64,000 nt of DNA from Octopus sinensis (GCF_006345805.1 NC_043020.1:5952001-6016000), one strand, 5' to 3'. Shown: positions 1 through 64,000, counted from the first letter of the stretch. A program made the numbers and translations. Notes: generated by a model from the letters alone, not told the origin.

Positions 1-260
1 ACTCACAAGGCTTGGTCAGCCTGAGGCTATAGTAGAAGAAACTCGGCCAAGGTGCCACACAGTGAGACTGAACCCAGGACCCTGTGGTTGAGATTTTGAG
101 TTATTCTTGCATTCTCTTGTAGCTAAGAGACATTCATGATGTGATTGCTTATTTTTAGAATGACATTGTAGGACAGGTATGAAAGGCCTTTCTGGCCTGT
201 TTTAACATAAATCTGGTAGAATATTGAGGCCAGATATGGCCGGTTTGAAGGCTAAAGGGT

Positions 261-440
261 TCTCTTTTACTTGTTTCAGTCATTTGACTGCGGCCATGCT
301 GGAGCACTGCCTTTAGTCGAGCAAATTAACCCCGGGACTTATTCTATCGGTCTCTTTTGCCAAACCGCTAAGTGACGGGGACATAAACACACCAGCATCG
401 GTTGCCAAGCAATGCTAGGGGGACAAATACAGACACACAA

Positions 441-481
<41 letters not shown>

Positions 482-657
482 TACATATATACGACGGGCT
501 TCTTTCAGTTTCCGTCTACCAAATCCACTCACAAGGCATTGGTCGGCCCGAGGCTATAGTAGAAGACACTTGCCCAAGGTGCCATGCAGTGGGACTGATC
601 CCAGAACCATGTGGTTGGTAAGCAAGCTTCTTACCACACAGCCACTCCTGCGCCTCC
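261..657 (-). mobile_element. tRNA-derived SINE family A (CORE-like CCTTGGGCAAG, central (TA)n(TG)n)
   Basis: Head ggcgcaggagtggctgtgtgg...gttcagtccc, tail ...gaaacaagtaaaagag. Many partial copies occur across the window. Confidence 0.8.
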
Positions 658-1485
658 AAGTATTTTTTCCAATACCCTGACAATCCTGCCTATGGTGTTG
701 TAAATGTTACCCTTTCCTTGCAAAAAAATCCAACAAAAAAACAGTATGATCTTAGTTCATAATGTTGTCCTGGTGAGGCAGGGTCAGTTGTCAATGTTTT
801 TTGATTGAAAGTTTGTGAGTGTTTGCTTGTGGTTGACCTCAGGCTAACCGAATATTGTGTGTGAACAGAAAATGGAACGTGTTTGTCAACTTTGATTTAT
901 GGGTGAGCACAGCTGGCTTCTTTTTTTGTTTGTTTTGTCTTTGCACTTTGGAATGGAAACAATGTGAAAGAGAACAATAGCCAGGAAAGTGGCTTCTATG
1001 TGGTCACTTGAATTGCTAGAAATAGTAGTGACCCCCTCTCCTTCAAATTACATCGTGCCATCCTGAAAAGTGAAGGACTTGCATTTGGCTAGCATAGGTT
1101 TAGTCTTAGACATGAAATGTCTGAGAAAAGAACTGGATAATAATGACTGGGATGTTTTTGATTGTTGATCTGCCCAGATGGAGCTGACCTGAGGTTTGTC
1201 CAGGTTGATAATTTATTAACCCTTTTGATGCCAACCCACCTGAGGTTACCCCTGGTTCTAAGGTAGCAATTCCAGGTTTAAAAAATTTTTTTATTAAAAC
1301 CTTATATCAAAATTTCATATTAATTAATATTCCAAACACTAATTTAGTAAAAAGCGCCTCTGAGGTGCCACGTAAAAGCGCCTGTGCGACATCATGTGAA
1401 AGCGTCCATGCAGTGCCATGGTAAAAGTGCCCATGCAGGGTCATGTAAAAGTACCCATGTGATGCCACATAAAAGCACCCATATA

Positions 1486-1892
1486 GGCGCAGGAGTGGCT
1501 GTGTGGTAAGTAGCTTGTTTACCAACCACATGGTTCCGGGTTCAGTCCCACTGCGTGGCATCTTGGGCAAGTGTCTTCTGCTATAGCCCCGGGCCGACCA
1601 ATGCCTTGTGAGTGGATTTGGTAGACGGAAACTGAAAGAAGCCTGTCGTATATATGTATATATATATAAGTGTGTGTGTGTATATGTTTGTGTGTCTGTG
1701 TTTGTCCCGCTAGCATTGCTTGACAACTGATGCTGGTGTGTTTACGTCCCCGTTACTTAGCAGTTCGGCAAAAGAGACCGATAGAATAAGTACTGGGCTT
1801 ACAAAGAATAAGTCCCGGGGTCGATTTGCTCCTCGACTAAAGGCGGTGCTCCAGCATGGCTGCAGTCAAATGACTGAAACAAGTAAAAGAGA
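1486..1892 (+). mobile_element. SINE family A, full length
   Basis: Same head, central microsatellite and tail. Confidence 0.8.
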
Positions 1893-4696
1893 GATATGGG
1901 ACCATGTAAAAGTACCCGATACACTCTGTAAAGAGGTTGGCATTAGGAGGGGCATCCAGCTGTAATTACTACATTATTTTATTTATGTACATTTAGTGTT
2001 TGTAGTACAAAAGCCATTTTGTCGTAGAGAATTACGACTTAAAATTCACACTAGCTAATCCTTCGTACTAACTACTAGAGTTCACAACAATTCAAATAAG
2101 TCTTGTTGGATTTTTATCATAGACAAGGCATAAAAAATAGCCAATATCACAATGAGTGTTGTGAAGTTTAGTAACATCCAACTATCACTATTGTGAGTGT
2201 CGTGGGGTTTAGTAACATCCTACGAACACTGAGTAATTTCCCAAAAACCAGGGTTTTTATAACTGCTCATATCCGAATTCTAAGAACTGTATTTTGTGAA
2301 AGAATTCTCTTTGATGAAAGTTTAGAATTTGTATATAAGCAGTAATTTTAACCAATGGGATTACCAACAATTATGCTTGTTCGGACAAACAACCATTACG
2401 TTATATTGCCGCCTTTTACGACTTGCTACACAACCTTGCCTGGAGGGAAACTTGTGCCTTGGAAAGGAACTTGCGCTTCAGAGGGGAACTTTGTTGGTGC
2501 AATGTCCTAGTGATTCACAACCAACAGGTGGTCTTTACCATCTCTCTCTCTGTATATATATATGAGGTTCTCAAAAAAACTTGCTCTCCTCTGCAAAACT
2601 GACTTCTAGAAGTGCTATATTTTGGGGTCTCCATCCATTAGTGACTTCCTCCCCCAAGCATTAGGTCTCCGGCTTCCCCTTCCCTCTCTCTCTTTTCCTC
2701 CCCCTCCCAGCAACTGTATCATTTTTACTTCTCCTGCGACTCACTGCCACCCACCCCATTGCTCTGCATCCCTCTGGCATCCCCAGCTCATAGCTCTGGT
2801 CACATCCACCCTCAGCCCTACCCATTTTGGCAGTCTGCCTTCCCACCCATCATTCACCTTACCATACCACCCACCTACCCACCGACTTTCTCTCAGCTTG
2901 TATCTTGTGGGTTCTGGGTTCACCTGGGGGCACCTTATCAGCATTATCTGTATCTGGCATACAAAAAAGCACCCGGTACCTTCCATTTGTTTCAGTCATT
3001 AGACTGTGGCCATGCTGGGGCACCACCTTCAAGAATTTTTAGTTCAACAAATCAACCCTTGTACTTATTTTTTTTTAAAACCTGGCACTCATTCTATCAG
3101 TCTCTTTTGCTGAGCCACTAAGTTACAGGGACGTAAACACACCAACACCAGTTGTCAAGCAGTGATGGGGGACAAACACAGACACAAAGACACATATATA
3201 TATTCCTTTTCTTTCCTTTTTTTTTACTTATTTCAGTCATTTGACTGCGGCCATGCTGGAGCTCTGCCTTTAGTCAAAAAAAAATCGACCCCAGGACTTA
3301 TTCTTTGTATGCCTAGTACTTATTCTATCGGTCTCTTTTGCTGAACCACTAAGTTATGGGGACGTAAACACACCAGCATCAGTTGTCAAGTGATGTTGGG
3401 GGTACAAACATAGACACACAAACATATACACACACACATGTATATATACATACATATATTTACATACATATATATACATATATATATATATCATCATCAT
3501 CGTTTAACGTCTGCTTTCCGTGCTAGTATGGGTTGGACGATTTGACTGAGGGCTGGCGAACCAGGAGGCTGCAGCAGGCTCCAGTCTTGATTTGGCATAG
3601 TTTCTACAGCTGGATGCCCTTCCTAACGCCAACCACTCCAAGAGTGTAGTGGGTGCTTCTACATGCCACGGGTATGGGGGCCAGTGAGGCGGTACTGGCA
3701 ACGACCTCGCTCAAATCTTTTTATACATGCCACCGGCACAGGTGCCAGTAAGGCAATGCTGGTAGCAATCACACGCGAATGGTGCCTTTTATGTGCCACT
3801 GGCATGGAAGCCAGTTAGCCGCTCTGACAACGATCACGCTCGATATATATATATATATATATACATACATACATACATACAACAGGCTTCTTTCAGTTTC
3901 CACCTACCAAATCCACTCACAAGGCCCAAAGCTATAGTAGAAGACATTTGCCCAAGGTGCCACACAGTGAAACTGAACCCGGAACCATGTGGTCGGTAAC
4001 CAAGCTACTTACCACACAGCCACTCCTGCGCCTATATGATAGGCTTCTTTCAATTTCCATCTACCAAATCCATTCACAAGGCATTAATCAGCCTGAGTCT
4101 TTAAAAGAAATCACTTACCCAAGGTGCCATGTAGTGGGTCTGAACCCAGAACTATGTGGTTGTTAAACAAACAACATACCACACAGCCACAGTGCATGTT
4201 TTAACTTTTATTTATTTTAGTTGGTTTTTAAAAAAAATTTTTTTTTTTTTACCAAAGTTTAAAAGTGATTTTTGTACTTTAATACTAGAATATTCTAATA
4301 AGGCCACAACAACCATTGTATCCTGATTTATTCCATAGACTTTAGAAATGGTGAACAGCAATTTTTTGTAAACCTGTTTCATCGCTTTAATGGTGTTAGT
4401 TTAAAATGCAAAAGGCCTCATTAATGACATTTGATTTTCCAAGTTCAAACCTTGCTTGGAGCATCATACTTTGACCTCAAAATTGCTTTGTGCTAATTAA
4501 TCCTTTCGTTACTATATTTCTTAAGTACACTGGTTTGGTTTCAATTAATTTTGAAAATAATGAAGAATTATTTAGTTCATGTTTAGAACAGAAATTAGCC
4601 TGAAATTTCGGTGGAAGGGTTTTAATTTAGATCACTTTAACCCTTTGGTTACCATATTTCTGTGGGAATACACCGTGTTTCAAGTAATTCTTAAAA

Positions 4697-4890
4697 TACT
4701 CTTTTACTCATTTGACTGTGGCCATGCTGGAGCACTGCCTTTAGTCGAGTAAATCGACCCCGGGACTTATTCTTTGTAAGCCTAGTACTTATTCTATTGG
4801 TCTCATTTGCTGAACCGCTAAGTTACGGGGACGTAAACACACCACCATCAGTTGTCAAACGCTGTTGGGGGGACAAACACAGACACACAA

Positions 4891-4947
<57 letters not shown>

Positions 4948-5220
4948 TACACATATATAATATATATACATATATATATATATACACATATATATACATA
5001 TATATATACACATATATATATATATACATATATATATACATATATATATATATACATATATACGACAGGCTTCTTTCAGTTTCCGTCTACCAAATCCACT
5101 CACAAGGCATTGGTCAGCCCGGGGCTATAGCAGAAGACACTTGCCCAAGATGCCACGCAGTGGGACTGAACCCGCAACCATGTGGTTGGTTAGCAAGCTA
5201 CTTACCACACAGCCACTCCC
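4697..5220 (-). mobile_element. SINE family A with an expanded central microsatellite, inserted in a MITE
   Basis: Family consensus with about 170 bp of (TA/TACA)n in the centre. Confidence 0.8.
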
Positions 5221-5574
5221 GCGAATTAATTTTGAGAATAACGAAGAATTAGTAAAACAAACTTTTATCATGAAAATGTCGTGATTATCAAATTACAGAG
5301 TTAAGGATACAGACGTCAGTAAAACACTTTTGTCATTATTTAGCTTGTACATGAGATATAAATTAGGATGGAATTTTGATGAATGATTTTAATTTAGGTC
5401 ACTTTAAACCAGGAAGTTTGTATGATAGAACCAAAGGCTGTCTCAAGTGGGTTGCTATGAAGAGGGTAAATATAGTCAGATTAGTATGGCAGAAGATTAA
5501 GTTCCCACATATCCATCAGTTGGTTGGCTGGTATTTTGGAAAGCCAGCCAACCGTCTCTTTTTCCATAAATGCG

Positions 5575-6030
5575 TGGGTTTATTGTCTTCCCAATAGCAA
5601 CATATGGATGCGAGACCTGGATACTAAAGAAAGCTGACCAGAAGAGAATTAATGCATTCGAGCTTTGGTGTTGGAGAAGACTTTTACGGATTCCATGGAC
5701 AGCGAGGCTCACCAATGGAGAAGTTCTTAAGCAGATCAGGCCGAAAATGTCGCTAGAAGCTAGGATCACCAAGCATAGATTGGCATATTTCGGTCATATT
5801 ATGCGGAGAAAATCCCTGGAGAAGGACATCATGCTCGGAATGGTCAGTGGCAAGAGAGGAAGAGGCCGACCAAGAACCCGCTGGCTTGACACCATCAGGA
5901 GTGATACCGGAATGGACATAGCCAATCTGAAAGAAGCGGCCCAGGATAGAACTGACTAGAGGACACTGATCCAACGAGTGACCGAGAGTCGACTTCGACT
6001 GAGCGGATAGAGAGAGAGAGAGAGAGAGAG
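5575..6030 (+). mobile_element. 5'-truncated RTE (BovB-like) LINE 3' end with (AG)n tail
   Basis: YGCETWILKKADQKRINAFELWCWRRLLRIPWTAR...FGHIMRR..LEKDIMLG.V.GKR.RGRPRTRWLD, ending VTESRLRLSG* followed by (AG)n. Confidence 0.9.
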
Positions 6031-6563
6031 GGAGTTTATTCAAAGTATGGAGCATGGCTCAGTGGCTAGAGTGTTGAGCTCACAATCATGAGATAGTGAG
6101 TTCGATTCTTGGACCGGGGTGTGTGTTGTGTTGCTCCAGTTCACTCAGCTGTAGAAATGAGTTGCGACGTCACAGGTGCCAAGCTGTATCGGCCCCTTTG
6201 CCTCTCCCTTGGATAACATCAGTGGCATAGAGAGGGGAGGCTGGTATGCATGGGCGACTGCTGGTCTTCCATAAAACAACCTTAACCAGACTTGTGCCGC
6301 AGAGGGTAACTTTCTAGGTGCAATTCCATGGTCATTTGTGACCAAAGGGGGTCTTTACCTTTTCACTCTATTTGAGGTAGATTTTCTACAGCCAACCTTC
6401 TTGTTGCCAGCCCTCACCTGTCTCTAGGCCAGATAAGATTTCCCCATGGCCAGACAAGTTTTCACACAAGACTGGAAACAAAGGACTGTGTATGACCTGA
6501 CATTTGTTGGCAACTATCTCACAATCTAAAGACAAGGAAACACTACCCCCCCCCCCCATATAT

Positions 6564-6594
<31 letters not shown>

Positions 6595-7564
6595 CATACA
6601 TATATATATATATATATACATACATGTGTATATCTTTTATCTTTTATTCATTTCAATCATTAGACTGTGGCCATGCTGGGGCACTACCCTGAAGAGTGTC
6701 TCATTGAATGAATTGACCCTAGTATTAATTTTTTTTTTTTAAGCCTGGTACTTGTTCTATCAGTCTCTTTTACTGAATTGCTAAGTTATGAGGATATAAA
6801 CAAACCAACACTGGTTGTCAAGCAGTGGTGGTGGGGATAAACACATACACACACACACATGTATATATATATATCTCATCATCATTTAACGTCCATCTTC
6901 CATGCATGCATGGGTAGGACAGTTGACAGGAGCTGGCCAGGTAGAAGACAACCCCAGGTTACTGTGTGTTTTGGCAGGGTTTTTACAGCTGGATGCCCTT
7001 CCTAACACCAACCACTCTGCAGAGTGGACTCAGTGCTTTTTATATAGCCCTAATGCAGGCGAGGTTAGTTTTGGCATGATTTTTACAGCGAGATGCCCTT
7101 TTTTCACTTTCTGCTCACCAAATCCACTGACTAGGCTTTGGTCAGCCTGGGGCTTTATTAGAAGACACTTGCCCAAGGTGCCACACAGTGGGACTGAACC
7201 CAGAACCATGTGATTATCCACTCCTGCATCTAAACCCATCAGGACTATGAACCTGGCTCCCTCTGAATATACTTGTACTGACGACCAATAAATGGGTCCC
7301 TCTCGTTTACAGTAAGTACAATCAGTTCATTCTGCTAATCCCTTTAAGATATTAATTAGTAAATAAATAAATATATTTATCTTTAAGCTGGAGTAGCTTG
7401 TAGGATATTGCACTGGATGGAAACATCGGACGAGGGATTATGTGGTGTAAGGGATAAAATCTGCGAGAAAAAAGTCACAAGGGATTAATGAGGGATCAGC
7501 TTAAAAGCGCTCATATGTATGGACTTGAAGAACTCACAGGTGAAGAGGGGCCGTTTAAATAATA

Positions 7565-7757
7565 ATGACTATATTAGTGATGATGATGATGATGATGGAT
7601 AAGATAATGGTAGATGTTTTGGTGGTGATGATGATGATGATGGTGGTGGTGGTGATGGTGGTGGTGATGATGATGATGATGATGATGATGGTGATGATGG
7701 TGGTGGTGGTGATGATGGTGGTGATGGTGGTGATGATGGTGGTGGTGATGATGGTGG

Positions 7758-7801
<44 letters not shown>

Positions 7802-7931
7802 GTGGTGATGATGATGGTGGTGATGATGGTGGTGGTGGTGATGATGATGATGGTGATGATGGTGGTGGTGGTGGTGGTGATGATGGTGATGGTGATGATG
7901 GTGATGATGATGATGGTGGTGATGATGGTGG

Positions 7932-7962
<31 letters not shown>

Positions 7963-8070
7963 GGTGATGATGATGATGATGATGAAGAGTGTGACAGCAA
8001 ATGTGTTGATGATGTAGGTGATGGTGCTGATGATGATGCTGGTGTAGGTTGTGGCAATGGTGGTGATTAA
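7565..8070. repeat. (GAT/GGT)n compound trinucleotide microsatellite
   Basis: About 500 bp of interspersed GAT and GGT. Confidence 0.95.
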
Positions 8071-8199
8071 AGATAGATGATTAATGAATTAACGTATTTA
8101 GAGTGATTATGGTTAACTTATGTCTTGTGATGTTGTCGAGGAACCCCACCCACAAAATATTGGTTTCTTAGACTCTGTGGGTGTGTCATGTGTCTGCGT

Positions 8200-8237
8200 A
8201 TGTGTTTGTATATATATATGCATATGCATGTGTTTAT

Positions 8238-8278
<41 letters not shown>

Positions 8279-8347
8279 TGCACATAATGTGTGTGTTGAT
8301 GTCCATATGGATGTGTGTATCTTTAAATATATATGTGTGTGCACAAG

Positions 8348-8400
<53 letters not shown>

Positions 8401-9000
8401 CAGGGTGCTTGTTTTCATCTATGTGTGTATGCGTCTATGTATGCTTGTACATATGTATATTTCTGTATGAATATCTATGTATATGTATTCCTGTGTGTCT
8501 GTACATGTATGTGTGGTATATGTGTATTCGTATATTTTTGTGTGTGTGTGTATATATGTATATAGGTTTATGTTTGTATATGTATATCTGCATGTGTGTA
8601 TATGCATGTTTATGTATGAAAGAGTGTAAATATATATTGTGTATGTATGTATGTATATTTGTGCATGAATATGTATGCCTATGTGTATATGTGTGTGTGT
8701 ATGTGGGTGGAGGGGGTAAATGTATATAATATGTGTAATATGAGTGTATATTTACATGCGTATGTATGTATGTATGTATATTTATGTGTGAATATGTGTG
8801 TGTGTGGGGGTAAATGTGTGTGTATATTTATGTGTGTATGTATGTATATTTATGTGTGAATGTGTGTGTGTGTATGCCTGTATAGGCATGTTTGTGCATG
8901 TATGTATAAATGTGTATGTATATGTATGTATGGTATGTATATGTATGTCTAACACTGTGTGTGCATGTGTGTGTGTGTTTGTGTGTGTGTGTGTTATGTT
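8200..9000. repeat. (TG)n/(TA)n low-complexity tract
   Basis: Direct inspection. Similar tracts at about 12250-12900, 33390-33665, 34830-35520 and 61800-62025. Confidence 0.9.
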
Positions 9001-9178
9001 ACGTCTGTATGTGCGTTATACGAGACCAGGATTTCCTTCTCTCTTTCTCTCTCTCGCTCGCTCCCCCCCCCACCATTCTTTCGTATCCAACCCACCCCTT
9101 CATCAATACTCCACCCCCACCCACACACTATAGAAAACTGGTCATCATCTCGATGATGTGTCATCTGCCCATGACAAA

Positions 9179-9491
9179 GTCATGTGATGTGTCGGCCTGG
9201 ACATTGCCTTCGCCATCGCTGCCAGGCAGCATCCCTGTTATATAATTAAAAAAAAAAAAGCAAAAAAAAACAAAACAACAGTTGCTATGGAGACAGACAC
9301 AAGAACCTCAAGCTGCTGACTGGATCGGCAGTAGGGTGGAGGGGCATGGCAGAGGGGACGGCATATGAGGTTAGGGTTAGGGCGAGTGTGGCTTGACGAG
9401 GAAGCGAGATCTATCGAGGAAGATAATTGAACCCATTATGAGTCACTCAACCGATCAGCTTTGAGTTCGTGAGGTACTCTCGAATGAGTCA
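9179..9491. promoter_or_regulatory. Candidate enhancer motif cluster (M-box, RFX X-box, two AP-1 sites)
   Basis: GTCATGTGAT at 9179, GTTGCTATGGAGAC at 9281-9294, and TGAGTCA at 9439 and 9485, in non-repeat, relatively CpG-retaining sequence. Confidence 0.3.
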
Positions 9492-10391
9492 CACATTTAC
9501 ACTCCACTCGGTCAGGTTTCAGGCAGAATCTTGTGTTTACAGGGTTCATATACACAAGCAATACACACAATTCCGCCATATTTATAGGTGCAGGAGTGGC
9601 TGTGTGGTAAGAAGCTTGCTTACCAACCACATGGCTCTGGGTTCAGTCCCACTGCATGGCACCTCGGGCAGCAAGTGTTTTCCACTATAGCCTTGGACTA
9701 GCCAATGCTTTATGAATGGTTTTGATAAATGGAAACTGAAAGAAGCCCATTGTGTCACCATCATCATCATCTTTTAATGTTCATTTTCCATGCTGGCATG
9801 GGTTTGACATGTATATGTGTGCGTGTATGTATGTATGCATGTATAGGTGTATGTGTGCATGTATGTATACATGTATGTGTGTGTGTGTGTGTTTGTTTCC
9901 CACTGCCTTCACTTGACAACCGGTGCTTTCTGTAAAGAGGGCTGGTGTTAGGAAGGGCATCCAGGTGTAGAAACCGTGCCAAAACGGACAGATGTATGCA
10001 ATTGTGCATCAAAATATCTGACATTGGTCAACCGAAAATGACCCCTTGTGCAGCAAGACAACACAAGATCTCCTTCTGCTCGAATGGCTCATAATAAACT
10101 CCAAGGAGTTGAGGGACTCAAACTAATGCCACAATGGAGACGAGTGGCTTAGTGGTTAGGGAGTTGGACTCATGATCATAAGATTGTGGTTTCAATTCCT
10201 GGACCGAGCAACACATTGTGTTCTTGAGCAAAACACTTCATTTCACGTTGCTCCAGTTCACTCAGCTGGCAAAAGTAAGTAACCCTGCGACAGACCAGCG
10301 TCCTGTCCAGGTGGGAAATTTATGTGTCTTGGAACCAGGAAACCAGCCCTTATGAGTTGGTATGACTCGAGAAACTAAACTTTACTTTTAA

Positions 10392-10957
10392 CCCTTCTGT
10401 TACTGTATTTATTTTGAGATGCTCTGTATTTCTTTCAATTACTTTAAATACAACAAAGATTTTAATAAAATAACTTGGTTATCATTAAGCTAGTGTTAGG
10501 AACATAAATTGTGACAAAGGTTTGGTGGAAGATTTTTATTCAAAACTTATGAAAACAAGACATTTATACTACAGAGTTAGAGGTGGTTTCAGCCAGAATG
10601 GTAATGAAAGGGTTAAGAGAAGCTGTTTAAGAAAGAAAGAATGATTTTATTGCTGTTGAGGTCATCTTCACCTTTCATATCTTCAACATCAATACTAATG
10701 GGACCTGTGGAAATTCCACAAAGCGAAAAAGATTAACCCTTTTGTTACCATATTTCTGTTGAGATACTCTGTGTTCCTTTCAATTAATTTTAAATATAAC
10801 AAAGAATTTTGTAAAATAGATTCGTTATCATTCAGCTAGTGTTAGGAACATAAATTGTGACTAAGGTTCGGTGGAAGATTTTAATTCAGAACTTATGAAA
10901 ACAAGACATTTGAACTCAGAGCCAGAGCCGGTTTCAGCCGGGTTGGTACCAAATGGG
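10392..10957. mobile_element. Composite of two piggyBac-type MITEs (10392-10612 and 10737-10957) around a 116-bp spacer
   Basis: Each unit is TTAA|CCCTT...GGG|TTAA. Spacer at 10617-10732. The same composite recurs at 36985-37554. Confidence 0.8.
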
Positions 10958-10966
10958 TTAAACTAA

Positions 10967-11140
10967 TGCCTCACCCAGCATATAGTCCAGACCAAGCTCC
11001 CTTGAATTATTATTTCTCCCAATCCTGCTCTTGTGATACTTCATCAACCAAGAGGAGATGGAAGCTTTGGTGATGGAGTTCTTCACCTTGAAGAACAAAA
11101 ATTGGTATCAGTGTGGGATCAAAGAACTGGCAGAAATGTC
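10967..11140 (+). pseudogene. Mariner transposase C-terminal fragment
   Basis: PHPAYSPDQAPLNYY (YSPDLAPxD motif), a frameshift, then EEMEALVMEFFTLKNKNWYQCGIKELAE. Confidence 0.7.
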
Positions 11141-12397
11141 TTGGCATTGCACAGTAGTTGCGAACAAGTGTGACAGTCATAATACAAGCAGCGTCGATCA
11201 TTCCCAATATTCCGTGCGAACATGATTGGCCATGGGGAAGTATATTATCTTCCCTTCACAACTGCTTCCACAAATTCTATCCAAACCATGCAAAGCATGA
11301 AAAAGCAGGTGTTAAAGCAATGATGACGATGACGACAAGGAACTGATGGTCAAACAGAAAGAGAACCTCATTCCCTTTCTGAAGGCGGCAAGCTGGCAGA
11401 AACGTTAACATGCCGGGCGAAACGCTTAGCAGTATTTCGTCTGTCTTTACGTTCTGGGTTCAAATTCCGCCGAGGTCGACTTTGCCTTTCATCCTTTCGG
11501 GGGTCGATAAATTAAGTACCAGTTACGTACTGGGGTCAATCTAATTGACTTAATCCGTTTGTCTGTCCTTGTTTGACCTCTCTGTGTTTAGCCCCTTGTG
11601 GGCAGTAAAGAAATAGGTATTTCGTCTGTCTTTACGTTCTGGGTTCAAATTCCGCCAAGGTCGACTTTGCCTTTCATCCTTTCGGGGTTAATAAATTAAG
11701 TACCAGTTACACACTGTGGTCGATCTAATCGACTTAATCTCCTTGTCTGTCTTTGCTTGTCCCCTGTATGTTTAACCCCTTGCGGGCAATAAAGAAATAA
11801 GAAAGAGAACCTCATTGTCGTCATTGTCATCGTCATCATTTAACATCCGTTTTTCCATGCTGGCATGGGTTGGACGGTCTGAGAGAGTTTGATGACCTGC
11901 AGAGTTATGTAAAGACCCTCAGGTCAGCTTTGGCTTACGTGACCACAATAAACCGACAGCAAACCAAATACAGGTGCTCCATGAACAGTAAACATTGACC
12001 ATAAATAAACAATAGAAAACTGTCAGATATAGAGGACAACAGGTGTGACCAGCTATCGATATTGTAGAAAACAGTTATGAAATAGTGAACAATTGTGTCA
12101 GAGAGTGTGAGGGTCATGAACAGTGAACAGTGATGGTTAACAATGAACAATAGGTTTAAATAACGGACAGTGAACAAAGATGCCAAGAGGGAACAAAATA
12201 ATTATAGTACAAGCTATAAATCAATAATACAGAACTGGAGAGATAAACCACTAATCCAGAGATTATATATGTGTGTATGTATACGTATATATTTACATAC
12301 ACAGATGCATACATTTACACAACTGCTTTCCGTGTATGTATGTGTGTATAGATATGTGTGGTGTGTGTGTGCATATGTATGAATATATGTCTGGGTG

Positions 12398-12429
<32 letters not shown>

Positions 12430-12739
12430 GATACTTATATACATGTATGTATGTAAATATATATATATATACACACAGATACTTATATACATGTATATAT
12501 ATATATATATACACACATATACTTATATACATGTATGTATATATATATATACACACATATACTTATATACATGTATGTATATATATTATACACACATATA
12601 CTTATATACATGTATGTTATATATATATACATATATATATATACACAAAGATACTTATATACATGTATATATGTATATATATATACATACATACTTATAT
12701 ACATGTATTTATGTATATATATACACACAGAAACTTATA

Positions 12740-12777
<38 letters not shown>

Positions 12778-15700
12778 CACACACATACACATATTCATAC
12801 ACATATATGTACACATGCTAATCTACTTAGTTAAGAAGCCATGTTTAGACAAGTTCTAATGACTTTCACACACACACACACACACACACACGATCACATG
12901 TTCACACACCAAGAAACATACGCTCCCATAACATTACACTGACATACACACACTCCTAATTCTCCTACAGAGAAACATTCAATGGGTACACACGTGCACA
13001 CACATACACGTGCACACACAAATAAAAATGCACGTTCTTTGTGATCTTTGTTTCTCTACAATTCTCCCCTCTTGTGTCCCGTTTTATTAACCACATTTTC
13101 TAACCCCTCCCCTCACACTGCCATGTGCTTCACATTTCACCAAATCTATCTAAACCATGAAGCTAGGGGTGGGAAATTAGTGCAAGTGGGCCTCTACCCC
13201 AGCAGTAATACCCACATAACAGTATGATTAGTGTGGGTTGGTTCCCTGTAAAAAGGTCCGGTGCCGATGCCATGTACGAAGCACTGGCGCCAGTGTCATG
13301 TAAAATGTGTTGGTGCCACATAAACGATACATGTGCTAATGTCACATAAAATGCACCCATGATAGTGCCACGTAAAAAGCAGTGGCACCGGTGCCATGTA
13401 AAAGGCACAGATGCTGGTATCATGTAAAAAGTATCCGTGCTGGTGCCACATAAAAAGCACCCAGCACCCTCTGTAAAGTTGCCGGCATTTGGAAGGGCAT
13501 CCAGCTGTAGAGACCCTGTCAAAGCAGAGACACCCGGAACCTGGTGCAGCTCTCCAACCTTGCCAAACCCTGTCAAACTGTCCAACCCATACCAGCATGG
13601 AAAACAGACATTCGATGATGATGATGATGGCCAATATTCAGTAATTCCTAATTTTTAATTACCAATTTCTTTATTGCCCACAAGGGGCTAACCATAGAGG
13701 GGACAAAGAAGTACAAGCAAACATATTAAGTTGATTACATTGACCCCAGTGCGCATCACTGGTACTTAATTTATTGACCCCGAAAGGATGAAAGGTAAAG
13801 TCTACCTCAGCGGAATTTGAACTCAGAACGCAGCAGCAGATGAAATACCACAAAGCATTTCGCTCGGCGTGCTAACGTTTCTGCCAGCTTGCCGCCTTCT
13901 AAATTTTTAATTACCATTTAACCAAGGGTGGAAGTGGAAGTGATATGACCTCTTCAGGACTTCCTCCCACATTAATGATGTAGGTAATATCCACCCTGAA
14001 TGTATCTGAAAGATAATGTCTTCAAAGAAGAGGGTGGATGAAGAGACACCAGGGAGACTGGTCTAAATGTATACAACTTTGCTAACGGTACCCCAGGGAC
14101 CAGGTGTTGGTGTTAAACTGGACGCTGTGTTAGGTTGACCAGCCAAGGATCAGATGATGGTGTTAAATTGGACCCTGTGTTAGGTCAACCAGCCCAAGAC
14201 CAGGTGGTGGGTGCTGGACTGGGCAGTATGTTATATTGACCACCCATGGACCATGTAGTGGTGTTATCTCCTCCTTCTCATTCAGAGCTAGATGTAACTG
14301 CCACTAGGTCGTTGTTTACCTTCTCTCAGATCAAAGATAATTTTAATAAATCAAGGACCAGGTGATGCTGTTAAACAGGACATTGTTTGGTTTATTAGTA
14401 CTAGTACTAGTAGTAGTAGTAGTAGTAGTTGAGACAAGGGAAGAGTTCAGCATGTTTGGTTGGCCAGTGGTTTGACTACAGTATATTCTTGTTAAAGAGA
14501 GGTTAATATTAAGAGAGGGACAATTGTCTTTTGGTATAGTTTACAATGATTGTGTGTGTATGTGTGTATGTATGTATGGAGCAATTCTGTGACCCAGATA
14601 TTTGGTGCAGGGTTCTCGTATTGTGCTTAGCGGCTGCATGGTTACAGTACAATGATTGAAACCAGTAAAATGTAAAAGATAAAGATATGTCTAAGTCTTG
14701 TGTCTTGCTAAAATTGCTGTGCTGATGACACCTATAGAGGCAGAAACACACATCCCTAGCTGTCACCTTGTCTCCAGAAATTAAACAGGCTGTCATTTCC
14801 TTAACAGCAAGTTAATTCCAGGAAACTTGATTTTTTGATGTTATCTCCTCCTTCTCATTCAGAGCTAGATGTAACTGCCACTAGGTTGTTGTTTACCTTC
14901 TTTCAATCCAAAGATAATTTTAATAAATCAAGCATTTATCTGGTAGGGTTATGAATATACCTCTCCTTCCCCCTATTTTATCATCCAAATTTAAACCACT
15001 GACCACTTTGAGTTATTTCCCTTAGATTGTTTTGATTACCTGTCTAGGTGCTGACATGGCTGTGTGGTAAGAAGCTTGCTTCCTAATCACATGGTTTCAG
15101 GTTCAGTCCCACTGTGCAGTACCTTGGGCAAGTTTCTTCTATTATAGTGCCAGGACTGACCAATATCTTGTCAGTGAAACTGGGAGACAGAAACTGTGTG
15201 GAGTTCCATCATGTGTGTGTGTGTGTGTACATGTGTCTATGTCTGCACGTGCATGTGTGTACATGTGCAAGTGTATGTGTGTGAGCATGTGTATGTGTGT
15301 GTGCATATGTGTGTGAGGATGTGTGTGTGTGTATGTGTATGTCTGTTTGTTCCCCCACCACCACTTGACAACCGGTGTTGGTGTATTTGCATCCAAGTAA
15401 CTTAGCAGTTCAACAAAAGAGATCGAGTACCCTAGAAATATAAAAAAAATAAGTACTGGGCTCAATTTGTTCGAATACATGTTTCAAGGTGGTGCTCCAG
15501 CTTGGCCACAGTCCAAGATAGATATCCACATCTTTTACATTTTACAAGTTTCAATCATGCACCTTTACCCTTTAAAGGTATAGATCCCTTCTCAAGTCAT
15601 GCCGATTGATAAGGGCCGGTTTTCCCCATTTCCATGGCGTATATATTCCCCACCTGGATAGGATGCCAGTCCTTCGCAGGGTTACTCACTTTTGCCAGCT

Positions 15701-16364
15701 GAGTGGACTGGAGCAACGTGAAATGAAGAGTTTTGCTCAAGAACACAATGCATTGCCCACTACAGGAATCGAAACCACAATCTTAAGATCATGAGTCCAA
15801 CACCCTAACCACTAAGCCATGTGCCTCCACCTGTGTGCGCTCTTGGTGGAATTGGCACAGGTGCCTTTTACGTGGCATTGGTACAGGTGATTCTTATGTG
15901 GTGCCAGCACAGGTGCTCTGTATGTGACACTGGCATCAGTGCCTTTTATGTGGAATTGGCATGGGTACCTACTATGTGGAAAGGGCATGGGTGGTGCTTA
16001 TGTGATGCCAGCATGGGTGCTTAGTACATAGCGTCGGCACAGGTCCTTTTTACGTGGGACCAGTACCCATTGGTTCACCGAGTGCTTGCAAGCCAAAGAC
16101 ATTTCAGCCGAGAGAGGGAAAGGAACGGAGAGAAGTGGCTGTGTGCCAGGCAGGGGATTCGTTGGTGTATGATAGAGGGCCGGGGATATGGATATCCATC
16201 TTACTACCGAGGGGGTGGAGATACTTGGCTACCCCTGTACAACAAGGAAGCGGAAGGAAGCGAGAGAAAGACAGACCAAAAAATATTTTTTTAGCCTTTT
16301 ATTCGTTTCAGCCATGCTGGAGCATGTCTAATTTATTAAATAAATTTGATATACCACTGTAGTA

Positions 16365-16526
16365 GGCGCAGGAGTGGCTGTGTGGTAAGTAGCTTGTTTA
16401 CCAACCACATGGTTTCAGGTTCAGTCCCACTGCGTGGCATCTTGGGCAAGTATCTTCTGCTATAGCCTTGGGCCGACCAAAGCCTTGTGAATGGATTTGG
16501 TAGACGGAAACTGAAAGAAGCCCGCC

Positions 16527-16578
<52 letters not shown>

Positions 16579-16795
16579 ATGTTTGTGTGTCTGTGTTTGT
16601 CCCTCTAGCATCGCTTGACAACCATGCTGGTGTGTTTACGTCCCCGTTACTCTATAGTGGTTCGGCAAAAAGAGACCGATAGAATAAGAACGGGGCTTAC
16701 AAAGAATAAGTTCCGGGGTCAATTTGATTCGACTGAAAAGGCGGTGCTCCAGCATGGCCGCAGTCAAATGACTGAAACAAGTAAAAGATAAAAGA
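16365..16795 (+). mobile_element. SINE family A
   Basis: Full-length match to the other copies. Confidence 0.8.
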
Positions 16796-17355
16796 GAAAT
16801 ACTATGTCAAATATATCAAGATTACAACAATTTTTGGTCACCATTTCAAGTGTTGCTCCCAGCAGAGCTACGCAGAGCCGGCACGGATCAATACCACCAG
16901 GAAACGGCCCTGGGTTTCTCATTGGCTCACATCACAGTATGGCATCATACGCTTATTTTCTCTCCTCCCACCACCCCCACCACCACCTGTCATCATCTTT
17001 GCAGCCACTGCACCAAAACTGGGTGCAGCTACAAACACTTAACGCTTGCAGCATCCACTTTTGTTTTACTATTGGTTGAGTAACCTGCATATATATATAT
17101 ATATCCTATTCATCTTCGCACCTCGCTCCTCTGTTGGGAAATAGTTGCTGTAGAGGTGAGAGGGGTCGTCATCAAGGTAGTAGCAGTAGTGAAATGGTGG
17201 TGGTGGTGGTAGTTGTTGTTAAACAGCTGATGTCAGCCAGGTATTGAGGTCAGGTTTACAATGAAATCTGGTGGCGTGAATTTAATATTTGCTTCTCAGG
17301 TTTATTTTTCTAGATTTTTTTTTTTTGAAATCAATAGGAATTATTCACCCATTTT

Positions 17356-17397
<42 letters not shown>

Positions 17398-17586
17398 CTT
17401 CTCTCATTTTCCCCCTCTATCCCCTCTCTCTTTCTCTCTCTGTTTCTGTCTTTCTTGTATTTTTCTATGTGTGTGTGTGTGTGTCTCATCCTGTCTCATC
17501 TCATCTTGTCAGACTACCTCCGTCCCCCCACCCGCTGTTTCTGTCCCCGTGAGTCTCACTTTCTGTGAGACTCACTGCATCTCTCT

Positions 17587-17618
<32 letters not shown>

Positions 17619-17889
17619 TAGCCTGTGCATCCATTCCTGTCTACCTCTTTCTCTCTTTGTCTACTTGTTTTGCTTGTCACTCCTACCTTAATTATCAAAT
17701 CTCTTTCATACACACATTCAATAGGTGTACTTCCCCACCCTCTCTCTCGTATATATATGTGTGTGTATACATAACATACAGATAGATAGATAGATAGATG
17801 AATGGATGTGTGTGTGTTTGTCTGTGTACAGTACATACACATTCTATAGGTGTATCTATGTGTTTATATATAAAAAAAGACAACACTCA

Positions 17890-18180
17890 AGCAGGAAGAT
17901 AGACAGACAAACGAGATAGATAGGCAGACAGACAGACATGATACATAGACAGACAGACAGACAGACAAATAGACAGATAAACAGATAGACAGACAAATAG
18001 ATATAGATAGACAGATAGATATAGATATACAGATAGATATAGATAGACAGATATAGATAGACAGTTAGATAGACAGACAGATGAACAGATAGACAGACGT
18101 GATAGACAAATAGATAGACAGACAAACAGACAGATAAAGATAGATAAAGACAGATAGATGAAGACTAATAGATAGATAGA
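17890..18180. repeat. (GATA/GACA)n tetranucleotide tract
   Basis: Direct inspection. A complementary (TCTA/TCTG)n tract lies at about 32090-32390 and (AAT)n at 42755-42905. Confidence 0.9.
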
Positions 18181-18311
18181 TGTTGTGTGTGTGTGTTTGT
18201 GTATAATGATCTTGGCATGACTCAGTGATTAAGAAATTTGCTTTGTAATCACAAAGTTCTGAGTTCAATCTTGCTACATGACATCTAATTTTTGTGTTTG
18301 TTCTATATATA

Positions 18312-18343
<32 letters not shown>

Positions 18344-18344
18344 C

Positions 18345-18375
<31 letters not shown>

Positions 18376-19099
18376 TTTAACCATAGCCTTAAATTACCTA
18401 AACTTCATGAGCGAAAGTGTTAAAGTGATCTTAATTAAAACCTTCCATCAAAATTTCATGTTAACTTCATCTCATGTTCCAAACACCTGCTCGTTAACGA
18501 CAAAATTGTTTTACTAAATTCTTCATTAATTTCAAAATCAATTGAAACAAAGGCAGTGTATACCAATATATATTTCTTTACTACCCACAAGGGGCTAAAC
18601 ACAGAGGGGACAAACAAGGACAGACATACGGATTAAGGCGATTACATCGACCCCAGTGCACAACCGGTACTTAATTTATCGACCCCGAAAGGATGAAAGG
18701 CAAAGTAGACCTCGGCGGAATTTGAACTCAGAACGTAACGGCAGACGAAATACGGCCACGCATTTTGCCCGGCGTGCTAACGGTTCTGCCAGCTCACCGC
18801 CTAATATAATTATAGCAGGAAAAGGGCTAATGAAGTGATAAAGACAATAAGAAGTGTTGGCATATTGTGTTGACATCGTGGCACTCCGTCGGTTACGACG
18901 ACGAGGGTTCCCGTCGATCTGATCAATGAAACAGTCTGCTAGGAAATCAACGTGCAAGTGGCTGAGCACTCCACAGACACGTGTACCCCTTGACATAGTT
19001 CCTACAGCATTAGAGCATTTTAGCTCTTTTTTCTAGCAGTAGAAATATTGTTTTTGAACCAAATGTTTTGCCATATTTTGGTACCTTATTTGTTTTAGT

Positions 19100-19345
19100 C
19101 TTCAAGTTACAGCAAAAGCAACCTTAACACTCAAAGTAGAGGCCATCGGGTTGCACCGTCTGAAGCCACTTTTTTCTGCCCTTTCTTTGGTCCCACACCA
19201 ATTCCAGTTCCTGTCCTTCCAGGCAATGGAGTCCTTCACTGGAGCTTCCACCTCTTCTGAGTTGAAGTGTCGTGAGTGCAGGATGTGAGCCACGGATTCG
19301 AACAAGTAGTAATCCAAGGCAGTTATATACTTCAAATGTTTGGTA
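19100..19345 (-). pseudogene. Mariner transposase C-terminal fragment
   Basis: DYYLFESVAHILHSRHFNSEEVEAPVKD...KDRNW, a frameshift, then WLQTVQPDGLYFEC*. Confidence 0.75.
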
Positions 19346-19548
19346 GTCGTTTTATATGACTGATGAAATTGGTGACTGATTGGCAAGACTGATGGACAAA
19401 ATGCTTGGCAATCTTTAATCCTGAGTCTTTATGGTCTGAGTTTAAATCTTGCCATGATTGAGATTTTGATTTTCATCTTTTTGGGGCTAATTAATTGATA
19501 CCAGTTTTGTACTAGGGTTGATATTAGCAACATTGGCAGAATCTTTAA

Positions 19549-19769
19549 CCCTTTAGCATTTAAACCGGTCATATCCAGCCAAATGTATTCTGCCTGTTTT
19601 ATGTTCAAACTGGCCAGATCTGGTCTCTCACACCAACCCTACAATATCATTTTAAAAATTAACAGCTACCTCATCAAAATCTCATAGCTACAAGATAATG
19701 CATGATTAATTCAAAACAATGTGGATAAAAAAGGATTAATTTTGGCAGAATAATGCGAACACTAAAGGG
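19549..19769. mobile_element. piggyBac-type MITE, second subfamily
   Basis: TTAA|CCCTTTAG...CTAAAGGG|TTAA. Confidence 0.8.
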
Positions 19770-20361
19770 TTAAAATGTTACACAAAATGTCTTGCTTTGT
19801 TAAGTTGTTTCTCTGTGCTTCGTGGGTTTAATTCCTATGATAATCAACATTTTGCCTTTCATCTTCTTGGGACCAAATAATAAATACCAATTTAATACAA
19901 GGGTCAACATAAGCAACATTAGTAGGGTCGTTGAAGTGTCACGAAAAATTGCCTTGCAGTATTTTTGTCAGGGTTTAATCAAATCCTTTCAGATCTCGAG
20001 TGAAAATCCCACTCAAATGGGCTTTTATCTATCATCATTCTTCAATCTTTAATCCATACCATGTCATGCCATTCCTCAGTTTGTCCTTGCCCATCATGTC
20101 TACAGCTGGGTCTCCATCATTTAGCATCATGGCGGCCCTTTCAGTCACATTTCAGATCCTTTATTTTTACACATTGTTGCCATGTCAACTTAGTCCTATC
20201 CTCCACTTGCTTGTCACCAGGAGCTTTTCGCTCCAGGTCCCTTCTCTGCTGGTCTCTTTCTATTACCCATTCTCAATACCTGACCCAGCCACCTTAACCT
20301 TCATGTTCCCACCATCACCTTTAGTTCCTTCTCTCCCGTTTTCCTAAATATTAGTGATTCA

Positions 20362-21195
20362 TTGTTAGTTGTCGGAGCACTGCATCCTTCAAAACTTCCA
20401 TGCTTCCTGAGATTCGCCAACACTACACCTGATTTTCTCTCCTCCATACACACGCAAGCATGTATCTGACTCATACATTGTTCGCTTTCCAGACACTTGT
20501 ACATTACTGCTTATACTTTATACGCACTTTCTGACAAGTTGTGGTGCACCTGAGCACTGTATACAATAATTTCATTATTATTATTATTAGAAATACTGTT
20601 TGAAGGATAATGGTGCAGACACCTTGGATGGAAACATATCCCGTGATATCATAACTGGTATCACTGCCATAGACAACAACAAGCAGACATACAAACTGTA
20701 GGCTGGAGTTTCAGTTGTTATACTGATGTATGTTAGTGTACAAACGTTGGTAGCCGTCATCATGGATACACTGAAACTCCGACGTCTGGCAGCTGACTTG
20801 GCAGACACTCGTAAAATTATTAACCATCTTACTAACAATAACTCTGAGCACCTTTTCAAACTCCACCTGTCTAACACCCGTGGACATGTTTACAAAGTCA
20901 GAAAACAGCACAGCTCCCATGACTTTAGGAAACATTTTTTCACGCTGAGAGTTGCTGAAGCATGGAACAAACTGCCATCATCAGTTGTTGGTTGTCGGAG
21001 CACTGCATCCTTCAAAACTTCCATGCATCCTGAGATTCACTAACATTACACCTGATTTTCTCCCCTCCATACACACACAAGCATGTATCTGACTCATACA
21101 TTGTTCACTTCCCAGACATTTGTACATTACTGCATATGCTTTATACACACTTTTGACAAGTTGTGGTGCACCTGAGCACTGTATACAATAATTTC
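20362..21195 (+). mobile_element. CR1-clade LINE 3' ends, partially duplicated (20362-20590 and 20745-21195)
   Basis: TLKLRRLAADL...TRGHVYKV...RKHFFTLRVAEAWNKLP...SFK. The 3' UTR occurs twice and the first copy ends in (ATT)n. Confidence 0.8.
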
Positions 21196-21999
21196 CTGAG
21201 GATACACCTGTGAAAAATTAAAAGGAAATATAAAAGGAGAAAGGGGCTCTCTACCCCACTTTTGACCAGGCTCCCGTGGCTTTTATGGGTTTTTCCACGA
21301 GTAACCTTTCGAAGCGCCTCCCCCTATTGGCAGTTTTAATTGTTACTTATATTTCGTTGTTATCCTGCTTTTGTACAGGGACCTTTTACAAACGGACAAA
21401 ACCCTTTGTAACTTTCGTCCTGTGTTTTGTCCCTACATGTTTTAATTGATTTTTGTTAGCCCTTGTGGCCAATAAACAAACGAATTATTATTATTATTAT
21501 TATCATCATCATCATTGGTTACAGCAGCAGCAGGTTGGTGACTTGCCCAAGCCAAAACAACACTTCCATGCCAGATGTCTTGATCAAGTGATATGGCCTG
21601 AATGTCTGGCTCAGGCTTCAGACACATTGATCTTCTGTTAACTGAAATATCTTATCTGTACACATCATGACTATGGAGAAAAGCAGTAGTTTGCTTATTG
21701 AATTGGTTGATGCTGGCCTTTTGACACTCTGATGTCTGTTCATCCGCATAGCATCAGTTTTATCCACACAGCAGCATCTAGTGGTGTTCATCATTGATTC
21801 AGTAAATTCCTTTGCTGAAATAGTTAACATCACGAGATGTCTTGATTGAATGATGAGGCATAAATGTCTGGCCTGTGTTTTAGTCACATCAGTCTTTCAT
21901 CAACCTCTTGCAGACAGATTTAGTACTGAGTCTGTACTGTGCACCCAGTATTAAGTCCATTCAGTTACTCTATAATTTTTCATAGAAGGAATTTTTACC

Positions 22000-22400
22000 G
22001 GCGTAGGAGTGGCTGTGTGGTAAGTAGCTTGTTTACCAACCACATGGTTCCGGGTTCAGTCCCACTGCGTGGCATCTTGGGCAAGTGTCTTCTACTATAG
22101 CCTCGGGCCGACCAAAGCCTTGTGAGTGGATTTGGTAGATGGAAACTGAAAGAAGCCCTTCATATATATGTATATGTATGTGTGTGTATATGCTTGTGTG
22201 TCTGCGTTTGTCCCCCCAGCATCGCTTGACAACCGATGCTGGTGTGTTTATGTCCCCGTCACTTAGCGGTTCGGGAAAAGAGACCGACAGAATAAGTACT
22301 AAGCTTACAAAGAATAAGTCCTGGGGTTGATTTGCTCGACTAAAGGCGGTGCTCCAGCATGGCCACAGTCACATGACTGAAACAAGTAAAAGAGTAAAGA
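22000..22400 (+). mobile_element. SINE family A
   Basis: Full-length match to the other copies. Confidence 0.8.
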
Positions 22401-22835
22401 GAGAGTGTATTTACCGATTCTTCTTAGTATGGTGGATTTGAAAAAATGGTGCCACACAGAGCACTGTTCACACACACAGCATTTCGATGTGATCAGTGTC
22501 CCACTTCTCGTCTGCAAGGAGTTAAGCTCAAATATCACATCTGTGCATGCCATGACTACAAATGATAGCAGTTGTTTGCTAACTAAACTGGTTGATCCCG
22601 GCCATTGACACTTTGTTGTCTGTTCGTCTGCTCAGCATCAAGAGATATTCATCACTGGGTCAATAAATTCATTTGCTGAAAGGGTTCTGTTGTGGTGGAC
22701 ACCCCCAGGTGAAATGTGGGCTGGTCCACTACTAATAGATAGTGAACTGACACGGTCAGTAATATCGGTCGGTGAAGGTACGCCGTTTGGACCAGTCCCG
22801 TAGAGATGACGGAATACATCGTCATCAGGGGACAC

Positions 22836-23067
22836 ATCAGTGGCTACGAGGGTTGAGACAATATCACCACTGGGACATAATATCAGTAGTGACCAGGGTT
22901 CAGATAATATCGTCACTGGGACATGATATCAGTGGTGACGAGGGTTGAGACAATATCACCACTGGGACATAATATCAGTAGTGACCAGGGTTCAGATAAT
23001 ATCGTCACTGGGACATGATATCAGTGGTGACGAGGGGGCTCAGACAATATCACCACTGGGGCATATC
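22836..23067. repeat. 46-bp minisatellite, five units alternating A/B (92-bp dimer)
   Basis: A: atatcagtggtgacgagggttgagacaatatcaccactgggacata. B: atatcagtagtgaccagggttcagataatatcgtcactgggacatg. Confidence 0.9.
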
Positions 23068-23956
23068 AAGTTCACATCCCCAGATGTCCTGATCAAGCAA
23101 TGCAGCATGAATGTCTGATCCTGTTTTTAGTCACATCAGCCTCCCTGTAACTGAAATATCTGAACTGGTTGGTCCTGGCCATTGACAGTTTATTGTCTGT
23201 CCCGCATCTGCTCAGCATCCAGTGATATTCACCATCAATCAAATGAAGTCATTTGCCAAAATATTTCACGCCCACCCTGCTGCATCCAATGATTTCAATA
23301 TACCCTGGCTCAGGTAGGTCTGTGTTATGCAAAACACAGGTGGGACCTGGACAGGTGCTACTACTCTGGGACAGTGTAGACCTGTGAACAATAGTGGCAA
23401 AGTGTTGATTCCACATTCCTCAAAACCCCGGAACTAACCAAACCAGAACCCTTCTACTGGATGAGTTTAAAATCTACCTAATTTTGTTCTAGCTTTTCCA
23501 ATTCTAAAATCACAGGTATGGCTGTGTGGTTAAGAGCCTTGCTTCCCATCCATGTGGTAAATTCCTAGTAGAAACCACAGTGAAACAAACATGCTTGTAT
23601 ATAGAGTCAGCTAGAATAATAGTTTAGAGCAACATTTTCAGCAGAAAAAGCATAAATTTCATATATACTTCATAATTTAATTGTGCTCAACAGCTGTTTC
23701 AATGGCATAAAACATCATTATGGAATTACATAGTTAAAATACATAATTGGTTAATTGAAATCTGTGTTTTACCCATTTGGTTAAGTGGATGCAATAGTAG
23801 TTCTAAAAATGTGCCACCTCTGCCTCCCTCCCTCTCTTTCTCTGTCGCTTCTCCCTCTTTAATCTAAACAAAATTTAAGTCTTTCTTTCTTCATAGTTGA
23901 CATCTGAACTGCTGATGTTTGATCCTTTCACTATCTTTCTTTTTCATATTTTACAG

Positions 23957-24140
23957 CTTCAGATTTGGGACACTGCTGGCCAGGAGAGATTTCGGACAAT
24001 CACACAGAGTTATTACAGAAGTGCCAACGGTGTGATCATTGCTTACGATGTGACAAAACGATCTTCATTCGACAATATTCCACGGTGGTTGGAAGATGTA
24101 AAGAAATACGCAGGATCAAACATAGTGCAACTAATTTTAG
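23957..24140 (+). CDS. RAB43: Rab43/Rab19-like small GTPase, internal coding exon (184 bp; G3 box, switch II, RabF motifs)
   Basis: Acceptor ttttacag|, donor |gtgagt. Translates [61 protein letters not shown](G). [13 protein letters not shown] and [10 protein letters not shown] match Rab43/Rab19 rather than Rab30. Confidence 0.95.
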
Positions 24141-24319
24141 GTGAGTTTGTGCTTCCATAATTAATAGCTAAGCTGCTGATCCCTGGCCAATTTTAGTTAT
24201 ACTTTAGTATTATCATGTTGAAGAGTTAAGCTGGTGTTAATATGTTTAATAATAAGTTTGTATTATTATATTCAATAGATTAGTGCTTACATATTTAATA
24301 AGTTAGCATTCCATTTTGA

Positions 24320-24701
24320 GTGGAGGCGCAATGGCCCAGTGGTTAGGGCAGCAGACTCGCGGACGTAGGATCGCGGTTTCAATTCCCAGACCGGGCGTTG
24401 TGAGTGTTTATTGAGCGAAAACACCTTAAGCTCCATGAGGCTCCGGCAGGGGATGGTGGTGATCCCTGCTGTACTCTTTCACCACAACTTTCTCTCACTC
24501 TTACTTCCTGTTTCTGTTGTACCTGTATTTCAAAGGGCCGGCCTTGTCACTCTCTGTGTCACACTGAATATCCCCGAGAACTATGTTAAGGGTACACGTG
24601 TCTGTGGAGTGCTCAGCCACTTACACGTTAATTTCACGAGCAGGCTGTTCCGTTGATCGGATCAACCGGAACCCTCATCGTCGTAACCGACAGAGTGCTT
24701 C
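24320..24701 (+). mobile_element. tRNA-derived SINE family B with TSD
   Basis: A-box TGGCCCAGTGG and B-box-like GTTTCAATTCC. 13-bp TSD CATTCCATTTTGA at 24307 and 24702. Confidence 0.85.
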
Positions 24702-25125
24702 CATTCCATTTTGAATAACAAGTCTGGACAAGTGTCTTTGATTATAGCCCTGGGTTGACCAAAGTCTTGAGAGGATTTGGTAGTGGAAACTGAAAGAAGC
24801 CCATCATATACATTCATGCACATAACTAACTTATATTGACATTTGGAAGGTCATCCAGCTGTAAAACTCGTGCAAAAACTAACCTCGCCTCTGCTAGTGC
24901 CACGTAAAAAGCACTGAGTCTACTCTGCAGAGTGGTTGGTGTTAGAAAGGGCATCCAGCCATGAAAACCCTGCCAAAACAGACACGGTAGTATAGGGTAG
25001 TTTTTCCACCTGGCAAGCCCCTATGAATTATCCTACCCATGGAAGATGTCAACACTGGCAGAATATTATTAAGGTATTACAATGGCATTAAAGAAACAGT
25101 GACGATATCAGCATTACACCATAAA

Positions 25126-25516
25126 GGTGCGGGAGTGGCTGTGTGGTAAGTAGCTTGTTTACCAACCACATGGTTCTGGGTTCAGTCCCATTGCGTGGCA
25201 TCTTGGGCAAGTGTCTTCTTCTATAGCCTCGGGCCGACCAAAGCCTTGTGAGTGGATTTGGTAGACGGAAACTGAAAGAAGCCCATTGTATACATATATA
25301 TATATGTGCATGTGTGTATTTGTGTGTGTCCCCCTAGCATTGCTTGGCAACCGATGCTGGTGTGTTTATGTCCCCGTTACTTAGCGGTTCGGCAAAAGAG
25401 ACCGATAGAATAAGTACTGGGCTTACAAAAGAATAAGTCCCGGGGTCGAGTTGCTCGATTAAAGGCGGTGCTCCAGCATGGCTGCAGTCAAATGACTGAA
25501 ACAAGTAAAAGAGTAA
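25126..25516 (+). mobile_element. SINE family A in a Rab43 intron
   Basis: Full-length match to the other copies. Confidence 0.8.
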
Positions 25517-26707
25517 ATATCTGGGATATCATAATTGTATCCATCCATCTTCTCCTCCAACTCTTCCTCAGTTTGTTGGAGTAGAGTCCTCAGGTACCTC
25601 CTCCATGGGGTTCTATAATAAGCAACCATCATTACACTTCCTGGCTGGACACCCAAGCTTGACCAGTTGAGTTGGTGAATATTGTCCATCGGTCTTGTTC
25701 TTGCTCTCTCCCAAGGTCTCCCGTTGGTTGGCTTGTCATAAATAGTCATAAATAGTTGAACTATTCTTTTCTGCTCTGGGCACAAGGCCCGAAATTTTTA
25801 GGGAGGGGCGGGCGGGGCAGTCGATTAGATTGACCCCTGTATGCAACTGATGCTTAATTTATCGACTGCCGAAAGGATGGAAGACAAAGTCAACCTTGGA
25901 GGAATTTGAAATAAATAGTTAAAATATTGACACCATGACATTATTATATCACATAATTATTAAGATATCATAACTGGATGACAATATTTTGTATTACATC
26001 CACTGAGGGGAACCATCATGCTGTCATCATCGTCATCATATAACATCTGTTTCCCATGCTGGCATGGGTTGGACAGTTTGACAGAAGCTAGCAAGCCAGA
26101 GGTCTGCACCAATCTCCAGTCATCTGTGTAGCATGGTTTCTACACCTGGATGCCCTTCCTAACGCCAGCCACTTTACAAAATGTACTGGGTGCCTTTTAC
26201 GTGGTGCCTGCACCATGTAAAAGATAGAAATGGATGGGGATTAATATAGGCGAGTCATGTGAATCTGAGAAAACTTGACTTGAAGACAACGGTTATCATC
26301 ATCATCGTTTAGCATCTGCTTTCCATGCTGGCATGGGTTGGACGGTTCAACTGGGGTCTGGGAAGCCAGAAGGCTGCACCAGGCCCAGTCTGATTTGGCA
26401 ATGTTTCTACAGCTGGATGCCCTTCCTAACGCCAACCACTCCGAGAGTATAGTGGGTGCTTTTTACGTGCCAGATGAGGCTGGCAAACGGCCATGATTGG
26501 ATGGTGCTTTTTACGTGCCACCGGCATGGAGGCCAGTCGGGGTGGCGCTGGCAACAGCCATGTTCGGATGGTTCTCTTACGTGCCACCAGCAATGGTATC
26601 ATAGCTACAATTTCCATTGATGTTGATCGATTTCGATTTTGATACTTAAACTATAACCCCTGTGTGAAGGTGTCCCTTTAAACAACCACTAACCTTATTA
26701 TTTGCAG

Positions 26708-26853
26708 GAAACAAACAAGATTTAGAACATCTACGAGAAGTAAGCGTCGCTGAAGCCAAAGCATACGCACAACATTGCTCCATGCTGGATGCAATTGAGA
26801 CCAGCGCTAAAGAAAATACCAACATTGACGAAGCATTTCTACGAATGGCTAAG
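26708..26853 (+). CDS. RAB43: Rab43-like GTPase, next coding exon (146 bp; G4 NKxD and G5 ETSAK)
   Basis: tttgcag| ... |gtaaac. The phase-1 join completes Gly, then [48 protein letters not shown]. Confidence 0.95.
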
Positions 26854-27142
26854 GTAAACATGTGCTTGTTTTGTTAAGTAATGTTGTTGTTGTTGTTGCT
26901 GTTGGTTTGTTTGTTGAGCGAAGCGGTCTTCGTCCCATGTCTGTAGTGGGAGAAGTCTCAAACGTGGTCCTTTGCTATTCGTAAGACCCGCAGAAGAAGA
27001 GAAAGCAGATCAACCTCCGACACTGAGAGCATCGACCGATGGATGAATGCGCATCAGGGCTCAGCGGTTGCGTAGGAAGTCGGGGACAAGAAACAGGAAG
27101 AAAAAGCAAGAGAAAGTTGGAGCGAAAGAGTACAACAGGGGT

Positions 27143-28699
27143 CGATTTTGCTTTTCATCCTTTCAAGGTCGATAAATAAAGTGCCGGTCAAGTACTGAGG
27201 GTCAATGTAATCAATTATTCCCCTCCCCACAAATTCCAGGCCTTGTGCTTATAGTAGAAAGGATTATTATTATTATTATTATTATTGTTGTTTAAGCTGG
27301 TGAGGTGGCAAAGTCATTAACACACTGGACAAAATGCTTAACAGCATTTCGGCTGACCTTACATTCTGAGTTCAAATTCTGCTGAGGTTAACTTTGCCTG
27401 TTGTCCTTTGGGGGTGGCAGCGATGAAATAAGTACCAGTTATGCACTGGGGTCAATGTAACTGACTAGCCCCCACCCCCAAAATTTCAGACCTTGTGCCT
27501 ATAGTAGAAAGGATTGCTGGTAGAAACATTAGCACACCAGGCTAAATAATTAGCGGCATTTCGTTTGTCCTTGTGTTCTGAGTTCAAATTCCACTGAGGT
27601 CGACTTTGCCTTTCATCCTTTTGGGCTCAATAAAATATGTACCAGTGAAATACTGGGGTTGATGTAATTGACTAGTCCTGTCCCCACCAAATTTCAGGCC
27701 TTGTGCCTTTAATAGAAATAATAATTATTATTATTATTATTATTAAGGCAGTGAGGTGGCAGAATCATTAGGAAGCTGGGTAGAATGCTTTGTGGCATTT
27801 CATCTGTCCTTACATTCTGAGTTCAAATTCCACCGAGGTCGACTTTGCCTTTCATCGTTTCTGAGTCGATAAAATAAGTTCCAGTCATGTGCTGGGGGTC
27901 AATGTAATCGACTTGCCCCGTCCCTCAAAAACTGCTGGCCCTGTGCCAAAATTTAACACTGTCATTATCGTTACTGTTGTTGTTTTTTTGTTGTTGATTG
28001 ATTCATTAAACTCTGTAATTAACATTTTTGTTTTGTCTTTTTCTTTCTTCCGTTGCCCATCGCCTGCAACCACCTCTACCAACAACAACAACAATACCAA
28101 CATCAACAACATTGCAGGATTTGAAGAAGAGATTCGGTGGTGAGAACAGCCTGGAAAACGGTCCTGGCGGCAAAATAAACTTGAACACACGTACAGTTAG
28201 AAGCGGGGGATGCTGTGGCAGTGGAAATTCTTGATGTAGAACAGATCTCTTATACCTTCTGCATCATCAGCATTAGCATCATCATCATCACCACCATCAT
28301 TGTGATCGCTACCAGCACCACCACCACTATCATCATCAACATCATCATCATCGTTGTTCCTGACATCTTTACCAAATGTCATGGTCAAACATCAACTTTG
28401 TCAATGATACTAATGCCAGCATCATCATCATCATTACCAGCATCAATCATACTCATCATAATTATTATTATTATTACCATTATTACTAAGAAGGTGGTGA
28501 GCTGGCAGAATCGTTAGAACGTCGGGCAAAATGCTTTGTGCTATTTTATCTGTCGCTACATTCTGAGTTCAAATTCCACCAGGGTCGACTTTGCCTTTCA
28601 TCCTTTTGGGGTCGATAAAGTACCAGTGAAATACTGGGGTTGATTGCATCAACTAGTCCCCTCCCTCAAATTTCAGGCTTTGTACCTATAGCAAAAAGG

Positions 28700-28749
<50 letters not shown>

Positions 28750-30749
28750 GAAGGTGGCAAGCTGGCAGAATCATTAGCATGCTGGGCGAAATGTTAAGCA
28801 GCTTTTCGTTCACCTTCATGTTCTGAGTTCAAATTCCGCCATGGTCAACTTTGCCTTTAATCCTTTCGGGGTCGATAAAATAAATACCAGTGAAACACTG
28901 GTATTTGATGTAATCGATTAGTCCCCACTGCCCCAAATTTTAGGCTTTGTGCCTCCAGTAGAAAGGAATATTATTAATATTATTATTATTATTATTATTA
29001 TTACACTGGACAAAATGCTTAGCAACATTTCACCTGTTGCTGCTTTCTGAGTTCCATTTCCATCGAGGTCGCTTTTGCCTTTCATCCTTTCAGGGTTAAT
29101 GAAATAAGCACGAGTGGAGCACTGGGGGTCGATTTAATTGACTAGTCCCCTCTCTCCAAATTTCAGGCCTTGTGCCAATAGTAGAAAGGGTTATTATTAT
29201 TATCATCAAGAAGGTGGCAAGCTGGCAGTGTCATTAGCAGGCCAGACAACATACTTTGTGGCATTTTTTTTCCAGCTTGGTTCTGAGTTCAAATTCCACT
29301 GAGGTTGACTTTGCCTTTCATCCCTTTTTTTTTTTTTTTTGGATAGGGAGGTTGATGAAATAAGCCCCAGATGAGCACTAAGGTCAATATAACCGACTAG
29401 CTCCCTCCCTTAAAAAAATTTGGGCCTTTTGCCTTATAGTACAAAGGTTTCTTATAAATAAGGCAGGGAACTGACAGAATCATTGGCGCGTTGGACAAAA
29501 TGCTAAATGGCTTTTCACCAATCTTTACATTCTGAGTTCAAATTCTACCAAGATTGACTTTGCCTTTCATCCTTTTGGGGTCGATTAAATAAGTACCAGT
29601 TGTGTACTGGAATCAATGTAACCGACAACCCACTCCATCAAAATTTCAGCCTTCTGCCCATCATAGAAAAGATTATTATTATTATTATTATTATTATTAT
29701 TGATAAAGTAGCGAGCTGGTAGAATCGTTAGCATGCCAGGTGAAATGCTTGGTGGTATTTCACCTGTCCCTACATTCAAAGTTCAAATTCCACTGAGGTC
29801 GACTTTGCCTTTTGTCCTTTCAGGGTCAATAAATTAAGTACCAATTAAAAATTGGGGTCGATGTAATCAACTGGTCCTCTACCCGCAAAATTTCAGGCCT
29901 TGTGCCTTCAGTAAAAAGGATTATTATTATTATTATTATTATTATTGAACTGGATGAATAATTAGAGAATCAAACATGGGCTATTTCATTTGGTTCTTTA
30001 CTTTCAGAGTTCAAAACCCGTCAAGATCAATTTTGCCTTTCTTCTCCTCAAGGGTTGATAAAATAATATACCCGTCACGAATTGGGCTCAATATAATTGA
30101 ATATTCTCTCCTGCCAAAATTTCTGGCATTGTTGATCTTGGCGGAATTCTTTATGTTTGTTTTAAGCTGAAATTCTTCCAAGGTCAACTGTACCGTTCAT
30201 CCTTTCGGAGTCAATAAACTAAAGTCTCAGTGAAATACTGGGTTCAATGAAAAAGGGACTAACCCCTCCCTTCAAAATTTCTCACCTTGTGCTGTATTAT
30301 TAAAGGTGTCAAACTGGCAGACTTATTTAGAGCATTAGAAAAAAATGCCCAGCTGTTTTTTTTTTCTCTGGACCTTTATGTTCTGAGTTCAAATGCTGCC
30401 GAGATCAATTTTGCCTTTTGTCCTTTCAAGGTCAATACGATAAAAGTATCGGTCAAGTATTGCGATTGACAATATTGGCCATTTCCCTTCCCCTCAAAAT
30501 TACTGGCCTTAAACCAAAATCAGGAACCATTATTATTCTGATTATCTTTTGGGGTGGCAAGCTGGCACAATTGGTAACATGCCAGACAAAAAGCTCTTTA
30601 CGTTCTGGGTTCAAATTCTGCTAAGGTTGACTTTACCTTTCATGCCTTCAGTTTAAATAAAATAGAATACCAGTCATGCACTGTGGTTAATAAAATTGAC
30701 TTACCACCTCCCCCAAAATTTCAGGCCTTGTGCCTATAATAGAAAGGGT

Positions 30750-30783
<34 letters not shown>

Positions 30784-31720
30784 GGTTGCAAACTGGCAGA
30801 ATGGTTAGCAGCATTTCTTCAAGCTCTTTACATTCTGAGTTCAAATTCTGCCAAGGTTGACTTTTCCTTTCATCCATTTGGGGGACAATAAAATAAGTAC
30901 CAGTTGCGCACTGGGGCCAATGAAATTGACTAGCCTCCACCCCTTAAATTTCAAACTTTGTGCCAATAGCAAAAATTATTATTATTATTGAGCGAGAGAA
31001 CAACATATGCCATCAAAGTGACACTGGGGTACAATTATAACAAACCCATCATGACTACCCGTCTGATAAGGGCACACCAGGCACATGCATCACAACCATA
31101 TGTGCGCCACATGGTAATTTCATATCAAGATAAACAGGACCTGACCTTGCTTGCAGGTGAAACCAAGTGAGAATCTTCTTCAGGTTGAGTAGCCCATCTT
31201 ACTGAAAAGGTCCCTGAATAAGGGTTGCTTGAGGATGATATTATTATTATTATTATTATTATTATTAAGGTGATGAGCTGACAGAATCATTTGCACGCTG
31301 GGCATTTCATCCATTTTTACATCCTGGACTCGAATTCTGCCAGGGTGGACTTTGCCTTTCATCCTTTCGGGGTCGATAAATTAAGTACCAGTGAAACAAC
31401 TGGGGTCAATGCAATCGACTAGTCCCCTAGTCCCCTCCCCACCAAATTTCTGCTCTTGTGCCTCTAGTAGAAAGGATCATTATTATTATTATTATTAAGG
31501 CAGCAAGCTGGCAGAATCGTTAGCACACCGGGCAAAATGCTTAGCAGCATTTCATCCGTCCTTACATTCTGAGTTCAAATTCTGCCGAGGTCGACTTTGC
31601 CTTTCATCCTTTTGGGGTTGATGAAGTAAGTACCAGTTACATACTGGCGTCAGTAGGTTCAACTGGCCATGCCCCACCAACATTTCAGGCCTTGTGCCTA
31701 TAGTAGAAACAGTAATTATT
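27143..31720 (+). repeat. Head-to-tail array of about 17 diverged SINE family C copies (Meta-domain-like) separated by (ATT)n
   Basis: Recurrent gagttcaaattc...gtcgactttgcctttcatcc...taagtaccag...gccttgtgcc...agaaagg(att)n. Interrupted by the Rab43 last exon and by another repeat at about 30990-31230. Confidence 0.85.
28118..28234 (+). CDS. RAB43: Rab43-like GTPase, last coding exon (hypervariable tail with di-cysteine motif)
   Basis: ttgcag| acceptor, phase 0: DLKKRFGGENSLENGPGGKINLNTRTVRSGGCCGSGNS*. This parallels the Rab43 tail (xxxRxGG...I.LN...GC). Confidence 0.88.
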   Translation, partial: DLKKRFGGENSLENGPGGKINLNTRTVRSGGCCGSGNS

Positions 31721-32867
31721 ATTATTATTATTATTATGGTTATTATTATTATTATTATTATTGTTATTGTTTTTATCATCATCATCATCATCATCACTGT
31801 AATTGTTGTTGTTGTTGTGACTATCATTAGTACATGAGCAAGCAGTGGTCGGACTTGAACTTGTGTAACAACTGCTGTTGAAGCATTTGCTGGCATTCTA
31901 TGAACTGCGTTATGTACCTGTCAGATAAATTTTGGTTCGGTTTGTTCTATAAACCACCCTGACGACAACAACAACATGACTATACAACAATTAAGAAAAC
32001 TTTATTCTGTCCACTGCTCAATCGACACAGCACTCCGCAATTTTTCACTCTTAGAATGAATGCTTGTTACTGTAATAAAGCTTCCTAACTATCTATCCAT
32101 CTATCCATCCGTCTATCTATCTACTTACCTGTCTATATACCTATCTATTTGTCTATCCATCCATCCATCTGTCTATTGATCTGTGTATCTATCTACTTAC
32201 CTAGCTATCTGTCTGTCTGTTTATCTACCTACCTATCTACCTGTCTGTCGATTTGTTCACCTTTCTACTTACTTTTCTATCTATCAATATATCTATCTGT
32301 CTGTCTATTGATTTGTCTAATTATCTGTCTATCTATCGATCCATTTCCTGCTTATCTATCTATATATCCATCTATCTACATATATATAATCATATTTAAT
32401 GGCATAAAAGATGCATCAATTCAACAGCGCATATTTAGAATTGGATTCAAAATTAGCTTACCTGGGGTGATTTGAGACATCTTTTTGAAAAGTGTGTCTC
32501 ATATGCCATTAAATACATTATATATATATGTGTATATATATATGTACGTATGTATGTATGTATATATAAACCTACTAACCAGTTGATCTAGCAAGCAGGG
32601 TCTCATTTCAGTGAGAAGGGATGGCCAGTGCACGATGATGCTGTCGAGAATAAGGCCCCGAAATGGCACACATTCTCTCCTGGTGACCCCATAAAACTTG
32701 CTAGTATCAAGTATGCAGGGCTTTCAACTGGTACCACTTGCATCTGCAAGTTATTGGCAAAAAAAATATATATATATATTTATATTTTGTATGTATACAT
32801 ATATATATATGTACATATACACACATATTATGCATGTGTGTGTGTATATATATGTATGTATATATGC

Positions 32868-32899
<32 letters not shown>

Positions 32900-34139
32900 T
32901 ATGTATATACGTGTGTATAATTACTTGCAAGAATAACACACAGACAGACAGACAGACACCTACATCATACTCACGCACATATATTATAAACAAAATGGCT
33001 GTGAGGTTAAGGGGGGTGTTGGTCTGCTGACAATATGGTCACGAGTTCAAATCTTAGTGTAGCCTTTTGAATTGGGCTTGCGAGCAAGGCACATAACTCT
33101 GCATGGTCTGCAGCTTTTCTTGACTTCACAAACACAAACACACAAAAAAAAAAATACAAAACAAATAATAATAATAATAACCACAACAACACACTGATGA
33201 ATAAAATTACTTCCCCCCACCCCCACCCCCATCTCTCTCTCTCGCTGCTTCACGGTTGATTGGTTCTTGATTGGAAATTGACATATCATTCAACTGTAAA
33301 AACAATTGTTCCTGCAATGAACCAACCCATCCAATAAGCGTAAAAGAACAACAACAACAAACAAAAAACAATTTAGAATAATGATATTTGTATATAAATG
33401 TGTGTGTATGTGTGTGTGTGTGTAGTATATATATATATGTGTGTGTATATATACATATGTGTGTGTATGTATATATATATATATATAATATATATATATA
33501 TGTATATATATGTGTGTGTGTGTGTATGTATATATATGTGTGTGTGTATATATATATATATGTGTATATATATATGTATATATATATATATATGTGCGTG
33601 TGTGTATATATATGTGTGTGTGTCTGTGTGTATATATATATATATGTGTGTGTGTATATATATTTATCAGGGACGTGCCTATCTGGAATAAAGTAGATCA
33701 ATAGTAGAATTTTCCTTTTATGGCAAAATATGCCCCTAATTCAATAAAATTGTGAAGGTTACTCTGATTATTATGCATAAAATACAAAATGTTTTATTTA
33801 TTTTTTTTTTTTGTAGATTAGGTAGGCATAATTCGCCCCTGCTTTTCAATCTCAGTGTTTAAGCTATGCTTAGTACTGCTGCAGCACACATGCTGAGTAC
33901 ACTCCTACAACACAATTTTCTTTCTGTGCTATAAAGGCAGAAGTAATTCTGCCTCCAACTCAGTCACACTCCTGTGCTTTGCTTATTTTTTGTGTGTTTT
34001 ATTACATAAATGTCACCTACTGCCTACCCTGAGTAATTACTGACAGCACATGCCTGATATATATATATATCCTGTTCTTTTATATGTTTCAGCCTTGAGG
34101 CTATGGCCATGCTGGAGCACTGCCAAATGACTTTTTAAT

Positions 34140-34620
34140 TGGCCAATTCTAGGGGATTGGCTTTTGGTGAAAGAGTGAGTTCAATACCGCTGCCCTCTTT
34201 TGAGTTTCCTGCCTTGATAATTGGTTCATCTGGGATCTTGGATAGCAAGAGGTCAAGTTTTTTTCTTGAAAATATCTACCCCCACTCCATGGAGATCCTT
34301 CAGATGTTTTGGCAAGGAGTTAAATAGCTGTGGGCCCTTGAATCCCAAGCCATTGCAGTACGTGTCCTTCACCTTAGATGAGACAGCTGAGACTTTTGGA
34401 ACATTGCAGTGACATCCAATTGGAGGTCTGGTATAACTCAGTTCCAAAGTTTGGCGCCAGCCCCTCCAGTATCTTCCACACATATAGCAATGCATACATG
34501 CCCCAAATTCGCTCCAGGGAGTAGAGTCGTAGGTCTTTCAGTCTCTCCCAGTAGCTCAACTATTCCATTGATGCAATCTTCCTTGTCTAGTATCACTGAA
34601 CCGCCTCAAGTTCTGCTGTT
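34140..34620 (-). mobile_element. CR1/L2-clade LINE 3' fragment
   Basis: SYWERLKDLRLYSLER...YVWKILEGLAPN...KGPQLFNSLPKHLKDL. Confidence 0.8.
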
Positions 34621-35089
34621 AATCCTAGAGTGTAAAGGGGGCCACAGTTGAGAGCAACAGCCCAGCTGCAGCTGAGGACCAATGTCCTCCATAGTACCAG
34701 CATGGTTTCTTGGTCCCATGTATGGATGTGTGTATATGTGTGTGTGTGTGTATGTATGTCTGTATATATCTATATATTATGGTTCAAAAATATACAAAAA
34801 AAAAACAGGAAAAAGAACAAATTTAATGGTCATGCATATATATACTTATACATACATGTATATATACATAAACATACATACATGTATATATACATATACC
34901 TACATACATACATATACATATATGCATATATACATATATATACATACATATACCTACATACATATATGCATATATACGTACATATACACACATACATATA
35001 CATACATATGTATATATACATACATACACAAGTATGTATATATATATATGTATCTATATATACATACATACATATATACACACACATAC

Positions 35090-35120
<31 letters not shown>

Positions 35121-35157
35121 CATACATACACACATACATATACACACACACACACAC

Positions 35158-35190
<33 letters not shown>

Positions 35191-35233
35191 CATACACACA
35201 CACACACACATGTATATATACATACACACACAC

Positions 35234-35264
<31 letters not shown>

Positions 35265-35320
35265 CATACACACACACATGTATATATACATACACACACA
35301 CATATGTGTGTGTATATATA

Positions 35321-35359
<39 letters not shown>

Positions 35360-36984
35360 TGTATATATACATACACACACATATGTGTATATACATACAC
35401 ACACACATACATAAAATATATATCCATCCATGGCTTGGGCTTCGTGAGCAAAGATTTATAGGGAAAGTCCATGTCTGTTGTTGGCTGTTGTGTGTGTGTG
35501 TGTACATACACACATATATACAGAGCCAGCTCATGGCTTCATGGTTAAAGTATTTATCTTATGATCATAAGGTCCTTGAGCAAGACACTTCATTTCACCT
35601 TGCTTCAGTCCACTCAGCTGGCAAAACTAAGTTGTACCTGTAATTACACAGGGGCTAGCTTTGTCACGTTCTGTGTAATGCTGAATATCTCTAAGAACCA
35701 CATTAAGGGTATGTGTATCTGTGGAGTACTCGGCCACTTGCATGTTAACTTCACGAGCAGGTTCCACCGACCGGATCAACTGGAGCCCTCATTGCAACCA
35801 ACAGAGTAACAGTATATATATATATGTTACACATCTGAAACAGCTGTAGAAAACCTCAACCCATCAGTGTTATTGTTAATATATATATGTGCGTGCACAC
35901 AACAGAAAATAAATATTGATGGAGAAAAGACTGGATGGTCAAGACTGGTGTGTCTATGATCATAGCCTCCTCAATGTGGTTTTTACCTGGGGTTAAACAT
36001 TAACAACGCATAAAACAAAAACAAAAAACTAAACTACAAACACATGCACTGTTAATCATTCCTTAAAACTGCTACTTCTGTGAAAAACAAAAAAAATCCT
36101 GTGGTTTTTTGATCTTATTTATTTGTTTTTTATTGTTTTTATTATATTTTTTGTTTAAATTAATTTATTTATTAATATTTTTGTTGTTGTTTTTTTCTTT
36201 TTAACTATAACTTATATTTGATTAAATTTAAATTTTTTTTTTTATTCTTAAGATTTTTATTTTTTTCCTTTCCCCGTTTTTTTGTTAAAGCTGTGATTTC
36301 CGCATACTGTTTGACCATTCTCTGGGTGTAGATTCCATTCTAAGAACACAAACCAGAGAAGATTGTTCTGTATATTTTCGGAAAAAAGTAATTTTGACCA
36401 AATATGTTTGAAAATTTGGAAGAATTCTTTGGGTTTTCTTTTGTTTTGTTTTTTTATTAATATTTGTTTTGTTATCTTCCGTTGTTTTGTTGGGTTTTTT
36501 TTCCAGCATCATTTGCATCAGTATCCCAAATTCACTTGTTGCTTCAAGAAATGAAGGTTTCACAACACAAAACAGCAAAGTGTTCTTCCTATGGCTGCAG
36601 GGTCAAGCATCCTCTACCTGACCCCATCATCTCTGTCCCTATCGCCACTGGTCTTGTATAGAAAGAGCGACAGAATTGGTGCTGGTGTCTTGGTTTGCTA
36701 AACGACCCCATCATCATCGTCAACCTCATCGTTTAACATCTGCTTTCCATGCTGGCATGGGTTGGACGATTTGACTAAGGACTAGCGAACCAGGAGGCTG
36801 CACCAGGCTCCGATCTGATCTGGCAGAGTTTCTACAGCTGGATGCCCTTCCCAACACCAAGAGTGTAGTGGGTGCTTTTTATGTGCCACTAGCACGAGGA
36901 CCAGTCTGTAGAATGAATATCATTATAGCAGGTACGGCCTACGCAGAGACAGTCCCACTTTCTTGTTCTTCAAACTTGTATTAA

Positions 36985-37554
36985 CCCCTTTCGTTACTGT
37001 ATTTATTTTGAGATGCTCTGTGTTTCTTTCAATTAATTTTAAATATAACAAAGAATTTAGTAAAATAACTTAGTTATCATTAAGCTTAGTGTTAGGAACA
37101 TAAATTGTGACTAAGGTTTGGTGGAAGATTTTAATTCAGAACTTATAAAAACAAGACATTTGTACTACAGAGCCAGAGGTGGTTTCAGCCAGGTTGGTAT
37201 CAAAATGATTAAGAGAAGCTATTTAAGAAAGAAAGAATGATTTTATTGCTGTTGAGGTCATCTTCACCTTTCATATCTTCAACATCAATACTAATGGGAC
37301 CTGTGGAAATTCCACAGAGCGAAAAAGATTAACCCTTTTGTTACCATATTTCTGTTGAGATGCTCTGTGTTTCTTTCAATTAATTTAAAATATAACAAAG
37401 AATTTAGTAAAATAACTTAGTTATCATTAAACTAGTGTTAGGAACATAAATTGTGATTAAGGTTTGGTGGAAGATTTTAATTCAAAACTTATGAAAACAA
37501 GACATTTGTACAACAGTGCCAGAGCCAGTTTCCGCCGGGTTGGTGTTGAAAGGG
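36985..37554. mobile_element. Second copy of the MITE-spacer-MITE composite
   Basis: TTAA at 36981, 37209, 37329 and 37555. The spacer at 37213-37328 differs from copy 1 at 2 positions. Outer flanks are unrelated to copy 1. Confidence 0.8.
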
Positions 37555-37925
37555 TTAACCTTGTACAATCAGTCAGTGTCCCAATCTCAGTTATTGTCAG
37601 GATTCAAAAGGAGATACATGGCCACCCCACATTATATGAATTGGATGGGAGTGGCTGAAAGGATAAAGAAAGGCCCTCAACTGATGGAAGAGTAGTAGAG
37701 AGGGAAGTGGCTTTATGTCAGGTGTTGAGAGGCTAAAGTATGATAAAGGGGTCTTGCTGTAGTGGAGATGCATAGTAGCCCTTCCTTACATAAGGCTCTG
37801 TAGGAATGTGTGTGTGTGTTTCTCTTTGCATTTCTTTGTGCTTGCATCACTTGTGCATGTGTGATGTTGTTGATGGACCCTCATAAACAAAACCATTCAG
37901 CAGATCGACATTGTAAAGCTGACAA

Positions 37926-38306
37926 GGCGCAGGAGTGGCTGTGTGGTAAGTAGCTTGTTTACCAACCACATGGTTCCGGGTTCCGTCCCACTGCGTGGCA
38001 CCTTGGGCAAGTGTCTTCTACTATAGCCTCAGGCTGACCAAAGCCTTGTGAGTGGATTTGGTAGACGGAAACTGAAAGAAGCCCATCGTATATATATATA
38101 TGTATATATATGTGTGTGTTTGTCCTCCCCAACATCGCTTGACAACCGATGCTGGTGTGTTTACGTCGCAGTCACTTAGCGGTTCGGCAAAAAAGAGACC
38201 GATAGAATAAGTACTGGGCTTACAAAGAATAAGTCCCTGGTTCGATTTGCTTGACTAAAGGCGGTGCTCCAGCATGGCCGCAGTCAAATGACTGAAACAA
38301 GTAAAA
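37926..38306 (+). mobile_element. SINE family A
   Basis: Full-length match to the other copies. Confidence 0.8.
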
Positions 38307-39477
38307 ATATATAAAAAAAAAATAATAAAAGGAATGAAATACTAGAAAGCAAATAAGAACTGGCATCAAAACGCATGTGGAAGCACAATGGCCCAGTGGT
38401 TACTGAAGCAGACTCACAGTCGGAGGATCGCGGTTTCGATTCCTAGACCGGGTTTATTGAGTGAAAACACCTAAAACCCCACGAGGCTCCAGCAGGGGGT
38501 GTTGGCGACCCCTGTTGTACTCTTTCGCCCCAACTTTCTCTCACTCTTTCTTCCTGTTTCTTGAGTAACACTGCAATGGACTGGTGTCCCGTCATACACC
38601 ATAGAAACTGGGAAATCGGGCCCATGAGCCTGGCTTGGCTTGAAAAGGGCGCACAAAAAAAAAAAAAAAAGCATTGTACAACCTGGAGCCGTGCAATACT
38701 GTTTCTGGAAGTCTCATCTAACTCATACCAGCATGGAAAAAGAAGATGTAAAAGCAGTAACGATGATGGAGGTGATGACAACAACAGTGACAACATTTTC
38801 AGCATCCAAATCAAAAGAGAGAAAAGATTTGGAGAAAAATTGAGGAATTAGTTGTGCAAAAAGGTTTTGTATATTAATAGAAATATCACATTTCTAAATA
38901 TCTCAGAGAGATATAAGCAGTGGTGGTAGGATAGAGGAGTTGTATTCTGTCAACTTAATGTGACAGTCCCATGAAGGGAATCACACCACTGCTATTTAGC
39001 CCTAGGAAGCAGCAATGCTTCCTGTTGGCCTTGGAAGGTTTCAATTCAGAACTTATGAAAGCAAAACATTTGTCCTACAGAGCCAGAGGCAGCTTCAGCC
39101 GGGTTGGTAATGAAAGGGTTAAAGTAGATGTTATTCAGTGGGGAATAACATCTGCTTAGGGTCAAAGTCTGCAAGTAAATACACTGACAACAGTGGTGGT
39201 TTGTCTCCACCGGAAATCAAATAGGGTCTTGGGTGGAGGAGAAGGGTTGGATAAAGTTTAAGGGTCACAAGGTTGGGATTTATAAATGAAACACAGAATT
39301 GAGGAGAGAGGGAGATGAAAAAAAGAAAACCAAAGGGCTTAGGGGGAAGATGGGGTATGCAGTTTGTTACGTGTGTTGTGTGTGTGTATAATAATAATAT
39401 AGAAATATATTAGTAACACAAGCTGTACATTTATGTGTGTGAGTATAAATATATATATATGCATGTTTGTGAGTGTG

Positions 39478-39508
<31 letters not shown>

Positions 39509-39628
39509 TTGTGTAGATATATAATAACAAAAGTGCATCATTAACACAATTTGAATATGCATGTGTATGAGTAAATATGTGTGTGTTTATGTGACTGTAT
39601 GAATGTATGTATGTGTGCATGCATGCAA

Positions 39629-39675
<47 letters not shown>

Positions 39676-39766
39676 GAAAAATACAAACTGGGACAAGAAC
39701 GCAAAACACTTAGAAGACGATACTAAAAACACAGACGGGACATATATATATATTTGTGTAGATAAT

Positions 39767-40029
39767 GTAAAGTATAATAGCCATCTCAATATGGCTAACC
39801 ACAAAGGGGGGGGTGTTACTGTAGCTTTTAGCCCCAGGAGATCGTCATCTCCAGCTGGCTTTAGGCACACTATCTGTGCCCTTATGGTATTTGCGAAGGG
39901 AGGCCACCATAAGGGCACAGATAGTGTGCCTAAAGCCAGCTGGAGACGACGATCTCCTGGGGCTAAAAGCTACAGTAAGCCCCCACCCCCTTTGTGGTTA
40001 GCCATATTGAGATGGCTATTATAGTTTAC
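39767..40029. repeat. Long inverted repeat (arms of about 122 bp, 17-nt loop)
   Basis: 39767-39888 pairs with 39906-40029 with only about 2 substitutions and one indel or mismatch cluster in the G/C run. Confidence 0.95.
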
Positions 40030-41779
40030 GTTGTCGAGCGGTTACTGTTTACATCTCGTTCAGAGATTTAATAATGTTTGTGTAGATATAAAACATGAAA
40101 ATGTATCAGTAACGCAAACTGGATATTGAGACAATGCTTCATGAAAACTGTACCAACCCTATATACATGTCTGGGTGTGCATCTATGTAATTTCATATAT
40201 ATGTGTTAGAGTGTGTATGTGTAGGTATATATGTATGTTGGTATGTGTGTATAGACCTATATAAGTTGACTGTTCTTTGGTAGTTTCCCTTAGCATTGTT
40301 CTATAAATGTCAAATCTTTGTATTTAAGCAGCCAGACTATATTTATGATGTATAAATGTTACTAGAACACAAAATAATGCCTCCATATACATACATCTGT
40401 GTATATATATACACAAATTCATATATATGTATATATGTGTGTGTGTGTGTATATTAATAGGTATGTATGTTCTGTTATTCTTTTACTGGTTTCAGTCAAT
40501 TAACTGCAGCCATGCTGGAGCACTGCCTTTAGTCAAACAAACTGAGCCTAGAACTTATTCTTTGAAAGCCTAGTACTTATTCTATCAGTCTCTTTTGCCG
40601 AACCGCTAAGTTACAGGGACATAAACACATATATGTATAATATATATATATATTATACGACAGGCTTCTTTCAGTTTCCATTTACCAAATCCACTCACAA
40701 GGCTTTGGTTGGCCCGGGGCTATAGTAGAAAATACTTGCCCAAGGTACCATGCAGTGGGACTGAACTCATGTGGTTGGAAATCAAGATATATATTGTGTT
40801 TGTATGTACATATTTATGTGTGTGTGTGTGTGTGTGTGTGCTTGTGTTTTGTCTTCTATCTTTTACTAGTTTCAGTCATTAGACTGTGGCCATGCTGGGG
40901 CATCGATTTGAAGAATTTCAGTCAAATGAATTGATCCCAGGACTTATTTTTAAAGCCTGGTACATATTCTATCAGTCTTTTTTTGCCAAACTGGTAAGTT
41001 AAAGGAACAGAAACATTTCAACACTGACTGTCAAGCAGTGATGGAGGACAAACACAGACCTAAAGACACATGCACACATATTAATTGATGTGTATAGTAT
41101 TATATATCAAATCCACTCACCAGACTTTGGTCGGCCTGAGGCTATAGAAGACACGATGCCATGCAGTGGGACTGAACCCACAACCATGTGGTTGGTAAGC
41201 AAGCTACTTACCACACAGCCACTCCTATGCCTAATCAAAATTTTTAAAGAATACAAGCCTAAATGTAGCTAAAGATAGTAAATGTTTAAATGTTTTTGAA
41301 GTATAATTAAACCAAATCATCAGAAAACATCAGTGACACAGAAAGAAGAGTCTGGTATGCATGGGTGACTGATGGTCTTCCATAAACAATCCTGCCCGGA
41401 CTTGTGCCTCAGAGGGGGAACTTTCTAGGTACAATTTCAGGGTCATTCATGACCAAAGGGGATCTTTATGTGTGTATGTCTGTATATATATATTATATAT
41501 GTAAAACATAAAGAGATAGCCGTAGGGCGCCTGTGTCATCCTTGTTTTTAACTGTTCCAGTCTTCCAAAAAGTTTTTTTTGTTTCATGTTTGTCTCTGTT
41601 GCGTTTGCATTCTTTCCTTCTGGGGCTGGCCGATTCAGAGCAGATTTCAGAATTAAACAGCCGAAATCTGCGATGAGGAATCAGTTTCTGACTGAAAAAC
41701 GAAGGCTTTGAATGACCCGTTTGTCTTTTATGTTCGTCCCTTCGTGTATTTCACGTTATTTATTTATGTAAAGGTTTAT

Positions 41780-41844
<65 letters not shown>

Positions 41845-42060
41845 CATTCTCAGAGTGGTTGGTGTTAGGAAGGGCATCCAGCCATAGAAACCATGCCAAA
41901 TCAGACTGGAGTCTGGTGCAGCCTTCCATCTCACCAGCCCTGGTCAAACCACCCAACCCAAGCCAGCAGACGTTAAATGATGATGATGATGTACAAATAC
42001 ACACAGAGATTTATATAGACTTACACGAAAATACACACACATTTGCATGCACACGTGTAC

Positions 42061-42105
<45 letters not shown>

Positions 42106-42752
42106 TATACAACCTGTGTAATTCTACTTGCCAACTTGGCTGAAAATAGATTCTATTTCTGGTTTATCATTGAGTGGTTTAGCCATGGGAATGGCATTGT
42201 TCATCTGGAAAGACAATTGCATGATAAGATTTACAACAACAACAATAACAATAATAATGCATTTAAAAAAAAAAAATGGAACGAATGCCAGTATGAAAAA
42301 TATATAGATTTTTCAAATGCATCCAACTCAATGTTGTATAGAAATGGATAAAAGGCCTGGTGGTGGTGATGGAGATGTGGATGATCTGGAAGGAAAATGG
42401 AAGAAGAAAAAGGAATAACAAAGAAACAGGAAATGTTTCATCTTTTTATCTTGTGTATCTTTTATTCACTGAAAGATTTTCATCAATTAAAAAACATGAA
42501 CAATAACAACAACAACAACAATTAACGATAGTAATGATCCTTTCTGCTAAAGGGACAAGGCCTGAAACTTTGGTGGTGGGGACTGGTTGATTACATTGAC
42601 CCCAGTATTTCACTGGTACTTAATTTATCAACCCCCAAAAGGATGAAAGGCTAAGTCGACATTGGCAGAATTTGAACCCAGAACATAATGACGGACAAAA
42701 TGCTGCCAAGCATTTTGCCCGGTGTGCTAACAATTCTGCCAGCTCACCGCCT

Positions 42753-42823
<71 letters not shown>

Positions 42824-43089
42824 TAATAATATTAATAATGATAATAACAATAATAATGTTAATAATAATGATAATAATAATGATCATAATGATAATAATA
42901 ATGGAAATAATATATTTCTAAATCTCTCAGAGAGATTTATGCAGTAACAGCACAATAAAGTCTCTACTTTGAAAGCATAAGGACACAGGAAATGTGTCAA
43001 GTCCAACAGGAAACGGTGTCTCCTAGGGTTAAATAACAGTAGCATTCTTCCCTTTCATGGGACAGCATGCTATCAGTTTATTAATGATA

Positions 43090-43870
43090 ATGGTTTCAAA
43101 TTTTGCCAGAAGGGCAGCAATTTTGAGGAATGGGTTAAGCCAATTACGTCAACCCCAGTGCGTAACTGGTACTTATTTTATCGACCCCCGAAGGATGAAA
43201 GGCAAAGTCAACCTCAGTGAAACTTGAACCCAGAACTTAGCGATGGGCAAAATACCTCTAATCATTTCGCCTGGCATGCTAATGAATCTGCCAACTTGCC
43301 GCCTTAATAATAATAGTAATAATAATGATAATAATAATTCTTTTTAATTTTGACACAAGGCTATCAATTTTGAGGGGAGGGGGCAAGTTGATATCACCGA
43401 CCCCTGTGCTCAACTGAAAGAATGAAAGGGAAAGTCGACCTCCGCAGAATTTTGAACTCAGAATGTAACCGCAGATGAAATACCTATTTCTTTACTACCT
43501 ACAAGGGGCTAAACACAGAGAGGACAAACAAGGACGGACAAACGGATTAAGTCGATTATATCGACTACAGTGCGTAACTGGTACTTATTTAATCAACCCC
43601 GAAAGGATGAAAGTCAAAGTCGACCTCGGCGGAATTTGAACTCAGAATGTAGCGGCAGACGAAATACCGTTAAGTATTTTGTCCAGTGTGCAAACAATTC
43701 TGCCAGCTCACCACCTTAACAATAATAATAAGAAGAATCCTTCTACCACTGGTACAGGGCCTGGAATTTTGTAGGGAGATATTAGTTGATTACATTGATC
43801 TCAGTGCTTAACCCCTAAAGAAAAAAGGTAAAGTTGACCTCAGCTGAATTTGAACTCAGAATGTAAAGCT
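43090..43870 (-). repeat. Cluster of SINE family C copies in reverse orientation
   Basis: Repeated cccgaaaggatgaaaggcaaagtcgacctc...gaactcagaa. Similar copies at about 11383-11800 (+), 13655-13900, 18575-18800 and 42540-42755 (-). Confidence 0.75.
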
Positions 43871-44232
43871 GGAAGAACCGGCACAAAGCATTCTGTCTGA
43901 TGCCATTGATCAGCCTAACAAAGAAGGGTTTCAAATTTTGGCACAAGGACAGCAGTTTTAGGAAGAGGGGACAAATTGATTCCAGTGGCAGACTATTCGG
44001 GACTTTTTGCTCAGAGGAACCTGAAACACACACACACACACACAAAGTGATAGTAACGACAATGTTCAGACTGCAGAAATTACTGGTATAAAAGTAGTGC
44101 AGAATAAGGGCCCAGAAACAGTATACATGTGTATGCATGCATGCATGTATGTATATATCTATGTATGTAGAGAGAGAGAGAGGGAGAGATAGATATATGT
44201 GCGCACACACACACAAATTATATATATATGTA

Positions 44233-44397
44233 GGCGTAGGAGTGGCTGTGTGGTAAGTAGCTTGTTTACCAACCACATGGTTCCAGGTTCAGTCCCACTG
44301 CGTGGCACCTTGGGCAAGTGTCTTCTACTGTAGCCTCGGGCCGACCAAAGCCTTGTGAGTGGATTTGGTAGACGGAAACTGAAAGAAGCTTGTCGTA

Positions 44398-44459
<62 letters not shown>

Positions 44460-44668
44460 CGTGTGTGTCTGTGTTTGTCCCCCTAGCATTGCTTGACAAC
44501 CGATGCTGGTGTGTTTATGTCCCCGTAACTTAGCGGTTCGGCAAAAGAGACTGATAGAATAAGTACTGAGCTTACAAAAAAAAAAAAAGAATAAGTCCCG
44601 GGGTCGAGTTGCTCGATTAAAGGCGGTGCTCCAGCATGGCCACAATCAAATGACTGAAACAAGTAAAA
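44233..44668 (+). mobile_element. SINE family A
   Basis: Full-length match to the other copies. Confidence 0.8.
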
Positions 44669-44915
44669 TCGTAAAATAGTGAAAATGGAAAGCTTCGTAG
44701 AAAGCTGAAAGGAAAAAGTTCAATATCCTTTTTATTATTCTACCTGAAATATATAATGGTTATTAAACTTTTATATTTCTTGCATTCTAAGAAGCTCTCT
44801 GTTTTTAAAAGTCTTTCTGATTACTAAGACTAATGTTATAATTCCAGATTAAAAGAAACCGTTTATGAAAACCAATGCAACAACAGAGGCTACTATAAGT
44901 GCCTGAAGAATTCTG

Positions 44916-45256
44916 GGATCTTTTCACTTTGACCGGCAGATTTTTAAAATAATTTCTTTGTAACTAAACACTTTTAAACTTTGTATACTGGTAGTGTGTT
45001 TCATAAAACATCTTTTTTCTCTTGGCTTTCTTGAGGAAATTCTGTAGTTTGTAAGATATTTGTTGTTAAATTGTAAGCTATTTGTTGTTAAATGCAAGAA
45101 ATTTAACAACAAATAGCTTACAAATTACAGAATTTTCTCAATAAAGCCAAGAGAAAAGATGTTTTATGTAACACATTCTACCAGTATACGAAGTTTAAAA
45201 GTGTTTAGTTACAAAGAAATTATTTTTTAAATCTGTCGGTCAAAGTTAAAAGATCC
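44916..45256. mobile_element. Merlin-type foldback MITE with a perfect 8-bp TSD
   Basis: GGATCTTTT...AAAAGATCC termini, nearly palindromic throughout. TSD GAATTCTG at 44908-44915 and 45257-45264. Confidence 0.85.
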
Positions 45257-45400
45257 GAATTCTGTCCTCTATAATAAAATATATTGCATTCCCCGTCGAT
45301 ATTTGATTGTGAGATAAATAAAATTTAGATTTTCCGTCAACCATCGATGTGCCCCGCCTCCAATTTCAGTTTTTTATTTCTGAAGATGAAATATTCCAGT

Positions 45401-47593
45401 TTATTATTTTATGCTCCAGGAATTCGCCAGAACTTTTTGCTTGTCAGTTTTAAAATAATTTTCCCGCGTCACATCTGTGTGAGTACAAAATTCTCTTAAG
45501 TCACGCTAGGAGAAAACTTGATGTAAGGGAGATAACTAAACGTAAGTGGTATGTTACCTCCCTTAGTTTCGTTATAGTATCGTCCAGTCCATCAGTTGCG
45601 GTTATACACCGCTGGTCACAATACGCCACCAATTCTGTCTTGGCTGCGCCCTTCTTTTCCATCTTGACCCGAATTGCTTAACTAGATCGTCTTCCCATTG
45701 TCATAGAAGCTTTCCGAGTGATCTTTTCGAATCATATGGATACCGCTCGACGACTGCATGGGTCCGCTATTGTCCGAACCTTGTGACATGTCCAGCCCAG
45801 CGGAATTTCTGTTTTTGATATTCTGCCATCACATCGTTCACTCCACTCCACTCGGATCGTCCCATTTCAAATATGCTCTCCTAATGATATTCCTAAGCAT
45901 GGATTTTTCCATGGCTCTTCGCATCGTAGCCAGTCGATGTTCTTTCCTCTCCGAAGTAACCCGCATCTCACTTGCGTATAAGATAGCAGATCCTTTTATT
46001 AATAATTTTTCAAAATAAAATAGGTCTTCACCGTTGCATTTTGTTGATGCTGTGATGGGAACCCGTAGTCTCAGATATAGGAGGGTCACTGCTTCCATAG
46101 CCGAACGGGAATTCCTACCTGTGTGAGCACCCGCCCCCACCACGCCGACTTCTTTCCTCATAACTTCCAGAGAAGTGAATATTTTAAAATGAAATTTCCT
46201 ACAAATACACTTCAGATGGTGTAGATTCCGAGTATATTGGAATATGTGGTGAACAAAAAATTTTCCGAGCGGGGGTGGGGTAGTGTGAGGAGTTTCGGAA
46301 AATTCACACGAGACGGCTTTATGATTATATCGGAATTTAATATGAAAAAAAATTAATAAATGGCGGGCTCGTATACATAGATAAAGACACACGTCACATA
46401 CTGGAATTTGATATTTCGGTAAAAAAAATTGTGATGTGTGTCAGTATGTATGTGTACTGTTACGACCGGGTGGCCATAACCCGAATTTAGACAACCAACA
46501 ATGATGGGGTGAACGCAAAACAACAACAACACACCATGAAGTATTTTTTTTAATATTATTAACAATTAAGTGTCAGCATACACAAACAGCCTACATACAA
46601 AATAAATTAATGCTACGCTAGACAGGCAGTCAAAATATTTATAAAGGTAAAATATATATATGTATATAAATTAATAAATAAATAGAACATATGCATATAT
46701 ATAAACATATATGTAAGTACCTACCTCTACATGTATATATACATGCATATATGGGTACAGGACACAAAAAAAAAAAAAAACCTCGAACACAATGAGAAAC
46801 GAAAACATAAACACAAAACCAAGGAAATGGACATTTTTCTTAAACAACGAAAAATTAGAGTACAGGACACACAAAACAAGGAAAATTCCCATTCTTCAGT
46901 CACCTTTGTTTCGACTACTCCACGTTTCGAATAGTTCAGAAATTCGGGCTCAGAAACCCAGCTTCACCAACTTGATTTTACAAGCTTAGATTCGTAATTC
47001 GGGATTCACAAATTTAATTTCACAAAAATTAGCCTCACAAATTTGGTTTTCAAAAAAATATGGATTCCGAAAATTTCGATTCACAAAATCTGGCTTCACA
47101 ATTTCGGATTTCGAACCTTAAACATAAATCCTACGCCAAAGCAACCATTTAAACTAAAAGTTCATGACACAAAACGGCTGCCAGACTACATTAATAATTA
47201 TAGTTTAAAAAAATGAATAGTCAAACAAACAAAATCTAGTTTGCTTTAAATTCACACAAAACTGCTTCATACAAGCATGCTGAGTTACCATTAAACAAAA
47301 TTTACAGTTTAGTTGTCTAATACAAAAAATGGTCACCTGAAAAATTAATTCATACTCCTTCTAGCTATTTATATAAATTTTTCAACATTTATCTTAACAG
47401 AAAATCGCTAGCAAAATTACTACACAACCTGCCACAAAATGCAAGGTTCGAAATTCACATAAATATTACAATAACGCAACTTAAGAGATTTTTGTACTCA
47501 CCCAGATGTGACGCGGGGAAAATTACTACAGAAAATTATTTTAAAACTGACGAGCAAAAAGTTCTGGCGAATTCCTGGAGCCTAAAATAATAA
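45401..47593. repeat. Inverted repeat pair (45401-45501 and 47479-47593) bracketing about 2 kb
   Basis: gctccaggaattcgccagaactttttgc...gtcacatctg...ctcttaagt and its reverse complement. The right arm has a 12-bp insertion. Confidence 0.85.
45590..46010 (-). mobile_element. Degenerate RTE-clade LINE 3' fragment
   Basis: LYASE...RLATMRRAMEKSML, then FRWAGHVTR...WEDDLVKQFG in a shifted frame. Confidence 0.7.
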
Positions 47594-47899
47594 TTCCATA
47601 AATGCCTGACACAGAGCAGAAAGTGCATAAACTAAACAGGCAATGATAGCTTCCAGAATCCAACTGAACCATCTTGTCCTTATTTGCTTATACAAGCGTA
47701 GATAAAGTGGACGAACAAGGAGAGAGAAGACAGCCCATGTGATTTTATTATTACCCACAAGGGGCGAACATAGATGGGACAATACAATCTGATGATGGGG
47801 TCAGACAAACGAATGGGTTTTTACAATAAATCGGATTTAAAAATTTTCATGAATTACAATAAATGGACAGAAATCGAATGATGGGACAGACCGGAAGAC

Positions 47900-48660
47900 A
47901 TTACGGGTGGAGTGGGTGCGGGTTTAGCTCGGACCCCACGAGCCCCGCCTCCCCACTGATACTTTTGGTTGCGCTTGGTAGAAGACAGCCCATGTGGGGC
48001 CAAAAACAGACGAATGAATGTTGTAAAATTATATACTGAGGATGTAATGACTACAACTCGACCCCACTTCCGAATAGCATCATTTAAATCTGTTTTGCAT
48101 CAAGCTTATAACTGAATTAATTGTCATTCATAAGTATACTGTGGGTCTACCGTTCCAAACTCCGCCACAGGTGACAAAAGGCCATAATAATCTATCTCTG
48201 CCTCACCAAAGTTTGCTTTTAATTTTTTGCAACTATTTCGATCAATAATAATACATTGCCTACCTGGGACTTTTAATGTCTGCTCTTCTCTGACTCTAAC
48301 AACGGTCTTCATCTTGTTTATTCTCTCTTCAATCGCTGCATTTGTCCAATAAAATGTTAAAAATCCTGTTGATGTTTTACGTTGGGTTTCTTGTGTGTCT
48401 GTACGTGTGCAATAGATTGATGCTTCTGTACTGCCTGAGTTTTTTTCGTGTACGTGAGTGCCTGTGGCTATTCTGTTGCTGGAGTTACTGGGCCGTGTGT
48501 GTGTGGTTGGGGATTCTGGGCTGTTTAGTGTAATTGTGTGTGTTAATTGCGGTGTGGGTGTTTGTGTATCACCGAGCTCTTTATTCTTCTTCTTTTTTTG
48601 AGTTCTTAGGGGGCCGAGAGTTCTTTCTTTTCTTTCTATTTCGTATTTCTTGTACTTCAT
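47900..48660 (-). mobile_element. Probable LINE ORF1 remnant (L1/Tx1-like)
   Basis: A 178-aa open frame (48124-48660) is followed by frameshifted PTWAVFYQAQPK and GARGxRA, resembling the FYxGQP-CCHC knuckle of Tx1-like ORF1. Confidence 0.4.
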
Positions 48661-48683
48661 CTGTGATTAATTCCTCTCATTCT

Positions 48684-49038
48684 GGATCTTTTCCTTTTGA
48701 ACGGCAGACAATTTCTAGTTAACTAAACACTTTAAAATTTCGTATACTGGTAGAATGTGTCAAAATTTAGGGTTAGGAGTAGGTTTAGGGTTAGTGACAG
48801 GATGTTGTCTCAGTTTTAGACGCAGCAAATGATTTTAGTTCAATGGAGGTAATCGATTGGTTAAAATTGCCGAAATGCTCGGATTTTCAGACGAAATATC
48901 TTACAAATTATAGAATATTCTCAATAAAACCAAGAGAAAATAATGTTTTATAAACACTTTCTACCAGTATACTAAGTTTAAAATTTTTTAGCTACCTAGA
49001 AATTATGTTACAAACTGCCGTTCAAAAGGAAAAGATCC
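48684..49038. mobile_element. Merlin-type MITE with a perfect 8-bp TSD
   Basis: TIR GGATCTTTTCCTTTTGAACGGCAG. TSD CTCATTCT at 48676-48683 and 49039-49046. Confidence 0.85.
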
Positions 49039-49589
49039 CTCATTCTTCCTTCGGCTTCTCGCTGCTACTTGTTTCTTCCTGTCTCACTTCCGTTGGTGTT
49101 TGCTTATGGAGAAGGGGGCAGTTTGTCTTAATGTGACCCTTCTACCCGCAGTGATAACATGTGGGGTGGGGGTCTACCTTCAACGTTCAGTTAATAAAGG
49201 AAACCAAATTTTCCATTATACGGACATTAACAGCAAATTAAACTGTAAGCTGAGCCTGAGTGAGATTTTAGAACTAATATTTTTTCTTTGTCATGGATAG
49301 ACCCATGACCACAGCAGTGACTCTCACAGGAAAATCCAAAAATATAATAAGTAACTGGTGCAATATGTGTCGCGAGGTGTGTGGAGCCGTAGTTTATCAT
49401 GAACGATGAGGGAAGATGGTTGGAGCAGACGATAACCCCGTTCAGATCGACGAAGCAAGATTTATTGGTCGACAAAAATGCAATTAAAGAAGACTGCTGA
49501 ATGACCACAACGCTGCTTTCAGTTCTATATTTAAGAGATGAGAAATTATTTACATTAGACGGATATGTGTCCTCATCTTGTTTGTTGTT

Positions 49590-49635
49590 AAAACAACGTT
49601 TCGCCTGATATACCCTTCAGCCTTCATCAGGTGTC
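49590..49635 (-). ncRNA. Minimal type-I hammerhead ribozyme motif (Penelope type)
   Basis: gacac CUGAUGA A ggcuga-agggtata-ucaggc GAAA CG U U guuuu. Core intact, with one mismatch in stem II and one in stem I. Confidence 0.65.
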
Positions 49636-49688
49636 TTGGCGAAATTTCGAACCTGGGTTCTCATTCCTGAGGTATTTGTTCGATGTTG

Positions 49689-49733
<45 letters not shown>

Positions 49734-49862
49734 TCACTGCCTGGAATCGAACTCGGAATCTTGGGGTTAGTAGCCCGCGCTCTTAAGCACTATGCCATAT
49801 GCTCGCTCATGGGCATAAAAAATACCTTAGGAATGAGAACCCAGGTTCGAAATTTCTCCCAA

Positions 49863-49908
49863 GACACCTGATAAAGGCTGGAAGGTATATCAGCCGAAAC
49901 GTTGAGTT
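49863..49908 (+). ncRNA. Hammerhead motif in the opposite arm, core mutated (G8A)
   Basis: gacac CUGAUAA A ggcug-gaaggtatat-cagcc GAAA CG U U gagtt. Stem II is perfect but the core carries G8A. Confidence 0.5.
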
Positions 49909-50506
49909 AACAACAAACAAGATGAGGACAAATATAAATAATGTAAATAATGAACGCTCCTTTCTTCGAAGAGTGAAACAACAGGAACCATGGACATAGA
50001 ATTGATGGGTCATGGATTTTTGATCTCAAACAAGGCTCAAACTGTCGATACTTTTGTGTGGAACGGCGTGACAGGAACAGTCTGATCCTAATTATTGAGA
50101 GAGAATGTGAAAAAAAGTTCAGCATTCATTCACATGAGTGGCCCGCTTATAATAATTTAATTGCCATAGGTTATCGCCCTCTGCCAGTGAACCATCAACG
50201 ACATTATGTAGATCCAGTGACCAGAGCACACACTCAGGCCATTGAGCGATCGTGGTTCGATGCTAAATCTAGGATTCTGAACAAAAAAAAAAATGATGTC
50301 TGACATATCTGAAGGACAAGGTAGATAACCCTGTTTGACACCGTGGTAGACCGCATGCTATACTAGCACCCGTGTGTGTTAGGTATGGAATTCTTTATCT
50401 CTGCTGGTATTAAAAACAATAAATCTTTTCTGAGAGCAAAAATTTTTTGAAGAGGGGAAAGAGAATAAGAGATTCTTACGTGTTGCGAGGAGGAATAAAA
50501 ACCAAG

Positions 50507-50782
50507 GGATCTTTTCCTTTTGAACGGCAGTTTTCAACACAGTTTCTTGTTAACTAGACACTTTTAAACTCCGTATACTAACCCTAACTCTAACTCCAAG
50601 GCCATAGGATTGGTTAAAATTCGAAAAATTAAACTACGTTAAACTTACAAATTACAATTTTCTCAAGAAAGCCAAGAGAAAAAAATGTTTTATTTTTACA
50701 CATTCTACCAGTATACGAAGTTTAAAAGTGTTTAGTTAACTAGAAATTGTTTTGAAAACTGCCGTTCAAAAGGAAAAGATCC
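50507..50782. mobile_element. Merlin-type MITE, third copy
   Basis: Same TIR. The flanks AAACCAAG and AAATCTAG match at 6 of 8 positions (degenerate TSD). Confidence 0.8.
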
Positions 50783-51214
50783 AAATCTAGTATACGCAAG
50801 GTAAGTAGTATTTGATTAAAATAAAATCCATTGATACGGCCGCAAACGGAGCGACAAAAAAGCTTTCTGGAAAAAATAAATAAATAAATGAGTGGAAATT
50901 AAACCGGTGCGTGTGTTTTATCTCCAGATACAATTAAAACAGCTAACTATAATGCATACGCAATGTAGGTAGTATTTAATTAAACAGCTACCTGTATTCT
51001 TTTCTACTCTAGGTATAAGGCCAGAATTTTGGGGGAGGGGCAAGTCGATTAGATCGATCCCAGTACACAACTGGTACTTAATTTATCGATCCTGAAAGGA
51101 TGAAAGGCAAAGTCGACCTCGGCGGAATTTGAACTCACAACGTAACGGCAGACGAAAAACCCATTTCTTTACTACCTACAAGGGGCTAAACATAGAGGGG
51201 ATAGCCATAGGTAT

Positions 51215-52250
51215 TAAGTCGATTACATCGACCCCAGTGCGTAACTGGTACTTAATTTATCGACCCCGAAAGGATGAAAGGTAATTCAACCTCGGCGGAA
51301 TTTGAACTCAGAATGTAACAGCAGACGAAATACCGCTAAGCATTTCGCCCGGTATGCTAACGTTTCTTATTTCTTTATTGCCCACAGGGGGCTAAACATA
51401 GAGGGGACAAACAAGGAGAGACAAAGGGGTTAAGTCGATTACATCGACTCCAGTGCGTAACTGGTACTTAATTTATCGACCTCGAAAGGATGAAAGGCAA
51501 AGTCGACCTCGGCGGAATTTGAACTCAGAATGTAACAGCAGACGAAATACCGCTAAGCATTTCGGCCGGCATGCTAACGTTTCTTATTTCTTTATTGCCC
51601 ACAGGGGGCTAAACATAGAGGGGACAAACAAGGAGAGACAAGGGGTTAAGTCGATTACATCGACTCCAGTGCGTAACTGGTACTTAATTTATCGACCTCG
51701 AAAGGATGAAAGGCAAAGTCGACCTCGGCGGAATTTGAACTCAGAATGTAACAGCAGACGAAATACCGCTAAGCATTTCGGCCGGCATGCTAACGTTTCT
51801 TATTTCTTTATTGCCCACAGGGGGCTAAACATAGAGGGGACAAACAAGGAGAGACAAAGGGGTTAAGTCGATTACATCGACTCCAGTGCGTAACTGGTAC
51901 TTAATTTATCGACCTCGAAAGGATGAAAGGCAAAGTCGACCTCGGCGGAATTTGAACTCAGAATGTAACAGCAGACGAAATACCGCTAAGCATTTCGCCC
52001 GGCATGCTAACGTTTCTTATTTCTTTATTGCCCACAGGGGGCTAAACATAGAGGGGACAAACAAGGAGAGACAAAGGGGTTAAGTCGATTACATCGACCC
52101 CAGTTCGTAACTGGTACTTATTTAATCGACTTCGAAAGGATGAAAGGCAAAGTCGACCTCTGCTGAATTTGAACTCAGAACGTAACGGCAGACGATATAC
52201 CGCTAAGCACTTCGCCCGGCGTGCTAACCACTCTGCCAGCTCGCCGCTCT
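51215..52250 (-). repeat. Near-identical 216/217-bp tandem array of a family C SINE
   Basis: Unit starts (taagtcgattacatcgac) at 51215, 51431, 51647, 51864 and 52081. A more diverged copy precedes from about 51040. Confidence 0.9.
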
Positions 52251-52845
52251 CAATATTAGAGGAAATCTATCGCAGCAGCAGCAGAGAGAGAAAGCAAGAC
52301 GTATTTTGACCTTGTTGGGTCTTTTCAACGGTCGCGGCCAGCCATTCGCCCGGATAACAATTCATAGTCTCCGACACCCTCTATCAATTATCCTTGGATT
52401 GTTTCAGTCACTTGGCTGCGGCCATGCTGGAGTACTGCCTTGGAGAATTTTCAATCGAATGGATCGACCCAAGCACTAATTTTTTTTAAAGTCAAGTACT
52501 TATTCTATCAGTCTCCTTTGCCGAACCGCTAAGTTACGTGAACGTAAACAAATCAACACTGGTTTTCAAGCGGTGTTGGTGGGGGAGGGGCAGATACAAA
52601 CACACACATATACGACGGGTTTCAATCAGTTTCCGTCTACCAAATCCACCCACAAAGCTTTGATCGACCCAGGGCTATAGAAGACACTTGCCCAAGGTGC
52701 CACGCAGTGGGATTGAACCCAGAACCATGTGAATGGGAAGCAAAATTCTTACCACACAGCCTATTAAAACAGTGAGAGATAAGGAAAACGACATGTCACG
52801 TGTAATAATACAAAAAGTCTTTTGTCGATGGTGAGAAAACTCTCT

Positions 52846-53238
52846 TTACTCTTTTACTTGTTTTAGTCATTTGACTGTGGCCATGCTGGAGCACCGCCTT
52901 TAGTTGAGCAACTCGACCCTGGGACTTATTCTTTTGTAAACCCAGTACTTATTCTATCGGTCTCTTTTGTCGAACCGCTATGTAACAGGGACGTAAACAC
53001 ACCAGCATCGGTTGTCAAGCAGTGCTAGGGGGACAAACACAGACACACACATGCATATATATATACATATATACGACGGGCTTCTTTTCAGTTTCCGTCT
53101 ACCAAATCCACTCACAAGGCTTTGGTCGACTCGAGGCTATAGTAGAAGACACTTGCCCAAGGTTCCACGCAGTGGGACTGAACCCGGAACCATGTGGTTG
53201 GTAAACAAGCTACTTACCACACAGCCACTCCTGCGCCT
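52846..53238 (-). mobile_element. SINE family A
   Basis: Full-length match. An older copy precedes it at about 52400-52760. Confidence 0.8.
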
Positions 53239-53999
53239 AAACGTTGCATTTTATTTTTGAATCAGTTTTTTTTTTTCACCATTTCTGACTATAAACGGAT
53301 TTCAGCTTTGGCTGTTGGTGAGAAATGATATCTGAGTATCGAATAGAATGGCTTTAATGTACAAAAGATGTTCGCTTCATCCTGTACCAAATAAAACCCG
53401 GCCAGTTTGAATGAATCATTCCAGAGAAAAACATTTAAAAACGCAGAGATATAACCTTAACAAAAATAGTGTAAGAAGCACTGCTGACTCAGTAGAACGT
53501 GGTACTGACTTATAAAAACAGTTAATGTACTTCATAGAATATTGTATTTGCATCACAAAGTACCAAGTATCTACGAAATTGTATTGGGCAGTATAAAGGG
53601 AGATAATATAATACCAATATTTTTTTTAATATTTAACTGGTTTGTCTCCCTTGCAACACGTAAATGGTTCTCCGTCGGTTACAACGACAAGGATTCCGGT
53701 TGATATAACCAACGGAAAAGCCTGCTCGAGAAATTCTGTGGAGAGCCCAGTCACTTGATTGAGCACTCCACTGACACACGAACACTTTACGTAGATTTCA
53801 AAGAGATTCAGCTTGACACAACGTGGCAAGGCTTGCCCTTTGAATTGCGGGTACAACTCATTTTTGCCAGTTGAGTGAAATGGGAGCAACATGAAGTAAA
53901 GTGTATTGCTCAAGGACACAACGCGTCACCGGGAATTGAACTCACGACGTTACGATCGTCCTACCCACTAAGCCACGCGCCTTCACTAACTTTTACTTG

Positions 54000-54384
54000 G
54001 ATGGAAGCACTCCGTCGGTTACGACGACGAGGGTTCCGGTTGATCCGAATCAACGGAACAGCCTGCTCGTGAAATTAACGTGTAAGTGGCTGAGCACTCC
54101 ACAGACACGTGTACCCTTAACGTAGTTCTCGGGGATATTCAGCGTGACACAGAGAGTGACTAGGCCGGCCCCTTGAAATACAGGTACAACAGAAACAGGA
54201 AGTAAGAGTGAGAGAAAGTTGTGGTGAAAGAGTACAGCAGGGATCACCACCATCCCCTGCCAGAGCCTCGTGGAGCTTTTAGGTGTTTTCGCTCAATAAA
54301 CACTCACAACGCCCGGCCTGGGAATCGAAACCGCGATCCTACGACCGCGAGTCCGCTGCCCTAATCACTAGGTCATTGCGCCTC
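54000..54384 (-). mobile_element. SINE family B with TSD
   Basis: Reverse-complement copy. 15-bp TSD CACTAACTTTTACTT at 53984 and 54385. Confidence 0.85.
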
Positions 54385-54493
54385 CACTAACTTTTACTTA
54401 CTGACATGGGAAACAGACGAATTTTTTTTTTTTTTTCCAGAAATTTAAAATGAATAAAGACACAACATATCAACCATCGAGTGAAAATAGAAT

Positions 54494-54577
54494 TTTATTT
54501 GTTTTGAAAGCGAAAGAAGAATACAAAATTTCTTTCCTTTATTTGAGAGCAGAATTTTCCAGACAACACATTTTATT
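54494..54577 (-). terminator. Candidate polyadenylation signals for GST mu
   Basis: Three AATAAA hexamers on - (TTTATT on + at about 54572, 54538 and 54494), 200-280 bp past the stop codon. Which one is used cannot be told from sequence. Confidence 0.45.
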
Positions 54578-54776
54578 TAGGGTGGAGATATTTGGGAGAA
54601 AGAGAGAGAGAGTTAAGATATTAGAGAACAGACACAGCACCTCTCCTGTGATTCCGGATCTTTTTGGTTTGAACGGCCCAAAATTAAAAAGGTAGAAACC
54701 AAAAATGTCATCTCCACCAAAATATAAAATTGTATGGCTGAAATCTGGTCACAAAATTCAAAGAATTACGAAGAAT

Positions 54777-54971
54777 TTACTGGAAGTGAGCAACCTTATT
54801 GTTGATGGGAAGTTTCACATATTCCTTAGACTGATGATAAGCTTTGATCTTCGGAAGTTCTTCAAATCTTTTCAGGAAAGCGTTTAGTTTTGGATAATTC
54901 TCAAGAAGCTTGCAGTCAAATGCCTTATGTTGATCCAGGAGTTCATACATTGGGAAGTCTACAAAAGTCAC
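54777..54971 (-). CDS. GSTM: GST mu, last coding exon
   Basis: attccag| acceptor. Translates VTFVDFPMYELLDQHKAFDCKLLENYPKLNAFLKRFEELPKIKAYHQSKEYVKLPINNKVAHFQ*, a mu-class C-terminus. Confidence 0.95.
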   Translation of the reverse strand: MTFVDFPMYELLDQHKAFDCKLLENYPKLNAFLKRFEELPKIKAYHQSKEYVKLPINNKVAHFQ

Positions 54972-55056
54972 CTGGAATATTCACAGGGAAAAAAAATAAA
55001 ATTTAATTCTTTTAATGCATAATGAAGAAAATGTGGGTTTTCTCATACACATTTTA

Positions 55057-55106
<50 letters not shown>

Positions 55107-55110
<4 letters not shown>

Positions 55111-55338
55111 CATATATTATATATGAGGGAATATTATTCCAAACTTACAGGGAAAAATTCAATTTAGAAATACTAAATCAAATTTCACAAAATATAATAT
55201 ATATATATATATAAATATTAGAAAAAAACCACCTTTTATCAATTCAAAATGAATAATTAAATTATACCATTTAGAAAAATTACATATAGAAAGATTAAAT
55301 ATTGAATTAATAAAAGGTGTTTTTTTTTCTAATTTATA

Positions 55339-55374
<36 letters not shown>

Positions 55375-55810
55375 GGGAAGATTCTGTCAAGAAACACGTG
55401 TTGTCTTTAAAATGGAAAGTATGGGATTCTGAATAGATATAGTAAGTATCGTATTTAATGGCTCGATCGGGTATAATACCTTTCAATGTTGATTGAGGTG
55501 AGGGTGGCTCTATCTCAAAAACTACTTATATATATATATATAAATATTAGAAAAAAAACACCTTTTATCAATTCAAAATTAATAATTAAATTACACCATC
55601 TAGAAAATTACATATAATAGAAAAGTTAAAATTGAAATAACAATCAAAAAGTAAAGATTAAGTAAATTACAAAAATAATATAATGTATATAATAGGTAGA
55701 AAACGACACGCGTTTCGCTGCTATATTTAAGAAATGATTATAGTAGTAGAGAAATCATTTGCATATAAATAGTCGCTCATCAGGTTAAAAATATAATAGA
55801 ACAATTAATA
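55107..55810. mobile_element. Probable Penelope-like element remnant (AT-rich, partial direct repeat, hammerhead)
   Basis: About 85 bp at 55211-55295 is repeated at about 55540-55625 next to the hammerhead motif. PLE pseudo-LTRs typically carry both features. Confidence 0.45.
55702..55786 (-). ncRNA. Type-I hammerhead ribozyme motif with canonical core and long stem II, in the last GST-mu intron (sense)
   Basis: aac CUGAUGA gc...gc GAAAC GCGU GUC guu. All core nucleotides and the GUC triplet are present, with an inner 8-bp helix aaaugauu/aaucauuu. Stem I is only 3 bp. Confidence 0.65.
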
Positions 55811-55897
55811 AATATACTTTAATATATTTATATATATATAAATTCTTTTTTCTTGTAAGTTTGGATTTTATTCCCTCAAATAATAATTATATATATA

Positions 55898-55950
<53 letters not shown>

Positions 55951-56076
55951 ATATAATATATATATATATAAATATAATCAATCCAAACATGAACAAGCAA
56001 GAAAAAACAGCAACGCAAGGACGTGGAATAAGTACAGTGTTATTGGACGCTCAGGAAAGGGAAGAAAAGAAAGAGG

Positions 56077-56112
56077 ATTTCATGTTTCGAGCCGGAGCTC
56101 TTCATCAGAAAT
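56077..56112 (-). ncRNA. Minimal hammerhead-like motif with G at position 17
   Basis: auuu CUGAUGA A GAGC-uccg-GCUC GAAA CA U G aaau. Confidence 0.55.
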
Positions 56113-56575
56113 ATAGAAAAAGTCCAAAGAAGGGAAGATGGAGAAAGAAGATTGCCAACGATACACACGTGGTCACATATTGAAATGACCGGAAGGGAAT
56201 GGGTGAAGAAAAAGTTCTTTCAAAGACAGGAGAGTGCAAGAGAAGGAGGTATGTGTGGGTATGTGCGTGTGCTCAGGTCTGTGTGTGTGTGTAATGATAG
56301 CCCGTGTATGTGCATGTGTGTATGTGGTTGTGGCTGTTTATGTATGTGTGTTGGACTTAGTGTTGTTTAAGGTCATAGGAAGAATTTATAGTAAGAGTTT
56401 TGGTAGGAGTGTCTGTCTCTTGTGTGTCTACCTACACATGTGCATAGGAGAATGGTCAGTAGAAAGGTGTTTAACTAGTAGTTTGTGTGTGTACGTGTAT
56501 GTATATGTAGTGTGGTGTGTGTGTATGTATATGTGTACATGTGGGTACGTGTGTACACATGAGGTTGTGTCTAGA

Positions 56576-56634
<59 letters not shown>

Positions 56635-56640
56635 TTATAC

Positions 56641-56677
<37 letters not shown>

Positions 56678-57069
56678 CATATATATACACATGTGGAGGC
56701 GCAATGGCCCAGTGGTTAGGGCAGTGGACTCGTGGTTGTAGGATCGCGGTTTCGATTTCCAGACTGGGCGTTGTGAGTGTTTATTGAGCGAAAGCACCTA
56801 TAGCTCCACGAGGCTCCAGCAGGTGGTGATGGCGACCCCTGCTGTATTCTTTCACCACAACTTTCTCTCACTCTTTCTTCTGTTTGCCTGCTCGCTTAGC
56901 CAGCGGGGTGGCGTCATTTGAAGGCTAAAACAATGCGAACGCATTGTGACCAGCGATGTGTAGCAACATATGATAGCCTGGTCAGTCAAAAAAATATATA
57001 TATATATATACACACATACAAACATATATGTATATATATACACGTAAAAGCACCAAGCACATTACGTGG

Positions 57070-57875
57070 CACGTAAAAGCACCATCCGTTCGTGTTCGTT
57101 GCCAGCCTCGCCTGGCCCCGTGCCGGTGACACGTAAAAGCACCGTCCGTTCGTGGCCGTTTGCCAGCGGCATGTAAAAGCACCATCCGTCCGTGTCCGTT
57201 GCCAGCCTCGGCTGGCCCCCGTGCCGGTGACACGTAAAAGCACCGTCCATTCGTGGCCGTTTGCCAGCTCTGTCTGGCCCCGTGTCGGTGGCACATAAAA
57301 GCACCATCCGTTCGTGTCCGTTGCCAGCCTCGGCTGGCGCCCGTGCCGGTGACACGTAAAAGCACCGTCCGTTCGTGGCCGTTTGCCAGCGGCACGTAAA
57401 AGCACCATCCGTCCGTGTCCGTTGCCAGCCTCGGCTGGCCCCCGTGCCGGTGACACGTAAAAGCACCGTCCATTCGTGGCCGTTTGCCAGCTCTGTCTGG
57501 CCCCGTGTCGGTGGCACATAAAAGCACCATCCGTTCGTGTCCGTTGCCAGCCTCGGCTGGTGCCCGTGCCGGTGACACGTAAAAGCACCGTCCGTTCGTG
57601 GCCGTTTGCCAGCGGCACGTAAAAGCACCATCCGTTCGTGTTCGTTGCCAGCCTCGGCTGGTCCCCGTGCCGGTGACACATAAAAGCACCGTCCGTTCGT
57701 GGCCGTTTGCCAGCTCTGTCTGGCCCCATGTCGGTGGCACGTAAAAGCACCATCTGTTCGTGTCCGTTGCCAGCATCACCTGGCCCCGTGCCGGTGACAC
57801 GTAAAAGCACCATCTGTTCGTGGCCGTTCGCCAGCTCTGTCTGGCACCTGTGCAGGTGGCACATAAAAAACACCC
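57070..57875. repeat. GC-rich minisatellite with a 223-bp higher-order period, inside a family D repeat
   Basis: aaaagcacc recurs at spacings of 60,40,61,61,61,40,61,61,61,40,61,61,60. It is contiguous with the family D body at 57875-58045. Other family D copies lie at about 3490, 13250, 26293, 36710 and 63160. Confidence 0.9.
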
Positions 57876-58324
57876 ACTACACTTGCGGAGTGGTTGGCGT
57901 TAGGAAGGGCATCCAGCCGTAGAAACACTGCCAGATCTGACTGGGCCTGACGAAGCCTTCCAGCTTCACAGACCCCAGTTGACCCGTCCAACCCATGCTA
58001 GCATGGAAAGCGGACGCTAAATGATGATGATGATGATGATGATACAGACACACACGCACACACACACACATATACACAGACGTGCAGGAAGTAAATAGAC
58101 ATCTTTAATTTTCAAAATTTCTGATCTAAGCGTCTTAATATGAATTTAGATTAAACCTCTAACACTTACTGTGCACAGTTACTGCAAAAATAAATAATCA
58201 TATGACTGAAATCTCAAAACTAATCAGTTACTGCATAATTAATTAAAAACAGTGTTAATAAATAAGCATTATATTTGACTAAGTAATCTGAAAGCTAAAG
58301 GATTAATCAAAAGGATTAACTCAC

Positions 58325-58420
58325 CTTTTCACCACCAAACCAAGTATGTTTGCCCAAATATTTCTCAAAGTCTTGCAGTGATGTATGGACACTCTTCAGG
58401 TATTCTGGTTTATTTTTATC
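58325..58420 (-). CDS. GSTM: GST mu, exon equivalent to vertebrate exon 6 (96 bp)
   Basis: ctacag| ... |gtgagt. Translates DKNKPEYLKSVHTSLQDFEKYLGKHTWFGGEK. Confidence 0.95.
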
Positions 58421-58629
58421 CTGTAGATTAGAATACAGAACAAGGTAAAACGCTATAATTAAGGGGAAAATAACAAAGTTTATTTGAGTAATTGGTTTGG
58501 TCACTTATTACATGAATTGAAAGATTGCTTTGGTAAAAATAACTTTCAGTTTAGACATTAACAACCCTCCCATCTCCCTCAAATATTACTCCCACTTACT
58601 CATCTACGAGTGCTTTTTATTACCCTCAA

Positions 58630-59018
58630 GTGGAGGTGCAATGGCCCAGTGGTTAGGGCAGCGGACGCGCGGTCATAGGATTGCGGTTTCAATTCCCAGA
58701 CCGGGCGTTGTGAGTGTTTATTGAGCGAAAACACCTAAAAGCTCCACGAGCCTCCGGCAGGGATGGTGGTGATCCCTGCTGTACTCTTTCACCACAACTT
58801 TCTCTCACTCTACTCCTGTTTCTGTTTTGTTTATGTACCTGTATTTCAAGGGGCCGGCCTTGTCACTCTCTGTGTCACGCTGAATATCCCCAAGAACTAC
58901 GTTAAGGGTACACGTGTCTGTGGAGTGCTCAGCCACTTACACGTTAATTTCACGAGCAGGCTGTTCCGTTGATTCGGATTAACCGGAACCCTCATCGTCG
59001 TAACCGACGGAGTGCTTC
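58630..59018 (+). mobile_element. SINE family B in a GST-mu intron
   Basis: Near-identical to 24320-24701. Flanks attaccctcaa and attacactcaa. Confidence 0.85.
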
Positions 59019-59204
59019 CATTACACTCAAACTCATCTATGAGTGCTTTTTTTCTGTTCTCTTCTCATCTTCCAAGTTACTTGGTTACCTGACGTGTGGT
59101 GGTAGAATGGAAGAAAATAAAAACAGATATGCTAGTTCACCTCCAAGGGTTCATTTGATGCTGCCCCCAGAGGCAAACTAGCATATGATGAATCTACAGA
59201 TTAA

Positions 59205-59424
59205 CCCTTTAGTGTTTAAACCGGCCATATCCGGCCAAAATATTCTACCTGTTTTATGTTCAAACTAGTCAGATATGGTCATTCATAGCTACCTTATTGT
59301 GTCATTTTAAAAATAAAGAATCACATCATTGAAATCTCAAAGCCATGAAATGATGCAAGATTAATTTTACATGGTGTGAATACATAAGCATTACATTTTA
59401 CAGAATAATCTGAATGCTAAAGGG
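59205..59424. mobile_element. piggyBac-type MITE, same subfamily as 19549
   Basis: TTAA|CCCTTTAG...CTAAAGGG|TTAA, with an interior similar to 19549-19769. Confidence 0.8.
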
Positions 59425-59579
59425 TTAAAGTAGTAGAAAGGCCAGGAATCCTCAATGAAATCTATGATCTGTAGAACATATCCATTTGAAAGAACCTCCT
59501 GTACAGGTAACGGCTGTACTGTGTGTAGGATAAGCCCACAGGTAAACAGTAAACCAGAAATGTAGTTTATAGTATAAGG

Positions 59580-59780
59580 CAGTGCTTTTCAAACTTTTTG
59601 CTGGAGCAGAACCCCAAGGAAACATTCCACTGGCTCGAGGAACCCCTGTGCAATAATTTAATAAACTTATGCACACATATCTGGACAGGAGAATTAAAAA
59701 TTACTGCCGATTTTAGCAGTTTTGTAACTTCTTGCGGAACCCCTGGACTGTACTGGCGGAACCCTGGTTGAAAACCACAG
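59580..59780. mobile_element. hAT (Charlie-like) MITE
   Basis: TIR CAGTGCTTTTCAA / TTGAAAACCACAG. 8-bp TSD GTATAAGG at 59572-59579 and 59781-59788. Confidence 0.85.
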
Positions 59781-60448
59781 GTATAAGGTGTGCTGAGGGT
59801 TGGTACAGAAACAGGACAAAAACAAAAGGGGCCACAACTATCCAACATTCTGCCTAACAACCTCAGGTTTTTACCTGAAGTTCCAGCTGAACCCACATTG
59901 CGACAGGAGGCACAAAGAGGAGCAGCTCTGCCCAACCCCCTACTTTACCAGAAATTGTACAAAAGAGAAACCCAAACATACTGAAAGGTGGCAACCCAGC
60001 CTGGACTTAGCCTCAAAAGATGTGTGTATGTGTGTGGTAAGAAGCTTGCTTACAAACCACATGGTTCCAAGTTCAGTCCCACTGTGTGGCACCTTGGGCA
60101 AGTTTCTTCTTCTATAGCTTCGGGCCTTGTGAGTGGATTTGGTAGATGGAAACTGAAAGAAGCCTGTTGTATGTATGTATGTATGTGTGTGTATGTCTTT
60201 ATGTCTGTATTTATCCTTCACCACTGATTGACAACCAGTGATGTTGTGTTTATGTCCCTGTAACTTAGTGGTTCAGCAAAAGACATCGATAGAATAAGTA
60301 ACAGGCTTTAAAACAAAAAAAAAACAAAAATAAAACAAGAGTATTGGTGTCGATTTGTTTGACTAAAATTACTTCAAGGCAGTGCTCCAGCATGGCTGCA
60401 GTCTAATGACTGAATCAAGTAAAGAGATAAAAACATAATATATATATA

Positions 60449-60930
60449 GGCGCAGGAGTGGCTGTGTGGTAAGTAGCTTGTTTACCAACCACATGGTGCC
60501 GGGTTCAGTCCCACTTGTGAGTGGATTTAGTAGACAGAAACTGAAAGAAGCCCGTCGTATATACGTATATATATATAACGGGAAGCTTTATGAAAATAAA
60601 CAAAAGACGAAGGCAGGTGGAATACAAACAAACAATTGCTTTAGTATGGCACTCAGGAATATAATAAATAAAACAAGTCTTTTACGTTTCGAGCCTACGC
60701 TCTTCAACAGAAAGATACACGTATGTGTGTGTTTGTGTGTCTGTGCTTGTCCCTCTAGCATTGCTTGACAACCGATGCTGGTGTGTTTAGGTCCCCGTCA
60801 CTTAGCGGTTCGGCAAAAGAGACCGATAGAATAAGTACTGGGCTAACAAAGAATAAGTCCCAGGGTCGAGTTGCTCGATTAAAGGCGGTGCTCCAGCATG
60901 GCCGCAGTCAAAGTGACTGAAACAAGTCAA
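60449..60930 (+). mobile_element. SINE family A with an internal deletion and a Penelope-like fragment (about 60575-60720) in its microsatellite
   Basis: Head and tail intact, and the centre is interrupted by the segment carrying the 60678-60715 hammerhead motif. Confidence 0.75.
60678..60715 (-). ncRNA. Minimal hammerhead-like motif with an A6U variant
   Basis: ucuuu CUGUUGA A GAGC-guag-GCUC GAAA CG U A aaaga. Stem I has 5 bp, stem II 4 bp, an ACGU palindrome and a GUA triplet. Confidence 0.55.
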
Positions 60931-60942
60931 AAAAAACATAAA

Positions 60943-60973
<31 letters not shown>

Positions 60974-60988
60974 TTATGTATAACTCAC

Positions 60989-61089
60989 ATAATTGGGTCC
61001 ATAACAGAGACGAACAAACCCAATTCTGAAATCCATTGCTTGGTTCTCCATAACATCTACAAGTATCTTATCTTTTTCTGACTCGCCGA
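60989..61089 (-). CDS. GSTM: GST mu, exon equivalent to vertebrate exon 5 (101 bp)
   Basis: tttgtag| ... |gtgagt. Translates (L)GESEKDKILVDVMENQAMDFRIGFVRLCYGPNY, in phase with both neighbouring exons. Confidence 0.95.
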
Positions 61090-61406
61090 CTACAAAGAAA
61101 ACAAAGAGAATCACATTGTACATGGTGACTGATGATGTATAACAACGCTGAAATGCAGGAAGAATGTCATTCATAACATTCTTTAGTGCTCATTGCAAGT
61201 GGAGAGGCCTTGCTTACAGTGTAAAGCCAGAAAGAAAAATGGTGTGACCAGGCTCAAACTTCGATCACGTTACAACAATAGTGCCAACTATAAGCATGCA
61301 CGCGCAGAAGACAGTGTGACAATAATAAAGATATGTTATGGCGAAAGTGGGCCATAATTTTTGACTTACCCTCATATATATATATGCGCATATATATATA
61401 TATATA

Positions 61407-61796
61407 CTAGCAGTATCTCCCAGCGTTGCTCGCGTTTGTAAGGGAAATATCTATATAAGCATTTTTAGAGATGTAAAGTATAATAGCCATCTCAATATGG
61501 CTAACTACAAAGGGGGGTGTTACTGTAGCTTTTTACGTTCTGAGATTTAATAATACATTTTTAGAGAGTTACTTCCCTTATATAATAGCAAAAAAAAAAT
61601 GCATCAAAAATGGGAAAAAAAATGATGGTAAATTTTTTTTTTAAATCGTAGACTCACACTAATAACCAGAAGGGCTCGGTATGAATCACGACTATAAGAT
61701 ACCCGGTTTTGGTTAAACTGCACCGCAAAATGTGGGAGTAGTTAGGAATCTAAATCGTAGGAGACAGACACACAACTTCACTTTTATATATAAAGA
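61407..61796 (-). mobile_element. Complete non-autonomous Helitron (390 bp) in GST-mu intron
   Basis: On -, it starts TCTTTATATATAAAAG, ends with a degenerate GC hairpin (gcgagcaacgctggg) followed by CTAG, and sits between A and T with no TSD. Confidence 0.8.
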
Positions 61797-61851
61797 TATA
61801 TATATACACATACATACATCTAGATGTATATATTGTATACACATACATACA

Positions 61852-61916
<65 letters not shown>

Positions 61917-62206
61917 AATGTGTATATATACACAGACGCACACACATATACATACACACACATAAATATACATACATGCATGCATGCTTACATACAGAGA
62001 TACATCCATACATATATGTATATAGAGTGCATAGCTCAGATATCAAAGAGACTCTCCAGGTTAGGCCACTACTTCCCAATGGAGAGTTTCTCTATAACAG
62101 ACGTGTTGTCATAATGTTGCATGAAGGAATCACAAGATGGATTCTTGAAGCTGAGCCAACAGACAGGAGACTGAGGGGTAGATCCAGACGAAATAGTTAG
62201 AGAATA

Positions 62207-62575
62207 GGCGCAGGAGTGGCTGTGTGGTAAGTAGCTTGCTAACCAACCACATGCGTGGTATCTTGGGCAAGTGTCTTCTGCTATAGCCCCGGGCCGACCA
62301 ATGCCTTGTGAGTGGATTTGGTAGACGGAAACTGAAAGAAGCCTGTCGTATATATGTATATATATATATATATGTGTGTATGTGTGTGTGTTTGTCCCCC
62401 TAGCATTGCTTGACAAACGATGCTGGTGTGTTTACGTCCCCGTCACTTAGCAGTTCGGCAAAAGAGACGGATAGAATAAGTACTGGGCTTACAAAGAATA
62501 AGTCCCGGAGTCGATTTGCTCGACTAAAGGCGGTGCTCCAGCATGGCCGCAGTCATGTAAAAGAGTAAAAAGAGT
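62207..62575 (+). mobile_element. SINE family A
   Basis: Match to the family with a short internal deletion. Confidence 0.75.
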
Positions 62576-62999
62576 AAGGGAGTCCGAATTTGGTTGTGCA
62601 AGGGAATCCAGCCAGAAAGTCTAATGACAGTTTCTTCTGATAAGACCCTTTGAAAGAGGTGCCTGAGAACTCTAGCCCCATGACCCAGGAATAGTGGGCG
62701 GAAAAGATGGATGGTAAAGTTACCCTTCTCAAGTCATGGTGACCCGTAAGGGTCAGTTTCCTGGTTTCCATGGCATATAAATTCCCCCCACCTGGACAGG
62801 ACACTGGTCAGTAACAGGATCAACATGAAATGAGATGTTTTGCTCAAGAACACAATGTGTTGCCCGATCTGGGAATCGAAACCGCAATCTTATGATAATG
62901 AGTCCAACACCCTAACCACTAAGCCATCCATCTCCACTAAAAGATGGATGGGTGAACAGATGGCTGAATCTGAGCTGTTTATTGACAGAGAAGACTTAC

Positions 63000-63081
63000 G
63001 GAGATTGTGCTTGCGGGCGATGTAACGAAGAATGGCGTTGCTCTGCGATATCTTGTTGTCACCATCAATATAGTAAGGGAG
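63000..63081 (-). CDS. GSTM: Glutathione S-transferase, mu class, coding exon equivalent to vertebrate exon 4 (82 bp)
   Basis: tctttcag| ... |gtaagt on -. Translates [27 protein letters not shown], the G-site LPY..DG...QSNAI motif. Length matches the 82-bp GSTM exon 4. Confidence 0.95.
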
Positions 63082-63825
63082 CTGAAAGAAGAGAATAAGG
63101 AAACAGTAAGGAGTGTATATATGTAAATATTAGACATGTTGGGGAAATCGAAATCGAAATTGAACCAATCCTATGATTGGCACCCGGCAGATGCCAGGAG
63201 CCCTGGACTGGTGGTACGTAAAAAGCACTATCCGAATCGTGGCCGATGCCAGCGCCGCCTCGACTAGCTTCCGTGCCGGTGGCACGTGAATTGCACCAAT
63301 CCGACCGTGGCTGTTGCCAGCCTCGCCTGGCACCTGTGCGGGTGGCACGTAAAAAGCACCCACTACACTCACGGAGTGGTTGGCGTTAGGAAGGGCATCC
63401 AGCTGTAGAAACTCTGCCAGATAAGACTGGAGCCTGGTGCAGCCTTCTGGCTTCCCAGATCCCCGGTCGAACCGTCCAACCCATGCTAGCATGGAAAGCG
63501 GCCGCTAAACAATGATGATGATGATGATTAGTATGGGAGGGAGGGAGAGGGAGAGACAAGGGGTGTAGAATCATCTTGTGTGTATCAGTGTATGTAAGTG
63601 TATGCGATTGTGTGTGTGAGCATGTGTGTGCACCCGAGTCTGTGGGTGCAGGTGTGGCTGTGTGGTAAGAAGTTTGCTTCCTAATCACATGGTTCCGGGT
63701 TCAGTCCCACTCTGTGGCACCTTGGGCAAGTGTCTTCTACTATAGCTTCGGCCAACCAAAGCCTTGTGAGTGGATTTGGTAGACGGAAACTGAAAGAATC
63801 TTGTCATATATATATATATACATAC

Positions 63826-64000
63826 TATGCTACATGGCAGTGAAACATGGGCTGTGACAGCCAAGGATATGCATAGGTGTGAAAGAAATGAAGCCAGTAT
63901 GCTTCACTGGATGTGCAATGTCAGTGTGTATGTATGGCAGAGTGTAAACATCTTGAGAGAAAAGTTGGGCATAAGAGGCATCAGATGTTGTGTGCAAAAG
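63826..64000 (+). mobile_element. RTE-clade LINE fragment running off the window
   Basis: LHGSETWAVTAKDMHRCERNEASMLHWMCNVSV...LREKLGIRGIRCCVQ. Confidence 0.75.

What the first reader, a model, noticed from the sequence alone, without database searches (positions are those of the whole stretch)
55702..55786. Canonical-core hammerhead in the sense strand of the last GST-mu intron
Seen: on the GST-mu sense strand, aac CUGAUGA gc [long stem II with an 8-bp inner helix] gc GAAAC GCGU GUC guu. Every core position, the G10.1-C11.1 pair and a GUC triplet are present, and stem III resembles the schistosome GAAAC-GCGC-GUC. The predicted cut lies between 55705 and 55704, about 730 nt before the 3' splice site. 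Established: intronic hammerheads occur in animal pre-mRNAs. Inference: if active it would cut the GST pre-mRNA during transcription. Stem I is only 3 bp, so activity may be weak or need dimerisation.
Basis: partly seen in the sequence, partly recalled or inferred. Interest (0 to 1): 0.7.

Follow-up and report, generated by a model that had tools for sequence, protein, structure and literature searches.

The report
Hammerhead-like motif in a transposon insertion
A complete hammerhead-ribozyme core really is written in the last intron of an octopus GST-mu gene, but it sits in a young AT-rich mobile-element insertion, folds poorly and has no partner copy. It is most likely an inactive transposon-borne relic, not a ribozyme that cuts the GST message.

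Summary
The letters are as described. On the - strand, 55786..55702 reads aac-CUGAUGA-gc[58 nt]gc-GAAAC-gcgu-GUC-guu, with C17 at 55705. It lies in the sense strand of the last GST-mu intron (about 58318..54972), 733 nt before the last exon.

Evidence for a working ribozyme is weak:
- Rfam Hammerhead_1 scores 11.4 bits against a threshold of 34.
- Helix I is 3 bp (+1.0 kcal/mol) and helix III is 2 bp.
- There is no loop-loop contact and no second copy in 64 kb.
- The hammerhead-compatible fold is 8.35 kcal/mol above the ensemble. A Schistosoma-type benchmark is 3.9 kcal/mol above.

The motif lies in a ~760-nt, 19% GC element with ~45-nt inverted ends, inserted in a (TA)n microsatellite. Octopus vulgaris has the same insertion (94.5% identity), with all three differences inside helix II. 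The Argonauta intron (960 nt) lacks it. O. bimaculoides has an assembly gap there.

A descriptor loose enough to accept the motif hits 0.07 times per window by chance, and a strict one 0.0014 times. That is rare locally but expected dozens of times in a genome of this size.

The same introns hold Penelope-type minimal-hammerhead relics abutting (TA)n.

Best reading: an inactive hammerhead relative carried by a mobile element. Active cleavage: about 8%.

The parts
55702..55786 (-). Hammerhead-like motif (type I topology): AAC / CUGAUGA / helix II / GAAA / helix III / C17 / GUU. The predicted cut is between 55705 and 55704.
   Evidence: Read directly. Rfam Hammerhead_1 local match 55785..55703, 11.4 bits, E 5.6. 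It is the only hit of my descriptor in the window.
55777..55783 (-). Core C3-A9 (CUGAUGA)
55717..55776 (-). Oversized AU-rich helix II (60 nt). It has 2 closing G-C/C-G pairs, a 2x2 internal loop, 4 bp, a 6x6 loop, 1+8 bp and a 13-nt loop.
   Evidence: Constrained fold. In O. vulgaris a TA insertion makes a 9-bp run.
55705..55716 (-). G12 A13 A14, then helix III (A15.1-U16.1, C15.2-G16.2, loop GCGU), then C17. ACGCGUGU is one transition away from the palindrome ACGCGCGU.
55125..55880 (-). AT-rich (19% GC) mobile-element-like insertion that carries the motif. Its ends are ~45-nt inverted repeats (55125-55172 and 55880-55835).
   Evidence: Composition. Inverted ends. Present as a block in O. vulgaris, L006 29970-30736, 94% identity. 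A related 3' part is in O. bimaculoides, L007 12540-12760.
55071..55124 (.). (TA)n flank on the 3' side of the element
55888..55976 (.). (TA)n flank on the 5' side of the element. It also abuts the 3' end of the Penelope-like relic at 56115-55977.
55527..55643 (-). Internal direct repeat, copy 1 (no hammerhead in it)
   Evidence: 89% identity to copy 2, 329-nt spacing
55198..55313 (-). Internal direct repeat, copy 2
54777..54971 (-). Last GST-mu exon (VTFVDF...AHFQ*), preceded by AG at 54973-54972
   Evidence: It encodes the same amino acids as O. vulgaris L006 30870-31061.
58319..58444 (-). Penultimate GST-mu exon, which defines the 5' end of the last intron

Best explanation
The motif is a hammerhead relative carried by a mobile element, not a host ribozyme.

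A ~760-nt, 19% GC element with inverted ends inserted into a (TA)n microsatellite of the last GST-mu intron. This happened in the lineage leading to the Octopus vulgaris group. The element brought (or chance produced in it) a type I hammerhead core with the short, near-palindromic helix III typical of invertebrate retroelement hammerheads.

As it stands the RNA should not cleave at a useful rate:
- Helix I is 3 weak pairs and helix III is 2 pairs.
- Helix II is a 60-nt AU-rich hairpin with internal loops next to the core.
- There is no loop 1 to contact loop 2.
- The 3' flank GUUUUC pairs better with GAAAC than with the helix I strand AAC.
- No second copy is nearby to build the dimeric helix III that such hammerheads need.

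The expected consequence for GST-mu pre-mRNA is none or negligible. The intron is spliced as usual.

Shown: the letters, the context, the insertion, the sub-threshold model score, the energetics and the presence in O. vulgaris.
Inferred: the retroelement origin and the inactivity.
For: Motif and location:
- Core, G10.1-C11.1 and GUC are present.
- The 3' half differs from the Rfam type I consensus CGAAACGcgCGUC at one position.

Chance expectation:
- The strict descriptor is expected only 0.0014 times per window, and about 10 times less in 19% GC sequence. This favours a non-random origin.

Mobile-element context:
- The motif lies inside a block with ~45-nt inverted ends, flanked by (TA)n on both sides.
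- The block is at the orthologous site in O. vulgaris.
- It is absent from the 960-nt Argonauta hians intron.
- Related 3'-end fragments occur elsewhere in O. bimaculoides.
- Three paralogous Penelope-type minimal-hammerhead relics lie in the same gene. Those at window 56108 and L006 29112 end on (TA)n, and that pair is head-to-head in O. vulgaris.

Literature fit:
- Penelope-like elements show a (TA)n insertion bias and inverted 5'-truncated copies (PMC8557442).
- Metazoan type I hammerheads have a 1-2 bp helix III with a small palindromic loop and are inactive as single motifs (PMC4209133).
- Cephalopod genomes carry real type I hammerheads: 235 Rfam hits in the giant squid (PMC6962438).

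Inactivity:
- Rfam 11.4 against 34 bits.
- Helix I duplex +1.0 kcal/mol.
- Hammerhead-compatible ensemble +8.35 kcal/mol (P about 1e-6), against +3.9 for a Schistosoma-type benchmark.
- Only one copy in 64 kb.
Against: - No second full copy of the hammerhead-bearing segment (55834-55644) was found. So family-level conservation or covariation is untested.
- The only paralogous fragment found lacks that segment.
- A 58-nt helix II is far outside what is described for metazoan or Penelope hammerheads (4-8 bp).
- No RT or GIY-YIG coding remnant lies next to it.
- The inverted ends with TA-rich flanks would also fit a DNA-transposon MITE, which has no reason to carry a hammerhead.
- Nearest-neighbour energies ignore tertiary contacts and protein help, so inactivity is inferred, not shown.
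Confidence: 0.55

Rival explanations
1. Pure coincidence. The two core halves and the short complementary flanks arose by chance in AT-rich intronic DNA. The sequence never was a ribozyme.
For: - The bare pattern is at chance level (1 seen against 0.40 expected).
- The loose descriptor hits 0.074 times per window and the strict one 0.0014. That is thousands and tens of chance hits per 2-3 Gb genome (inference).
- A metagenome scan for both halves returned two plainly fortuitous hits in GC-rich bacterial DNA.
- The MFE z-score is -0.63.
- Rfam is far below threshold.
- Helix I is the minimum my descriptor allows.
- Helix II length is what a uniform chance spacing would give.
- The paralogous fragment lacks the motif.
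Against: - The strict form is about 10 times rarer still in 19% GC sequence (1 in 6903 x 128 kb).
- The 13-nt 3' half matches the type I consensus at 12 of 13 positions, and helix III is one transition from a perfect palindrome.
- The setting is a mobile element in a (TA)n target next to Penelope-type hammerhead relics.
Confidence: 0.3
2. Active cis-cleaving intronic hammerhead. The nascent GST-mu pre-mRNA is cut after 55705 before the last intron is spliced, lowering mRNA output.
For: - Intact core, G10.1-C11.1, GUC, sense strand, 733 nt ahead of the 3' splice site.
- Core and helices I and III are unchanged in O. vulgaris, while helix II took three changes, one of them A-U to G.U.
- Intronic self-cleaving ribozymes that compete kinetically with downstream exon synthesis are known (CPEB3 ribozyme, PMC10919898).
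Against: - Hammerhead fold probability is about 1e-6, roughly 1000 times worse than a weak-helix-III benchmark.
- Helix I is +1.0 kcal/mol.
- There is no loop 1/loop 2 contact.
- Single Penelope-type motifs gave no detectable cleavage in vitro (PMC4209133).
- With 733 nt to the exon, polymerase needs only about 10-45 s (inference from usual elongation rates). The rate would have to be above 1 per min.
- The two species are 94.5% identical overall, so zero changes in 27 core and stem nucleotides carries no information.
- The element is absent from the Argonauta intron.
Confidence: 0.08
3. A dimer-dependent hammerhead of a retrozyme-like or Penelope-dependent non-autonomous element. It cleaves only when two copies meet, as in tandem genomic copies elsewhere or multimeric transcripts. 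It serves the element's own RNA processing. The intronic copy is a silent solo.
For: - The helix III self-duplex ACGCGUGU is -9.5 kcal/mol.
- Low GC and a ~329-nt internal periodicity recall non-LTR retrozymes, which have ~300-bp monomers and GC below 45% (PMC7229834).
- The (TA)n target and an inverted 3'-end fragment at the 5' border fit Penelope-style integration.
Against: - The 329-nt repeat covers only ~117 nt and does not include a second hammerhead.
- The cofold minimum of two copies pairs GAAAC with GUUUU across molecules. That buries the core instead of forming a hammerhead dimer.
- No other copy was available to test.
Confidence: 0.07

Closest known systems
Canonical metazoan type I hammerheads (Schistosoma Sm-alpha, newt satellite 2, Rfam RF00163)
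   Same: Type I topology, a full CUGAUGA...GAAA core, G10.1-C11.1 and a GUC site. Helix III has 2 bp with a 4-nt loop, and its sequence CGAAACGCGUGUC differs at one position from the family consensus.
   Different: Helix II is 60 nt instead of about 4 bp plus a loop. Helix I is 3 bp instead of about 6 bp with an internal loop. There are no loop-loop contact nucleotides. It scores 11.4 bits against the 34-bit threshold. It is a single copy, not in tandem repeats.
Penelope-like-element hammerheads, including min-HHRs (Cervera and de la Pena 2014, PMC4209133)
   Same: Short helix I, a larger-than-usual helix II, a weak near-palindromic helix III that implies dimer dependence, and a retroelement-rich (TA)n setting. 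By analogy it is expected to be inactive as a monomer.
   Different: There is no unpaired nucleotide between A9 and G10.1, no adjacent RT/GIY-YIG ORF or recognisable pLTR, and no second copy within 64 kb. Helix II is many times longer. The neighbouring relics at 56108 and 60710 fit this family much better than the candidate does.
Non-LTR retrozymes of invertebrates (Cervera and de la Pena 2020, PMC7229834)
   Same: Low GC, a repeat period near 330 nt, and a type I hammerhead with a 2-bp helix III plus tetraloop.
   Different: Only one hammerhead is present. The internal repeat is partial and lacks it. The inverted ends are not a retrozyme feature.
Conserved intronic hammerheads of amniotes (HH9/HH10, Rfam RF02275/RF02277)
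   Same: Sense-strand location in an intron of a protein-coding gene.
   Different: HH9 and HH10 are ultraconserved across amniotes (from my knowledge) and have curated Rfam models. This one is a young insertion, seen only in the O. vulgaris group, and matches neither model.

Membership tests
Hammerhead ribozyme, type I (Rfam RF00163) | All conserved core nucleotides (C3 U4 G5 A6 N7 G8 A9, G12 A13 A14, A15.1-U16.1, H17) | tested here: met
   Read directly and aligned by the covariance model.
Hammerhead ribozyme, type I (Rfam RF00163) | Score at or above the family's gathering threshold (34 bits) | tested here: not met
   No hit at gathering. None at E<=10 in 901 nt. 11.4 bits, E 5.6 in a 111-nt search.
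Hammerhead ribozyme, type I (Rfam RF00163) | Three helices that hold the core, with the hammerhead fold thermodynamically accessible | tested here: inconclusive
   All three helices can be drawn, but helix I is 3 bp (+1.0 kcal/mol) and helix III is 2 bp. The hammerhead-compatible ensemble is 8.35 kcal/mol above the full ensemble, against 3.9 for a Schistosoma-type benchmark.
Hammerhead ribozyme, type I (Rfam RF00163) | Helix I / helix II loop-loop tertiary contact needed for activity at physiological Mg2+ | tested here: not met
   There is no loop or bulge in the 3-bp helix I. The helix II loop lies more than 20 bp-equivalents from the core.
Hammerhead ribozyme, type I (Rfam RF00163) | Site-specific self-cleavage 3' of position 17 | not testable with these tools
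   Needs in vitro transcription or RNA end mapping.
Penelope-like-element hammerhead / min-HHR | Lies in the pseudo-LTR of an element encoding RT (+/- GIY-YIG) | tested here: not met
   No RT or GIY-YIG Pfam hit in the three - strand frames of about 55970-58318. No long ORF of that kind appears in the ORF list. The + strand frames were not scanned.
Penelope-like-element hammerhead / min-HHR | Unpaired nucleotide between A9 and G10.1 | tested here: not met
   The candidate reads CUGAUGA-GC. The relics at 56108 and 60710 and at L006 29112 do have the extra A.
Penelope-like-element hammerhead / min-HHR | G10.1-C11.1 pair, and palindromic 15.2-16.2 / loop 3 | tested here: inconclusive
   G10.1-C11.1 is present. 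ACGCGUGU is not a perfect palindrome, but it self-pairs with two G.U wobbles (-9.5 against -13.3 kcal/mol for ACGCGCGU).
Penelope-like-element hammerhead / min-HHR | A second copy in tandem or nearby (<50 kb) so that a dimer can form | tested here: not met
   A single match of the 20-nt 3' half at up to 3 mismatches and a single descriptor hit in 64 kb. The putative degenerate copy at about 55472-55385 is not significant.
Penelope-like-element hammerhead / min-HHR | Many genomic copies forming consensus families with covariation | not testable with these tools
   No octopus genome can be searched by DNA here. Only the O. vulgaris ortholog was obtained.
Non-LTR retrozyme | Tandem repeats of about 170-400 bp, each with a type I hammerhead | tested here: not met
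   Only a ~117-nt direct repeat at 329-nt spacing, without a second hammerhead.
Non-LTR retrozyme | Low GC content (<45%) | tested here: met
   19% GC.
Conserved intronic hammerheads (HH9/HH10 type) | Retained at the orthologous intron across distant species | tested here: not met
   Present in O. vulgaris. Absent from the gap-free 960-nt Argonauta hians intron. O. bimaculoides is unresolved because of a 1.07-kb assembly gap.

The most novel reading that the evidence does not exclude
A hammerhead with an unprecedented 58-60-nt AU-rich helix II and a 3-bp helix I is nevertheless catalytically competent. It might be helped by proteins or by co-transcriptional folding before the competing GAAACG/CGUUUU hairpin forms. 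It would then have been co-opted in the Octopus vulgaris species group to throttle GST-mu expression by cutting the last intron before splicing.
Probability: 0.06. Interest if true: 0.6.

Novelty: new member of a known kind. Interest (0 to 1): 0.22.

Why it matters
If the motif were active, it would be a rare invertebrate case of a transposon-delivered ribozyme placed to cut a detoxification-gene pre-mRNA. It would also stretch the known limits of hammerhead architecture. The evidence points the other way. It illustrates how hammerhead cores spread with (TA)n-targeting retroelements into octopus introns and decay there. It also shows that a perfect core alone does not predict activity. The more solid by-product is a small family of Penelope-type minimal-hammerhead relics in the same gene. 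It documents past activity of hammerhead-bearing elements in the Octopus lineage.

Tried and rejected
1. Rfam at gathering thresholds on the whole window gave nothing. Lenient scans gave a sub-threshold Hammerhead_1 match only when the search was cut to 111 nt.

2. Orthologs through the last exon alone gave only unnamed fragments at <=61% identity. Their contigs (L001-L003) share no intron similarity. A longer four-exon query then worked.

3. A metagenome scan for both core halves gave two chance hits in GC-rich bacterial DNA.

4. A second, degenerate hammerhead one repeat period downstream (about 55472-55385: ACCCGAUCGAGC...GACAACACGUGUUUC):
- The local alignment score equals the shuffle mean.
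- The two-piece score ranks at 0.125% of all positions, so p is about 0.05 for the expected place.
- Rejected as unsupported.

5. The middle of the element (55375-55530) as a copy of the window's abundant SINE:
- One weak nhmmer hit to L007 8132-8501 (E 3e-4).
- No BLAST hit anywhere else.
- Left open.

6. Other CTGATGA...GAAAC matches at 14722-14747 (+) and 49630-49598 (-) fail my hammerhead descriptor. Taken as chance.

7. tRNA-like origin: none found.

8. Sequence strings of helix III in the literature turned up only unrelated primers. Supplementary consensus files of the Penelope paper are not held.

9. A dimer between the candidate and the relic 325 nt upstream: their helix III strands (ACGCGUGU and ACAU) are not complementary (read directly).

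Full report
**Observation**

- C3 is at 55783 and G12 at 55716.
- C17 is at 55705, so the predicted scissile bond lies between 55705 and 55704.
- The 58-nt insert contains a perfect 8-bp helix AAAUGAUU/AAUCAUUU.

Rfam's type I hammerhead model aligns the site as CUGAUGAG*[58]*CGAAACGCGUGUC against its consensus CUGAcGAG*[12]*CGAAACGcgCGUC. The claimed likeness of helix III to the schistosome type is therefore real.

**Gene context**

tblastn with a mu-class GST places exons on the - strand at 63090-63001, 61087-60995, 58444-58319 and 54971-54777.
- The last exon follows an AG at 54973-54972.
- The concatenated exons match mu-class GST structures best (3gtu_B, E 9e-56).
- They are 96% identical to 'glutathione S-transferase Mu 3-like [Octopus vulgaris]'.

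So the motif lies in the sense strand of the last intron (about 3.35 kb), 733 nt before the last exon.

**Is it more than chance?**

The evidence is mixed.
- The bare spacing pattern is at chance level: 1 seen against 0.40 expected.
- My descriptor is just permissive enough to accept the candidate. It finds only this site in the window.
- In first-order Markov simulations it hits 0.074 times per 64-kb window. The strict form (CUGAUGA, G10.1, C17) hits 0.0014 times.
- With the local 19% GC composition the strict form occurred once in 6903 x 128 kb.

The motif is thus unusual for one window, and more so for its AT-rich setting. A 2-3 Gb genome is still expected to hold tens of strict chance hits (inference). 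A scan of metagenome contigs for both halves duly returned two obviously fortuitous bacterial matches.

**What the motif sits in**

Positions 55001-56000 are 19% GC. The block 55125-55880 has these features:
- ~45-nt inverted ends reading TGAGGGAATA..CCAAACTTACA..
- (TA)n on both sides, at 55071-55124 and 55888-55976
- an internal ~117-nt direct repeat with 329-nt spacing

It therefore looks like a mobile-element insertion into a (TA)n microsatellite.

A related copy of its 3' ~220 nt, also ending on TA-rich sequence, lies elsewhere in the O. bimaculoides GST locus (L007 12540-12760). That copy lacks the hammerhead-bearing part. It looks 5'-truncated, which fits a retroelement better than a cut-and-paste MITE (inference).

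No RT or GIY-YIG remnant is detectable in the - strand frames of the intron.

**Comparative evidence**

| Species (locus) | Last intron | Element and motif |
|---|---|---|
| Window | 3347 nt | present |
| O. vulgaris (L006, OX597837.1) | 2237 nt | present; window 55892-54000 aligns at 94.5% identity |
| O. bimaculoides (L007) | 2489 nt, including a 1.07-kb run of N | not seen in the sequenced part; unresolved |
| Argonauta hians (L008) | 960 nt, no gap | absent; no descriptor hit, no similarity to the element |

In O. vulgaris the core, helix I and helix III are identical to the window. The three differences all fall in helix II: a TA insertion, a G-to-A change, and an A-to-G change that turns A-U into G.U. 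At this divergence, zero changes in 27 nucleotides is expected anyway. The comparison says nothing about selection.

The feature is therefore a lineage-specific insertion, unlike the deeply conserved intronic hammerheads of amniotes.

**Can it work?**

- Rfam gives no hit at gathering thresholds. It gives none at E<=10 in 901 nt, and 11.4 bits against a 34-bit threshold in the smallest search.
- Helix I (AAC/GUU) has a duplex energy of +1.0 kcal/mol.
- Helix III is two pairs.
- Helix II has only two pairs before a 2x2 internal loop.
- There is no loop 1 to contact loop 2.

| Sequence | Hammerhead-compatible ensemble above the full ensemble | P |
|---|---|---|
| Window candidate | 8.35 kcal/mol | about 1e-6 |
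| O. vulgaris version | 7.2 kcal/mol | 8e-6 |

The main competitors are GAGCGAC/GUCGUUU and a GAAACG/CGUUUU hairpin, which bury G12-A14 and the cleavage site.

Two copies could form an 8-bp helix III (-9.5 kcal/mol). However, the cofold minimum extends that duplex through GAAAC/GUUUU and does not form a hammerhead dimer. No second copy exists in the window in any case.

The literature on this class agrees:
- Metazoan type I hammerheads with a 1-2 bp helix III cleave only as dimers.
- Single Penelope-type motifs showed no detectable cleavage (PMC4209133).
- Non-LTR retrozymes are reported to be depleted from introns in vertebrates (bioRxiv 10.64898/2026.07.22.740005).

With 733 nt to the exon, polymerase would reach the 3' splice site in roughly 10-45 s (inference from usual elongation rates). 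A ribozyme would need a rate above 1 per min to interfere. The CPEB3 ribozyme illustrates the principle (PMC10919898).

**Context that raises the 'real lineage' reading**

The same gene carries relics of a different, Penelope-type minimal hammerhead:

| Copy | Sequence |
|---|---|
| Window 56108..56084 | CUGAUGA-a-GAGC-uccg-GCUC-GAAAC-AU-G |
| Window 60710..60686 | CUGUUGA-a-GAGC-guag-GCUC-GAAAC-GU-A |
| O. vulgaris L006 29112..29089 | CCGACGA-a-GAGU-ucc-GCUC-GAAAC-GU-U |

- The O. vulgaris copy is inverted and lies head-to-head with the ortholog of the first copy. These two 3' ends abut (TA)n.
- Their consensus has every hallmark listed for Penelope min-HHRs: an extra nucleotide after A9, G10.1-C11.1, and a palindromic CG at 15.2-16.2.
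- The helix I pair 2.4-1.4 appears as A-U, G.U, C-G and G-C in the four sequences. With n = 4 this is not significant (76 of 500 shuffles).
- A (TA)n target bias and inverted 5'-truncated copies are described for Penelope-like elements (PMC8557442).
- The giant squid genome has 235 Rfam-grade type I hammerheads (PMC6962438).

Hammerhead-bearing retroelements have therefore been active in cephalopods and at this very microsatellite.

**Verdict**

| Reading | Confidence |
|---|---|
| Inactive hammerhead relative delivered by a mobile element | about 0.55 |
| Pure chance | about 0.30 |
| Active cis-cleaving ribozyme that affects GST-mu | about 0.08 |
| Dimer-dependent element ribozyme of which this is a silent solo | about 0.07 |

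The find is at most a new, atypical member of a known kind. Its interest is low unless cleavage is shown.

Noticed in passing
window 56115-56078 (-), 60717-60680 (-); L006 29614-29638 (+) and 29112-29089 (-): A small repeat family carries a Penelope-type minimal hammerhead relic (consensus CUGAUGA-A-GAGC-NNNN-GCUC-GAAAC-GU-H). Each copy has one or two inactivating changes. Both window copies are sense to the GST gene. In O. vulgaris two copies lie head-to-head, each ending on (TA)n. Helix I pair 2.4-1.4 is A-U, G.U, C-G or G-C in the four sequences.
   Followed up: partly
window 55125-55880: A 19% GC element with ~45-nt inverted ends, (TA)n on both flanks and an internal ~117-nt direct repeat at 329-nt spacing. 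A related, apparently 5'-truncated 3' part lies at L007 12540-12760 (O. bimaculoides). The class is unresolved: MITE or Penelope-mobilised non-autonomous element.
   Followed up: partly
window 57066-57835: A GC-rich (59%) tandem array with a 223-nt period, 3.5 copies, 95% matches, built from 61/101-nt subunits, inside the same intron. Window 58058-56556 (1.5 kb, with this array and a SINE-like piece) corresponds to only ~270 nt in O. vulgaris (L006 28914-29186). There, that stretch is the inverted hammerhead-relic copy.
   Followed up: partly
window as a whole, compared with L006: The window is 94-95% identical in intron DNA to O. vulgaris OX597837.1 (37.29-37.33 Mb). The two exons compared encode identical amino acids. 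So it comes from a very close relative of, or a divergent haplotype of, the O. vulgaris group.
   Followed up: partly
L007 23046-24129: A 1.07-kb run of N in the O. bimaculoides assembly, bordered on its upstream side by TA/TG microsatellite, sits exactly where the orthologous insertion would be. So presence or absence there cannot be called.
   Followed up: no
window 402-680, 1307-1726, 16336-16611, 59940-60224, 62069-62416 and others: Many copies of one SINE-like repeat, seen as recurring pseudo-ORFs (..[35 protein letters not shown]..), each next to TA/CA microsatellites.
   Followed up: no
window 5570-5959 (+): A 129-aa ORF (..CETWILKK....RIPWTARLTNGEVL..GRGRPRTRWLD..) that looks like the C-terminal part of a LINE reverse transcriptase. 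This is recognised from memory and was not scanned.
   Followed up: no
window 14722-14747 (+), 49630-49598 (-): Two further CTGATGA...GAAAC spacings, making 3 seen against 0.27 expected for gaps of 4-34. Neither has a credible helix II or a UH site, so they are taken as chance. The third is the relic at 56108.
   Followed up: yes
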